Virus record (IMG/VR): IMGVR_UViG_3300021400_003144
Length of the DNA: 64,000 bases
Source: a virus
Taxonomy: Duplodnaviria; Caudoviricetes
Strand: one strand, 5' to 3'
A program made the translations under genes and the position numbers. Positions 1 to 64,000 of the stretch are shown one piece after another; within the stretch, counting starts at the first letter, position 1, and the number at the start of each line of letters is the position of its first letter. A model generated the notes under the pieces. The model made no database searches. It saw nothing but the letters and a program-made list of their open reading frames with translations, and was not told where the DNA came from.

Positions 1-3000
1 GAAAATGCTAAATCATTAGATGGCAAGTATTGTGGTATATCACCACTTATGCAAGGAGAGTATAAACTGATACAAGATGGTTCTGAAACTTACAATAGTG
101 AAGATCAAAAGTGGTATATCAATGCTATTATTGTAAGGGAGTTAAAATATAAAGGAGACGAAAGCAATTTACCAGTATTTAAGTTCAGTGTTCCTGCTGA
201 TAAAGTTGAAAAGAACTTAAATAATTTTGGTCATGAATATAGTACAGTTAAAGCTATAGTAAGTGTACATAAGTCTGATAATGAAAATGAGGACTATAGC
301 TTAGATGGTTATTTGTCTAAAGTAAGTGATACTGAAGTAGCATTTGTATCAAACATGCAAATTCCTGTTGGAAATTATACAGTAAATGGTGTAAGATGTT
401 TAGGTCTTAATTATGCAAACAGTGCAGATGAACAGAGTTTTAATGTTGAAGCTGGGGTTGATTATACTTTTGAGAATCCAACTGCATTATTTGAAATGAA
501 TCGTTCCATATTGGTTAATGGAAACTTAAATATTAGTGACATTTTTGATACTGGAAATACAGAATCTATAATTATAGCCAGTAATGATGATCCTTTGATA
601 AGCACACATCCATATACTAAGAATATTGAGCTAACTGTTCCTTGGCATAAATTAGGCGGTAACAGTGGTTCAAATATATATATATTTGATAAGACAACAG
701 GTAATTTTTTAACCACATACGGACATGCATCAACAACTGTATACAGCGAGTCAAGAATGCCACTGCTTTGTTTAGGCTATTATGATGGAAGCAGCACAAA
801 TTTTCCTTTAGTTGGGTTTGATAAAGGAAAGTTAACTTTAAAGCTTGGATTTACAGAGCCAGGAGTACATGAGCTTAATTTCTATTGTCATGATTTTGAT
901 AGTGGTAAGATTATATCGGTTAAAGATGTGTCTGTATTTATCACAGAAGATGATATAGAACTCAGTAAAAAGATTGAGTTTTGTACATATAAAACTTTAA
1001 AGTTTATTTTTGATAGGATTCCATTATCTGGTAATGAATTTATAGGTACAGGTAGTACTAATTATGCTTATACTTTTGTACATAATCTGCATAATATGGA
1101 ATGTATAGAGCAAGATGGAACATATATATTTGAAGAACAGATACCTATATTAGGCAAGGTTCAGGGTGACCTAAACTTGGAGCCTGATTACATAGACTAT
1201 AGCTTTACTTTTAATTATACAAGGGCTAAAGGGTTCTATTCAGGTAGTGAGAACCTATATAGAATGGATTGGGAATCCAATTTAGATGATAATGGGGATT
1301 ATATTACTGGAGTTAAGGTAGATGTGCATTGTGATGATGCTGATAAAGCATATATAAGTGTAAATGGTAAGAAAGCAGATACAGTTAATTTTAATGCATC
1401 TGAAATACTAGAAGTAGTTAATACATCATTGTGTGAATCAGAGTTATATGTGTATTCAGCAAGGAAGGCTAGCAGTACTGAGATGTACTCAGAGGTTATA
1501 CCTCATGCAACTACTAATGATGAAACATACGTTGGTAATAGCTATTACAGAGAGAAAAACTATATAGGTTTAAAATATACATTACAGCCTGGTGAAAAGA
1601 TTGATGTACCTATATACATACCTATGCAATATAAGGCTGGAGATACACGTAACATATATGTTAAGTTAAAAAATCAATTTGGTTGGCAAGAGAAAAAGAT
1701 TGAAGTAAGATTTAAAGGAGCTGCAGAAGCAGAATTTAGTCCTTCTAAAATATCATTTGAAGGTAATAGTATAAAGTTAACAGACTGGTTTGATAATAAG
1801 ACAGGCATATCAGTAACTAAGGATGATATTGAATACAGTATTGAGGATGTAGGATATAAGAAAGTATCTGTAGAAGATATAATGTCAGACTATTTATATT
1901 GGTATCCACTTATTGGTGACCTTTTTGATAATCATAATGCAGCTTACTTCAATTATATAAGTGTTTATGGGCTTACTCAAGAGCAGATTGAGCAGAGGTT
2001 ACAGTATCATAATATGGATATTTCATATGAAAAGTTACTGACAATTATAAGTAGTGTAGTAGATCATCCTGACTGGTATACTGACACAGATGCTACAAGA
2101 CATAAGTTAGATAACAAAGAATTTGATTTTGGAACAAATGTAGTAGAGGATATTATTGTAGTAGATGATGATTTAAACATGACTGTTAATCCTAATCTAA
2201 TTTATGCAAATGGGTTAAGCGAGAAGCTAGCTAATGGAGAACTCAAGATAAACATAGGGTTAAAAGGAGATAAGTTTTCAGATTGCATGATAACACTTGG
2301 AGAGATAAAAGTACCTAAGTATACAGACTATAGTGATTTTAGTTTCTCATTAAATAAGAAGTTAACACTTGATTATGGTGAAGCTAACTTGGAAATATCT
2401 AAAGAAGCTCCAGCTGGAAAATATGGAATCTATAACTCAAACAAGGAGTTAATAAAGGAAGTTGAAACTGATGATAATGATATAATATCAACTATTATCA
2501 GTGTTGTTAAACAGCTGGGAGAAACAATTACTTACTATATTAAGCAGTTAGAAATATTTGATGACTCATTGAATGTAGACAATGAATTTAAAGAGTTTAC
2601 AGTAATAGCATCTCCAAGTGAATTAGGTTCTAGTGAATTTACTATGGTAGCAAAGGGATTAGATGAAATTACCTTTAATAATACTTCAAAGCAAACTAAT
2701 CCATCAGATACTAATAGTGAAGAAATTGAGATTGAAGTAGATGATACTATATCTGAAACTGTAGACCTTGATGAAAATAGGACTGATGCAGTTAGAGCTT
2801 TCAACGTGTTAGAGTTTATATATGATAATCATGATGAAGATTATTTTAAACGTTCACTAAAAACATCAGGACTTACAAGCAAATATAAGTATGGCTTTAG
2901 TGAAAATAAGAATCTGTTCTTTGACCTTACTGAGAATGAAGATGATGCTGATTTGACAGACTTAGTGATGTATACAGATAATAAAAATACAGAGATTAGG

Positions 3001-3738
3001 TTTAATGTACCTGATGAAGTACAGGCTGAGCTTATAGATGCTGGTATAGTTGATAATAAACTTACATCAATACATATTAAGTTTAATAATTCAAACTCAG
3101 GTGTAGCAACTGGTTCTGAGATACCTAAGGGTGACTCAGATGATAAGAAGTCAGATGTAGCAACAGGTTCTGAGATACCTAAAGATAGCTCAGATGATAA
3201 AAATACATCTGAAAATACAGACAAGTCTGATGTAGCTAAGAACAATTTAGATGATAAAGGCACATCTGAAAATACAAATAAGTCAAATACTTCTAGTACT
3301 AAGAAAAATAAGAAGTCTGATGATGATAACAAGCCTGCATATGATGGTGACTGGTACACATTAGACAATAAGCTTTTCAATAAGCCTGTGTCAAAAGCAG
3401 GTGGAGCTAAATTCAAAGTTTGGCAATCAAGTCTATATGTAAGAAATGAGACTAGGACATTACCTATACATGGCAGGTCTGGAGAATATAGAACATATCA
3501 TTTTGATAAAGATGGTAAACTGCTATATGGTTGGTTTAAAGACCCTCTTAATCATCAGTGGTATTACTTCGGAGAAGATGGAGCTCAAGTATATGGATGG
3601 CAGTTCATTAATAATAAGTGGTACTACTTTAATAAAGATATGAAATCCATTGACCGTGGTCAGATGCTTAAGAATTGTACAATAAATGGATGTAGACTTA
3701 GTTCAGATGGAGCTTATATTGAAGAAGAGGTAGGCTAA
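1..3738 (+). CDS. Large surface protein (5'-truncated), paralog 1: unique N-terminus + shared constant C-terminal module + cell-wall-binding repeats
   Basis: Frame is open from base 1 (ENAKSLDGKY...) so the true start is upstream. C-terminus (from ~2380, EISKEAPAGKYGIY...FNVLEF...GWFKD..WYYFGEDG..GWQFINNKWYYF) is homologous to ORFs 3867 and 27628 and has CW_binding-type aromatic repeats. Confidence 0.85.
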   Translation, partial: ENAKSLDGKYCGISPLMQGEYKLIQDGSETYNSEDQKWYINAIIVRELKYKGDESNLPVFKFSVPADKVEKNLNNFGHEYSTVKAIVSVHKSDNENEDYSLDGYLSKVSDTEVAFVSNMQIPVGNYTVNGVRCLGLNYANSADEQSFNVEAGVDYTFENPTALFEMNRSILVNGNLNISDIFDTGNTESIIIASNDDPLISTHPYTKNIELTVPWHKLGGNSGSNIYIFDKTTGNFLTTYGHASTTVYSESRMPLLCLGYYDGSSTNFPLVGFDKGKLTLKLGFTEPGVHELNFYCHDFDSGKIISVKDVSVFITEDDIELSKKIEFCTYKTLKFIFDRIPLSGNEFIGTGSTNYAYTFVHNLHNMECIEQDGTYIFEEQIPILGKVQGDLNLEPDYIDYSFTFNYTRAKGFYSGSENLYRMDWESNLDDNGDYITGVKVDVHCDDADKAYISVNGKKADTVNFNASEILEVVNTSLCESELYVYSARKASSTEMYSEVIPHATTNDETYVGNSYYREKNYIGLKYTLQPGEKIDVPIYIPMQYKAGDTRNIYVKLKNQFGWQEKKIEVRFKGAAEAEFSPSKISFEGNSIKLTDWFDNKTGISVTKDDIEYSIEDVGYKKVSVEDIMSDYLYWYPLIGDLFDNHNAAYFNYISVYGLTQEQIEQRLQYHNMDISYEKLLTIISSVVDHPDWYTDTDATRHKLDNKEFDFGTNVVEDIIVVDDDLNMTVNPNLIYANGLSEKLANGELKINIGLKGDKFSDCMITLGEIKVPKYTDYSDFSFSLNKKLTLDYGEANLEISKEAPAGKYGIYNSNKELIKEVETDDNDIISTIISVVKQLGETITYYIKQLEIFDDSLNVDNEFKEFTVIASPSELGSSEFTMVAKGLDEITFNNTSKQTNPSDTNSEEIEIEVDDTISETVDLDENRTDAVRAFNVLEFIYDNHDEDYFKRSLKTSGLTSKYKYGFSENKNLFFDLTENEDDADLTDLVMYTDNKNTEIRFNVPDEVQAELIDAGIVDNKLTSIHIKFNNSNSGVATGSEIPKGDSDDKKSDVATGSEIPKDSSDDKNTSENTDKSDVAKNNLDDKGTSENTNKSNTSSTKKNKKSDDDNKPAYDGDWYTLDNKLFNKPVSKAGGAKFKVWQSSLYVRNETRTLPIHGRSGEYRTYHFDKDGKLLYGWFKDPLNHQWYYFGEDGAQVYGWQFINNKWYYFNKDMKSIDRGQMLKNCTINGCRLSSDGAYIEEEVG

Positions 3739-3767
3739 AACATAAACTAAAAGCACATAATTATTGA

Positions 3768-3803
3768 TTACACCTCTACAGACTTAGATATGTAGAGGTG
3801 TAA
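3768..3803 (+). terminator. Inverted repeat, probable terminator
   Basis: ttacacctctaca-loop-tgtagaggtgtaa directly after the stop codon. Confidence 0.65.
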
Positions 3804-3866
3804 ATTTATGAGAAAATATACAGATTATAAAATTTAAGCTATAATATTTTGGAGGGATTTTAAGAT

Positions 3867-6800
3867 ATGAATATTATATGCAAACTGAAAAAACTAATAA
3901 TTAGTTTAGTAGCTATGCTATTCATTTGTGGTTTCACTTCATTTGCATCAGAAGCTACTTTTATTGGGAGTCCAACTGTTGGTAAATCTTGTAGATTTAA
4001 TGATTTAATAAATAGTATTAGAAGTAGGTCTTATGTAACTGAGATTAAATGGAGTGATACAGCACCAGATAGTGGAGTAACAACAGTAAATGTAGGTGAT
4101 AATAGTGGTGAAAGCATATTAGCATGGGCAGATGAAAATACTATTTACTTATATACTGAAGCAGATAAAGTATATATGCCAAAGGATAGTACTGCATTTT
4201 TACGTAAATTTACTAAGTTAACTAATTTAGATTTTCTTACAAATGTAGATACATCAAAAGTAACTGACTTGGATTATGCATTTAGTGATATGAATAGTAT
4301 TACTAGTTTAGATGGACTTTCAAATTGGAATATTCCTAAAGTAACAAGCTTATACAGTACTTTTAGTAATATGACATCTGTAACAAGTCTAAACGGAATT
4401 TCTACTTGGAATACATCTAATATAGAAGCATTATCATTTACTTTTAAGGGAATGTCATCTGTAACAAGTTTAGATGGGATTTCAAATTGGGATACTTCTA
4501 AAGTAACAAGGTTATACTGTACTTTTGAGGGAATGTCATCTGTAACAAATTTAGATGGGATTTCAAATTGGAATACTTCTAATGTAACAACTTTATATAA
4601 CGCTTTTAAGGGAATGTCATCTGTAACAAGCTTAGATAGTCTTTCTAATTGGGATACTTCTAATGTCACTGACCTTGAGAGTACTTTTGAAAATATGTCA
4701 TCTGTAACAAGTTTAGATGGGATTTCAAATTGGGATACTTCTAAAGTGACAACACTCGCACATACTTTTTATGGCATGTCATCTGTAACAAATTTAGACG
4801 GAATTTCAAATTGGAATACTTCTAATGTAACAGTACTCAGCTATACTTTCTATAAGATGTCTAAAGTGGATAATATAGATAGCTTATCAGGTTGGGATAC
4901 ATCTAAAGTTACATACCTAGTTTCAACCTTTGGCAGAATGACTACAGTACATAATTTAGATGGAATTTCAAATTGGAATACTTCTAATGTAACAACACTC
5001 AGCGGTACTTTTGAGAAAATGTCATCTGTAACAAGTTTAGATGGGATTTCAAATTGGGATACTTCTAAAGTAACAAATCTTGTATGTACTTTTGAGGAAA
5101 TGTCATCTGTAACAAGTTTAGATGGAATTTCAAATTGGAATACTTCTAATGTAACAACACTCAGAGGTACTTTTGAGGAAATGTCATCTGTAACAAGTTT
5201 AGATGGGATTTCAAATTGGGATACTTCTAAAGTAACAAATCTTGTAGATACTTTTTATGGAATATCTGTTACAAATTTAGATGGACTTTCAAATTGGAAT
5301 GTATCTAATGTGACAACACTTGATTATACTTTTAGAGATATGCACTCTGTTACAAATTTAGATGGACTTTCAAATTGGAATGTATCTAATGTGACAACAC
5401 TTTTATATACTTTTGAGAATATGAAATCTGTTACAAATTTAGCTGGACTTTCAAATTGGAATACTTCTAATGTAACAAGACTAGAAGGCACTTTTAAAGG
5501 TATGTCATCTGTAATAAGCTTAGATGGACTTTCAAATTGGAATACATCTAATACAACAAATATTTTATATGCCTTTGAATATATGACATCTGTAACAAGC
5601 TTAGATGGAATTTCAAATTGGGATGTATCAAATGTAATTAAAACTAGTGGCTGTTTCAAAGATATGAAAAAATTAAAGAATACTGATGGAATACAGAACT
5701 GGGATCTAACTAAGATAACTATTACATCTTCTGGTATGTTTTCTGGAGATACAGCTATAGAGGAATTAAATTTAGCTTCCTTAAATAAATCTTATGCTGC
5801 TAATGACCCATTTGCTGTAAGTAATACAAACCCAAGTCCAGCTAATATTAAGACTTTTGTACCTCCTACAAAATTAGTAGTAACTAAAGATATATTCAAT
5901 AATAAAATATTGAATAGTATTTCTAATTCAGCTATATGGATTGTAGAGGGCAGTCCAGATACAGTATATACAAAGGCAGAGATATACAATTTATATAAGG
6001 ATAATGTACAGTCTAATATAGATAATGGAACAAATAATATAATTAAATTTATAAAGTGTCATTCAATCACATATAATTACAGTGGTGGTACTAAAGTTGA
6101 TACTAATAATAAGTATCCTACCACATATACTGAAGATAGTGTGATAAAGGTCAGTGATATAGGGACAGTTTCTAAAGAAGGATACACATTCATAGGATGG
6201 TCTGTAAATGGTAGTACTGAAATTAAATCTAATCCGGATGATATACTGATTAATGGTGGAACAACTAATGTTACATTAAAGGCTAATTTTGTACAGTGTC
6301 CTTCAATCACCTATAATTACAATGGAGGTTTAAAAACAGACAGTGATAGCAATTATCCTGCATATTATGTTCCTGGTTCTACAATAACAGTAAGCGACAT
6401 AGGCGGTGTATCAAAATCTGGATATGCATTTGGCGGATGGTTAGTAACTCCTGGAAATGGAAAAGCTAAGGTTAAAGACACTGATGTTATAATTGATTCA
6501 ACTACAACTGGTGATGTTACACTAAAAGCCACTTGGAAAATAGCTGAAGCAACCTTATCAGGTTCATTTACAACTAAGCTAAATAAGCTTTTTGCATCAA
6601 TTAAAAAGATAGAATATATTAGGTGGAGTGATATAGCTCCTGACACTAGTATAACTACTGTTAATGTAGATAGTGGTAATAAAGGGTATATAAAAGCTTG
6701 GGCATCTGGAAATACAGTCTATTTGTATAGCGAGGCAGCTAAAGTATACTTACCAGACAGCTGTTATCAGTTATTTTCTGGATTGTACGGATTAAAAGAT

Positions 6801-9611
6801 ATAAAGTTTATTAAGGATGTAGATGCTTCAAGAGTAAATACTTTACATGAAACATTTAGTGGTTTGAAAAATGTTGAAAGTCTTGAACCTATTAGAAATT
6901 GGAATGTATCAAATGTAACAAACATGCGTAATACATTCAGGGGTATGCAAAGTGTAACTACTTTGGAACCATTAGCAAACTGGGATGTGTCAAATGTAAC
7001 AATTTTATATGGTACATTTGACGGTATGTCAGGTCTTACAAGTATAGATGCAATCAAAAATTGGGATACATCTAAAGCTATTGATATAGAACTGCTATTC
7101 AGAGACGTATCTAATGTTAAGAGTCTTGAGCCTCTTAGAAACTGGGATGTGTCAAATGTGACGAGCATAGAGTATATATTCAATAATATGCAAAGTGTTA
7201 CTAGCCTTGAACCAATAAAGGATTGGGATATATCTAATGTAACTAAACTTGATGGGGCATTTAGAGGAATGACAAGCATAACAAGCTTAGAGCCAATTAG
7301 AAATTGGAATGTGTCAAATGTTACAAGTATGTATAGCACATTTGATTCAATGACAAATGTAACAAGTCTAGAACCAATAAGAAATTGGGATATATCAAGC
7401 GTTGTTGATTTGCATCAAGCATTTAGAAGGATGAGAAGCATAACAAGCTTAGCACCAATTAGTAACTGGGATGTATCCAATGTTATTTATTTAGAAAGCA
7501 CATTTGAAGGAATGACAGGAGTTACAGATTTAGAACCTCTTAGCAATTGGAATACTTCAAATGTAACTAAATTAGCTAAGACATTTTGGGGAATGACTAA
7601 TGTTAAAAGTCTTGATGGACTTGAAGATTGGGATGTATCTAAGGTGGTAAATTTGAGCAATACATTTGAATATATGGATAATCTATTAAGCACTGATGCT
7701 ATTGAGAATTGGAATTTAAGTACTTTTAATTATGCAGATTCTTATTATTCAGCTTATGGATTATTTGCAAGTGACTCAAAGATAAGGAATCTAAACTTAG
7801 TAAGTACAGGCAGATTATTTACTAAAAATACATTTGGTGGTGTTGAAAAATCTCCAGCAAATGTAGTAACTATTACACTTCCAGCCACATATTTAATAGA
7901 TGAATCATTATTCTATGATAACATACTTAATAATGTAGGTTCTGATACTAAGTGGGTTGTAGACGGAGACAATACTGATAATACTTATACAAAGGCAGAT
8001 ATATATGCACGTTATCAAGACAATGTACAGAGTAACATAGATAATAATACAAATAACACAATAAAATTTATATTGTTATCAAGTATAAGTGCTGATGTAG
8101 ATATATCAAAAGAAGTTCCCGCAGGTACCTATGGTATTTATGATGAGGACAAGAACCTTATAGCAGAGTTAGAGTCAAATGATGATAATATCATCACAAC
8201 AATAATTAATGTAGTGAAGAATATAAAAGATACTTTCATTTACTACATTAAGCAGTTAACTATAACTGATGAAGATTATAATGTAGATGGAGATTATCAT
8301 CAATTTAAGATTGTAGCTACACCTAGTGAGTTAGATGATACTTTAGACACTGAAGTTGTAGGCTTAGAAGATATAAAGTTTAATAATACACGTAAAGTAC
8401 CAATACCTTCACAGTTAGATGAGGAAACTATTGAAATTGAGGTAGATGACATTATAGATGAAGCAGTAGACTTAGATGATAATATGTCAGATACAGCAAG
8501 GACCTTCAATGTTCTAGAATATGTTTATGAGAATCACGATGAAGATTACTTTAAACGTTCCTTAAAGACTAAGGGTGCCAAGAGCATGTATAAGTACACC
8601 TTTGATGATACTAAGAACCTTCATATAGACCTTGAAGAAAATGAGGACGACAGTGACTATTATGACTTAAGCATGTACACAGACAATAATACAGATGAAA
8701 TTAATTTCAATATTCCTGATGAAGTTCAAGAAGAATTGATTGATGCTGGAATTACTGATGTTAAGCTTACCAAGATAAATATTAAGTTTAATAGTAGTGT
8801 AGCTACAGGCTCTGAAATTCCTAAGGATAACAATGATGATAGTAAAGGTAACACTGGTAAGGCAACACCATCAGAGTTAGATAAGGACACTGATGATAAC
8901 ACTGATAGTGGTAAAGCTACACCATCAGAATTAGATAAGAACACAGATAATAATACTGGTGACACTGGTAATACTGGTAATACTGGAGATACTGGTAATA
9001 CAGACAATAAGTCTGGTAGTTCTGATAACAATTCTAATGTTTCAGATAATAACACTGGTAGTAACGATGATAAGTCAAATAGTTCTGATAACAAGTCTAA
9101 TAAAAAGAATAAGAAGGACAGTGATGAGGATACTGATAACAGACCAGCTTATGATGGAGATTGGATTGACTTAAATGGTAAGAATAAGAATGCTCCTATG
9201 AGTAAAGCTGGTGGTGCAAGGTTTAAGATTTGGAAAACATCATTATATATCAGAGATGAAAGAAGAACACTTCCTGTACATGGACGTTCAGGTATCTATA
9301 GGACTTATCAGTTTGATAAAGATGGAAATCTAGTATATGGATGGGCTAAAGACCCTAAGACACATAAATGGCATTACTTTAATGAAGAAGGTGCTGAGGT
9401 ATACGGATGGAATATCATAGATGGTAAGTGGTATTTCTTTGATAATGACATGAGTAGCACTTCAAGAGGAGAGATGCTAAGTAATTGTTACATAAAGAAT
9501 TGTCACTTAGGACTAGATGGAGCTTTAATAAAGGAAGAAACACCATCAGAAATAACTAAAAATGCACCATTATCTGAGATATTAAAAGTAGCTTTAGATA
9601 AGGCAGAGTAA
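3867..9611 (+). CDS. Secreted DUF285/BspA-like LRR surface protein, paralog 2: two LRR arrays, two InlB B-repeat-like (Flg_new) domains, shared C-terminal module, cell-wall-binding repeats
   Basis: GGAGG RBS; signal peptide (KKLIISLVAMLFICGFTSFA-SE); 26-aa repeats W(N/D)TS(N/K)VTxLxxTFxxMSSVTSLDGISN; ITYNYxGG...GYxFxGW...VTLKAxW/F domains; C-terminal WYFF repeats. Confidence 0.9.
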   Translation: MNIICKLKKLIISLVAMLFICGFTSFASEATFIGSPTVGKSCRFNDLINSIRSRSYVTEIKWSDTAPDSGVTTVNVGDNSGESILAWADENTIYLYTEADKVYMPKDSTAFLRKFTKLTNLDFLTNVDTSKVTDLDYAFSDMNSITSLDGLSNWNIPKVTSLYSTFSNMTSVTSLNGISTWNTSNIEALSFTFKGMSSVTSLDGISNWDTSKVTRLYCTFEGMSSVTNLDGISNWNTSNVTTLYNAFKGMSSVTSLDSLSNWDTSNVTDLESTFENMSSVTSLDGISNWDTSKVTTLAHTFYGMSSVTNLDGISNWNTSNVTVLSYTFYKMSKVDNIDSLSGWDTSKVTYLVSTFGRMTTVHNLDGISNWNTSNVTTLSGTFEKMSSVTSLDGISNWDTSKVTNLVCTFEEMSSVTSLDGISNWNTSNVTTLRGTFEEMSSVTSLDGISNWDTSKVTNLVDTFYGISVTNLDGLSNWNVSNVTTLDYTFRDMHSVTNLDGLSNWNVSNVTTLLYTFENMKSVTNLAGLSNWNTSNVTRLEGTFKGMSSVISLDGLSNWNTSNTTNILYAFEYMTSVTSLDGISNWDVSNVIKTSGCFKDMKKLKNTDGIQNWDLTKITITSSGMFSGDTAIEELNLASLNKSYAANDPFAVSNTNPSPANIKTFVPPTKLVVTKDIFNNKILNSISNSAIWIVEGSPDTVYTKAEIYNLYKDNVQSNIDNGTNNIIKFIKCHSITYNYSGGTKVDTNNKYPTTYTEDSVIKVSDIGTVSKEGYTFIGWSVNGSTEIKSNPDDILINGGTTNVTLKANFVQCPSITYNYNGGLKTDSDSNYPAYYVPGSTITVSDIGGVSKSGYAFGGWLVTPGNGKAKVKDTDVIIDSTTTGDVTLKATWKIAEATLSGSFTTKLNKLFASIKKIEYIRWSDIAPDTSITTVNVDSGNKGYIKAWASGNTVYLYSEAAKVYLPDSCYQLFSGLYGLKDIKFIKDVDASRVNTLHETFSGLKNVESLEPIRNWNVSNVTNMRNTFRGMQSVTTLEPLANWDVSNVTILYGTFDGMSGLTSIDAIKNWDTSKAIDIELLFRDVSNVKSLEPLRNWDVSNVTSIEYIFNNMQSVTSLEPIKDWDISNVTKLDGAFRGMTSITSLEPIRNWNVSNVTSMYSTFDSMTNVTSLEPIRNWDISSVVDLHQAFRRMRSITSLAPISNWDVSNVIYLESTFEGMTGVTDLEPLSNWNTSNVTKLAKTFWGMTNVKSLDGLEDWDVSKVVNLSNTFEYMDNLLSTDAIENWNLSTFNYADSYYSAYGLFASDSKIRNLNLVSTGRLFTKNTFGGVEKSPANVVTITLPATYLIDESLFYDNILNNVGSDTKWVVDGDNTDNTYTKADIYARYQDNVQSNIDNNTNNTIKFILLSSISADVDISKEVPAGTYGIYDEDKNLIAELESNDDNIITTIINVVKNIKDTFIYYIKQLTITDEDYNVDGDYHQFKIVATPSELDDTLDTEVVGLEDIKFNNTRKVPIPSQLDEETIEIEVDDIIDEAVDLDDNMSDTARTFNVLEYVYENHDEDYFKRSLKTKGAKSMYKYTFDDTKNLHIDLEENEDDSDYYDLSMYTDNNTDEINFNIPDEVQEELIDAGITDVKLTKINIKFNSSVATGSEIPKDNNDDSKGNTGKATPSELDKDTDDNTDSGKATPSELDKNTDNNTGDTGNTGNTGDTGNTDNKSGSSDNNSNVSDNNTGSNDDKSNSSDNKSNKKNKKDSDEDTDNRPAYDGDWIDLNGKNKNAPMSKAGGARFKIWKTSLYIRDERRTLPVHGRSGIYRTYQFDKDGNLVYGWAKDPKTHKWHYFNEEGAEVYGWNIIDGKWYFFDNDMSSTSRGEMLSNCYIKNCHLGLDGALIKEETPSEITKNAPLSEILKVALDKAE
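4240..5720 (+). repeat. Intragenic 78-bp tandem repeat array 1 (~18-19 LRR units)
   Basis: Recurrent atgtcatctgtaacaagtttagatgggatttcaaattgg(g/a)atacttctaa at 78-bp period. Confidence 0.9.
6815..7725 (+). repeat. Intragenic 78-bp tandem repeat array 2 (~11-12 LRR units)
   Basis: Repeating SLEPIRNW(N/D)VSNVT-type units. Confidence 0.85.
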
Positions 9612-9653
9612 TTAAAATTTCATAAGTGTATAACAAATGATGCAGGTTTAATA

Positions 9654-9701
9654 AAAAGTGCTAGTATTTAAGCTAAAGAAGCTTAGTACTGGCACTTTTT
9701 T
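9654..9701 (+). terminator. Intrinsic terminator
   Basis: aaaagtgctagta...tactggcactttttt. Confidence 0.75.
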
Positions 9702-9763
9702 AATTCAAATAATCTAAAGTATGTTTAAGTTATATAAAAGAGTTAAAGTGAGGTAGTGAGGTT

Positions 9764-10630
9764 ATGCAGGCTAAATGTATAGGTAGGGCTAAGGATAGCA
9801 AGGGATTGACAATATATAAATTAATAGATGTAAATGGTAATACAGCTATTAAATCATATGAATGGGTGCATAAGCAACTAGATGACAGAGATAATGGTAG
9901 ATTAGGCTCTTTAGGTATAGATATAATTAATTTAAAGCTTAGTAGTGATGGCAAGATTCTGGAGAAAAAGAATACAGATACAGCATACAATGATGTACTA
10001 AATAAAGTGTTGCGAAGTAAGCTTGAAATTACCTTAGGTGATGCTTTTAATTTAGCAGCTAGGCTTGATGTATGCTATTGCATGACGGATTTAATAAACA
10101 GAAAGTACAATGAAAATCTTGAGGATATAATAGAGGATGAATTTGACTGTGCATACAATGATGGACAAGAACAGTTTAATTACTTTAATGAACTAAGTAA
10201 AAAGTCTGAAAATAAAGGATTGTTACAAGCACTTTTATATAAAGCAATTATGAAGTACAGGAATAAAGTAGTTAATACTATATTATATAGAGGAATGACT
10301 GTTGAAAATTCAGAGAGACTTGGAATAACTATAGATAAGCTTGATAATAAGGTAGTCAGTTTTGGTAATCATGTTTCTTTTGTTGAGGATAAAGCAGAAG
10401 CTATTAGATACATAACAGGTGAGCTAGGATTCATTTCTGAAGGTTCTGATGTAGCATTGGTTAGATTAAATACATCAAAGTGCAGAGTGCCAGTCTATGG
10501 AGTAAAGTTTGGTGCAGAGTGTGAAACTTTACTAATAAATAAAGATATACAGATGGGATTCAAACTAGTAGGTAAGAGGCAGCATGGAGGAAAGAATGTC
10601 TATTTTTATGATTGTTATGAGTTAAGATGA
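9764..10630 (+). CDS. Putative ADP-ribosyltransferase-like protein (R-S-E type) with an N-terminal module shared with ORF 58216
   Basis: ILYRGM ... HVSFVEDKAEAIRY ... GAECETLL matches the order of the R, S-x-(S) and ExE motifs. Confidence 0.6.
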   Translation: MQAKCIGRAKDSKGLTIYKLIDVNGNTAIKSYEWVHKQLDDRDNGRLGSLGIDIINLKLSSDGKILEKKNTDTAYNDVLNKVLRSKLEITLGDAFNLAARLDVCYCMTDLINRKYNENLEDIIEDEFDCAYNDGQEQFNYFNELSKKSENKGLLQALLYKAIMKYRNKVVNTILYRGMTVENSERLGITIDKLDNKVVSFGNHVSFVEDKAEAIRYITGELGFISEGSDVALVRLNTSKCRVPVYGVKFGAECETLLINKDIQMGFKLVGKRQHGGKNVYFYDCYELR

Positions 10631-10687
10631 GCAGAGAAAGATAGAGGTTTGTCTAAAAGAATTATTAGTAGGAATATAATTTAAGGA

Positions 10688-10725
10688 ATGGTAGTAAGTT
10701 TAATGCTAGACTTACTACCATTTTT
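10688..10725 (+). terminator. Intrinsic terminator
   Basis: atggtagtaagt...acttactaccattttt. Confidence 0.8.
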
Positions 10726-10792
10726 GTATATAGACTATAATATAATTATAGATATAAAATGGTTATATTAATTTGTTCTTGTGGAGGTCATT

Positions 10793-11725
10793 ATGTATAT
10801 GTTTGAGGACATAAGCGAAGATATTGAATCTATTAATAAATTTAGGAATCTTAACTATGATAGAAATAGTGTAGAAAAGGCTTATACTAAATATGTAAAT
10901 AGTAGTACAGCTGAGAATGATGGTGAAATACAATTCTATGCTATAGAAGAAGCTAAAGTAATAAAGATAGGTAATATAGAAAATAGTGGAGTACCTATAA
11001 GAGAAAATTTAGAGCTTTTGTATTATGATTATATATCAGTTAAGAATACAGGTAGTATTGCTGTTGGGAACTTTACAGCTATGAGTTCCAGAAATGACAT
11101 TGACGACAATGAAGTTGACTGGTATGGATTAAATGTGACACTTAGTGATGTAGTCGAGACTATAGACTTATCAGATTTGAAATGTGATGGGAAATTGTTT
11201 ATAGTAAGATTGTTCAGATGTAAGAACTTTAAGAACATAATATATCCAAAAGATGCAAATATTAATGTTAAGGTTATAAATGAGAAGTATCTTGTATCAT
11301 ATATGTTGGACTTTGAAGAGTTTACAGAGTTTCAGCCTAATGGATATTTAACAGTTCCAATAGGAACATATAAGCAGCCTTGCTTAGAAGATAAGAATTT
11401 AGGTTTAAAGGGTTATCTGTTAATAAAATATGATAACATAGGCGATAAGATAGACGATATAGGATTTATTGATGGAGACTTAAAAGATGGAACAAATGAG
11501 CTAATAGGCGGTATGCAATACACTATAGAGAATGATTGTGAATATGGAAATTGCACGTGTAAAGAATCTATAGACTATGGTGCTCATTTAGATATATATG
11601 ATTTAGTACAGAATGATTATAAAACAAGCACTAATAGAATATTAGATAATGTAAATAAGCTGATTGATAAATTATTAAGTGATGAAGATTTTAAGCAGGC
11701 AGTTATAAATTATAAAGGATTATGA
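10793..11725 (+). CDS. Hypothetical protein
   Basis: Long ORF; ATG chosen after GGAGG at ~10783; followed by a terminator. Confidence 0.8.
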   Translation: MYMFEDISEDIESINKFRNLNYDRNSVEKAYTKYVNSSTAENDGEIQFYAIEEAKVIKIGNIENSGVPIRENLELLYYDYISVKNTGSIAVGNFTAMSSRNDIDDNEVDWYGLNVTLSDVVETIDLSDLKCDGKLFIVRLFRCKNFKNIIYPKDANINVKVINEKYLVSYMLDFEEFTEFQPNGYLTVPIGTYKQPCLEDKNLGLKGYLLIKYDNIGDKIDDIGFIDGDLKDGTNELIGGMQYTIENDCEYGNCTCKESIDYGAHLDIYDLVQNDYKTSTNRILDNVNKLIDKLLSDEDFKQAVINYKGL

Positions 11726-11727
11726 AT

Positions 11728-11766
11728 AAATAGGGATAGGTTGTAAATAGACCTATCCCTATTTTT
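11728..11766 (+). terminator. Intrinsic terminator
   Basis: aaatagggataggt...acctatccctattttt. Confidence 0.85.
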
Positions 11767-11824
11767 ATGAATGAGTTTAAAGGCATATAAGAGTAAATAA
11801 ATAGAAAAATTTTTAATTTTAGTA

Positions 11825-11853
11825 TTGAAAATTTATAAATTAAGTGTTATTAT
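11825..11853 (+). promoter_or_regulatory. SigmaA-type extended -10 promoter
   Basis: TTGAAA-N17-TATTAT with TGn. Confidence 0.7.
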
Positions 11854-11873
11854 ATAGAAGTGAGGTAAGGATA

Positions 11874-12827
11874 ATGAGAGATATTGATAGAGTAAGAAGG
11901 GCAATAGCAAGAAGAAATAGTAACTATGATGTTTGGAATACACTATATGGATATGTATGTGCAATAAGTTTAGCTTATGTTTGTACAATGGGAATACTAA
12001 GTATGCATAATGGTATGGAAAAGATGCTTAGTGTTGAGAGGTATTCTGTAAGCCAGGAGCTTGTAAATAGAGTGGCTGAAGATGCTGAAAAGGTATTCAG
12101 AGCTAATGAAGCAACTGGTGAGACAGTGGAGCTTCCAATAGTATCAATTACTGATTCTTATGTTTCACCTTTTGGAGCTACTAAATTTGAGGTTAGTAGA
12201 GATTTAGAATTTGAGGACGTTTCAGAAGATTTGAGTAGAGCAGATATACTAGCTGAAATATATAAGCCAGAAGTTATTGATGAAAGAATTGAAGCATTAC
12301 TTGATGCTGATGGAACTATAGTAGTTGAGAATAATCCATTTGGAAAAATAAATGGTGCAACTGGAATTTATTATGATTTAAGTGATGCTGAAATTACTCA
12401 GATAGCTAGATTATGTACTCAGGAACAAGGATATAGTGTAGATGGTGTTCAGGCAGAGGCTTCATTGATGCTGAATAGATATGAAAAGCATGGAAGCGAG
12501 TACAGTAGTCTAATGAGTTATATTCGTAATAGTGGTTGGTGGAGCAACTCAGATTATTACATGGATAATGGTAAAACTACTGATGAACTTGTAGAAGCTG
12601 TTAGAGAGGTAGTTAATGGAGATAGATTCTTTCCAGCTAATGTTGATGAGCATGATTGTTTGAGAGATATTATAAGCGTAAGCAATAATGGAGTTGAGTT
12701 TGACGTTTATGATAAGTCTCAGTACATTAGTGGTGTAACTAAGATAAGGAATAGATACCATAGTGTGTATACTTTCTATACATTCCCTACTGAGAAGTCT
12801 GACCCATTTGGAATGATAGAAGCATAA
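11874..12827 (+). CDS. Membrane-anchored SleB/Hydrolase_2-like cell wall hydrolase
   Basis: N-terminal TM helix; LSDAEITQIARLCTQEQG...AEASLMLNR resembles the SleB catalytic helix and NR motif; ATG after GAGGTAAGG. Confidence 0.6.
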   Translation: MRDIDRVRRAIARRNSNYDVWNTLYGYVCAISLAYVCTMGILSMHNGMEKMLSVERYSVSQELVNRVAEDAEKVFRANEATGETVELPIVSITDSYVSPFGATKFEVSRDLEFEDVSEDLSRADILAEIYKPEVIDERIEALLDADGTIVVENNPFGKINGATGIYYDLSDAEITQIARLCTQEQGYSVDGVQAEASLMLNRYEKHGSEYSSLMSYIRNSGWWSNSDYYMDNGKTTDELVEAVREVVNGDRFFPANVDEHDCLRDIISVSNNGVEFDVYDKSQYISGVTKIRNRYHSVYTFYTFPTEKSDPFGMIEA

Positions 12828-12877
12828 AAATAAGAAGGCGTCGCGAATAAAAATATATAAGGATATATTAAAGAGTA

Positions 12878-12922
12878 AATGACATTAGGGGAGTTGAAGA
12901 AGCTTTTCTAATGTCATTTTTT
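12878..12922 (+). terminator. Intrinsic terminator
   Basis: aatgacattag...ctaatgtcattttt. Confidence 0.75.
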
Positions 12923-12953
12923 ATTAGAAGTCTAAAAATAATTTAAAAATATA

Positions 12954-12982
12954 TTGATTTTTATATAAAATAGTGTTATTAT
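12954..12982 (+). promoter_or_regulatory. SigmaA-type extended -10 promoter
   Basis: TTGATT-N17-TATTAT with TGn. Confidence 0.7.
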
Positions 12983-13028
12983 ATATTTAGTTGATATAGG
13001 TGGATATTTTATTTATTGAGGTTTAAAT

Positions 13029-13571
13029 ATGGGAAATGTAACATTTAAAGAAGTAAATAAGGCATTCAGAGATCTGAGAGTTTTGTATATTTTAGGTAGC
13101 AATCTTAAGAGTTTTAAAGATTATGAGCGTAATATGATTAAGGTTGACATTAAGGAATTGAAAGAGGACTTCAATGAGTTTGTAAGGAAGTTCCTGTATG
13201 ATACACCTTTAGCAGGATGTTCATTTGAGATAGAAGGATATGGCTATGATACTGTGCAGGCTATATTTAAGACAAGATACAATGATAAGTATAAGATATA
13301 CTTTCAGATGTTCATTGATATAGATGAAGATACAGGAGAAATATATGCTATATCTTTTGGTATAGGAAGTAATATCACTGATAATGGTGAGGAGGTTTAT
13401 ATAGAGAAACGTATAGACAAGGATTTTGATAAGAATCTAGCTAAGGCACCTCAGGTTATAACAAGTATATACAATAAGTTTGTAAAGGCTTGGGAAAAAG
13501 ACAATCTACAATACTTAAAGGACAAGGAGTACAAAGGGTTAAGCATTACATATATGGATGAAGATTTTTAA
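13029..13571 (+). CDS. Hypothetical protein
   Basis: 180-aa ORF, GAGGT RBS, downstream of promoter. Confidence 0.8.
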   Translation: MGNVTFKEVNKAFRDLRVLYILGSNLKSFKDYERNMIKVDIKELKEDFNEFVRKFLYDTPLAGCSFEIEGYGYDTVQAIFKTRYNDKYKIYFQMFIDIDEDTGEIYAISFGIGSNITDNGEEVYIEKRIDKDFDKNLAKAPQVITSIYNKFVKAWEKDNLQYLKDKEYKGLSITYMDEDF

Positions 13572-13655
13572 GAGTGACTCTTTTATTTAGACTAAACTAT
13601 GTTATAAAGTGAAAAATATTAATTGGGTTTATGGCATAAAAGTAGAGGTAGACTC

Positions 13656-13823
13656 ATGAAACATAACTATTATATTGAATTTGGTTCTCAATTAAATGAG
13701 CAATACTCATTACAAAATGGAAATATGGTTTCTGAAACACCCAAAGAAGCTTTAGAGAGGTACTTAACAGATTATACTATTACATCTATAAAAAAGGTAA
13801 ATAACAAATATCATGAGATATAG
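13656..13823 (+). CDS. Small hypothetical protein, possibly a truncated remnant
   Basis: ATG after GAGGT; an out-of-frame tail (DIVNEAKDLYPNGKRFRQILKEFI*) abuts the next gene. Confidence 0.45.
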   Translation: MKHNYYIEFGSQLNEQYSLQNGNMVSETPKEALERYLTDYTITSIKKVNNKYHEI

Positions 13824-13890
13824 TTAATGAAGCAAAAGACTTATATCCTAATGGAAAACGCTTTAGGCAAATATTAAAGGAGTTTATATA

Positions 13891-14298
13891 ATGTTTAGTT
13901 CATCATTAAATAGAGAATGTGATACACTAGGTAACTGTTTTGTATTAGCAGGTCAGGATGGTTGGGATACAAAAGACTTTGTAAATAAGCTTTTCAAAAC
14001 AAGTTGGGGTAAAAATATATTAACAGGTAAAGCAGTAAATGAATATGCTTGTGACACCTTTATGTATGAGGGGCTGAAGCGAGAGTGTAAGAAAAAAGAT
14101 GGCACAGTACTACCTAAGCAAGTATTATGGTTCTGCGGTTATTTATATAGATATTTGGCAGCCAATACAAATATTAAACCATCACAGATATATAAGATAG
14201 CAAAAGTAGACTTATTAAATAATCGCTGGGGTTTTTACCATACTCAAGACTGGGAATATATCAAAGAAGATTTATTGAGTGGATATAAATCAGAATAG
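13891..14298 (+). CDS. Protein resembling the putative antitoxin partner found beside DUF3990 genes
   Basis: LWFCGYLYRYLA...PSQIYKIA...FYHTQD resembles the (W)xGYIYRYW...SKxIYK...YHxxD family; from recall, not searched. Confidence 0.55.
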   Translation: MFSSSLNRECDTLGNCFVLAGQDGWDTKDFVNKLFKTSWGKNILTGKAVNEYACDTFMYEGLKRECKKKDGTVLPKQVLWFCGYLYRYLAANTNIKPSQIYKIAKVDLLNNRWGFYHTQDWEYIKEDLLSGYKSE

Positions 14299-14448
14299 CA
14301 ACATATAGCAATACCATAAAAGGACATGTACATAGCAATCAGTTCTTTTATAAAGTGAAAAAGAAATTATGTTTGATATTATACTACTCTTTAGATAATA
14401 GCATACTATCTAAAAACATTTTCAATGCATTATAGGTGGGTAATATTT

Positions 14449-14688
14449 ATGACTAGTACTAATACTGAGACATTAGCTGGATTGACATATCTGTATGATT
14501 TGTATATTAATGAGATATGCAAGCGTAGAAATATAGGCTGGGATGAATTTAAGGTACTTAATCAAAAATATGGCATACTTAATACAATAACCAAGTTCAG
14601 TGAAGAGTTTAATGAGTGGGATATAGAGGATGGTATGAAATATTTTGATAAATATGTATTTAAGGATGAAAGAAATGTTTACAGCTGA
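14449..14688 (+). CDS. DUF3791-like small helical protein
   Basis: YINEICKRRNI...LNQKYGILNTI...IEDGMKYFDKYV pattern and size. Confidence 0.45.
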   Translation: MTSTNTETLAGLTYLYDLYINEICKRRNIGWDEFKVLNQKYGILNTITKFSEEFNEWDIEDGMKYFDKYVFKDERNVYS

Positions 14689-14842
14689 GCAGTTAAGCAA
14701 ATTATCACTTGAAGAACTTGAAAAACTATACAGAGAAACACCAGAACCAGAAGTACCTACATTAAAAGAACTCGAAAATATGAATGTAGGCATATATGAT
14801 GAAAAAGGTAAGCTAATAGGTGAACTTGAAGAAATCAGATAA
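14675..14842 (+). CDS. Small acidic hypothetical protein
   Basis: Overlaps the previous stop; followed by a terminator; start uncertain (14645-14675). Confidence 0.6.
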   Translation: MFTAEQLSKLSLEELEKLYRETPEPEVPTLKELENMNVGIYDEKGKLIGELEEIR

Positions 14843-14846
14843 CTTA

Positions 14847-14884
14847 AAAATAACACTAGTTGAATAAGCTAGTGTTATTTTTTT
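14847..14884 (+). terminator. Intrinsic terminator
   Basis: aaaataacactag...ctagtgttattttttt. Confidence 0.8.
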
Positions 14885-14959
14885 ATTTGAAAATACTTCT
14901 AATAGTATAAATGTAGATTTTAATTTTAAATTAGTTTATTATTTATAGGAGATATAATC

Positions 14960-16576
14960 ATGGGTAAGATTGAAGATTATTTAATGGATACAGCAAATTG
15001 GAAAAAGACTCATAAGAAGAAGTATGATGTCTATGTTTGTATGCCAAATGATGGCACAGTAGTTGAGAACTTCTTAAAAGGAGCTAAGTATACCACTAAT
15101 CAGAACACTCCATTTGTATTAAGTGGTACTGTTGGAGAACAGTGGGTTATAGACTTTAAGGAGTTAGCTAAGACATATACTTTTGCTGATGGTACTGAGA
15201 TAAATGAAGTAAATTTAAAGAATAAAATGCAAGGTGGTACACTTCCTTGGATTAAGCTGACAACTAGAGCAGATGCAGGAACAGTATGGAGTTGCCATTT
15301 ACCTACAAGTGTTAAGAATTACCCTATAAAGACATCTCGGGGAGCTGTATTACAGGCTAATAGAGATGGAGTTAAGCATGGATATGGTGATTTTATCATG
15401 GCTTCTGATAATGGTGGAGCACCTAATTTAAAGGATGTATGGGTAGTTAATGGTATAATATTCCCTAGAACATATGACCTTCATGCTTATGCTAATAAGT
15501 TCCCAGATAGTGTAACAAATGCAGAAACAGTTGTTCCAAAGCCTTTAGCTAGTGGTAATGCAGCTGAGCAGGTTTTACCTAAGATATACAAATGGTTTAA
15601 GAGTAACTTTGAGAGTAGAGCACAGGTAAAATTATTAAATAATCAGGTTGATGATTCAATAAGTCCTAAGATTGAAGTTAAAGTCAATGATAAAGTATCC
15701 GGACAGTACTTTATGTCAGTTGATGAGGATGGAAAGGTTGATGCAGAGTTCTGGATTACAGGACCTGCTTATGATAAATTTAGTGAGGGTGGATTCTTAT
15801 TTACTACACATGATATAGATGTACCTACTGGACCTAAAGATGACTGGATTGAATTTAGAGACCATATATTACTTCGCATGAATGAGGCAAGTAAGAAACA
15901 GAAGAGAGATTTATATGATGCAAATAAGATTGCAAAGGCTTTAAGTGCTAGAGGTCATAGAATTGGTAAGATAGTTGATGATACTAATGATAACTCAGTA
16001 TCATTCAAGTTTGATAATGGTAAGTATGGCGTAATGGTCAGAGATGATGCCAATGCTGGTACATTTTTATCATTATTTGGAACAAATGAGAGCAATGAGT
16101 TTGTAGAAATACTTGGTTTCTTCTTAGATGATTCTGGAATAGAAGATGCTGTTGATAAGATACATAATGTAGCAAGTGGTAGTGCAAAAGGTAAAGATGT
16201 AGTACAGAGAGCTTATAATGAGACTAAGGGTTATTATGATAGCATATATGTAGATGGAAAAGACGTAGACGAATTTGATAATGACTCTTATGCACAGAAT
16301 TGTAAGTATGCTTATCAGGCTATGCAGAAAGCATTTGGAACTAGAGGATTTGAGATAAGCAATCCTAACTTCAGTGCTTGTGATACTGAGGATGCTTTGG
16401 AAGTATTCAGAATATACAAGATAGGTAAGAGTGATGCTCAGGTAATAGTTATGAATCAGGAGCTTGTGTATGCACGTGATGGCGAGGGTATTATAGATTC
16501 AATACCATTACCTGATAGACATAATAAGAATGACTGGAAGGCAGCTCTTAGTTGGATAGTAAAAGTATTGAAGTAA
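14960..16576 (+). CDS. Hypothetical protein with N-terminal PGDYG-like beta domains
   Basis: FVLSGTVGEQWVIDFKELAKTY and GDFIM...VWVVNGIIFPRTYD; AGGAG RBS. Confidence 0.6.
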   Translation: MGKIEDYLMDTANWKKTHKKKYDVYVCMPNDGTVVENFLKGAKYTTNQNTPFVLSGTVGEQWVIDFKELAKTYTFADGTEINEVNLKNKMQGGTLPWIKLTTRADAGTVWSCHLPTSVKNYPIKTSRGAVLQANRDGVKHGYGDFIMASDNGGAPNLKDVWVVNGIIFPRTYDLHAYANKFPDSVTNAETVVPKPLASGNAAEQVLPKIYKWFKSNFESRAQVKLLNNQVDDSISPKIEVKVNDKVSGQYFMSVDEDGKVDAEFWITGPAYDKFSEGGFLFTTHDIDVPTGPKDDWIEFRDHILLRMNEASKKQKRDLYDANKIAKALSARGHRIGKIVDDTNDNSVSFKFDNGKYGVMVRDDANAGTFLSLFGTNESNEFVEILGFFLDDSGIEDAVDKIHNVASGSAKGKDVVQRAYNETKGYYDSIYVDGKDVDEFDNDSYAQNCKYAYQAMQKAFGTRGFEISNPNFSACDTEDALEVFRIYKIGKSDAQVIVMNQELVYARDGEGIIDSIPLPDRHNKNDWKAALSWIVKVLK

Positions 16577-16611
16577 TAAGAATAGAGCATAAAGCATAGA
16601 AGATTAAGATT

Positions 16612-16640
16612 AAGCACCTATAGAAATATAGGTGCTTTTT
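16612..16640 (+). terminator. Intrinsic terminator
   Basis: aagcacctata gaaa tataggtgcttttt. Confidence 0.85.
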
Positions 16641-16664
16641 ATTGTAAATATTTTTAAAAACTAC

Positions 16665-16693
16665 TTGAAATTTAGAGTAATTTGTGATATAAT
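16665..16693 (+). promoter_or_regulatory. SigmaA-type extended -10 promoter
   Basis: TTGAAA-N17-TATAAT with TGn. Confidence 0.75.
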
Positions 16694-16725
16694 ATATTTA
16701 AGTTAAATAAATAAGGGGAGCTGAT

Positions 16726-16917
16726 ATGATAAAGATAATGTTTCATGGAAAGGATAATAAGGCATATAGACATATATGTAAGTCATGTGAATGTGACTTC
16801 TTATATAATAAGTGTGACCTTGAGGATGATAGGTGTGGCTATAGTTATATAAAGTGTCCAGAGTGTGGACATCGTGACTATAACATTGACAATGATAAAG
16901 GAAGTTGTATGCACTAA
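16726..16917 (+). CDS. Small zinc-ribbon protein
   Basis: CKSC...CPECG; AAGGGGAG RBS. Confidence 0.75.
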   Translation: MIKIMFHGKDNKAYRHICKSCECDFLYNKCDLEDDRCGYSYIKCPECGHRDYNIDNDKGSCMH

Positions 16918-16958
16918 AGAGTTAATATAGATATGATAAATAAAATGGAGGAACTGTA

Positions 16959-17441
16959 ATGAAGAAGTTTTTGTTAGGAAGTTTATTAGGATACGTTGTT
17001 GGAACAGTAGCAGGTATCATTGTATATGATAAGTCTCTTAAAGAGGACCTTAATGATGGTAAGTGTTCATGTGTAAAGAATGCTAAGTCAGATGGATGTA
17101 CACATAGTTGCGGAAATGACCCAGACTTTGTACAGGAAGATTATTCCTTAGATACATATAAGAGATTTGAGAGTCAGATGGGTCTTTATCCTGGAGCTAA
17201 GATTAAGCATTTCAAGCGTGACCTTTTTCCTTATAAGGATGATGATAAGAAATATCTTTACATTTATGATGGACTTGCAGTCTCTACAGAAGATGGTGAG
17301 ACTAAGCTTTGTATCTACCATGAGGATAAGGACTTTGGTAAGACTTGGGTAAGACCAGCTCTTGAGTTCTTTGGGGATGTAGATGAAAAGAAGTATCCAG
17401 AGCTTAAAGGCAAGAAGAGGTTTGAGGTTGTAAGAGCATAA
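16959..17441 (+). CDS. DUF1653 domain protein with N-terminal TM helix
   Basis: KHFK...YLY...A.STE..KLCIY...WVRPALEFFGDVDEKKYP...RFE. Confidence 0.8.
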   Translation: MKKFLLGSLLGYVVGTVAGIIVYDKSLKEDLNDGKCSCVKNAKSDGCTHSCGNDPDFVQEDYSLDTYKRFESQMGLYPGAKIKHFKRDLFPYKDDDKKYLYIYDGLAVSTEDGETKLCIYHEDKDFGKTWVRPALEFFGDVDEKKYPELKGKKRFEVVRA

Positions 17442-17543
17442 TAATACTGAGAATGTTATTTAAGGTCTGTGTATAATTAGTGAAAGTTCTATGGAAGTGT
17501 AATCTATACAGTAGAGAAAGAGAATGAAAGCAATTAGTTTGAT

Positions 17544-17984
17544 ATGGAAGGACATAGCATAGGATACTATTTAGAGTTGAAAGAGATTGAGTATAGAAAA
17601 TATCCAGAGTATAATACAAGAGTTCCTTGTGCTTGTATAGTTCGTACAGCTAATATATGTTATGAAGGCAATGTTATAGGTACAGTATCTGAGGAAAAGA
17701 ACGATGCTGATGAATTTGACTGGGCAATTAAGATAGATTGGGATGCTTGGGAAAAAGCTGGTAGACCACCTATAAGTGGAATAGATACAAGTACTAGAAA
17801 AGAAGAGTATATAACACAATATGATAATGATTTTATAGCTGAAAGAACTGTAGATGGAGATCATTATAAAATACAAGATAAACTTGAAGCTGTTGGGTTA
17901 AAGTGGAATGATAAGTTTGAATACATGTGTAGGACACATGGTTTATGTGAATCAAGTAAATTAACAATAGAGAGGCAGACATGA
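17544..17984 (+). CDS. Hypothetical protein resembling HipA N-terminal/HipS-like domains
   Basis: FIAERTV...KLEAVGLKWNDKFEYMCRTHG...LTI resembles the F..R.......L...GL..YD......T.G pattern. Confidence 0.45.
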   Translation: MEGHSIGYYLELKEIEYRKYPEYNTRVPCACIVRTANICYEGNVIGTVSEEKNDADEFDWAIKIDWDAWEKAGRPPISGIDTSTRKEEYITQYDNDFIAERTVDGDHYKIQDKLEAVGLKWNDKFEYMCRTHGLCESSKLTIERQT

Positions 17985-18022
17985 CAAATTTAGAAGCATA
18001 TGAAAGATACAATAGTATCTAA
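17981..18022 (+). pseudogene. Truncated copy of the 5' end of ORF 18401
   Basis: MTNLEAYERYNSI* versus MTNIEAYERYAG; shared tagaagcatatgaaagata. Confidence 0.6.
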
Positions 18023-18041
18023 ATGAATTGAGGTGTAATAA

Positions 18042-18215
18042 TTGGGTACTTCAGAGAGAAAGTGTGATACTTGTAGGTTTAGGGGAATAGACAGGTTTGG
18101 TGATTTCTGTGACAATCCTAGAAATGAAAGAGAATATGGATTGAGGTCTGTATATGGTTGGTGTGAGTTCTATGATAAAAATACTAAGGCTAAGACTAAA
18201 AATACTAAAGGCTAG
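18042..18215 (+). CDS. Small Cys-rich protein (57 aa, below ORF-track cutoff)
   Basis: GAGGTG RBS, TTG start; MGTSERKCDTCRF...FCDNP...WCEFYDK. Confidence 0.65.
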   Translation: MGTSERKCDTCRFRGIDRFGDFCDNPRNEREYGLRSVYGWCEFYDKNTKAKTKNTKG

Positions 18216-18280
18216 TAGGGTTAAGCAATAAGCGTTAAGCGATAATAGGGATCATTTAAAATAAAATATGAAATTAAGTT

Positions 18281-18315
18281 AAAGGGTCATTATAGTTAAA
18301 TATAATGACCCTTTT
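18281..18315 (+). terminator. Intrinsic terminator
   Basis: aaagggtcattata...tataatgaccctttt. Confidence 0.8.
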
Positions 18316-18400
18316 ATTATGTGCTTTGGTAATATTAAAGGACATACAAATAATAGGGTGTATAAATGAATTTGTTTAATTTTATGGGGGTGGGCATGGT

Positions 18401-18778
18401 ATGACTAACATAGAAGCATATGAAAGATATGCAGGGCTAAGATATGCCATTGAAAGTTTAGCATCATATCTTTTAATTGAGGTAGAAGATACTATTAGAA
18501 AACTGGGTGTTGGATATAGCAGAGAAAATCCAGTAGGAATTGTTAAGAAGTACTATAAGAGTCATAGTATAGACAGCATAGATAATGGAAGTGGCAAAGA
18601 TGGGTTGATAGAGATTGTAAATATTTATATAAATGCTGTTAAGACTAAGTCAGATATAAACATAAATGTATCTGAGTATGTGGATAAGTGGCTCAATGAA
18701 GAAACTTATTTTGACACTGACTATGCAGAAAAAGCTCTTGCTGATAAGGATAGTCAGGGAAATTATGTTGATGTATAA
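18401..18778 (+). CDS. Hypothetical protein
   Basis: 125-aa ORF. Confidence 0.8.
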   Translation: MTNIEAYERYAGLRYAIESLASYLLIEVEDTIRKLGVGYSRENPVGIVKKYYKSHSIDSIDNGSGKDGLIEIVNIYINAVKTKSDININVSEYVDKWLNEETYFDTDYAEKALADKDSQGNYVDV

Positions 18779-18789
18779 AGAGGTACAGT

Positions 18790-19176
18790 ATGACTAAAGA
18801 AGAGATTATAAAGAGTTTAACAGAAGAGGCTAATTATTTTGAAAGATTAGCAAATGGTTTATTTTATAAAAATGAAAATAATCCTAAATGGGTTGAGTTC
18901 ACAACTAAAGTAAATAGAGATAGAGACATTGTAAGACTACTTGAAAACAGTGTCGAAAGAGAAGAAGCTAGCTGGGTTTATAATAAGGATGGAGTTGATT
19001 GGGGTATACCTTCTTGGGATTGTAGTAAGTGCAAGTGTAAAAATGATATGATACCTGCATTAGTAAGACAGCATAATGGTAAAGCTAGTGTAGTCACTAA
19101 TCCATTTGCATGGGCTGGAAGTAAGTTCTGTCCTAACTGTGGAGCTGTAATGAAAGGTGTTATAAGAGCAGATTAA
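18790..19176 (+). CDS. Phage-type protein with C-terminal zinc ribbon
   Basis: CSKC...KFCPNCGAVM. Confidence 0.8.
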   Translation: MTKEEIIKSLTEEANYFERLANGLFYKNENNPKWVEFTTKVNRDRDIVRLLENSVEREEASWVYNKDGVDWGIPSWDCSKCKCKNDMIPALVRQHNGKASVVTNPFAWAGSKFCPNCGAVMKGVIRAD

Positions 19177-19185
19177 GATGCATGG

Positions 19186-19554
19186 GTGTTAAAAATGAGT
19201 GAATGTGATAAAGTATTTTATAAATGTTCTATTGCCATGGGTGTAGCTGTAGTATTAATGACTGCTATAGCATTTATTTTTATTAATCATATGAGGGATG
19301 AGCTTACACAGATGAATGTTAAGCAAGAGGCTTTTTATGATGAAGTTGACAATAAAATTGACAATGGATACAAAGTATTTATTGATGGGTCAGAAATTGA
19401 TGGTGACAGCATAGATGTTAGACTGTATGAAGTTAAATGTTCTGATGAAAAGAAGTCAGTATATCTTACAAAGAAGCGTGATATTACTTATAATGTCAAC
19501 AATAATAGAAGATATAATGCAGTAATACCTTATGGGGGTATGTTTATATATTGA
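19186..19554 (+). CDS. Membrane-anchored hypothetical protein
   Basis: N-terminal hydrophobic helix. Confidence 0.75.
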   Translation: MLKMSECDKVFYKCSIAMGVAVVLMTAIAFIFINHMRDELTQMNVKQEAFYDEVDNKIDNGYKVFIDGSEIDGDSIDVRLYEVKCSDEKKSVYLTKKRDITYNVNNNRRYNAVIPYGGMFIY

Positions 19555-19574
19555 GATTGTGGAGCATATAAGAG

Positions 19575-20267
19575 ATGAAAATATCAGATAAGATAAAAGG
19601 TGAGATTATTGATTGGATAGAAGTCATTATAATTTCAGCTATAATAGTCTTTATATCAAATAACTACGTTATAGCTAATCAAATAGTACCTACAGGTTCT
19701 ATGGAAAGCACTATTATGGCAGGGAGTAAAGTAGTAGGTTCCAGGTTAACATATAAGTTAGGAGATGTAGATAGGGGAGATGTAGTACAGTTTGTATATG
19801 GATATACATGTAAGAATGATGGTGAGATATATAGAGAAAATGATGAACATGCTTGTCCTATTTGTGGTAGAGCAGATAAAGATAATACAGAAGTGTATTA
19901 TTTAAAGAGAGTCATAGGATTACCTGGTGACCATGTAGAGATTAAGCAGACTGGAACATGTAAATCTTCTGAAATTAAGAGTATACATATAAAAGATGGA
20001 ATTGATGTTCCAGTTGGAACACTGTACATTAATGGACAAGCTATAGAGGAAATGTATTTAACTGAACCAATGATAGTAGATGGTTATAAATATCCAGAGA
20101 TAGACATAGTTGTTCCTGAAGGACACTATTATATGTTAGGAGATAACAGAAATAATTCATTTGATGCAAGATATTGGGGTAAATACAATATGGTTTCAAA
20201 AGATAAGCTTGTATCTAAGATTGTGTTTAAATACTGGCCTCTAAATAATGTAGGTTTGGTTCATTAA
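19575..20267 (+). CDS. lepB: Signal peptidase I (S26) with a Cys-rich insertion
   Basis: TM helix; VPTGSMESTI (Ser), YLKRVIGLPGD (Lys), MLGDNRNNSFDARYWG. Confidence 0.93.
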   Translation: MKISDKIKGEIIDWIEVIIISAIIVFISNNYVIANQIVPTGSMESTIMAGSKVVGSRLTYKLGDVDRGDVVQFVYGYTCKNDGEIYRENDEHACPICGRADKDNTEVYYLKRVIGLPGDHVEIKQTGTCKSSEIKSIHIKDGIDVPVGTLYINGQAIEEMYLTEPMIVDGYKYPEIDIVVPEGHYYMLGDNRNNSFDARYWGKYNMVSKDKLVSKIVFKYWPLNNVGLVH

Positions 20268-20298
20268 ATAAATTTTAAAGAAAGGTAGAAGAATATGT

Positions 20299-20838
20299 AT
20301 GGTACATTTAGGGAAAGATAAGAAACTTGTTAGGGATAACTTGTATGCAAGAGATACAATGTCTAAAATCTATTATGATAAGGTTGCCGACATTGCAAGG
20401 GAAAGAGAAAGACTTGAAAAAGAAAAGGAGAGGCTTGAGGGGGAGAAAGAAAGACTTAATAAAGAAAAGATTGAAGCAGATAAAACTGAAGAACCTAAGT
20501 CAAATACAGTAAGTGATAGTACTGATGGGCGTGTAGGTTCTGATGTTGCAGCTAGTCTTTATATGATAGCTGCAATTATAGTAATGATAGTAGTGGTATT
20601 TGAAGTTGGCAATAGTTTGATGAGATCAGGTATTGATAGAGTAGAAAAAACGTTAAATGAAAGCATAAGCAGTGAATATGAGGAAGAAACAGAGAGTAAT
20701 GAGAGTGTAGTTGAAGAGGAGACAGAAAGTGCTGAAGAAGTGGCAGAAAGGGCTGAAGAAGAAACAGAGAATACAGAGAGTATATCTGATAAACAAGCAC
20801 GGAGTGCAGAGATAGATATATGGGATTTTTTAGTATAA
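20299..20838 (+). CDS. Membrane protein with coiled-coil N-terminus and acidic C-terminus
   Basis: ERERLEKEKERLE heptads; central TM helix. Confidence 0.75.
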   Translation: MVHLGKDKKLVRDNLYARDTMSKIYYDKVADIARERERLEKEKERLEGEKERLNKEKIEADKTEEPKSNTVSDSTDGRVGSDVAASLYMIAAIIVMIVVVFEVGNSLMRSGIDRVEKTLNESISSEYEEETESNESVVEEETESAEEVAERAEEETENTESISDKQARSAEIDIWDFLV

Positions 20839-20845
20839 CAATATA

Positions 20846-20977
20846 ATGATAGTGAAGATACTGATAATAATAGTTATAATCATAATAAGTATAATTGCTA
20901 TTCTATTTATAATAGGGTTTATACTAGGTATGATTGAAGAGTTTAAGAATAAGGGTGAGGATAATAAAGATAATTAA
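20846..20977 (+). CDS. Small single-TM protein (43 aa)
   Basis: MIVKILIIIVIIIISIIAILFIIGFILGMIEEFKNK...; lies between the previous stop and a terminator. Confidence 0.5.
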   Translation: MIVKILIIIVIIIISIIAILFIIGFILGMIEEFKNKGEDNKDN

Positions 20978-21018
20978 TTAGGAGCATGTGATGAATAAGT
21001 CATATGCTCCTAATTTTT
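20976..21018 (+). terminator. Intrinsic terminator
   Basis: aattaggagcat...atgctcctaatttttt. Confidence 0.8.
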
Positions 21019-21054
21019 TGTTGTATGGACTTATTAAATAAAAAAGGTTAGACA

Positions 21055-21275
21055 GAGTGCTAAAATTTGGTGTACTGTAGGTATAATTTTAGCTAATTTT
21101 AAAAATAAAAATTTTTATGATAAAGTGAAGGTAAGGTATATAAAATTTAAAATCTAAAAATTTTTATGATAAGCAGTTAAGTTTTTTAAAGGTAAGCACT
21201 GAGTAAAAATTTTGGAGCAGTGAGTGCTAAAAATTGGGTTAAAAATTATTGAGTAAAAATGGGATAAAATTTAGA
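21055..21275. repeat. AT-rich intergenic direct repeats and A-tracts
   Basis: taaaaatttttatgataa at 21106 and 21155; gagtgctaaaa at 21055 and 21222; tgagtaaaaat at 21200 and 21250. Confidence 0.7.
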
Positions 21276-21462
21276 TTGTGTAAAATATAAATAGAGATAG
21301 TTAAATAAATTTAATTAAAATATTTTAAATATTTATTAATGTAGGATATGAGAAATAAGGTACATGGTGAGGTTATATAAAGTTATATGATAAGACAGTA
21401 GATAGTAATAGTAGTGTAAATATAAATTTTCAAAGTAGTTTAAATATTTTAGGAGATATACT

Positions 21463-21876
21463 ATGGATAATAAAATTAGTTACGAGTATAAAGCTGTAGG
21501 AAGGCTGTTTAGAGGTAAAAGACCAGTAGGTTTTAGATTAAAAAAGCTAAATGGTGGTCTAGTAGACTTCAATAGAGAAGCTACAGCAGCTTTATTAGGT
21601 TATAAGAAGCTGGATGGTTTAAAGGCAAGCAGTAAGATTGGTAAGACTTTTGCAGATGCTCAATTTGCATTTCTTGGAGCAACAGATTTACCTTCTATAC
21701 AGATAGAAGATACAAACAAGCTAAAGACTGTTGCTGATGTAAAGAAAGAGGCTGTTAAGAAAGAACCTGCTAAGACAGCATCTGCTAGCAATGTAAAGGT
21801 GGTTTCAAATTTAATACCTTCACCTGAATTTTTAGGCAAGTCTGTTGGTTTTGTTGGTAACATTGACATTGATTAA
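21463..21876 (+). CDS. Hypothetical basic protein
   Basis: AGGAG RBS; 137 aa. Confidence 0.8.
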   Translation: MDNKISYEYKAVGRLFRGKRPVGFRLKKLNGGLVDFNREATAALLGYKKLDGLKASSKIGKTFADAQFAFLGATDLPSIQIEDTNKLKTVADVKKEAVKKEPAKTASASNVKVVSNLIPSPEFLGKSVGFVGNIDID

Positions 21877-21887
21877 GGAGAACAAAG

Positions 21888-22079
21888 ATGATTGTAAAGT
21901 TTAAGGATACAATAAGTATATCTGGTCTTGGTAAGTTATTCCTTATGAGTCAGAAAGGTGGCAGAGCAATGTACTGTGATAGCTCTGATAGAGAATACGA
22001 GTTGACATTAGATGATAAACAGAACTTAAAGTTCAGGAGAATTGACAATAGAAGTAGATTAGCTGTTGGCAGTATTTAA
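21888..22079 (+). CDS. Small hypothetical protein
   Basis: AAGGAG RBS; in operon. Confidence 0.75.
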   Translation: MIVKFKDTISISGLGKLFLMSQKGGRAMYCDSSDREYELTLDDKQNLKFRRIDNRSRLAVGSI

Positions 22080-22099
22080 ATAATTTAGAGGTGCATATA

Positions 22100-23224
22100 A
22101 TGGGTAGCAAAAAGTCAGTATATAGAATAAATAAACTTTATATGGATAGTTTAAATCCTAGAGTTGGTTTTATAGGTGCTAGTGTAAGTAGGTTTAATAA
22201 GAGTGGTGCAATTGATAAAGAAGGTTTCATCACAACTGAGCAGATTGATTATTATATAGCTCAGGATAAGGTTGTAGCACCTAATGGAGCTAAGATTGGT
22301 GGTACATTAAGAGCACATGGAAAGCTTGTAGGGTTTGATGTTACACTAAGCAATTATAATATAGACATCTATGATGGTAGTGGAATCATAACTGGTAAAT
22401 TAAGCAATGACCTTATCAAAAAGCTAAGTGATAAGGGTAAGGCTCTTACTAATAAAAATACACCATTAAGAGTAAAGCTTAATTACTCAGGAGTTGGATT
22501 AGAGAACAAGGGAATTAAGAAGAGTGCAGAGCAGAGTTACTCAGAGACTCTTGATAATGAAACAATAGCTGAGTTACTTATTGAGGGTATGTTTATTACT
22601 CAGGGTAATGTACTAACAGGACTTGTTCCTCATGCAAAGGCTAGAGAAATATACATTAAGAAGATTAATGAGCGTAAGGGAAAAGTTAGTACAACTACAT
22701 ATAATAGAGTCTATGGTATGCTTAAGAGAGGAGGTCTTTTTGATGATAACCTTGATGAGCGTATCAAAAAGAATAATGAGGCTAAGGCTGTTCAAAAGCA
22801 GAAAGAAGCTCCAAGAGTTACAGGTAAGCCAGTTAATAGCATAGCTAAACCTGTTGCTAATGAAGTAAATGCACAGTGGGTTGTGACTGATGTTTATGCT
22901 AGAATAAATGTAAAGAATAATAAAGAGTATAATGCTATATATGATATTAAGAACCTTATGGATGGTACGGTTAAGCGTATAGATGGTAAGGATAGACTGT
23001 ATAGACTTGCACGTAGCGGAACTAAAATCATAAATGTTAATGTATTACCAAGACCTGTAAAGGATAAGGCTGGTAATAAGATAGGTATGGACTATCAGGT
23101 TACTACAGTACCTCAGTATCGTGGTAAATATCCAATCAGGTCACATAATGCAGCTGAGACTGTTAGATTAGGATTAGGTACAAAGCATACAGAGAAGATT
23201 CTTGAGAAGAGAAGCAAGAAGTAA
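22100..23224 (+). CDS. Hypothetical basic protein
   Basis: ATG after GAGGTG; ~374 aa. Confidence 0.8.
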   Translation: MGSKKSVYRINKLYMDSLNPRVGFIGASVSRFNKSGAIDKEGFITTEQIDYYIAQDKVVAPNGAKIGGTLRAHGKLVGFDVTLSNYNIDIYDGSGIITGKLSNDLIKKLSDKGKALTNKNTPLRVKLNYSGVGLENKGIKKSAEQSYSETLDNETIAELLIEGMFITQGNVLTGLVPHAKAREIYIKKINERKGKVSTTTYNRVYGMLKRGGLFDDNLDERIKKNNEAKAVQKQKEAPRVTGKPVNSIAKPVANEVNAQWVVTDVYARINVKNNKEYNAIYDIKNLMDGTVKRIDGKDRLYRLARSGTKIINVNVLPRPVKDKAGNKIGMDYQVTTVPQYRGKYPIRSHNAAETVRLGLGTKHTEKILEKRSKK

Positions 23225-23249
23225 AGAGTTAGACATAAGATATATAATG

Positions 23250-23285
23250 GAATAGAAGTTCACTGAGAAGTGGGCTTCTATTTTT
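23250..23285 (+). terminator. Intrinsic terminator
   Basis: aatagaagttcac...gtgggcttctatttttt. Confidence 0.75.
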
Positions 23286-23350
23286 ATTTATAGACATTAA
23301 AATAGTTATGGGTATATAAATGAATTATTTTTGATAGCTAGGAGATTGAC

Positions 23351-23992
23351 ATGTTAAGAATAGAAAATACATCAGTTTCAAATTTTGAGCCAGCAATTCG
23401 TGGAGCTAGAAATCCTATGAACAGTTGGGATAGAAGCGATAGTCATTATGATGGAGAAGTGTTTAAGTTTGGGCCTAATGATTTAGACCTTGCAATTAGA
23501 TTGAGAAAAGCAGGATCAGACCATAGAAAGTATCTTAGAATGATTACTGTTTGTTGTGACGTGACAGCTCCACTTTACTGGTGGAAAGAATATGATACAT
23601 ATAAGGTTGCAACTGTAGCTAACAGTACTTCTACAATGCATAAGATACATAGCAAGACTATTGAAATGAGTGACTTCTCAACAGACCATCTTACAGAAGA
23701 TGCAAGGCAGATTATGGAAAAGTATGTAGCTGAGATTGAAAAGATTAGACTCAGATATATGAAGAATGGTAAGAATAAGGAAGATTGGTATGACCTCATT
23801 CAGATGTTGCCATCTTCCTATAATCAGACTAGAACAATAATGTTGAATTATGAGACATTAATAAACATATATTTTGCAAGAAAAGACCATAAACTTGCTG
23901 AGTGGCATACATTTTGTGATTGGATTAAGCTACTTCCTTATAGCAAAGAGCTTATTATTGCAGGTGAGGATGCTGAAGAGGGAATAGATTAA
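23351..23992 (+). CDS. ThyX-like (flavin-dependent thymidylate synthase fold) protein
   Basis: RGARNPMNSWDRSDS...DHRKYLRMI..CDVTAPLYWWKEYDTY...STMH...LPSSYNQTR...HKLAEW; canonical RHR motif not present. Confidence 0.6.
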   Translation: MLRIENTSVSNFEPAIRGARNPMNSWDRSDSHYDGEVFKFGPNDLDLAIRLRKAGSDHRKYLRMITVCCDVTAPLYWWKEYDTYKVATVANSTSTMHKIHSKTIEMSDFSTDHLTEDARQIMEKYVAEIEKIRLRYMKNGKNKEDWYDLIQMLPSSYNQTRTIMLNYETLINIYFARKDHKLAEWHTFCDWIKLLPYSKELIIAGEDAEEGID

Positions 23993-24042
23993 ACTAATAA
24001 ATTGGAATAGACTAGGAATAAATTAGGGAATAAACGGATATA

Positions 24043-25449
24043 TTGGAGGACATTGTTTTGAGTATAGACAAATTAAGACTTACACCTATTGATATTAATG
24101 ACTGTGTAAAAGATAAGTTAATCAAGTATGAAAATGGAGCATATTCAGACCCTTATGATGTAGAGTCTTTGATTAAAGATAAGAGTAGAGTTAAGAGTAA
24201 TGGAGAAGTATTTACACCAGCTCATATAGTTTCTGATATGCTTGATATGACAGATAAAGCTATCTTTGAGATTGAGGGTAATGATGATTGGAATTTCTAT
24301 GAGTTTGTAGATAGTTGTGCAGATGCTAATAAGCTTAGAAAGTATATCTACAAAACATATCTTGAGCCTTCTTGTGGTAATGGTAACTTCTTGGTTCAGG
24401 TACTTGAAAGAAAGATTGTTGCATCTATAAAGGTGTTTAGACTTACTAATGATAAGGAAGAGTTTATTCTTAATACATACAGGTGTTTTACAACTATATA
24501 CGGTGTTGATATTAAGGGTGACAATATTATAGAGAGTAAGAACAGAATGTATATAAGATATCTTAATACATTGAATAAGTATAACCTTGTATTAAGTGAT
24601 AAGCATTCTGAAGAAGTAAAGCAGCTTGCATATTTTATTATGGACAGAAATATTCAGCTTGGTGATACATTGAAATGGTCTTATGTACAGGATGGAAATG
24701 CACCAATGTTTGAAGCTGAGGTTCTTAGATCATATAAGGAAAAGCCTAAGGAAGAAAAGGGAAGTATTGATGATGCAAGCATGTCTGATGGTGTAACAGT
24801 CAGTACTAAAGTAAAAGATGGTTCAGATGAAAATGTGACTAAGCTTGTCAAGTGGCTTAGAAATCCAGATGGCGAGAAACCAAAGTACAATGATAAAGAC
24901 AAATATCCAATGCTTATAACAGAGTGGATTTTTAATGCTGATAGACTTAGCAGAAGAACCTTTGAGGGTACAGAACTTGCAAAGGAAGAGTCAGACCAGA
25001 TTATTTTCCATGACATTACAGATAGAGTACAAATCAGATATAACAACATATTATCTGATGTTAATACAGCTAGAATATCTGAGGGTGAGAGTGTTGATTT
25101 GAGTACTGAGATTGGAAAAGCTTCAGAAGAATATGTTGAGCCAGATAACATTGAGAGTGAGACATCTGATGATATAGAGGATGACTCAGATGATGAGAGT
25201 AATGGTTTAAATGAAAACATTAATACTAAGAGTGAAAATACAGGAGTTGAAGGACAAATGAATCCTCCAGCATATAATAGTGCTGAGGCTATTGCACAGG
25301 CAGCTTCTGAGGACTCAGGTAACTTATCAAAGAAAGTTAAAGCTAAGAATGAGGCTAAAGAAACAAAGGAAAGTGGTAAAAAGACTACTGCTAAGAATAT
25401 TAAGGGTGTAACTCAGATGCCTAAAGGTGGTCAAATGTCATTGTTATGA
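24043..25449 (+). CDS. N6-adenine DNA methyltransferase-like subunit (SAM-binding half) with acidic disordered tail
   Basis: RVKSNGEVFTP (motif X), YLEPSCGNGNFL (I), YGVDI (II), NIQLGDTL (III); no properly placed NPPY. Confidence 0.75.
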   Translation: MEDIVLSIDKLRLTPIDINDCVKDKLIKYENGAYSDPYDVESLIKDKSRVKSNGEVFTPAHIVSDMLDMTDKAIFEIEGNDDWNFYEFVDSCADANKLRKYIYKTYLEPSCGNGNFLVQVLERKIVASIKVFRLTNDKEEFILNTYRCFTTIYGVDIKGDNIIESKNRMYIRYLNTLNKYNLVLSDKHSEEVKQLAYFIMDRNIQLGDTLKWSYVQDGNAPMFEAEVLRSYKEKPKEEKGSIDDASMSDGVTVSTKVKDGSDENVTKLVKWLRNPDGEKPKYNDKDKYPMLITEWIFNADRLSRRTFEGTELAKEESDQIIFHDITDRVQIRYNNILSDVNTARISEGESVDLSTEIGKASEEYVEPDNIESETSDDIEDDSDDESNGLNENINTKSENTGVEGQMNPPAYNSAEAIAQAASEDSGNLSKKVKAKNEAKETKESGKKTTAKNIKGVTQMPKGGQMSLL

Positions 25450-26543
25450 GGACATATAAAGCTATGGAAGAAATGAGTAATACAGAAGAAAATGGTGTTA
25501 TACTTAGAAATATAGCTGGTAACATAGGTCAGATAGTTAAAGGAATTGGTATGCTTTTAAAACAAGGCATGCCAATTAAAATTAATAATGGTACATTTAT
25601 AGATGAAGATAAATATGAAGAAGATACCAGACAATATAAGTTAGTTGACTTTGCTAGAGATTGTTATGGCATAGAGTTTAGTAAGATAGATATTAACTTA
25701 GATAACTCACATCAGTTGATATTAGTAGGTGTACCTGGAGTTGGTAAAACAACCATAGCGTTGGCTTATGTTAGGGCTAAGACAGGATATGTAAAATCTA
25801 AGTATTATGAGTTAATAACATTTGGAGAAGATTGGGATAGGTCAGACTTTACAGGTGGTACAGTTAATGTAGATGGAGTTTGGCGTAGACAAAAAGGTAT
25901 ATTCACTAAGATGTGTGAAAGAGCTCTTGCAGATAGGAGTCATAACTATTATCTTATAATAGACGAGATCAATAGAGGTAATACAGCTGGAATTATGGCT
26001 GATGCTTTTACAGGTTTATCTCAGCGTGATGTAAGGTATAGAACTCAGCTTGGAGAATACATTACAGTGCCTAGTAATTTATACATTATAGGTACCATGA
26101 ATGCATTTGATAGTAGCATTAGTGACTTGGATATGGCTATGAAGAATAGATTTCCATTCATAGAACTTGACCCAGTATGGAATGACCCTGGATTTGCAAG
26201 TAATCTGACTAGGATTATAGGAGCTATAGAGTATGGTTGGGATAGTCCTTGGTTAAGAAGATTAATGAAGAGAATAGCAAATGATATAGCAGCTCTTAAT
26301 AATGCTATAATGGCTCAAGGAAGAGTTGGAAATGCAGCTTTGATAGGTGTAAGACCAATCTATAAGAAATTTAAGAGTCTTGAGCATTTTAGAGAGTCAT
26401 ATAATAATGAATTATTACATACAATTAAAGACTCTACAGAGTTTGTGCAGGATGTTCCTGAAATATCAGACTATATAAAGGATCTTGAGGGAGTATTGGA
26501 AGATATAGATAGAGTTCTAAGAAGAGATAGCACTAATGGTTGA
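25446..26543 (+). CDS. mcrB: McrB-family AAA+ GTPase
   Basis: GVPGVGKT, LIIDEINRG, GTMNAFD (NxxD), NRF; ATGA overlap with upstream gene. Confidence 0.85.
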   Translation: MRTYKAMEEMSNTEENGVILRNIAGNIGQIVKGIGMLLKQGMPIKINNGTFIDEDKYEEDTRQYKLVDFARDCYGIEFSKIDINLDNSHQLILVGVPGVGKTTIALAYVRAKTGYVKSKYYELITFGEDWDRSDFTGGTVNVDGVWRRQKGIFTKMCERALADRSHNYYLIIDEINRGNTAGIMADAFTGLSQRDVRYRTQLGEYITVPSNLYIIGTMNAFDSSISDLDMAMKNRFPFIELDPVWNDPGFASNLTRIIGAIEYGWDSPWLRRLMKRIANDIAALNNAIMAQGRVGNAALIGVRPIYKKFKSLEHFRESYNNELLHTIKDSTEFVQDVPEISDYIKDLEGVLEDIDRVLRRDSTNG

Positions 26544-27600
26544 TAAAGGTATTAAGTTACAGACAGTTCTTGAAATATTAAGATTTGATGATAAAGATTT
26601 GAAGATAAATGTTTCAGACTTAAACTTTGATGAAATAAATAATATCAATGATTTATTTGGTAGTATACTTGAAAAGGGTATGCAGGAGATAAAACAGTTT
26701 GGTTTTAAGAAAAGTTATGTCAATAGATATAGAGAATTGTCTAAAATAAAAGGTAAGATAGATTTTAATAAATCTATCAGTAAGGCAGCTGTTGCTCGTG
26801 GTAGACTAGTGTGCAATGTAGAGGAACTGAGTATAAATAATATATACAATCAGATACTTAAATTTGCAATTATGAGTCTATTTAAGGGTAGAATTAGTGA
26901 CAGAGAAGATAATGGGGCACTATCACGAAGTATACGGATTAGATTATTACAGTATGTAGATATATTGAAAAATATAAATAATATTAATGGGGTTGACACG
27001 AAACTTGTTGAGTATATAAAACAGTCTGCTCCATTTTATTATGCTAATGGGTTGCATACTGCATTATATATATCTGAGCTATATGGAACTTTAGATATAG
27101 ATGGTAGGTCTAGATTAAAGACTAGTAAGGATTGGAATAGATGCAGAAATATTTTTGAAAGACATATTCTGAATCTAATTCGAGACAGCATAAATGAATA
27201 TGAAAAAGAGTTAGGCAAATTCAAGGTATTACCTAGAGTTTATATGGACAGTAAAGGTAGAAAACTACCTGATATAATAATGTCTGATGGTAAAAGGGCA
27301 ATCACTATAGATGTTTATTGGTATGATAAAAAACATCATAGCACTGGAAAACTTGAAGATGGCTATGATAATTCACACTATGCTAATTATATATCTGATA
27401 CACTTCAAATAGCTAATGTAAATAATTTGATAGTTTATGCAGAAAAAAGAGAAGTCAGTGAGTATTCAGAATATACTAGTGACTTAAAGCAGAACTACAG
27501 ATTAAAAGCATATGTATTTGATATGTACTTAAATAAACCCGTAGAAGTTTTTAATAAAAGGTTTAAAACTGTGTTGAAAGATATGACACAAGTAAGATAA
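26536..27600 (+). CDS. mcrC: McrC-like protein, PD-(D/E)xK motif degenerate
   Basis: IKGKIDFNKSI...ELSINNIYNQILK...IFERHI...LPDIIM...IDVYWY; overlaps mcrB. Confidence 0.75.
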   Translation: MVDKGIKLQTVLEILRFDDKDLKINVSDLNFDEINNINDLFGSILEKGMQEIKQFGFKKSYVNRYRELSKIKGKIDFNKSISKAAVARGRLVCNVEELSINNIYNQILKFAIMSLFKGRISDREDNGALSRSIRIRLLQYVDILKNINNINGVDTKLVEYIKQSAPFYYANGLHTALYISELYGTLDIDGRSRLKTSKDWNRCRNIFERHILNLIRDSINEYEKELGKFKVLPRVYMDSKGRKLPDIIMSDGKRAITIDVYWYDKKHHSTGKLEDGYDNSHYANYISDTLQIANVNNLIVYAEKREVSEYSEYTSDLKQNYRLKAYVFDMYLNKPVEVFNKRFKTVLKDMTQVR

Positions 27601-27627
27601 CAAGGAGGTTACTTATAAAAATAAAAA

Positions 27628-30600
27628 ATGAAACTTAAGAAGATAGCATTAATAACTTTACTTATGACACTTGCAGGTGGTTGTAAATCATTTGCAAGTG
27701 ATACTTTTTTGCCAGGACCACAGGTAAACATACTATTACAAAGGTGCCTTCCATCTACTCCTGGTTATAGTAATTATATACCTGGTGATAGAGTCAGAAG
27801 GATGGAGAGAGTTAATATAGTAGACACAGATTTTGACCCAGAGCATTATGTGATATTTAGATATGACAGTAGTCAATACGGAGAGTTTTCTGTTGATGAA
27901 AGTCATGCTAATAGAGATACTTTAGCTGATGGGCAAAAACTTTCATATATTATATTAGTAAGTTCTACAAATTCAAATTCAACTAGTGAGAAGAACATCT
28001 GGGCATACTATGATGCAGATGGTGGTGGAGAATTGTATGGACAAACAACAGGAAGTATAAAGTTCTTTTATGGTTCTCAAGATGATTTTGGAGTTAAGGA
28101 GCCTACTAATCATGACAGTGATGAATATTGGAATGACTATTCCAAATATATGAATACAATGTCTTCATCTAAAAATACAATTTATTTGAATGCTGATTCA
28201 TCAAAAATGTTCAAAGGTCTAAACTTAGGATATGATGCTGATATAGATTGCGTGTATGCAGATAAGCTATTCAGGACATCATACAATCTTGATAATGGAT
28301 ACTACATTGATACTCAGTATGTAACTGACTATACAGAAATGTTTTTCGGGTGTGTATCTGGAGATACACCATTAGACATAGACTATAATGCTTTTAAATA
28401 TATAAGATGTACTTCTACAAAGAAAATGTTCTATTATGTTAAAGGAGTAAGTACTAATGTGGGTAGCAACTTTGACAATACAATAAACTCAAATTGTGAT
28501 ACAACTGATATGTTCTACACCAGTTCTTACTATAATGATATGCTTAGTTTCAGTGGATTATGGTATGCTCCAAATCATACTAATTATACTAATATGCTCT
28601 ATGAAAGAGCGGAAGATATTCGTAATTTAGACCTCAGATTTATAGCAGTTGATAATTATGAAAAATTATTAGGGCATGGGATGTTCTTAAATTTGAAAGA
28701 GTTTGCACCTCCTATGTTTAAGCTAATGTCTAGACAGCTGGTAGAGAATATAATCAGAGGTGTGGATACATATACTCCAGACTTATCAAATTATCCAGAG
28801 CAATACTGGGATACTAGACCAGCAGGCAGAGGAGATTATATAATGTGGACTGTACAGGGAGATGATACACATAGATTATATGATTGGAAAGAAGTATATG
28901 CAGTATATAAAGAGGCTTATGATAGTGATAAAGAAATAACTTTTGAAGCAGTAGAGATGATAGAACCTATAGTGAAGTTTAATTGTAGTTCTACTGATGA
29001 TATGGATAAATTAAACGGAAGTGAGCTAATTATAAATTTAAATTGTAAATACGGTAATTTTACAATAACAGGTACACTTAATAAAGATGGGAGTAAACTT
29101 AGATTAGATGCTTCTGAGAAAATACCAAAAAGCATGTATAGTATTTCAAATATCAGTGGGTTGGGTGATAACTATACTATAAATAACTTAAGTAATACAG
29201 CATTAGACTACTATAATTACTATAGTACTCCAGTATTAACAATTAAGAATCTACATAAGTATAATCCTAAATTATCAATAGATAAAGATAATACAAATGA
29301 TTCTTATGTAATTACATTTGGTAATTTAGCTAGTGGCATTAAAGTCATTGATAAAGATAACAATGAGACAGTACCAACTGGAATGAAATTAGAGATGTAT
29401 GAAGGTACAGGAGACATAGTAGGAGATGGAGTAACACATTCTAAGTATACTGAGAATCTTAAAAAAGTATCTGAGACTACACTTAATAGCACTACTGGTG
29501 AGTTGAAGTTCAGTGTGGATTGGAACACTAAGGATGCAGATGCTAGGTATTATTATCTAGTAATACCTTCAGATCAAATAGGAGACTATAGATTATCATT
29601 AGACCATGAAAACTCTTACTATTATGTAGATGGAGTAGGCTATATAGTACCTAATGCAGGTGATGATAAATATATTACCAATAATGTTGAGTTTGGAAAG
29701 CATTTGATAACTAGCAATCCAGATAAAAATGCATATAATTCTGTATGGTGCATAGATAAGGATGAAGAAACAGCTGAAAATATTGTGTTTAATATACATG
29801 GAAATGCTGAGCTTCAAGTAACAGTAGATAAGACATCTAATGATGCAAGTATAGTAACATCCTATAATGCAAATAATTCTGATGGAGTTAACTTAGATAC
29901 AGAAGGTGGAATCACATTATTTGCAAAGTCCATATATGATACTGGAGAAGCACAAGTAAAAATATCTACAGAAGTTCCAGCTGGTAAGTATGGCATATAT
30001 GATGCAGACAAGAATCTTATTAAAGAAGTTGAGACTGACGATAACAACATAATAAAGACAGTTATAAATGTTGTTAAGCAGTTAGGAGAAACAATTACTT
30101 ACTATATTAAACAGTTAGACATATTTGATGATACATTAAATGTTGATGATGAGTTTAAGGAGTTTGAAGTAGTAGCTTCTCCAAGTGAGTTGAATCCAAA
30201 CGAGTTCACAATGGTAGCAAAGGGATTGGATGAAATTACCTTTAATAACCCATTAAAGCAGGCTACACCATCAGAACTTGATAAAAAGGACATCGAAATT
30301 GAAGTTGATGATGTTAGAAAAGAAACTGTTGACCTTACAGATTATAAATCAGATGCAGCTGTGACATTCAATGTTCTAGAGTATGTAAATGATAACTATG
30401 AGGATGAATACTTTGATAGGTTACTAAGAACATCAGGCATTACAAGTAAGTATAAGTATACTTTTAATAATAAAAAGAACTTGTTTATAGACCTTCAGGA
30501 AAATGAAGATGACAACAGCTTGTATGATTTATCTATGTATACAGACAATAATACAAAGGAAATAGAATTTGATATACCTGAGAGTATACAGGAAGAACTT

Positions 30601-31350
30601 GTAGATGCAGGAATTACTGATGTAGCAATCAGTAAGATTGAAGTAAAGTTTAAGAGTAACTCTGGTATAAGTACTCCTTCAGAGATTGGTAAGAGTACAC
30701 CATCTGAAATTACTCATGACAATGATGATAAGAAGAGTACACCTTCTGAAATTCCTAGTAATAATGGAAAGGGAAATGGAAAAGGAAACGGAAGCAATAG
30801 TGGAAACACTGGAAATAATGATAACAATGGTGAAACAAGTGGTAATGAAAGTGGAGCTAATATCGGAAACAATAGTGAAACTGGTAATGTAGTTAATAAC
30901 ACTAATAAATCATCTAATAGCAGTAAAAAGAACAAAGATGATGAAGATAATAGGCCAGCTTATGATGGTGATTGGTTTACATTAGATGGAAAGCCTTTGA
31001 ATAAACCAGTATCTAAGGCTGGTGGTGCTAAGTTTAAGATATGGCAAACAAGTCTTTATGTTAAAGATGAAAAACGTATACTACCAGTACATGGCAGATA
31101 TGGAACTTATAGAACATACTTGTTTAACCATGAAGGTCAAATAGTTTATGGCTGGGCTAAGGACCCTAAGACTCATAAGTGGCATTACTTCAATGATGAG
31201 GGAGCTGAACTCTATGGATGGCAATTCATCAATGGAAAATGGTATTTCTTTAATGATGATATGAATGACATAAATCATGGAGATATGCTTAGCAACTGTA
31301 CTTATAAAGGATACAAGTTGGGTGAAGATGGAGCATTAATAGAGAATTAG
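27628..31350 (+). CDS. Secreted surface protein, paralog 3: degenerate DUF285-like N-terminus, shared C-terminal module, cell-wall-binding repeats
   Basis: Signal peptide MKLKKIALITLLMTLAGGCKSFA; IYLNADSSKMF...IDTQYVTDYTEMF; C-terminal module from ~29947 homologous to ORFs 1 and 3867. Confidence 0.88.
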   Translation: MKLKKIALITLLMTLAGGCKSFASDTFLPGPQVNILLQRCLPSTPGYSNYIPGDRVRRMERVNIVDTDFDPEHYVIFRYDSSQYGEFSVDESHANRDTLADGQKLSYIILVSSTNSNSTSEKNIWAYYDADGGGELYGQTTGSIKFFYGSQDDFGVKEPTNHDSDEYWNDYSKYMNTMSSSKNTIYLNADSSKMFKGLNLGYDADIDCVYADKLFRTSYNLDNGYYIDTQYVTDYTEMFFGCVSGDTPLDIDYNAFKYIRCTSTKKMFYYVKGVSTNVGSNFDNTINSNCDTTDMFYTSSYYNDMLSFSGLWYAPNHTNYTNMLYERAEDIRNLDLRFIAVDNYEKLLGHGMFLNLKEFAPPMFKLMSRQLVENIIRGVDTYTPDLSNYPEQYWDTRPAGRGDYIMWTVQGDDTHRLYDWKEVYAVYKEAYDSDKEITFEAVEMIEPIVKFNCSSTDDMDKLNGSELIINLNCKYGNFTITGTLNKDGSKLRLDASEKIPKSMYSISNISGLGDNYTINNLSNTALDYYNYYSTPVLTIKNLHKYNPKLSIDKDNTNDSYVITFGNLASGIKVIDKDNNETVPTGMKLEMYEGTGDIVGDGVTHSKYTENLKKVSETTLNSTTGELKFSVDWNTKDADARYYYLVIPSDQIGDYRLSLDHENSYYYVDGVGYIVPNAGDDKYITNNVEFGKHLITSNPDKNAYNSVWCIDKDEETAENIVFNIHGNAELQVTVDKTSNDASIVTSYNANNSDGVNLDTEGGITLFAKSIYDTGEAQVKISTEVPAGKYGIYDADKNLIKEVETDDNNIIKTVINVVKQLGETITYYIKQLDIFDDTLNVDDEFKEFEVVASPSELNPNEFTMVAKGLDEITFNNPLKQATPSELDKKDIEIEVDDVRKETVDLTDYKSDAAVTFNVLEYVNDNYEDEYFDRLLRTSGITSKYKYTFNNKKNLFIDLQENEDDNSLYDLSMYTDNNTKEIEFDIPESIQEELVDAGITDVAISKIEVKFKSNSGISTPSEIGKSTPSEITHDNDDKKSTPSEIPSNNGKGNGKGNGSNSGNTGNNDNNGETSGNESGANIGNNSETGNVVNNTNKSSNSSKKNKDDEDNRPAYDGDWFTLDGKPLNKPVSKAGGAKFKIWQTSLYVKDEKRILPVHGRYGTYRTYLFNHEGQIVYGWAKDPKTHKWHYFNDEGAELYGWQFINGKWYFFNDDMNDINHGDMLSNCTYKGYKLGEDGALIEN

Positions 31351-31369
31351 TACAGTAAAATAGTTCAGA

Positions 31370-31527
31370 GTAAAAAAAGAACCCTTTTATAGGGATTGAT
31401 TTGATAATGTATTATTCTTTCAGTTCACAAGGTCAGTAAGTGAACCCTTGCAATAGGGATTGAATGATTACAGCTTTTAAGTTATAATTTTCTTTATTCA
31501 AGAGAACCCTTCTAATAGGGATTGCAT
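31370..31527 (+). CRISPR. Degenerate orphan CRISPR-like mini-array (3 hairpin repeats, 2 spacers), no cas genes
   Basis: GAACCCTT-N2/3-ATAGGGATTG cores at 31379, 31442 and 31504 (period 63/62); CCCT/AGGG stem followed by ATTGA. Confidence 0.45.
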
Positions 31528-31612
31528 ACTATATTTAAAACAATATTGGTTTAAGGGTGACTTGTAAAAGGTACTCTTTATTTATATAAATTAAAATTAT
31601 TTTATAAATATA

Positions 31613-31641
31613 TTGAAATTTATATAAATTTGTGTTATAAT
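31613..31641 (+). promoter_or_regulatory. SigmaA-type extended -10 promoter
   Basis: TTGAAA-N17-TATAAT with TGn. Confidence 0.75.
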
Positions 31642-31664
31642 ATATTTATTGGAGGATTAAATTT

Positions 31665-32027
31665 ATGGTAGATAATAAGATACTTAAGACTTTTAAAGAT
31701 AACATTACAGAATATATAGATACCTTTATGTCATGTAACACGGCATTTATAAAGGTTGATAAAGACTTTGTAAAGAAGTATTTTGAAGAGGCTGGTAAGA
31801 AAGTTATCAATGAACATAATAAAGAGGACAACACTTATGTTTGTGGAGACCTACAGTTCTCATATGATAAGGATACAGAAGATGTAACTGAGGTACTTTT
31901 ATTTCCTACATACTATGATGATAACCTTGGTTATTATAATGGAGAGGATTTTATAGATTTAACAGACAAGTATAGTGAATATGGAGCTGAGGTATTAAAG
32001 GCAGCTAAAGCAAAAAGCTGGGATTAA
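31665..32027 (+). CDS. Hypothetical acidic protein
   Basis: GGAGG RBS. Confidence 0.8.
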   Translation: MVDNKILKTFKDNITEYIDTFMSCNTAFIKVDKDFVKKYFEEAGKKVINEHNKEDNTYVCGDLQFSYDKDTEDVTEVLLFPTYYDDNLGYYNGEDFIDLTDKYSEYGAEVLKAAKAKSWD

Positions 32028-32050
32028 GAAATTGAGGTAACAGTGAGGAT

Positions 32051-32251
32051 ATGGTGATGAATAATTTGTTGGCGACAGTTATATATTTTGTATATCTTAT
32101 TATATTGTTTATGATAGCTAGGATAGCAATAAGAATAACATTTAATGGTCACCTTAAAGCAGAAACTAAAAAAGATGTAATTAGCAGTATAGTTATTATG
32201 TACATCTTTTTAGGGTTTTTATTACCATTTATTATAGAAGGCTATTTATGA
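32051..32251 (+). CDS. Small two-TM membrane protein
   Basis: Two hydrophobic helices; GAGG RBS. Confidence 0.7.
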   Translation: MVMNNLLATVIYFVYLIILFMIARIAIRITFNGHLKAETKKDVISSIVIMYIFLGFLLPFIIEGYL

Positions 32252-32267
32252 TTGGAGGTAAACTAAA

Positions 32268-32429
32268 TTGGGATCCGAAGAAGCTATAGCAATGTTAGAT
32301 GGACTAGTATATGGAGCATGTGTAGTTATGTTCATGTACGGTATGTTTGGGTTAATGGACACAGAATTTTTTGAAGATAAAGACAAGAACAACAATAAAG
32401 ATAAAAAGGATAAATGGTGGGAAAAGTAA
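32268..32429 (+). CDS. Small single-TM protein (53 aa, not in ORF track)
   Basis: GGAGGT RBS, TTG start; MGSEEAIAMLDGLVYGACVVMFMYGMFGLM...WWEK*. Confidence 0.6.
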   Translation: MGSEEAIAMLDGLVYGACVVMFMYGMFGLMDTEFFEDKDKNNNKDKKDKWWEK

Positions 32430-32452
32430 GAGTTACAGACAGGAGGTTTAAT

Positions 32453-32998
32453 ATGAAACTGAACAAGCTGATGTTAGCAACTATGATAAGTATATGTACA
32501 TTTAGTGCAACTGCATTAGCAAGTAACAATTACATAGACTCAGATGGACTAAGTTACTTAACATACGAGATAATTCCAGGTACAGCTACTGTAAATAATT
32601 GCAATAGTATAGTAGCTAAGGCTAAAGTATACAAGCCAATAGAAATTCCTTTGACTGCTAAGTTGGGAGATAAGTTTACATTTAATGATAAGACATATGT
32701 AAAGACAAATAAACCTGATGGAATTGAGCTTGAGGGCTTTGGTGTTATAGGTTGGACATATCTAAAAGAGTCTCCTTTTAAAGATTGTTACTGGATTTAT
32801 GGTTTAGATGACCTTAGACAAGTTGAGTATGCAGGAGATACTGACATCATAATTGATATTAATGCACGTGATAAAGAGTTAGTAACCTGTAGTGACCATC
32901 AGATAAGTCTTAAAGAATTAAATAAAGGCAAGATGTATGATATGGTTTACTTTGATGAGTCAGGTAGAGCAGTAAATTTAATTAATAGTGCACCATAA
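32453..32998 (+). CDS. Secreted hypothetical protein
   Basis: AGGAGGT RBS before ATG 32453; signal peptide MKLNKLMLATMISICTFSATALA. Confidence 0.8.
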   Translation: MKLNKLMLATMISICTFSATALASNNYIDSDGLSYLTYEIIPGTATVNNCNSIVAKAKVYKPIEIPLTAKLGDKFTFNDKTYVKTNKPDGIELEGFGVIGWTYLKESPFKDCYWIYGLDDLRQVEYAGDTDIIIDINARDKELVTCSDHQISLKELNKGKMYDMVYFDESGRAVNLINSAP

Positions 32999-33150
32999 AG
33001 AAAATGGGAATTGAAGAGAACAAAGTTTATGATTTAAAATAAATGAAATATGAGTTGCAAAGTATTATCATCTAAATAAATATTTAGTCATATGGTATAA
33101 CATTAAGTTGTAATTATGTGTTATATTTAAAGGAGAGGATTTCGTAAAAT

Positions 33151-34023
33151 ATGGCTAATTTATTGGATAGAATGACTGAGGCTGATAGAGAAGCATATGG
33201 ACATTTGATAATGTCAGTAGATACTAATATTAGTATTAATAGCGTAATATTATCAGATGATAATAAAGAGAAACTTAATCAGTTCTTAGAGGAATATAGA
33301 TTCAGAGATAAACTTATGGGTTATGGTTTAAAGCCTATTAATAGACTTTTGTTCTATGGTGCATCTGGAACTGGAAAGACATTTTTGACAAAGGCTCTTA
33401 GTAATTATATGGGTAAAGACATGATATATGTAGATATAGCACAGAGCTTAAGCGAAGATACAGTAGCTAAGAATATATCGGACATATTTCATGTAGCACA
33501 TAAATATAAAAACTGCATTGTGTTCTTTGATGAGTGTGATAGCGTGGCATGGAGTAGAGATAGTAAGAACAGTGATGGTGGTACAATCAGAAGAGCTACT
33601 AACAGTATATTCCAGCAATTAGACCAGATGGACTATGATACAGTGTTTGTAGCATGTACGAATATGCTAAGGCGTCTGGACCCTGCATTTGAACGTAGAT
33701 TTGATATGAAGTTTGAGTTTAGGAGACCAGATAAGAAGTTAAGAGATGTATTTAAGAAATTCTTGTTTAAGGATTTTAGGCTGATAGAGGATGTTGGTGA
33801 AAAAGATGAACAAGTAGTTAAGAGCAGGTCTACACTTTCATACTATGAGTATCAAATTATAACAGAGAGAAATATGAAGAAGGCTGTTATACATGGAACT
33901 ACTGATGTAAGATTGTCAGATATATTAACAGATGTATCAATTCAGATAGGCAGTAAAAGAAGATTTGGTACAGATAAGGATGATGCTAATACATTTGAAA
34001 GCAGCATAGGTAAGGAAGATTAA
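33151..34023 (+). CDS. AAA-family ATPase
   Basis: GASGTGKT, FFDECD, ACTN...LDPAFERRFD. Confidence 0.9.
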   Translation: MANLLDRMTEADREAYGHLIMSVDTNISINSVILSDDNKEKLNQFLEEYRFRDKLMGYGLKPINRLLFYGASGTGKTFLTKALSNYMGKDMIYVDIAQSLSEDTVAKNISDIFHVAHKYKNCIVFFDECDSVAWSRDSKNSDGGTIRRATNSIFQQLDQMDYDTVFVACTNMLRRLDPAFERRFDMKFEFRRPDKKLRDVFKKFLFKDFRLIEDVGEKDEQVVKSRSTLSYYEYQIITERNMKKAVIHGTTDVRLSDILTDVSIQIGSKRRFGTDKDDANTFESSIGKED

Positions 34024-34037
34024 ATCAGAAAGGATTT

Positions 34038-35402
34038 ATGAGTAAGCATATGATGAAAAAGGGTTTACATAGGGGTTTGATTATAGTATCTGCTATGACT
34101 ATGATGAGTACACCAGTATTTGCAGCTATAAATTATGATGTTGATATAAATGAGAGCGTTGTAGCAGATGAAACAGTAAGTGAGACATCAGAAAGTACAG
34201 AGGCATCAGAGAGTGAGACAACTGAGAGCAACTTTGTAGATGAAAATGGCAATGTTGTTGAAATTAATCAGACTGATGGAACAGAGTCAGAGTCAGCTGG
34301 ATATATGAGTGATGCTAATATATTAGATGATGCACAGAAAGCTGAAATTGATAGACTTATACAGGAAAGAGCTGAGACAGATGGATTTAAGGGTTCAGTT
34401 CCTGTAAATAAATATAAACCAGTGCTGATGCTTGGAGCTGACCTTTCAGATGCTGAGAGACAAAAGGTTTTGGAGTTATTTGGTTTAAGTAATACAAATG
34501 ACATTGAAACAATAGAGCTGTATCATGAAGATGAAGTTAATATTCTTTCAGGAATAATTGATGAAGCACAGCTAGGAGCCAAAGCTGTAAGTAGTGTTTA
34601 TATAACTCCATTACCAAGTGGTTCTGGTATAAGTGTTGGTACAGTTAATATTGATTATGTAACAAATGAAACAATATATAATATTCTTATAACAGCAGGT
34701 GCAAGGGATGTTGAAGTTAAGATAGTAGCTCCTTATAAAGTAAGTGGTACAGCTGCTATGGTTGGTGTTCTTAGAGCTTATGCAGCTATGTCTGATACTG
34801 AACTTGGTGATGAGATTGTAGGATTGGCAATGAAACAATCAGCTCTGTTAGATACACTTGGAAAGAAGTATGGAGCTGAAGAGATAGAAAAGATATTCAG
34901 TGGAATAAGAGAAAAAGCATTAGATTCATCTAACACAAATGTGAACTCATTAAAAGAGATTATTAGAACACTTGGTTTAATACATAATGTAGAGTTTACA
35001 GAAGATGAGCTTAACAAACTGGCTGATTTGGTAGCTACACTGACACAGTTAAGTATTGATAGAGCTAATGCTAATAACAGTGAAGCTAAGTATATAGTTG
35101 AAAAAGACTTTAAGTCTGAAGTAGATTACTTAAGTGATGTTGCATGTACTAAATCATTGAATTGGTTATTTAATGATTCAATGGAATTACCAGAGAAGAA
35201 AGAAGCTAAGCAGGTAAAGGTTGATAATGTGTTTGATGGTATAGAAACTAGTACAGGAGAAGCTAAGAAAGCTCCAGTAGATAGTAATGAGCAAGCTAAA
35301 GCTGAGATACTTAAGAAGTTAACTGAAGAAACAGCTGAGAGTGTTGAGGAAACAGTTGAGGGTGCAGGAGAGACAACTGAGAGCACTGAAAGTGCAGGTT
35401 AA
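34038..35402 (+). CDS. Secreted DUF1002 (YpuA-like) protein
   Basis: Signal peptide; LGADLS...SSVYI...NILITAG...APYKVSGTAAMVGV. Confidence 0.85.
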   Translation: MSKHMMKKGLHRGLIIVSAMTMMSTPVFAAINYDVDINESVVADETVSETSESTEASESETTESNFVDENGNVVEINQTDGTESESAGYMSDANILDDAQKAEIDRLIQERAETDGFKGSVPVNKYKPVLMLGADLSDAERQKVLELFGLSNTNDIETIELYHEDEVNILSGIIDEAQLGAKAVSSVYITPLPSGSGISVGTVNIDYVTNETIYNILITAGARDVEVKIVAPYKVSGTAAMVGVLRAYAAMSDTELGDEIVGLAMKQSALLDTLGKKYGAEEIEKIFSGIREKALDSSNTNVNSLKEIIRTLGLIHNVEFTEDELNKLADLVATLTQLSIDRANANNSEAKYIVEKDFKSEVDYLSDVACTKSLNWLFNDSMELPEKKEAKQVKVDNVFDGIETSTGEAKKAPVDSNEQAKAEILKKLTEETAESVEETVEGAGETTESTESAG

Positions 35403-35434
35403 AGTAGGTTAAGCTAAATCCACACATATATAAT

Positions 35435-35474
35435 AAAGAGCTAGATTGCATATTTGATGTAATCTAGCTCTTTT
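35435..35474 (+). terminator. Intrinsic terminator
   Basis: aaagagctagattgca...tgtaatctagctctttt. Confidence 0.8.
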
Positions 35475-35506
35475 GTTTATAAATGGAATTTTGAGTCATA
35501 AAACTA

Positions 35507-35535
35507 TTGATTTTTATAAATAATTGTGATATAAT
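35507..35535 (+). promoter_or_regulatory. SigmaA-type extended -10 promoter
   Basis: TTGATT-N17-TATAAT with TGn. Confidence 0.75.
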
Positions 35536-35570
35536 ATAAATTATAATTGTAAAGATTAGTGAGGGTTATT

Positions 35571-36716
35571 ATGAAAGATAGTTTTGCATTGGAGCTATGT
35601 AATAAATACAATCTATCTTATAGAGCTGTAAAGAACTTCCTTAATAAGCATAAAGGACTCAGTAAGGATGAAGTTATATCTCATTATGAAAAGTATACTG
35701 AAACTAAAGAATATTTAAAGACATATGAAGATGAAATAGACTATGTATGTAAAGAATATGGCTTCACAAGGAATTATGTACTAGAGGTATTAAGAGAAAA
35801 TCCATCTAAGTTAAGGCATAGCTGGCAATTTGACATATATTTTAGTCAAGCAGCTGAACATAGAAGGTTAGTAAAGAAGTTTAAAGAGCTAGGTATAAAT
35901 AGAAATACATATAGAAGATATCTGAAGAAATATCCTGATTTAACTTTAGAGAATTTAGATGATGCTGTTAAAGATATTAGAAGTCAGGAAGAAGCTGATA
36001 AAAATGATAAAGAGTACTTTATATCTGAATGTAAAGCAAATGGATTTAAGATTAAAACCGTTATGGAGTTTAAAAGAAAAAATAATATAGAATACTATTA
36101 TGATGCTATCAGTGAATATAAAAAGTACTTAGATAAGAAAAAGAATGAGCAGCTATGTACCAAGCTTGAAGCAGTAGGTATCAGTTATGCTAGATATAAT
36201 AAAGCAGCTAAGGATAATCCAGATAAATCATTTGAAGAGCTAATAGTACTTATAAAAGAAAAAGATGCAGAAGTTTCATTTAGAAAATACTGTATAGATA
36301 ATGGGTATAAGAATGAGTATAACAGAATAAAATCTTGGTTGGTTGATAAGCATGAAGAGTTCAAGGATAAGACATATGGTGATATAATAAGTGCTTACTT
36401 AAATAGAAAAGATAAGCTTACTAGATATAAAGAATACAGAGAGTTGGCAGGTAAGATTGGAGTTAGTGTAAGTACACTAAGAATTTTTATAAATAATTAT
36501 AAGTTTAATGAAACAGATATAGAAGAGATTGAATCTGCTTATATTTATTATAAACATAATAAAGAAGAACTTAAGACTTTGTGTAAAGACTATGGAGTTA
36601 GTTATAATAAGGCTAAGAGAATAAGAGATGCTAATGGAGATATGAGCAACATAGATGTAATAAGTGTACTTACTGGATTGGATAATAACATACAGGGTGA
36701 GTTGGTATCATTATAG
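35571..36716 (+). CDS. Basic protein built of tandem HTH-like helical repeats
   Basis: Recurring LCxxYxxSY / ELGINRNTY / IGVSVSTL units. Confidence 0.65.
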   Translation: MKDSFALELCNKYNLSYRAVKNFLNKHKGLSKDEVISHYEKYTETKEYLKTYEDEIDYVCKEYGFTRNYVLEVLRENPSKLRHSWQFDIYFSQAAEHRRLVKKFKELGINRNTYRRYLKKYPDLTLENLDDAVKDIRSQEEADKNDKEYFISECKANGFKIKTVMEFKRKNNIEYYYDAISEYKKYLDKKKNEQLCTKLEAVGISYARYNKAAKDNPDKSFEELIVLIKEKDAEVSFRKYCIDNGYKNEYNRIKSWLVDKHEEFKDKTYGDIISAYLNRKDKLTRYKEYRELAGKIGVSVSTLRIFINNYKFNETDIEEIESAYIYYKHNKEELKTLCKDYGVSYNKAKRIRDANGDMSNIDVISVLTGLDNNIQGELVSL

Positions 36717-36730
36717 GTTGGAGGTTTGGC

Positions 36731-38764
36731 ATGAATAATTATGAGATAAGAGAAAAGTGGCAAAATAATACTCTAAGAGATATGAAGGATAGTCTTAATA
36801 GATATGGTAAGTATGTAATGCTTAGACCTACTGGTTTTGGAAAGACATATATGAGTGCTATGGCGACCAATATAAGAGGAATAAAGTCTAAGAAGGTTAT
36901 ATTTGTTTATGTGTCTGAAATATTAAGATTGACATTTGATAAGTATACAAAATCTTATATTGGTGAAGATGGAGTTATGCATGAACCTATAATATCAAAT
37001 GGAGAGGGCAGAATTAAGTATGAGACTTATAATTCTGTAGCTTTACATTGGCAGGATGATACATATCTGAGCGAATTGTTTAATGGTGTTGGACTCATAA
37101 TATTTGATGAAGTTCAGAGAATGGGAGCAGTTAATACTATTAAAGGTATTGATAATGCAATGAAGTTTATAAAAGAGCATAATATAAAGTATATAGGTGC
37201 AAGTGCTACTCCTGAAAGGTCTACTGGTATAGATGTTTGTTCTAAGTATTTTACGTCTAGAGATAATAATGGAAATACAGTATACTGCTGGGGTGAACAC
37301 ATATATACATTAAGTAATGCATTTGAATATGGGTTACTACAGATGCCATTGTATAAGTACATTGAGGAAAATAAGAGTAAACTTACAATGTTAAGACATA
37401 CAAGGGCTAGTATGCTGAATGAACTTAAGATAAGTGGTGAGAATAATAAAGAAGAAGTTATAAAAGATATAAAGGAACTTGAAAGAGCAGTTATAAAAGA
37501 TTGTGACAAGAAGTTATTAGATGGTATTTATGAGTTAGTAGGTGAAGAAAATCCTTATATACAGTGTGAAACAACTAAAGAACTTCCTAAGAAGTTAAAT
37601 AAGCCAAGTAAGTTTCCTAATTACATGAGATTTCTTATATTTGCTCCTGATAGACTAAGTTTGTCAATGAATAGACAGAGTGAAGATAAGGTATTTGGTG
37701 GAATAATAAAGGAAACATTGAAAGATTTCAAGAGTGCATTTAAGAGATATGGATATAAAATAAGGTTTATAGTAGTATCTTCTAATTCTAAGGAAGAGTC
37801 AGATAGTGTTAAGTTAATAGACCCTACAAATGATTTAATAAAAGTGGGTAGTAAGATTATACATATTAATTCTGATGAAGATACAGTTATTAAGGAAGAG
37901 CCAATGACAATAGACCTTATATTTAGTATCAACATGCTAAATGTAGGATATCATGTAAATAATATTACAGGCATTATACTTAAAAGATGGACAGGTAGTA
38001 ATCAGATTTATTATCAGCAAATAGGAAGATGTTTATCTAGTGTAAGCTCAAATAGAGCTATAATATTTGATTTTGTAAACAGCGTGGATAGCAGAGGCAT
38101 AATGTCTCCGATGTTTAATACCTATGAGGAAAATAAGGATAAAACAGTTAATGCTGATGGAACTTCTAATATAGAGTATCATGACATACAGAGAAAGAGT
38201 AAGAACATAATTAAAAATAGATACGCTGTAGATGCAAATGGAGATATAGTGGATCCATACAACTGTAATGTATTAGAGGCTAAATATATAAAATGTAGCT
38301 TAACTAATGCAGATTTGGATTTCTTAGTCAGCAGAGTTAAAGTATATGAGCAGAGAGAATTTTCTAAGAAGCTATTTGAGAGAGCATATAATCATTACAA
38401 GTCAGGATTTAATAAAAAAGCATCAGAGAGTATAAGTTTGAATAGTTCTTTGATTAAGGCTATTAGAGAGACAAATAGAATAAATGAATACAGAGATAAA
38501 GAAGTTACTATTAATTTTAAGGATTATCTGTTATGGTGTATGAATAATCATAAAGACTTAATGATGGATGCTAAATTATTAAATGGATATCTTATAGGAA
38601 TGGAACATAGTATACATTTTAAGGGAGCTGAGAATAGTATTTTAGCAGCTTGTGAAGGTGGGTGCAAGTTACATATTAAAGGAGACATTAAGGAATGTAC
38701 TAAAGACAGTATAGAAAAAAGACTTAACAGCAAAGGTATAAGTAACATAGTATTTGTTGATTAA
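36731..38764 (+). CDS. Superfamily 2 (ResIII/DExD-like) helicase
   Basis: RPTGFGKT, FDEVQR, SAT, MLNVGYH, QQIGR. Confidence 0.88.
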   Translation: MNNYEIREKWQNNTLRDMKDSLNRYGKYVMLRPTGFGKTYMSAMATNIRGIKSKKVIFVYVSEILRLTFDKYTKSYIGEDGVMHEPIISNGEGRIKYETYNSVALHWQDDTYLSELFNGVGLIIFDEVQRMGAVNTIKGIDNAMKFIKEHNIKYIGASATPERSTGIDVCSKYFTSRDNNGNTVYCWGEHIYTLSNAFEYGLLQMPLYKYIEENKSKLTMLRHTRASMLNELKISGENNKEEVIKDIKELERAVIKDCDKKLLDGIYELVGEENPYIQCETTKELPKKLNKPSKFPNYMRFLIFAPDRLSLSMNRQSEDKVFGGIIKETLKDFKSAFKRYGYKIRFIVVSSNSKEESDSVKLIDPTNDLIKVGSKIIHINSDEDTVIKEEPMTIDLIFSINMLNVGYHVNNITGIILKRWTGSNQIYYQQIGRCLSSVSSNRAIIFDFVNSVDSRGIMSPMFNTYEENKDKTVNADGTSNIEYHDIQRKSKNIIKNRYAVDANGDIVDPYNCNVLEAKYIKCSLTNADLDFLVSRVKVYEQREFSKKLFERAYNHYKSGFNKKASESISLNSSLIKAIRETNRINEYRDKEVTINFKDYLLWCMNNHKDLMMDAKLLNGYLIGMEHSIHFKGAENSILAACEGGCKLHIKGDIKECTKDSIEKRLNSKGISNIVFVD

Positions 38765-38805
38765 TGTTAAAGGTTATAAGTTAGAGTATTTTTAGTTAAA
38801 AACTA

Positions 38806-38834
38806 TTGATTTTACATGAGTAATGTGTTATAAT
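38806..38834 (+). promoter_or_regulatory. SigmaA-type extended -10 promoter
   Basis: TTGATT-N17-TATAAT with TGn. Confidence 0.75.
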
Positions 38835-38861
38835 AAATAAAAGTTAAAGGGTGGTGTTATT

Positions 38862-39227
38862 ATGAAATTGGCAATATACTTGAATGATTTGGCTTATGAT
38901 GAAGTTGTAAATAACAGTGGTGATTCTGAAATAGAACAGGCTATTAAAAATGGTACTGAGATTGAAAATCATGGAACCAATATGATTTCTTGGATACCTA
39001 TTGATGAAAATATGGATATACCTAAGAATAAAATATTACTAGCTACAGTAAGAACTGGAGGCATCAAGAATATAAGATTGATTTATCTGAATGATGCAGG
39101 ATGTTTTGTAGATAGGGCTACTAATAGAGATTTGGTACTGACAGGTACAGAAGTGTTGGCGTGGTTCCCAGTCATGACTGAATATGAGGAAGATGAAGGA
39201 GCTGATGAAGATAAGGGAGATAAGTAA
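38862..39227 (+). CDS. Phage-type hypothetical protein (DUF551-like C-terminus)
   Basis: WIPI...P...LATV...VLAWFP pattern. Confidence 0.65.
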   Translation: MKLAIYLNDLAYDEVVNNSGDSEIEQAIKNGTEIENHGTNMISWIPIDENMDIPKNKILLATVRTGGIKNIRLIYLNDAGCFVDRATNRDLVLTGTEVLAWFPVMTEYEEDEGADEDKGDK

Positions 39228-39229
39228 AT

Positions 39230-39421
39230 ATGAGCATAAAAGCTGTAGTAAGCTATTTTCCATCCAGTAATAAGATATTTAATATCTATAATAGCATTGA
39301 AGAGGCTAGAAAAGATGTTAAGTTATTAAATCTATTCAGTATGGGTGGAGAAAAGCTTCAGGTTGGTGAAGCAGAGCTTAGTGAGGATGAATACAGAAGT
39401 TTAACTGAGGAAGATGAGTAG
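39230..39421 (+). CDS. Small hypothetical protein
   Basis: Operon member. Confidence 0.7.
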   Translation: MSIKAVVSYFPSSNKIFNIYNSIEEARKDVKLLNLFSMGGEKLQVGEAELSEDEYRSLTEEDE

Positions 39422-39429
39422 GAGGAATT

Positions 39430-39813
39430 ATGGATCAGGATGAACTTATTGAACTTTGGACAAAGGCATGTACATTCAGCACAAAACCTAACATAAAAAG
39501 ATATGAAGCTGAGCATGTTTTTGATGAAAATAAGTCAGTCAAATGGAATAGAGAAGAAGTTGAACGGATTAATAAGATGTATGACGAAAAGGCTCAAGAG
39601 CTTAAGGAAGAGAAACAAGCTATTTCAGCTAAGGCTCATGATGAAACCATCAAGTACATACAGGAGTGCCTTGATAATCCTAGTGAAGAGAAAGCTGAAC
39701 TTCTATGGAGCTTCATATACAGAGAGTGGCATTCATGCATGAGTGATTGTATCTACTATATTTCTGATATGACAGAGCTAATAAATAGTATAGACAAATT
39801 AAATAAAGAATGA
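39430..39813 (+). CDS. Hypothetical protein
   Basis: GGAGGA RBS. Confidence 0.8.
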   Translation: MDQDELIELWTKACTFSTKPNIKRYEAEHVFDENKSVKWNREEVERINKMYDEKAQELKEEKQAISAKAHDETIKYIQECLDNPSEEKAELLWSFIYREWHSCMSDCIYYISDMTELINSIDKLNKE

Positions 39814-39815
39814 GC

Positions 39816-39858
39816 ATAAGGTGATTAGGATTAAAGCTTAATCACCTTATTTTTTTTT
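39816..39858 (+). terminator. Intrinsic terminator
   Basis: ataaggtgattag...ttaatcaccttattttttt. Confidence 0.85.
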
Positions 39859-39879
39859 GTGAAAAATAGTTAAAAAGTA

Positions 39880-39908
39880 TTGATTTTTTAGTTAAATTGT
39901 GTTAATAT
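39880..39908 (+). promoter_or_regulatory. SigmaA-type extended -10 promoter
   Basis: TTGATT-N17-TAATAT with TGn. Confidence 0.6.
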
Positions 39909-39959
39909 AATAAAAGTAATAAATTAACAAGGATTTTTGAAAGGAATAGGAAATTAGTC

Positions 39960-40154
39960 ATGAATAGACTTGAGATAGGCAGGACATATAAAGTATTTTA
40001 TGAGGGGAAGCATATAGATACAATTAGGGTAACAAAGTTGAATTTTGGTAACTATTATGCTATAGGTCAGAGTACTGTCACTGGTCAGATGGCGAACTAT
40101 TCTTGTTTTGAGTACAGATTTCAGGATGCATGTAGCCAGATGATGTGTTATTAA
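39960..40154 (+). CDS. Small hypothetical protein
   Basis: ORF after promoter. Confidence 0.7.
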   Translation: MNRLEIGRTYKVFYEGKHIDTIRVTKLNFGNYYAIGQSTVTGQMANYSCFEYRFQDACSQMMCY

Positions 40155-40173
40155 GAATAGAAGGGTTTAAGAT

Positions 40174-40389
40174 ATGGACATAAATGATACATTACATGGT
40201 CTTGGTGAAAGAGCGGGTAAACAGTACTATATAGATTGTGATGATATTTTGTCAGCTATAAAGTATATACAGCTTTATCAGAATTATAAAGAGACTGTCA
40301 AAAATAGAATAAAGCAGGATATAGAAAATGGAGTTATAAAAATTGACTCTGGAGCAGAAATGCTATTTGCAGATTTAGAGATGGAGTAA
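40174..40389 (+). CDS. Small hypothetical protein
   Basis: Operon member. Confidence 0.7.
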   Translation: MDINDTLHGLGERAGKQYYIDCDDILSAIKYIQLYQNYKETVKNRIKQDIENGVIKIDSGAEMLFADLEME

Positions 40390-40539
40390 CATTATGGATC
40401 GTTGGGTAGTCAATATTAAAAAAGGATGACAAGCAGAAATTACAGATACATAATGATAAGAAAAAGGCTTTATTAAAGAGAGATACAGATATTGATGAAA
40501 CTAAAGTAGTTTATGTGCTTAAAGTGAAAGGTGAGAACA

Positions 40540-40869
40540 ATGGATAATGAGATAACTAGAGATAACAAAAAGTTTGCTGATATTGCAGAGCGTTTGAAAA
40601 AGCAAGGTATACATACAACTTATATATCAGATGTAGGCAGAGACCATAAGACAGGTCTCAGTTACATGAAAGATTTTGATGATATTGATGAGGAAGAGAT
40701 TATTCTACATTATGATAATGAGTCTGGATATTATACTGTAGGTCTCTTATTAAGAGACAATGGATATTCATGTTTTGCATCATCTTCTGAGGAAGATGCT
40801 GTCAAAGAGTTCATAAATCAAATAAATATGCTGAATGAGCAGGATGAAGATGTTGAGAAAGCTGATTAA
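40540..40869 (+). CDS. Hypothetical acidic protein
   Basis: ATG after AAGGTGAG. Confidence 0.75.
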   Translation: MDNEITRDNKKFADIAERLKKQGIHTTYISDVGRDHKTGLSYMKDFDDIDEEEIILHYDNESGYYTVGLLLRDNGYSCFASSSEEDAVKEFINQINMLNEQDEDVEKAD

Positions 40870-40902
40870 CTGATTAGATATAGATACTATAATAAAAATT
40901 AG

Positions 40903-40929
40903 AGCCATGTCGGATGCGGCATGGTTTTT
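40903..40929 (+). terminator. Intrinsic terminator
   Basis: agccatgtcg gatg cggcatggttttt. Confidence 0.65.
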
Positions 40930-41041
40930 ATAATGGGTGATAGATTAGACTAGCATTGGGTTAATGTTTTAAGCTAGTTTATATTTATAGATATAAAATT
41001 AAGTTTATTTTTATGCAAGTTTGGGGGCTTATAGAACTAAT

Positions 41042-43876
41042 ATGGAAACATTTAAAAAAGTTTTAAGGTATGTATGGTTATTCATTAAATACTTTGTGGG
41101 ATCTATCATAGGATGTATAAGTGCTGTGACACAAGTTTTAGGTGGATTTTTGTCTGCTATTGCATTTATGCTAATCATATGCACAGTAGCAGGTAGCATC
41201 TTATATGTAAAGGTAAGACCTATGTTTGAAGAAGCTAGGCAGCAGGCTTATGATAAGTTATCTTCAGTAAATGAAAATTCATTTACTATGAATAGTGATA
41301 CTGAGGTATATGATGCTAATGGCAATCAAATTGGACTAATTAGTGCAGGTCATTATGAGTATGCACCTATTGATACAATTAGTAGCTATGTACAGAATGG
41401 ATATATAGCAGTTGAGGATAAGAGGTTTAAACAGCATATAGGTATTGACTATGTAAGTATAGCAAGAGCATTTGTAAGTCTTGTAAAACATAATGGAGAT
41501 ATAAAGCAGGGTGGTTCTACTATTGACCAGCAGGTAGTTAAAAATACACTTTTAACTCAGGAAAAGACATTTAGTAGAAAGCTTGTAGAAGTAATGATTG
41601 CTCCTTATATTGATAACAGATTTGGCAAGGATAAAGTGATGGAGTTCTATTGTAACACTAATTACTTCGGTCATAGATGTTATGGTATTCAGGCGGCAAG
41701 TAGATATTACTTTGGTAAAGATGCTAAAGACCTTGAAGTTTGGGAGGCAGCTTTACTTTGCAGAATAAGTAACAGTCCAAGTAATTATGACCCAGTTAAA
41801 CATCCTAGAAAAGCTATTGAGGGTAGAAACTATGTTTTAAAAGAGATGTTTGAGGATGGTTATATAGCAGAGAATGTATATAAGAAGGCTATTGAACAGC
41901 CATTGAGTATAGTTCAGGAGTATGCAGAAGGCACTAATGAAAATTATCAAACATCATATGCAATTCATTGTGCAGCACTTGAACTTATGAAGAATGATGG
42001 ATTTGAGTTTAAATATACTTTTAATAATAAAGATAGCTATGAGAAATATAGAGAGGAATACAGTAATAAATATAATGAGAAAACAGAAGAAATAAGAGCA
42101 GGTGGTTACAAGATATATACTACACTTGATAGTAATGTACAGAACTTAGTTCAGAATGACCTTGATAAGGTTTTAGATAAGTTTAGAGATGTTGATGAAA
42201 AGACAGGAAAGTTTACATTACAGGGTGCAGCTGTTGTAGTAGATAATCAATCAAACAATGTTATTGCTATTGTAGGTGGTAGAGGAACAGATGATTTATT
42301 TAATAGGGGTTACTTATCATATAGACAGCCTGGTTCAACAATAAAGCCTTTAATTGATTATGCACCAGCTTTTGATACTGGAGAGTTTAGTCCTTCAAGT
42401 AAAATAAATGATACTGAGATTGAAAATGGTCCTAGCAATTCAGGTGGTGGATATAGAGGTTGGATAACAATTAGAGAAGCATTGAATAGATCAATTAATA
42501 CAGTAGCTTGGCAGTTATTACAGAGTGTAGGTGTTGAGAATGGTATTAGTTATCTTGGAAACATGAACTTCTTAGGTATGTCTTATATTGATACTACAGC
42601 TCCAGCTATTGCAATTGGTGGTTTTACAAATGGAACAAGAGTTGTAGACATGGCTAAGGGATATAGTACATTAGCTAATTATGGAGTATACAATGATAAA
42701 ACTTGTATAAAAGATATTGAGTTTAAGGGTGGCTCAGTATATAAGCAAAAGCCAATTAGCAGAAGAGTTTACAGTGAAGATACAGCTTATATGATTACAG
42801 ATGTTCTTAAAGGAACAATGGATAAGGAGTATGGAACTGGTTATGGACTTGATATAAATGGTCAGCAAGCAGCAGGTAAGACTGGAACAACAAATGATAA
42901 TAAGGATGCTTGGTTCTGTGGATACACTAGATATTATACAACAGCAGTTTGGATGGGTTATGATAATCCTAAGAAAATGACTGGTATCTATGGTGCAACA
43001 TATGCAGGTAAGATTTGGCAGGATATTATGACAGGCTTGCATAGTGAATTACCTGAGTGGGATTGGGAAAGACCTGATACAGTTTATGAAGCTAACTATA
43101 ATGAACAGGGTAAGGAAACTGAAGCTGAGACAGGACTCAGAGATTTGTTTAGTAGTAATGCTAAGAACAGGTTAGATGAGCTAATGAATGAAAGAAGAGA
43201 AAATGCTATTTATGAAGAAGCTGAAAAGAGTGTTGCAGAGTATGAGCATTGGTACATCAATACTGTTGAGGATACAGAGTTAATTGATGAGAAGTACAAT
43301 ACAGCTATAAATGAAGCTTGCAGAGTTGAGGATAATGTAAAGAGAAGTGGTCTTTTAGAGAGAGTAAATAATCATAAGGACGAGATTGATAAGTCTATGA
43401 TATCTTGGAGAGATGCAATAGAGATATTTAACAAGAATAAGGAAGATGAAGAAGAGGCTAGACTTATTAGAGAGTCTGAGGAGGCTGAAGAGAATAGGCA
43501 GAAGATTGAAAAGGAACAGAAGATTGAAAGATTTAAGAACTGTTTAAATAGATTTGCTAATGCTGAGTATCAGGACACAGCTAATTATAGTACTTACATT
43601 GGAGAGGCTAGACAAGCTCTTGATGAATGCAGAGAGTACAATGAGTATGTAGGTTTAAGTGATGAACTTAAGAACGCTATAGAAAGATATAACTCATTAC
43701 CTACATATGATGAATGGTACTTAGAGCAGTCTAGAATTGAAGAGAGTCAGAGAGCTGAGGAAGAAAGACTTAAGGAAGAGGCTGATGAGTCACTTAGACA
43801 GCAGATGATTACAGGTCCTTCAGGTAATTCAGATACTTCAGATACTTATGGTCCTTCAGTTGGAAGTTACGAGTAA
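41042..43876 (+). CDS. Class A penicillin-binding protein (PBP1A family transglycosylase-transpeptidase) with coiled-coil C-terminal extension
   Basis: TM anchor; GT51 motifs EDKRFKQHIG, GGSTIDQQ, RKLVE; TP motifs STIK (SxxK), SIN (SxN), KTG. Confidence 0.95.
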   Translation: METFKKVLRYVWLFIKYFVGSIIGCISAVTQVLGGFLSAIAFMLIICTVAGSILYVKVRPMFEEARQQAYDKLSSVNENSFTMNSDTEVYDANGNQIGLISAGHYEYAPIDTISSYVQNGYIAVEDKRFKQHIGIDYVSIARAFVSLVKHNGDIKQGGSTIDQQVVKNTLLTQEKTFSRKLVEVMIAPYIDNRFGKDKVMEFYCNTNYFGHRCYGIQAASRYYFGKDAKDLEVWEAALLCRISNSPSNYDPVKHPRKAIEGRNYVLKEMFEDGYIAENVYKKAIEQPLSIVQEYAEGTNENYQTSYAIHCAALELMKNDGFEFKYTFNNKDSYEKYREEYSNKYNEKTEEIRAGGYKIYTTLDSNVQNLVQNDLDKVLDKFRDVDEKTGKFTLQGAAVVVDNQSNNVIAIVGGRGTDDLFNRGYLSYRQPGSTIKPLIDYAPAFDTGEFSPSSKINDTEIENGPSNSGGGYRGWITIREALNRSINTVAWQLLQSVGVENGISYLGNMNFLGMSYIDTTAPAIAIGGFTNGTRVVDMAKGYSTLANYGVYNDKTCIKDIEFKGGSVYKQKPISRRVYSEDTAYMITDVLKGTMDKEYGTGYGLDINGQQAAGKTGTTNDNKDAWFCGYTRYYTTAVWMGYDNPKKMTGIYGATYAGKIWQDIMTGLHSELPEWDWERPDTVYEANYNEQGKETEAETGLRDLFSSNAKNRLDELMNERRENAIYEEAEKSVAEYEHWYINTVEDTELIDEKYNTAINEACRVEDNVKRSGLLERVNNHKDEIDKSMISWRDAIEIFNKNKEDEEEARLIRESEEAEENRQKIEKEQKIERFKNCLNRFANAEYQDTANYSTYIGEARQALDECREYNEYVGLSDELKNAIERYNSLPTYDEWYLEQSRIEESQRAEEERLKEEADESLRQQMITGPSGNSDTSDTYGPSVGSYE

Positions 43877-43908
43877 ACAGGAGTGAGTTAAGAACAAACA
43901 GTTAAAGT

Positions 43909-43945
43909 TAAGAGTGTAGCAAAGAGTTAAAGAGCTACACTCTTA
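43909..43945 (+). terminator. Inverted repeat, probable terminator
   Basis: taagagtgtagc...gctacactctta. Confidence 0.65.
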
Positions 43946-43996
43946 ATATAAGATAAATAGGTCAATTGGAGTTTAGAGTTTATTGGAGGAAATGAA

Positions 43997-44425
43997 ATGA
44001 ATCATGGTGATATTGAATTATTCAAGTCAGATGATACTATTAGTCCTGATGATTATATGGATGATGCTGAGTATGAAGAGTATCTAGGGAATATAAAGAG
44101 TAAGACAGACACTGATATAAAAAATGATGCAGTAGATGATAAAGATAAGGCAGAGGATAAAGATAAAATAGAGGATAAAGATAGTAACATAGCTATTCAG
44201 GATTGGTTATTAACAATATTGTTAATTAACATTCCTTTTATAGGATTGATACCATGTATTTATATGATATTCAGTAGAGGAAGTAACAATATTAAGAAGA
44301 GATTCTGTAAGGCATGGCTAATATATCAGTTAATATTATTTGTAATAACATTTATATTTATGTATATAGGAGTTAATGTAGTGGCTAATGTAATTAATGA
44401 TTTTTTAATTAGTATTGGTCATTAA
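43997..44425 (+). CDS. Membrane protein with acidic N-terminus
   Basis: DWLLTILLINIPFIGLI...FCKAWLI TM helices; GGAGG RBS. Confidence 0.8.
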   Translation: MNHGDIELFKSDDTISPDDYMDDAEYEEYLGNIKSKTDTDIKNDAVDDKDKAEDKDKIEDKDSNIAIQDWLLTILLINIPFIGLIPCIYMIFSRGSNNIKKRFCKAWLIYQLILFVITFIFMYIGVNVVANVINDFLISIGH

Positions 44426-44746
44426 AAGCATGTGGGTTTAATGAGTAGACTGTGTTAATATTTAAGCTAATACAGTTAGTTAAAAAGATTATCAACTCAA
44501 AGCTAAGATTAATAGTTAGAGTGATTAATTTTAGGGAGTTAGGTGATGTAAAATATCTTATATTAAAAATAAGATATTCTGTGAAGTAATTTTAGTGGTT
44601 CTGTTATATGTAATTTTCAAAATTTAAAAAAATCTAAAATTTTGAAAGTTTAACATACATATAAAATAATGGGGGTGAGGCCTTTGTACTAGAGAAGTTT
44701 GTTTATATAATATAGTAACTGTTGGTTTGAATTTATATATTGGGGG

Positions 44747-45763
44747 ATGCATAATATGCAGAGGTACAATGTTAGGCTCAAAGACAGAGTTGTTGATGTG
44801 TCAAAGCCCACTGGTTCAGCTGTAGTTATCAAAGTTCCTTATAAGGATATTGATAAGGAAGAATATACAGACAATAAATTTGTTGTGTATTTTCTTGTAA
44901 GTGGTAAGAGTATACATATTTGTTATTCAAGGAACGGTATACAAGGAAGAGATAGAGCAGCTGAGAATGGTAGAGTATGGGAAGATGTCTATATAGTTAC
45001 TCAGCTAAAGGAAAATTCTTTCTTTAACTCAGCAATTATAGAGCACATAGCAAACAAGTTTGTAGAAATTGTTAAGACTATAAGTAATTTTGAATGTGAC
45101 AATACAGTTGCAAATGAATCAGATGTTCCTATAAGTGGATTTGAATTAGATAACTGTAAAGAATATGTTGATGAAGTTTATGACATGTTATATTCTATAG
45201 GTCTTAATCTTGAAAGTGCAAGCATATCTAATTTAGATGGAGACAAGTCAACTGAACCTAGTAAGACAGCTAAGTCTAAGACAAAAGAATCTAAGACAGT
45301 TAAAAATGAAGATATTGTTGTAGAAGCAAATAATGAAGCAGCTTCTAATAGGTTAATGACTAAACAGGATGCTGAAGATCTTGCAAATATGATTAGTGGA
45401 ACACCAGTTGAGAAGTCTTTCTATGAGGATGCTCCTGAGGTTGAAAATTGTTTCTATCTTAAGAAAAGAATGAACGACACTAATGAAGATGTTGAAGCTA
45501 GAATGATTATGGAAGATGGAAAGTTTATTGTACTTGCAGGTGCTAAGTTAAATCCTGTAGTAGCTAAGAGTCTTGAAAATACCATTGGTAAAGCAAGACG
45601 TGAAGCTGACATAATGAACAATGTTCTTATGAGTGATTTTATAGCTGACACTTGTATGATAGCTTCAAATTTTGTAACAGGAACATTTTCTAATGGTATG
45701 CTAGAGTGGAAAGATAAGGATGGCAATCCTTTAAGAGACACTCTTAAAAAGTTAAGTGCATAA
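44747..45763 (+). CDS. Degenerate GIY-YIG-like + DUF4357 (RAMA) domain protein
   Basis: C-terminal ARM..DGKFIVLAGA...ASNFVTG..SNGMLEWKDKDG.PL; N-terminal VVYFL..IHICYS. Confidence 0.7.
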   Translation: MHNMQRYNVRLKDRVVDVSKPTGSAVVIKVPYKDIDKEEYTDNKFVVYFLVSGKSIHICYSRNGIQGRDRAAENGRVWEDVYIVTQLKENSFFNSAIIEHIANKFVEIVKTISNFECDNTVANESDVPISGFELDNCKEYVDEVYDMLYSIGLNLESASISNLDGDKSTEPSKTAKSKTKESKTVKNEDIVVEANNEAASNRLMTKQDAEDLANMISGTPVEKSFYEDAPEVENCFYLKKRMNDTNEDVEARMIMEDGKFIVLAGAKLNPVVAKSLENTIGKARREADIMNNVLMSDFIADTCMIASNFVTGTFSNGMLEWKDKDGNPLRDTLKKLSA

Positions 45764-45784
45764 GAAATTAAACTGAATACTGAG

Positions 45785-45840
45785 AACGGGTTGTACTTTA
45801 GTATTAATTGCAAAAATACTAACTATAACCCGTTATTTTT
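45785..45840 (+). terminator. Intrinsic terminator
   Basis: aacgggttgta...tataacccgttattttt. Confidence 0.65.
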
Positions 45841-45889
45841 ATGCTAGTTGATAGTTATAGGTATAATAGGGATATTTGGAGGTGTTGTT

Positions 45890-47758
45890 GTGTCAGGGAA
45901 GTACGTTTATTTAAAACAATACAATGAGCTTGAAGTACTAGCAGCAAATAGGATATATAACAAGGTGGCAAAACAGGAGGCTACTGGAAGTAAGAATTTT
46001 GTGCCTATTAAAGATGAAGAAGTCATGGCATTTAAAAAGGTAAAGCTTAATACAGATAAGATAAGGATGTTTAATTTGTATGGAGATAACATTGTAGATA
46101 TGATGCCTTATATTATAAATTATTTTCAGCGTCACATTGTGTATATGGACTATGTACTTGGATTAAATGGTAGAGACATTATTAGAGAATTAGGATACAG
46201 TGAGGAAACCATTACAGAAGATATAAAGAGGTTTATTAATAATGAGCTTGATTTTGAATCTGATGGAAAATATAAGTATTCTGATAAAACTAGTGATTGT
46301 TGTGTAAGTTATTGTTCTACATTCAGTGTAATTCAGGCTTTTGGATTTAATGTATACACAAGATTTAATGGTGATAATACTGAAGAAAATGCTAGTACTA
46401 AAGGTCGTGTTAATTTGTTAAGAGTAATAGCATTTATGGCTCCTGTGTATCTTATTAAGCATCCTAGTAAGCTTATTTCTTTGATATTAGACTATAACTA
46501 TTATTCAATGATACGTGGACTAGAAAGAGGAAATACTGATGAGTTTGTGGATATTGATATAACATATATAGATAAAACATATGAGTTCATAAATAGCTAT
46601 GTACAATTATGGTCAATCAATATATTAAAGAGTATAAGCAATAGTAAAGATAGAGTTATAATGGGTTTAACTAGCAAACAGCTAGATGAACTTGAGTCTA
46701 GATATAGAGAGACTATAGAAAAGACTTATAAGCGAGGTTCATATCTGAAGAAGCTAATGCATGGTAAGATAACTGTAGTTGAATACATTGATAATAGAAT
46801 GTTGGCGTATAAGACTAGACGTTCAGACTATACATGTGAACAACTTATACTATTTTCAAAGGATATTAATAATAAGATTCATATAGAGAAACTTCTAAAA
46901 TATCTAAATAGTCAATATATAACAGATATAGTTGAGCGTGCAAGCTATAGAATAAGCAATTTGTATTATCTTATAAGCTTGTGTGGTACATTGAATAGCA
47001 AGATGTTATCAGAGATAGGTAGTGGTAATGCTCTTAATGAATTTAAGGATAAACTAAAGAAAGCTAATAGTGAGATAGAGAGTTTAAATGATTCTTTAAG
47101 TAAAGAACGTATTAAGACATCTAATTTCAGAGAGAAAAGTAAGGGTTTAGAGAATGAGCTTGCAAAGATTAAGAATACCTATGTACCTAAAGAACAGACT
47201 TCTAAATATGTAGAGGAAATCAAGAGTAAATCAGAGGAAATCAAGAGATTAACGAATGAGCTTAATGAAGCTCATAAGAGTCTTGAGAGTAAGACAAAAG
47301 ACTATTCTGAAATTGCTAAACAGAATAAGAAACTGAAAAATACACTTGATAACTATATAAAGACATTTGGTGAATTAGAGGATAGCTCTGAAGAAGAAAC
47401 TGATGAGTTTAATACTAAATTAAATGGGTCTAGTGATATATCTTATGAAAGTAAAATAGAGTATTTAAAGTTATTTAAGATACTTCTTTGTGGTGGAAAT
47501 GATAGCGTATACAATGTGTTAGTTGATAAGACAGGTTTGGATTTATTGTTTGTCAATAAAGAGAATAGTGTATCTGCTAATGCTAAGTTTGATATATGTG
47601 TTATTTTAACTACTATGAGTAGTCATTCTGTCATTGAAAAAGTTAGTAATAGAGCTGTTAGTAGTGGAGCTGAAATCATTTATTTTGAGGGTTCTAATCA
47701 TAATAAACTTATTAATACATTATATGATAGAATGTATAAGATTTATGGAGAGATTTAA
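45890..47758 (+). CDS. Coiled-coil protein with C-terminal DUF2325-like domain
   Basis: KILLCGG...DICVILTTMSSHS...IIYFEGSN; GTG after GGAGG. Confidence 0.65.
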   Translation: MSGKYVYLKQYNELEVLAANRIYNKVAKQEATGSKNFVPIKDEEVMAFKKVKLNTDKIRMFNLYGDNIVDMMPYIINYFQRHIVYMDYVLGLNGRDIIRELGYSEETITEDIKRFINNELDFESDGKYKYSDKTSDCCVSYCSTFSVIQAFGFNVYTRFNGDNTEENASTKGRVNLLRVIAFMAPVYLIKHPSKLISLILDYNYYSMIRGLERGNTDEFVDIDITYIDKTYEFINSYVQLWSINILKSISNSKDRVIMGLTSKQLDELESRYRETIEKTYKRGSYLKKLMHGKITVVEYIDNRMLAYKTRRSDYTCEQLILFSKDINNKIHIEKLLKYLNSQYITDIVERASYRISNLYYLISLCGTLNSKMLSEIGSGNALNEFKDKLKKANSEIESLNDSLSKERIKTSNFREKSKGLENELAKIKNTYVPKEQTSKYVEEIKSKSEEIKRLTNELNEAHKSLESKTKDYSEIAKQNKKLKNTLDNYIKTFGELEDSSEEETDEFNTKLNGSSDISYESKIEYLKLFKILLCGGNDSVYNVLVDKTGLDLLFVNKENSVSANAKFDICVILTTMSSHSVIEKVSNRAVSSGAEIIYFEGSNHNKLINTLYDRMYKIYGEI

Positions 47759-47761
47759 GAT

Positions 47762-48175
47762 ATGGCTATGACTCAAGCAAGTGTTAGGCAAAGGTTTATA
47801 AAGGCAAATCCGGGTGTTAGGTTGCCTGGGAAAAAGGGTTATTGGTATAGATGTGCATTATGTGGAAGATGGTGTGGCAGACCTGGAAATGAAAATGCTC
47901 ATATACCAGATGATATAAAGATGGAAGTTGACCATATAGTGCCTTGGAGTAAAGGTGGGAGTGATAAAGTTTATAACTTACAGCCTTTGTGTAAGAGATG
48001 TAACAGAGGAAAAGGTAATAGAGAAACAGTTAGAGACTCAGGTAAAGCTGTTGTGAATACAGTGTTACATCCAATAGATAGTTTAGTACTTGGAAAGATT
48101 AGAGCTGAGGAAAGGAAGTTCGGCAGAAAGCATAAGATTATACGTGATTTATTTGGTATAGGAAAAAGGGGTTAA
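47762..48175 (+). CDS. HNH endonuclease
   Basis: CALCG...EVDHIVPWSKGGSDKVYNLQPLCKRCNRGK. Confidence 0.92.
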   Translation: MAMTQASVRQRFIKANPGVRLPGKKGYWYRCALCGRWCGRPGNENAHIPDDIKMEVDHIVPWSKGGSDKVYNLQPLCKRCNRGKGNRETVRDSGKAVVNTVLHPIDSLVLGKIRAEERKFGRKHKIIRDLFGIGKRG

Positions 48176-48182
48176 ATTTTTA

Positions 48183-48211
48183 TTGATTTTATATAAATTT
48201 TATGATATAAT
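48183..48211 (+). promoter_or_regulatory. SigmaA-type extended -10 promoter
   Basis: TTGATT-N17-TATAAT with TGn. Confidence 0.75.
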
Positions 48212-48242
48212 ATTTTAGAATTAATATTTGGGGGATGTTGAT

Positions 48243-48731
48243 GTGAAAGTTGTATTAAACAATAAGAGCGATGTAGAAGCTAATGAGCAGATTTTTATAA
48301 ACAATATGTTTGATAAGCTGTCTGACTATTTATCAGATATAGTGCATGTATGTGTTAAGAGAGAAGATAAATATAAAATAGATGCATATGTAAATGTAAA
48401 TAAAGACAGTATTATTAGAGCGGAGGCTATAGAGAATACCTTAGAGGAAGCAGTTGTTAACTGTATGTATAAGTTGAGAGATAAGATTGATGATTATAGT
48501 ACAGTTGAGTTTAAAAGGTGTACAACTGAGTATCAACATGAACATAGAGTGTGCAGGCATAAGACAATATATCCTGTGGTGATGAGTATTGAAGAAGCTA
48601 TTGAGGAAATGAATAACTCAGAACATGATTTTTATGGGTTCATCAATAAATTAGAGTCAGGCAAAGAAGTTCCAGCTATAGTTTATAGAAGAAAATCAGG
48701 TGGCTTTGGGTATATAAATATGGCTTGCTAG
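48243..48731 (+). CDS. hpf: Long-form ribosome hibernation promoting factor (HPF/S30AE) homolog
   Basis: IRAEA..TLEEAV...KL; C-terminal MSIEEAIEEM..SEHDFYGF...IVYRRKSGGFGYI; start 48228 or 48243. Confidence 0.8.
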   Translation: MKVVLNNKSDVEANEQIFINNMFDKLSDYLSDIVHVCVKREDKYKIDAYVNVNKDSIIRAEAIENTLEEAVVNCMYKLRDKIDDYSTVEFKRCTTEYQHEHRVCRHKTIYPVVMSIEEAIEEMNNSEHDFYGFINKLESGKEVPAIVYRRKSGGFGYINMAC

Positions 48732-48742
48732 GTGGTAAAGAT

Positions 48743-49282
48743 ATGAAGTATATTGTAACATATGGTTTTTCAGATAGGTCTGGAATATTATATGAGCCTA
48801 TGAGTGGTTTAAGTAAGTATTGTACAGAGAGTGCTATAGTTAAGTTAGCTAAGGACAATTATATTATAGGAGCATTTGTAGATACTAAACATAGCCGTGT
48901 AGATAAATTACAACCTTATGATTTTATAAAATTTGAAAATTTGAATAGTGCATATGAATATTGTTATGAACATTCAATAGATATAGGTGAGGTTGAGTTT
49001 ATAAATGATGATTACTTTGTATTCTTTAAGAAAAGCATATATGGAATTGAATATGCTATAGTATCTTATAGAGGTGAGCCTAACATGATTGATTATGCAA
49101 CATATGTAGCTCGTAAGGGATATACAAATTATCTAAGTTCAGCAGTGACTTTTGATAAAGATGCAGCTTATAAGAAAGTAGCAAGAATGAATAGCAAAGG
49201 AACACGTAAGTGGGAAGTTATAGCTCTAGTGATAACCTATGGAAGAGTAATGAGATTAATAGATATACTTAGACGGTGTTAA
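48743..49282 (+). CDS. Hypothetical protein
   Basis: ATG after AGGTGG. Confidence 0.75.
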   Translation: MKYIVTYGFSDRSGILYEPMSGLSKYCTESAIVKLAKDNYIIGAFVDTKHSRVDKLQPYDFIKFENLNSAYEYCYEHSIDIGEVEFINDDYFVFFKKSIYGIEYAIVSYRGEPNMIDYATYVARKGYTNYLSSAVTFDKDAAYKKVARMNSKGTRKWEVIALVITYGRVMRLIDILRRC

Positions 49283-49674
49283 AGAAGCATAAGGAAGAAT
49301 TGAAGGGATATATGTTTGAGTGTTTAAATGACATAGAGTGTTTAAAAGGTATCAAATGGATAAAGAAGTTTAGCTCTTGTAAAGAATTAGGTTGCTATAA
49401 AGCAAGTGAGTATATGAAAAATGAGTTTGTAGAACCTGAAGAACTTATGAAGATATTCATGGAGAGTGTTGAGTTATACAATAAGTTTTTAGAGCTAAAC
49501 ATATTAACAAAAATTAATGAAGGCAATATTGATAAATATATAAAAGCTATAGGCTATACAGATAAGATGGTAGACATCTATGCTAGTAAGATTGAGCATT
49601 CTGAAATGAAAGAGGGCTTAACTGATGAGCAGAAGAAAAGTATATGTGCCAGATTAGTTTATGAATATATTTAA
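49276..49674 (+). CDS. Hypothetical protein
   Basis: Overlaps upstream gene. Confidence 0.7.
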   Translation: MLKKHKEELKGYMFECLNDIECLKGIKWIKKFSSCKELGCYKASEYMKNEFVEPEELMKIFMESVELYNKFLELNILTKINEGNIDKYIKAIGYTDKMVDIYASKIEHSEMKEGLTDEQKKSICARLVYEYI

Positions 49675-49692
49675 TAGAAAGGAAATAATACT

Positions 49693-64000: not shown

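Follow-up and report, generated by a model that had tools for sequence, protein, structure and literature searches.

Directly behind a long gene in the stretch of DNA analysed here (64,000 nucleotides, hereafter the window), a short hairpin motif recurs three times at regular distances, enclosing two intervals that look like spacers. The question raised by this locus is whether it is a CRISPR array at all and, if so, which proteins would read it. An earlier note on the same DNA described an orphan, CRISPR-like mini-array and suggested that a host Cas6 turns it into guide or decoy RNAs, with in-phase protein-binding sites or an old tandem repeat as alternatives.

Three hairpin repeats in a 3' untranslated region

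The repeats lie where they had first been noticed. Their cores start at 31379, 31442 and 31504, with periods of 63 and 62 nt, and are separated by 42 and 40 nt. Three matches to AACCCT-N3-9-AGGGATT (at 31380, 31443 and 31505) are the only ones on either strand of the 64-kb window; shuffles put the chance expectation at 0.01, and none of 100 shuffled sequences held at least three copies. The covariance model likewise returns these three copies only, at 32-44 bits. Each repeat is 27-29 nt long, and the CCCT/AGGG arms are indeed constant while the loops (TTTAT, TGCAAT and TCTAAT) differ in sequence as well as in length. The array and its surroundings comprise the following features, in which L003 denotes a related rumen contig that we discuss below.

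27628..31350, + strand: 1240-aa gene with a choline-binding repeat; the array sits in its 3' untranslated region
31375..31402, + strand: repeat 1; stem CCCT 31382-31385 / AGGG 31391-31394, loop TTTAT; covariance model 32.1 bits
31395-31402, + strand: tag of repeat 1, ATTGATTT, 3' of the stem; predicted Cas6 cut between 31394 and 31395
31403..31437, + strand: spacer 1, about 35-37 nt
31438..31466, + strand: repeat 2; stem 31445-31448 / 31455-31458, loop TGCAAT; covariance model 42.2 bits; tag ATTGAATG, predicted cut between 31458 and 31459
31467..31499, + strand: spacer 2, about 33-35 nt, pyrimidine-rich (purine fraction 0.37)
31500..31528, + strand: repeat 3; stem 31507-31510 / 31517-31520, loop TCTAAT; covariance model 44 bits; tag ATTGCATA, predicted cut between 31520 and 31521
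31553..31590, + strand: terminator-like hairpin with U-rich tail, closing the array; weak in the window, strong in L003
31613..31641, + strand: strong sigma-70-like promoter (TTGAAA-17-TATAAT plus extended TG) serving the next gene; conserved in L003
31665..32027, + strand: 120-aa ORF with no assigned function, the anchor used for finding relatives

The position just after a gene stop, also remarked upon earlier, can be stated more precisely: the array starts 27-29 nt past the stop codon of the 1240-aa gene (31348-31350). No AT-rich leader with its own promoter was seen: the first repeat follows the stop codon closely, and the L003 array has no promoter-like site upstream. On the other side, the terminator-like hairpin reaches about -7.6 kcal/mol in the window, which is not better than shuffled sequence, whereas its counterpart in L003 (-17.8 kcal/mol, z -4.5) is called as an 11-pair terminator. 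The promoter at 31613..31641 marks the downstream boundary of the array's transcription unit, and the neighbours further downstream are genes for an AAA ATPase, a DUF1002 protein and a helicase. Rfam finds nothing at gathering score; below threshold it lists matches to CRISPR-DR47 and DR60 (weak, on repeat 2) and a spurious one to FtrA.

A few observations on the surroundings may be added. A three-gene operon encoding MTase-like, McrB-like (AAA_5) and McrC-like proteins lies directly upstream (window 24043-27600). The 1240-aa gene, a surface-protein gene of 3.7 kb with its own ribosome-binding site, lies between the McrC-like stop and the window array. It does not qualify as a cassette with repeats at both ends, for its 5' side carries neither a repeat nor a remnant of one. 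Inside the array, a promoter-like site (TTGAAT-17-TATAAT, 10/12 matches, window 31460-31488) uses the tag of repeat 2 as its -35 box; it could drive transcription of spacer 2 or be a chance occurrence in AT-rich DNA.

A cas operon flanked by this repeat, elsewhere on the scaffold

The window belongs to a rumen metagenome scaffold of 282,865 bp, probably from sheep to judge by its sample names. Walking along this scaffold from the window by eight successive exact-protein look-ups added 76 kb, and the pieces joined without mismatch into 139,767 bases (139.8 kb), so that about half of the scaffold was covered. The label 'orphan' holds for the window itself: no cas family was found among the roughly 30 window ORFs scanned or in the Pfam list of the window's right-hand end (about 52.5-64 kb), a scan that is non-exhaustive. 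It does not hold for the scaffold, as a five-gene cas10(HD)-csm2-csm3-csm4-cas6e-like operon lies about 100 kb downstream of the array, at window-equivalent 131,350-135,717 (L047:12621-16988, L047 being a piece of the walk). Its outermost genes are:

L047:12621-14498: Cas10-like protein, 625 aa, with an HD domain and a Cas10/Csm1 N-terminus
L047:16362-16988: Cas6e-like protein, last of the five operon genes

Csm3 scores well above its cut-off (182 bits against 90, with solved Csm3 structures matched at 1e-40), Csm2 passes narrowly (31.7 bits, cut-off 30.6), and Csm4 matches five PADLOC Csm4 models and scores 47 bits, under the 55-bit cut-off. The Cas6e-like protein reaches 56 bits with Pfam PF08798 (cut-off 25) and 63 bits with the PADLOC Cas6e model, and it aligns with E. 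coli CasE at E=0.002; when it served as query in a word-seeded search for homologues, it returned only itself. In the Cas10-like protein, matches to Cas10 profiles are confined to residues 10-250, the C-terminal 370 aa match no profile, and the GGDD cyclase motif is absent from the translation. Neither Csm5 and Csm6 nor Cas1 and Cas2 were seen in the 139.8 kb examined. The operon itself includes no Csm5, Csm6 or other CARF effector, and scans of three unnamed ORFs beside it gave no family match.

The 139.8 kb hold 35 copies of the repeat (a regular-expression scan and the covariance model agree), all on the + strand and all co-oriented with transcription. Three are those in the window, none occurs over the next 94 kb, and the remainder form arrays of 16, 6, 7 and 3 copies. 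These 32 copies lie within about 6 kb on either side of the cas operon, the 6-copy array ending 123 nt before cas10 and the 7-copy array starting 43 nt after cas6e. The window copies share their cores with particular cas-adjacent ones: that of repeat 1 is identical to the copies at window-equivalent 136,906 and 136,129, and that of repeat 2 to the copy at 125,415. Their scores (32-44 bits) compare with 18-43 bits for the cas-adjacent copies. All five arrays seen on the element begin 14-75 nt past a stop codon.

Two further points touch this operon. Beside it, directly after the fourth cas-adjacent array, a gene for a 745-aa protein (L047:18465-20702, window-equivalent 137,194-139,431) combines AAA_33 kinase, metallophosphatase and T4-type RNA ligase domains, as in Pnkp-like RNA repair. 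In addition, the short, GGDD-less Cas10-like protein resembles the HD-fused large subunits of subtype IV-C, which have been described as intermediates between type III and type IV (PMC11656645).

As to the element as a whole, all of its genes lie on a single strand, and no tRNA gene or Rfam family reached threshold in the DNA scanned. Virion genes were not identified in the parts scanned, including a PHROGs scan of ten large unnamed proteins, so that the element may be either jumbo-phage-like or megaplasmid-like and the word 'phage' is unproven. Its 4.5-kb array neighbourhood matched nothing in the plasmid and phage collections, and no relatives turned up in IMG/VR when the 120-aa ORF and the AAA ATPase were used as protein queries. 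At window-equivalent 96-102 kb or thereabouts (pieces L043-L045), a tellurite-resistance-like cluster (YceG-like, TelA and three TerD genes) stands beside a P-type cation ATPase, and beyond it follow serpin, MscS channel, radical SAM and family A DNA polymerase genes; such cargo is unusual for a phage-like element.

Repeat anatomy

Among 60 copies of the family, the ATT following the stem is invariant, the stem and its flanking A's are conserved at 90% at least, and conservation fades 7-8 nt beyond the stem. Such a profile fits cleavage at the hairpin's 3' base, which would leave the canonical 8-nt 5' tag on the crRNA (PMC5965381). The earlier description of a Cas6-type hairpin followed by an ATTG tag is supported, and one cas-adjacent copy ends in ATTGAAAC.

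The loop is far less constrained, being 5 or 6 nt long and absent in one L003 copy. Loops differ in all three window copies and in most others too, so that the repeats of one array are not near-identical. Loop variation within an array is atypical for arrays made by Cas1-Cas2. Thermodynamics add little, since the 4-bp repeat hairpins reach about -5 kcal/mol, no better than shuffled sequence, and the invariance of the stem makes covariation analysis uninformative on the hairpin. Two deviating copies deserve mention. The last repeat of contig L016 (1675-1700), GAACCCCTTTATGGGGAAT, has a CCCC/GGGG stem instead of CCCT/AGGG and is the sole clear compensatory example seen. In the 16-repeat array, the copy at window-equivalent 125,706-125,734 (L047:6977-7005) reads GAACCATTCTAATGGGGATTG, which may represent either a damaged stem or a CCAT/ATGG one whose tag is displaced by 2 nt.

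The spacers

Spacer lengths in the family are mostly 33-35 nt. The spacers are unique: spacer 1 is unlike spacer 2 and 43 other spacers, and in-register identity between spacers is 0.299, against 0.292 for shuffled ones. As the spacers are mutually unrelated, a decayed tandem repeat, one of the alternatives offered at the outset, is contradicted. The ttcttt..ttca word said to be shared by the two window spacers is at chance level too, its local alignment score being reached in 757 of 2000 shuffles.

Their composition also sets them apart from the surrounding DNA. The + strand of the element has a strong purine and G>C skew (mean purine fraction 0.59), whereas the spacers average 0.49; a purine fraction below 0.5 is found in 24 of 44 spacers but in only about 10-13% of background 34-mers. 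This is consistent with spacers acquired from outside, in whichever orientation. A set made up wholly of antisense copies of purine-rich mRNAs was also considered and rejected, given that the composition is skew-neutral (mean purine 0.49) rather than inverted. Protospacers were found for none of the 44 spacers in the 139.8 kb of element, the related contigs and 50,697 phage records, in which the rumen virome is poorly covered. IMG/VR, queried with the exact cores of the two window spacers only, gave no match, and there too the rumen virome is poorly covered.

The locus in relatives

Among 5.8 billion proteins, only three are homologous to the 120-aa ORF. One of these, 86% identical, lies on a 2.2-kb cattle-rumen contig, L003, and allows the locus to be compared in a relative as the earlier note had advised. 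There, the same locus holds 11 repeats (GAGAACCCTTNNAATAGGGATTGAYTA) with a period of 60-61 nt and a different spacer in every gap. The left flank is the McrC-like gene, whose DNA is 92% identical to window 26771-27610, and the right flank is 93% identical to the window from the last repeat (repeat 3) on. Between these flanks the sequence separating the repeats is unrelated and 0 spacers are held in common; the L003 spacer at the place corresponding to spacer 2 bears no relation to it. The order on L003 is McrC, array, terminator, promoter and ORF, with the 1240-aa gene absent, and homology between window 27600-31378 and L003:830-900 is lost about 10 nt past the McrC stop and returns at the last repeat. 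On L003 the array is therefore the immediate 3' neighbour of the MTase-McrB-McrC-like operon, placing two defence-type modules side by side. The change in repeat number and the replacement of the spacers, together with the repeats flanking the cas operon, support the designation CRISPR-like mini-array.

Other members of the family are few. Of 24 matches in metagenomes, most arose by chance (a match on L031, for instance, lies inside an ORF), and only three rumen contigs proved to be family members. L016 carries six family repeats and L025 a degenerate array plus a solitary copy, in both cases directly after genes; on L038, a contig of 167 kb, two repeats follow genes and are themselves followed by what looks by eye like a terminator. 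The two-repeat pattern matched once in IMG/VR, by chance and within a coding region. In 185,579 species-representative genomes, a collection in which the host may be missing, the exact pattern yielded no array and just seven isolated chance matches.

A proposed explanation and its rivals

We consider it probable that the locus, with its three repeats and two spacers, is a small satellite CRISPR array belonging to the repeat family of the element's own CRISPR-Cas system, and that it is processed and loaded as follows. The apparently leaderless array would be transcribed by read-through from the 1240-aa gene and the MTase-McrB-McrC-like genes ahead of it, up to the hairpin that precedes the next promoter, where transcription would end. 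The element's Cas6e-like endonuclease would then bind each CCCT/AGGG hairpin and cut at its 3' base, so that the spacer behind it would begin with the 8-nt 5' tag AUUGNNNN. Both RNAs produced in this way may be loaded into a Csm-like complex and trimmed at their 3' ends, after which they could direct the complex to complementary transcripts, be they the host's or those of competitors. There, RNA would be cleaved by Csm3, while the HD domain of Cas10 would probably act on DNA. As neither GGDD nor Csm6 or CARF genes were seen, signalling by cyclic oligoadenylates is not expected. Processing by a host Cas6, as first suggested, finds no support, for a Cas6e-like protein and a type III-A-like effector are both encoded by the element itself. 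Several points count against a satellite array: the distance of about 100 kb to the cas operon, the failure to find a protospacer for any of the 44 spacers in the collections searched, the differing loops within an array, the weakness of the hairpins and their lack of covariation support, and the fact that no Cas1, Cas2 or leader was seen in the half of the scaffold covered.

A more far-reaching version is possible, although we hold it tentatively. The guide repertoire may be dispersed and leaderless and may have been built otherwise than by ordinary Cas1-Cas2 integration, with repeat-spacer units of differing loops being shuffled among many small arrays and related elements via recombination at the conserved stem and tag. 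As the arrays sit in their 3' ends, the expression of ordinary operons would govern guide output, and the guides would be read by a hybrid system in which a Cas6e-type enzyme is joined to a cyclase-less Csm effector.

An alternative is that the repeats act as Cas6-dependent 'punctuation' for processing or stabilizing mRNAs at operon 3' ends, where bound Cas6e would define and protect the ends and the spacers would be mere passengers. The leaderless arrays, each 14-75 nt past a stop codon, speak for it, as do the terminator-like hairpin after the window array, its L003 counterpart that scores as a true terminator, the terminator-like sequence behind the L038 mini-array, the solitary or paired copies after genes in L025 and L038, and spacer searches that returned no target. 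We nevertheless deem it unlikely, as a single hairpin would suffice for such a role, yet there are three in the window and eleven in L003, and regular 33-35 nt spacers, a conserved 8-nt tag region and total spacer replacement between near-identical relatives are the traits of a guide array.

The repeats might instead give rise to decoys, that is, RNA anti-CRISPRs (Racr-like) that would titrate the Cas6 or the effector subunits with which a host's CRISPR-Cas system works. Phages are documented to carry solitary repeat units that mimic host repeats (PMC10651486), and the repeat studied here resembles class 1 repeats ending in ATTGAAA, with its sub-threshold Rfam matches to DR47 and DR60 pointing the same way. 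Against this, the element has its own Cas6e-like gene and an effector flanked by the same repeat, the units carry unique, regular spacers, and the 185,579 species-representative genomes hold no array of this repeat (only the seven isolated chance matches). As the element carries a cognate operon and no host array with a matching repeat was found, a decoy is unparsimonious; from the same facts, it is also less likely than a guide. Of the two roles first put forward, that of guide is thus favoured, and we regard the decoy role as very improbable.

Duplex-DNA protein sites in helical phase (iterons, a centromere or regulator sites) or the remains of tandem duplication can hardly be credited, despite a 62-63 bp period close to six helical turns and a location 90-240 bp upstream of a strong promoter, since all 35 copies lie on one strand, the sequences between repeats are unrelated, no Rep, Par, replication or partition gene is adjacent, the same motif makes 16-copy arrays beside cas genes, and the arms lie at differing distances (5-6 nt, with 0 nt in a copy from L003), such free variation of the loop arguing against a rigid duplex-DNA site.

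Relation to known systems

Taken singly, the mini-array is an ordinary-looking outpost of the element's system, and for the satellite array and its operon several known systems offer comparison. Huge phages are known to carry compact arrays (median six repeats) and CRISPR-Cas systems without adaptation genes (PMC7162821). The element resembles them (Al-Shayeb et al. 2020, PMC7162821) in being a very large, mobile-element-like replicon whose effector operon has no Cas1, Cas2 or Cas4 in view and whose arrays are short, with 3-16 repeats. It differs from them in its scattered arrays, one of them about 100 kb from the operon, in its loop-heterogeneous repeats and in showing no virion genes in the parts examined.

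Virus-borne mini-arrays (Medvedeva et al. 2019, PMC6858448; PMC11656645) likewise have one or two spacers and sit on a mobile element far from cas genes, and they presumably act in inter-element conflicts (PMC6858448; reviewed in PMC11656645). Such mini-arrays copy a host repeat and use the host's Cas proteins (PMC6858448, PMC11656645), whereas in our case the matching Cas6 and effector are on the element and no host array was found.

Turning to the proteins, the operon follows the cas10-csm2-csm3-csm4 order of the type III-A (Csm) systems of Staphylococcus epidermidis and Streptococcus thermophilus. Its Csm3 scores above the equivalog cut-off, and it shares with these systems an 8-nt tag after the (here predicted) Cas6 cut site and spacers of 33-35 nt. 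Unlike in type III-A, the Cas10 is short (625 aa), matches in its N-terminal HD part alone and has no GGDD, the processing enzyme is of the Cas6e (type I-E) family, and no Csm5, Csm6, adaptation genes or leader were seen. The substrates of type I-E Cas6e (CasE/Cse3) are similar in that a stem-loop with a C-rich and a G-rich arm precedes an AU-starting 8-nt handle, and the protein matches both PF08798 and E. coli CasE. The type I-E repeat stem measures 6-7 bp, whereas the stem is only 4-6 bp here, and the enzyme is paired with a type III effector, not with Cascade. RNA anti-CRISPRs and solitary repeat units (Camara-Wilpert et al. 2023, PMC10651486), finally, are also repeat-like hairpins located on a mobile element outside a cas locus; they differ from our array, which has regular spacers and a cognate cas operon on the element and mimics no host repeat in the genomes searched.

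In the literature we found no description of such a combined system. It departs from those known in its repeats conserving stem and tag only, in its leaderless arrays in operon 3' ends and in its pairing of a Cas6e-type enzyme with a cyclase-less Csm effector. A further departure is the total replacement of spacers between relatives that are 92% identical, with no adaptation genes in view.

Significance

What had looked like a cas-less curiosity becomes the outpost of an RNA-guided system that is complete and self-contained and is carried by a giant rumen element. This system brings together three things that are rarely found in one place, namely a minimal, GGDD-less type III-A-like effector, a Cas6e-family enzyme, and many short, leaderless arrays whose repeats conserve stem and tag alone. 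If the arrays are functional, they would amount to a natural mutational scan of what a Cas6e-type enzyme requires of its substrate, and they would be guide arrays expressed as the tails of ordinary operons. How a complete turnover of spacers comes about between relatives as close as 92% identity, where adaptation genes were not seen, is a question that can be put to the test.
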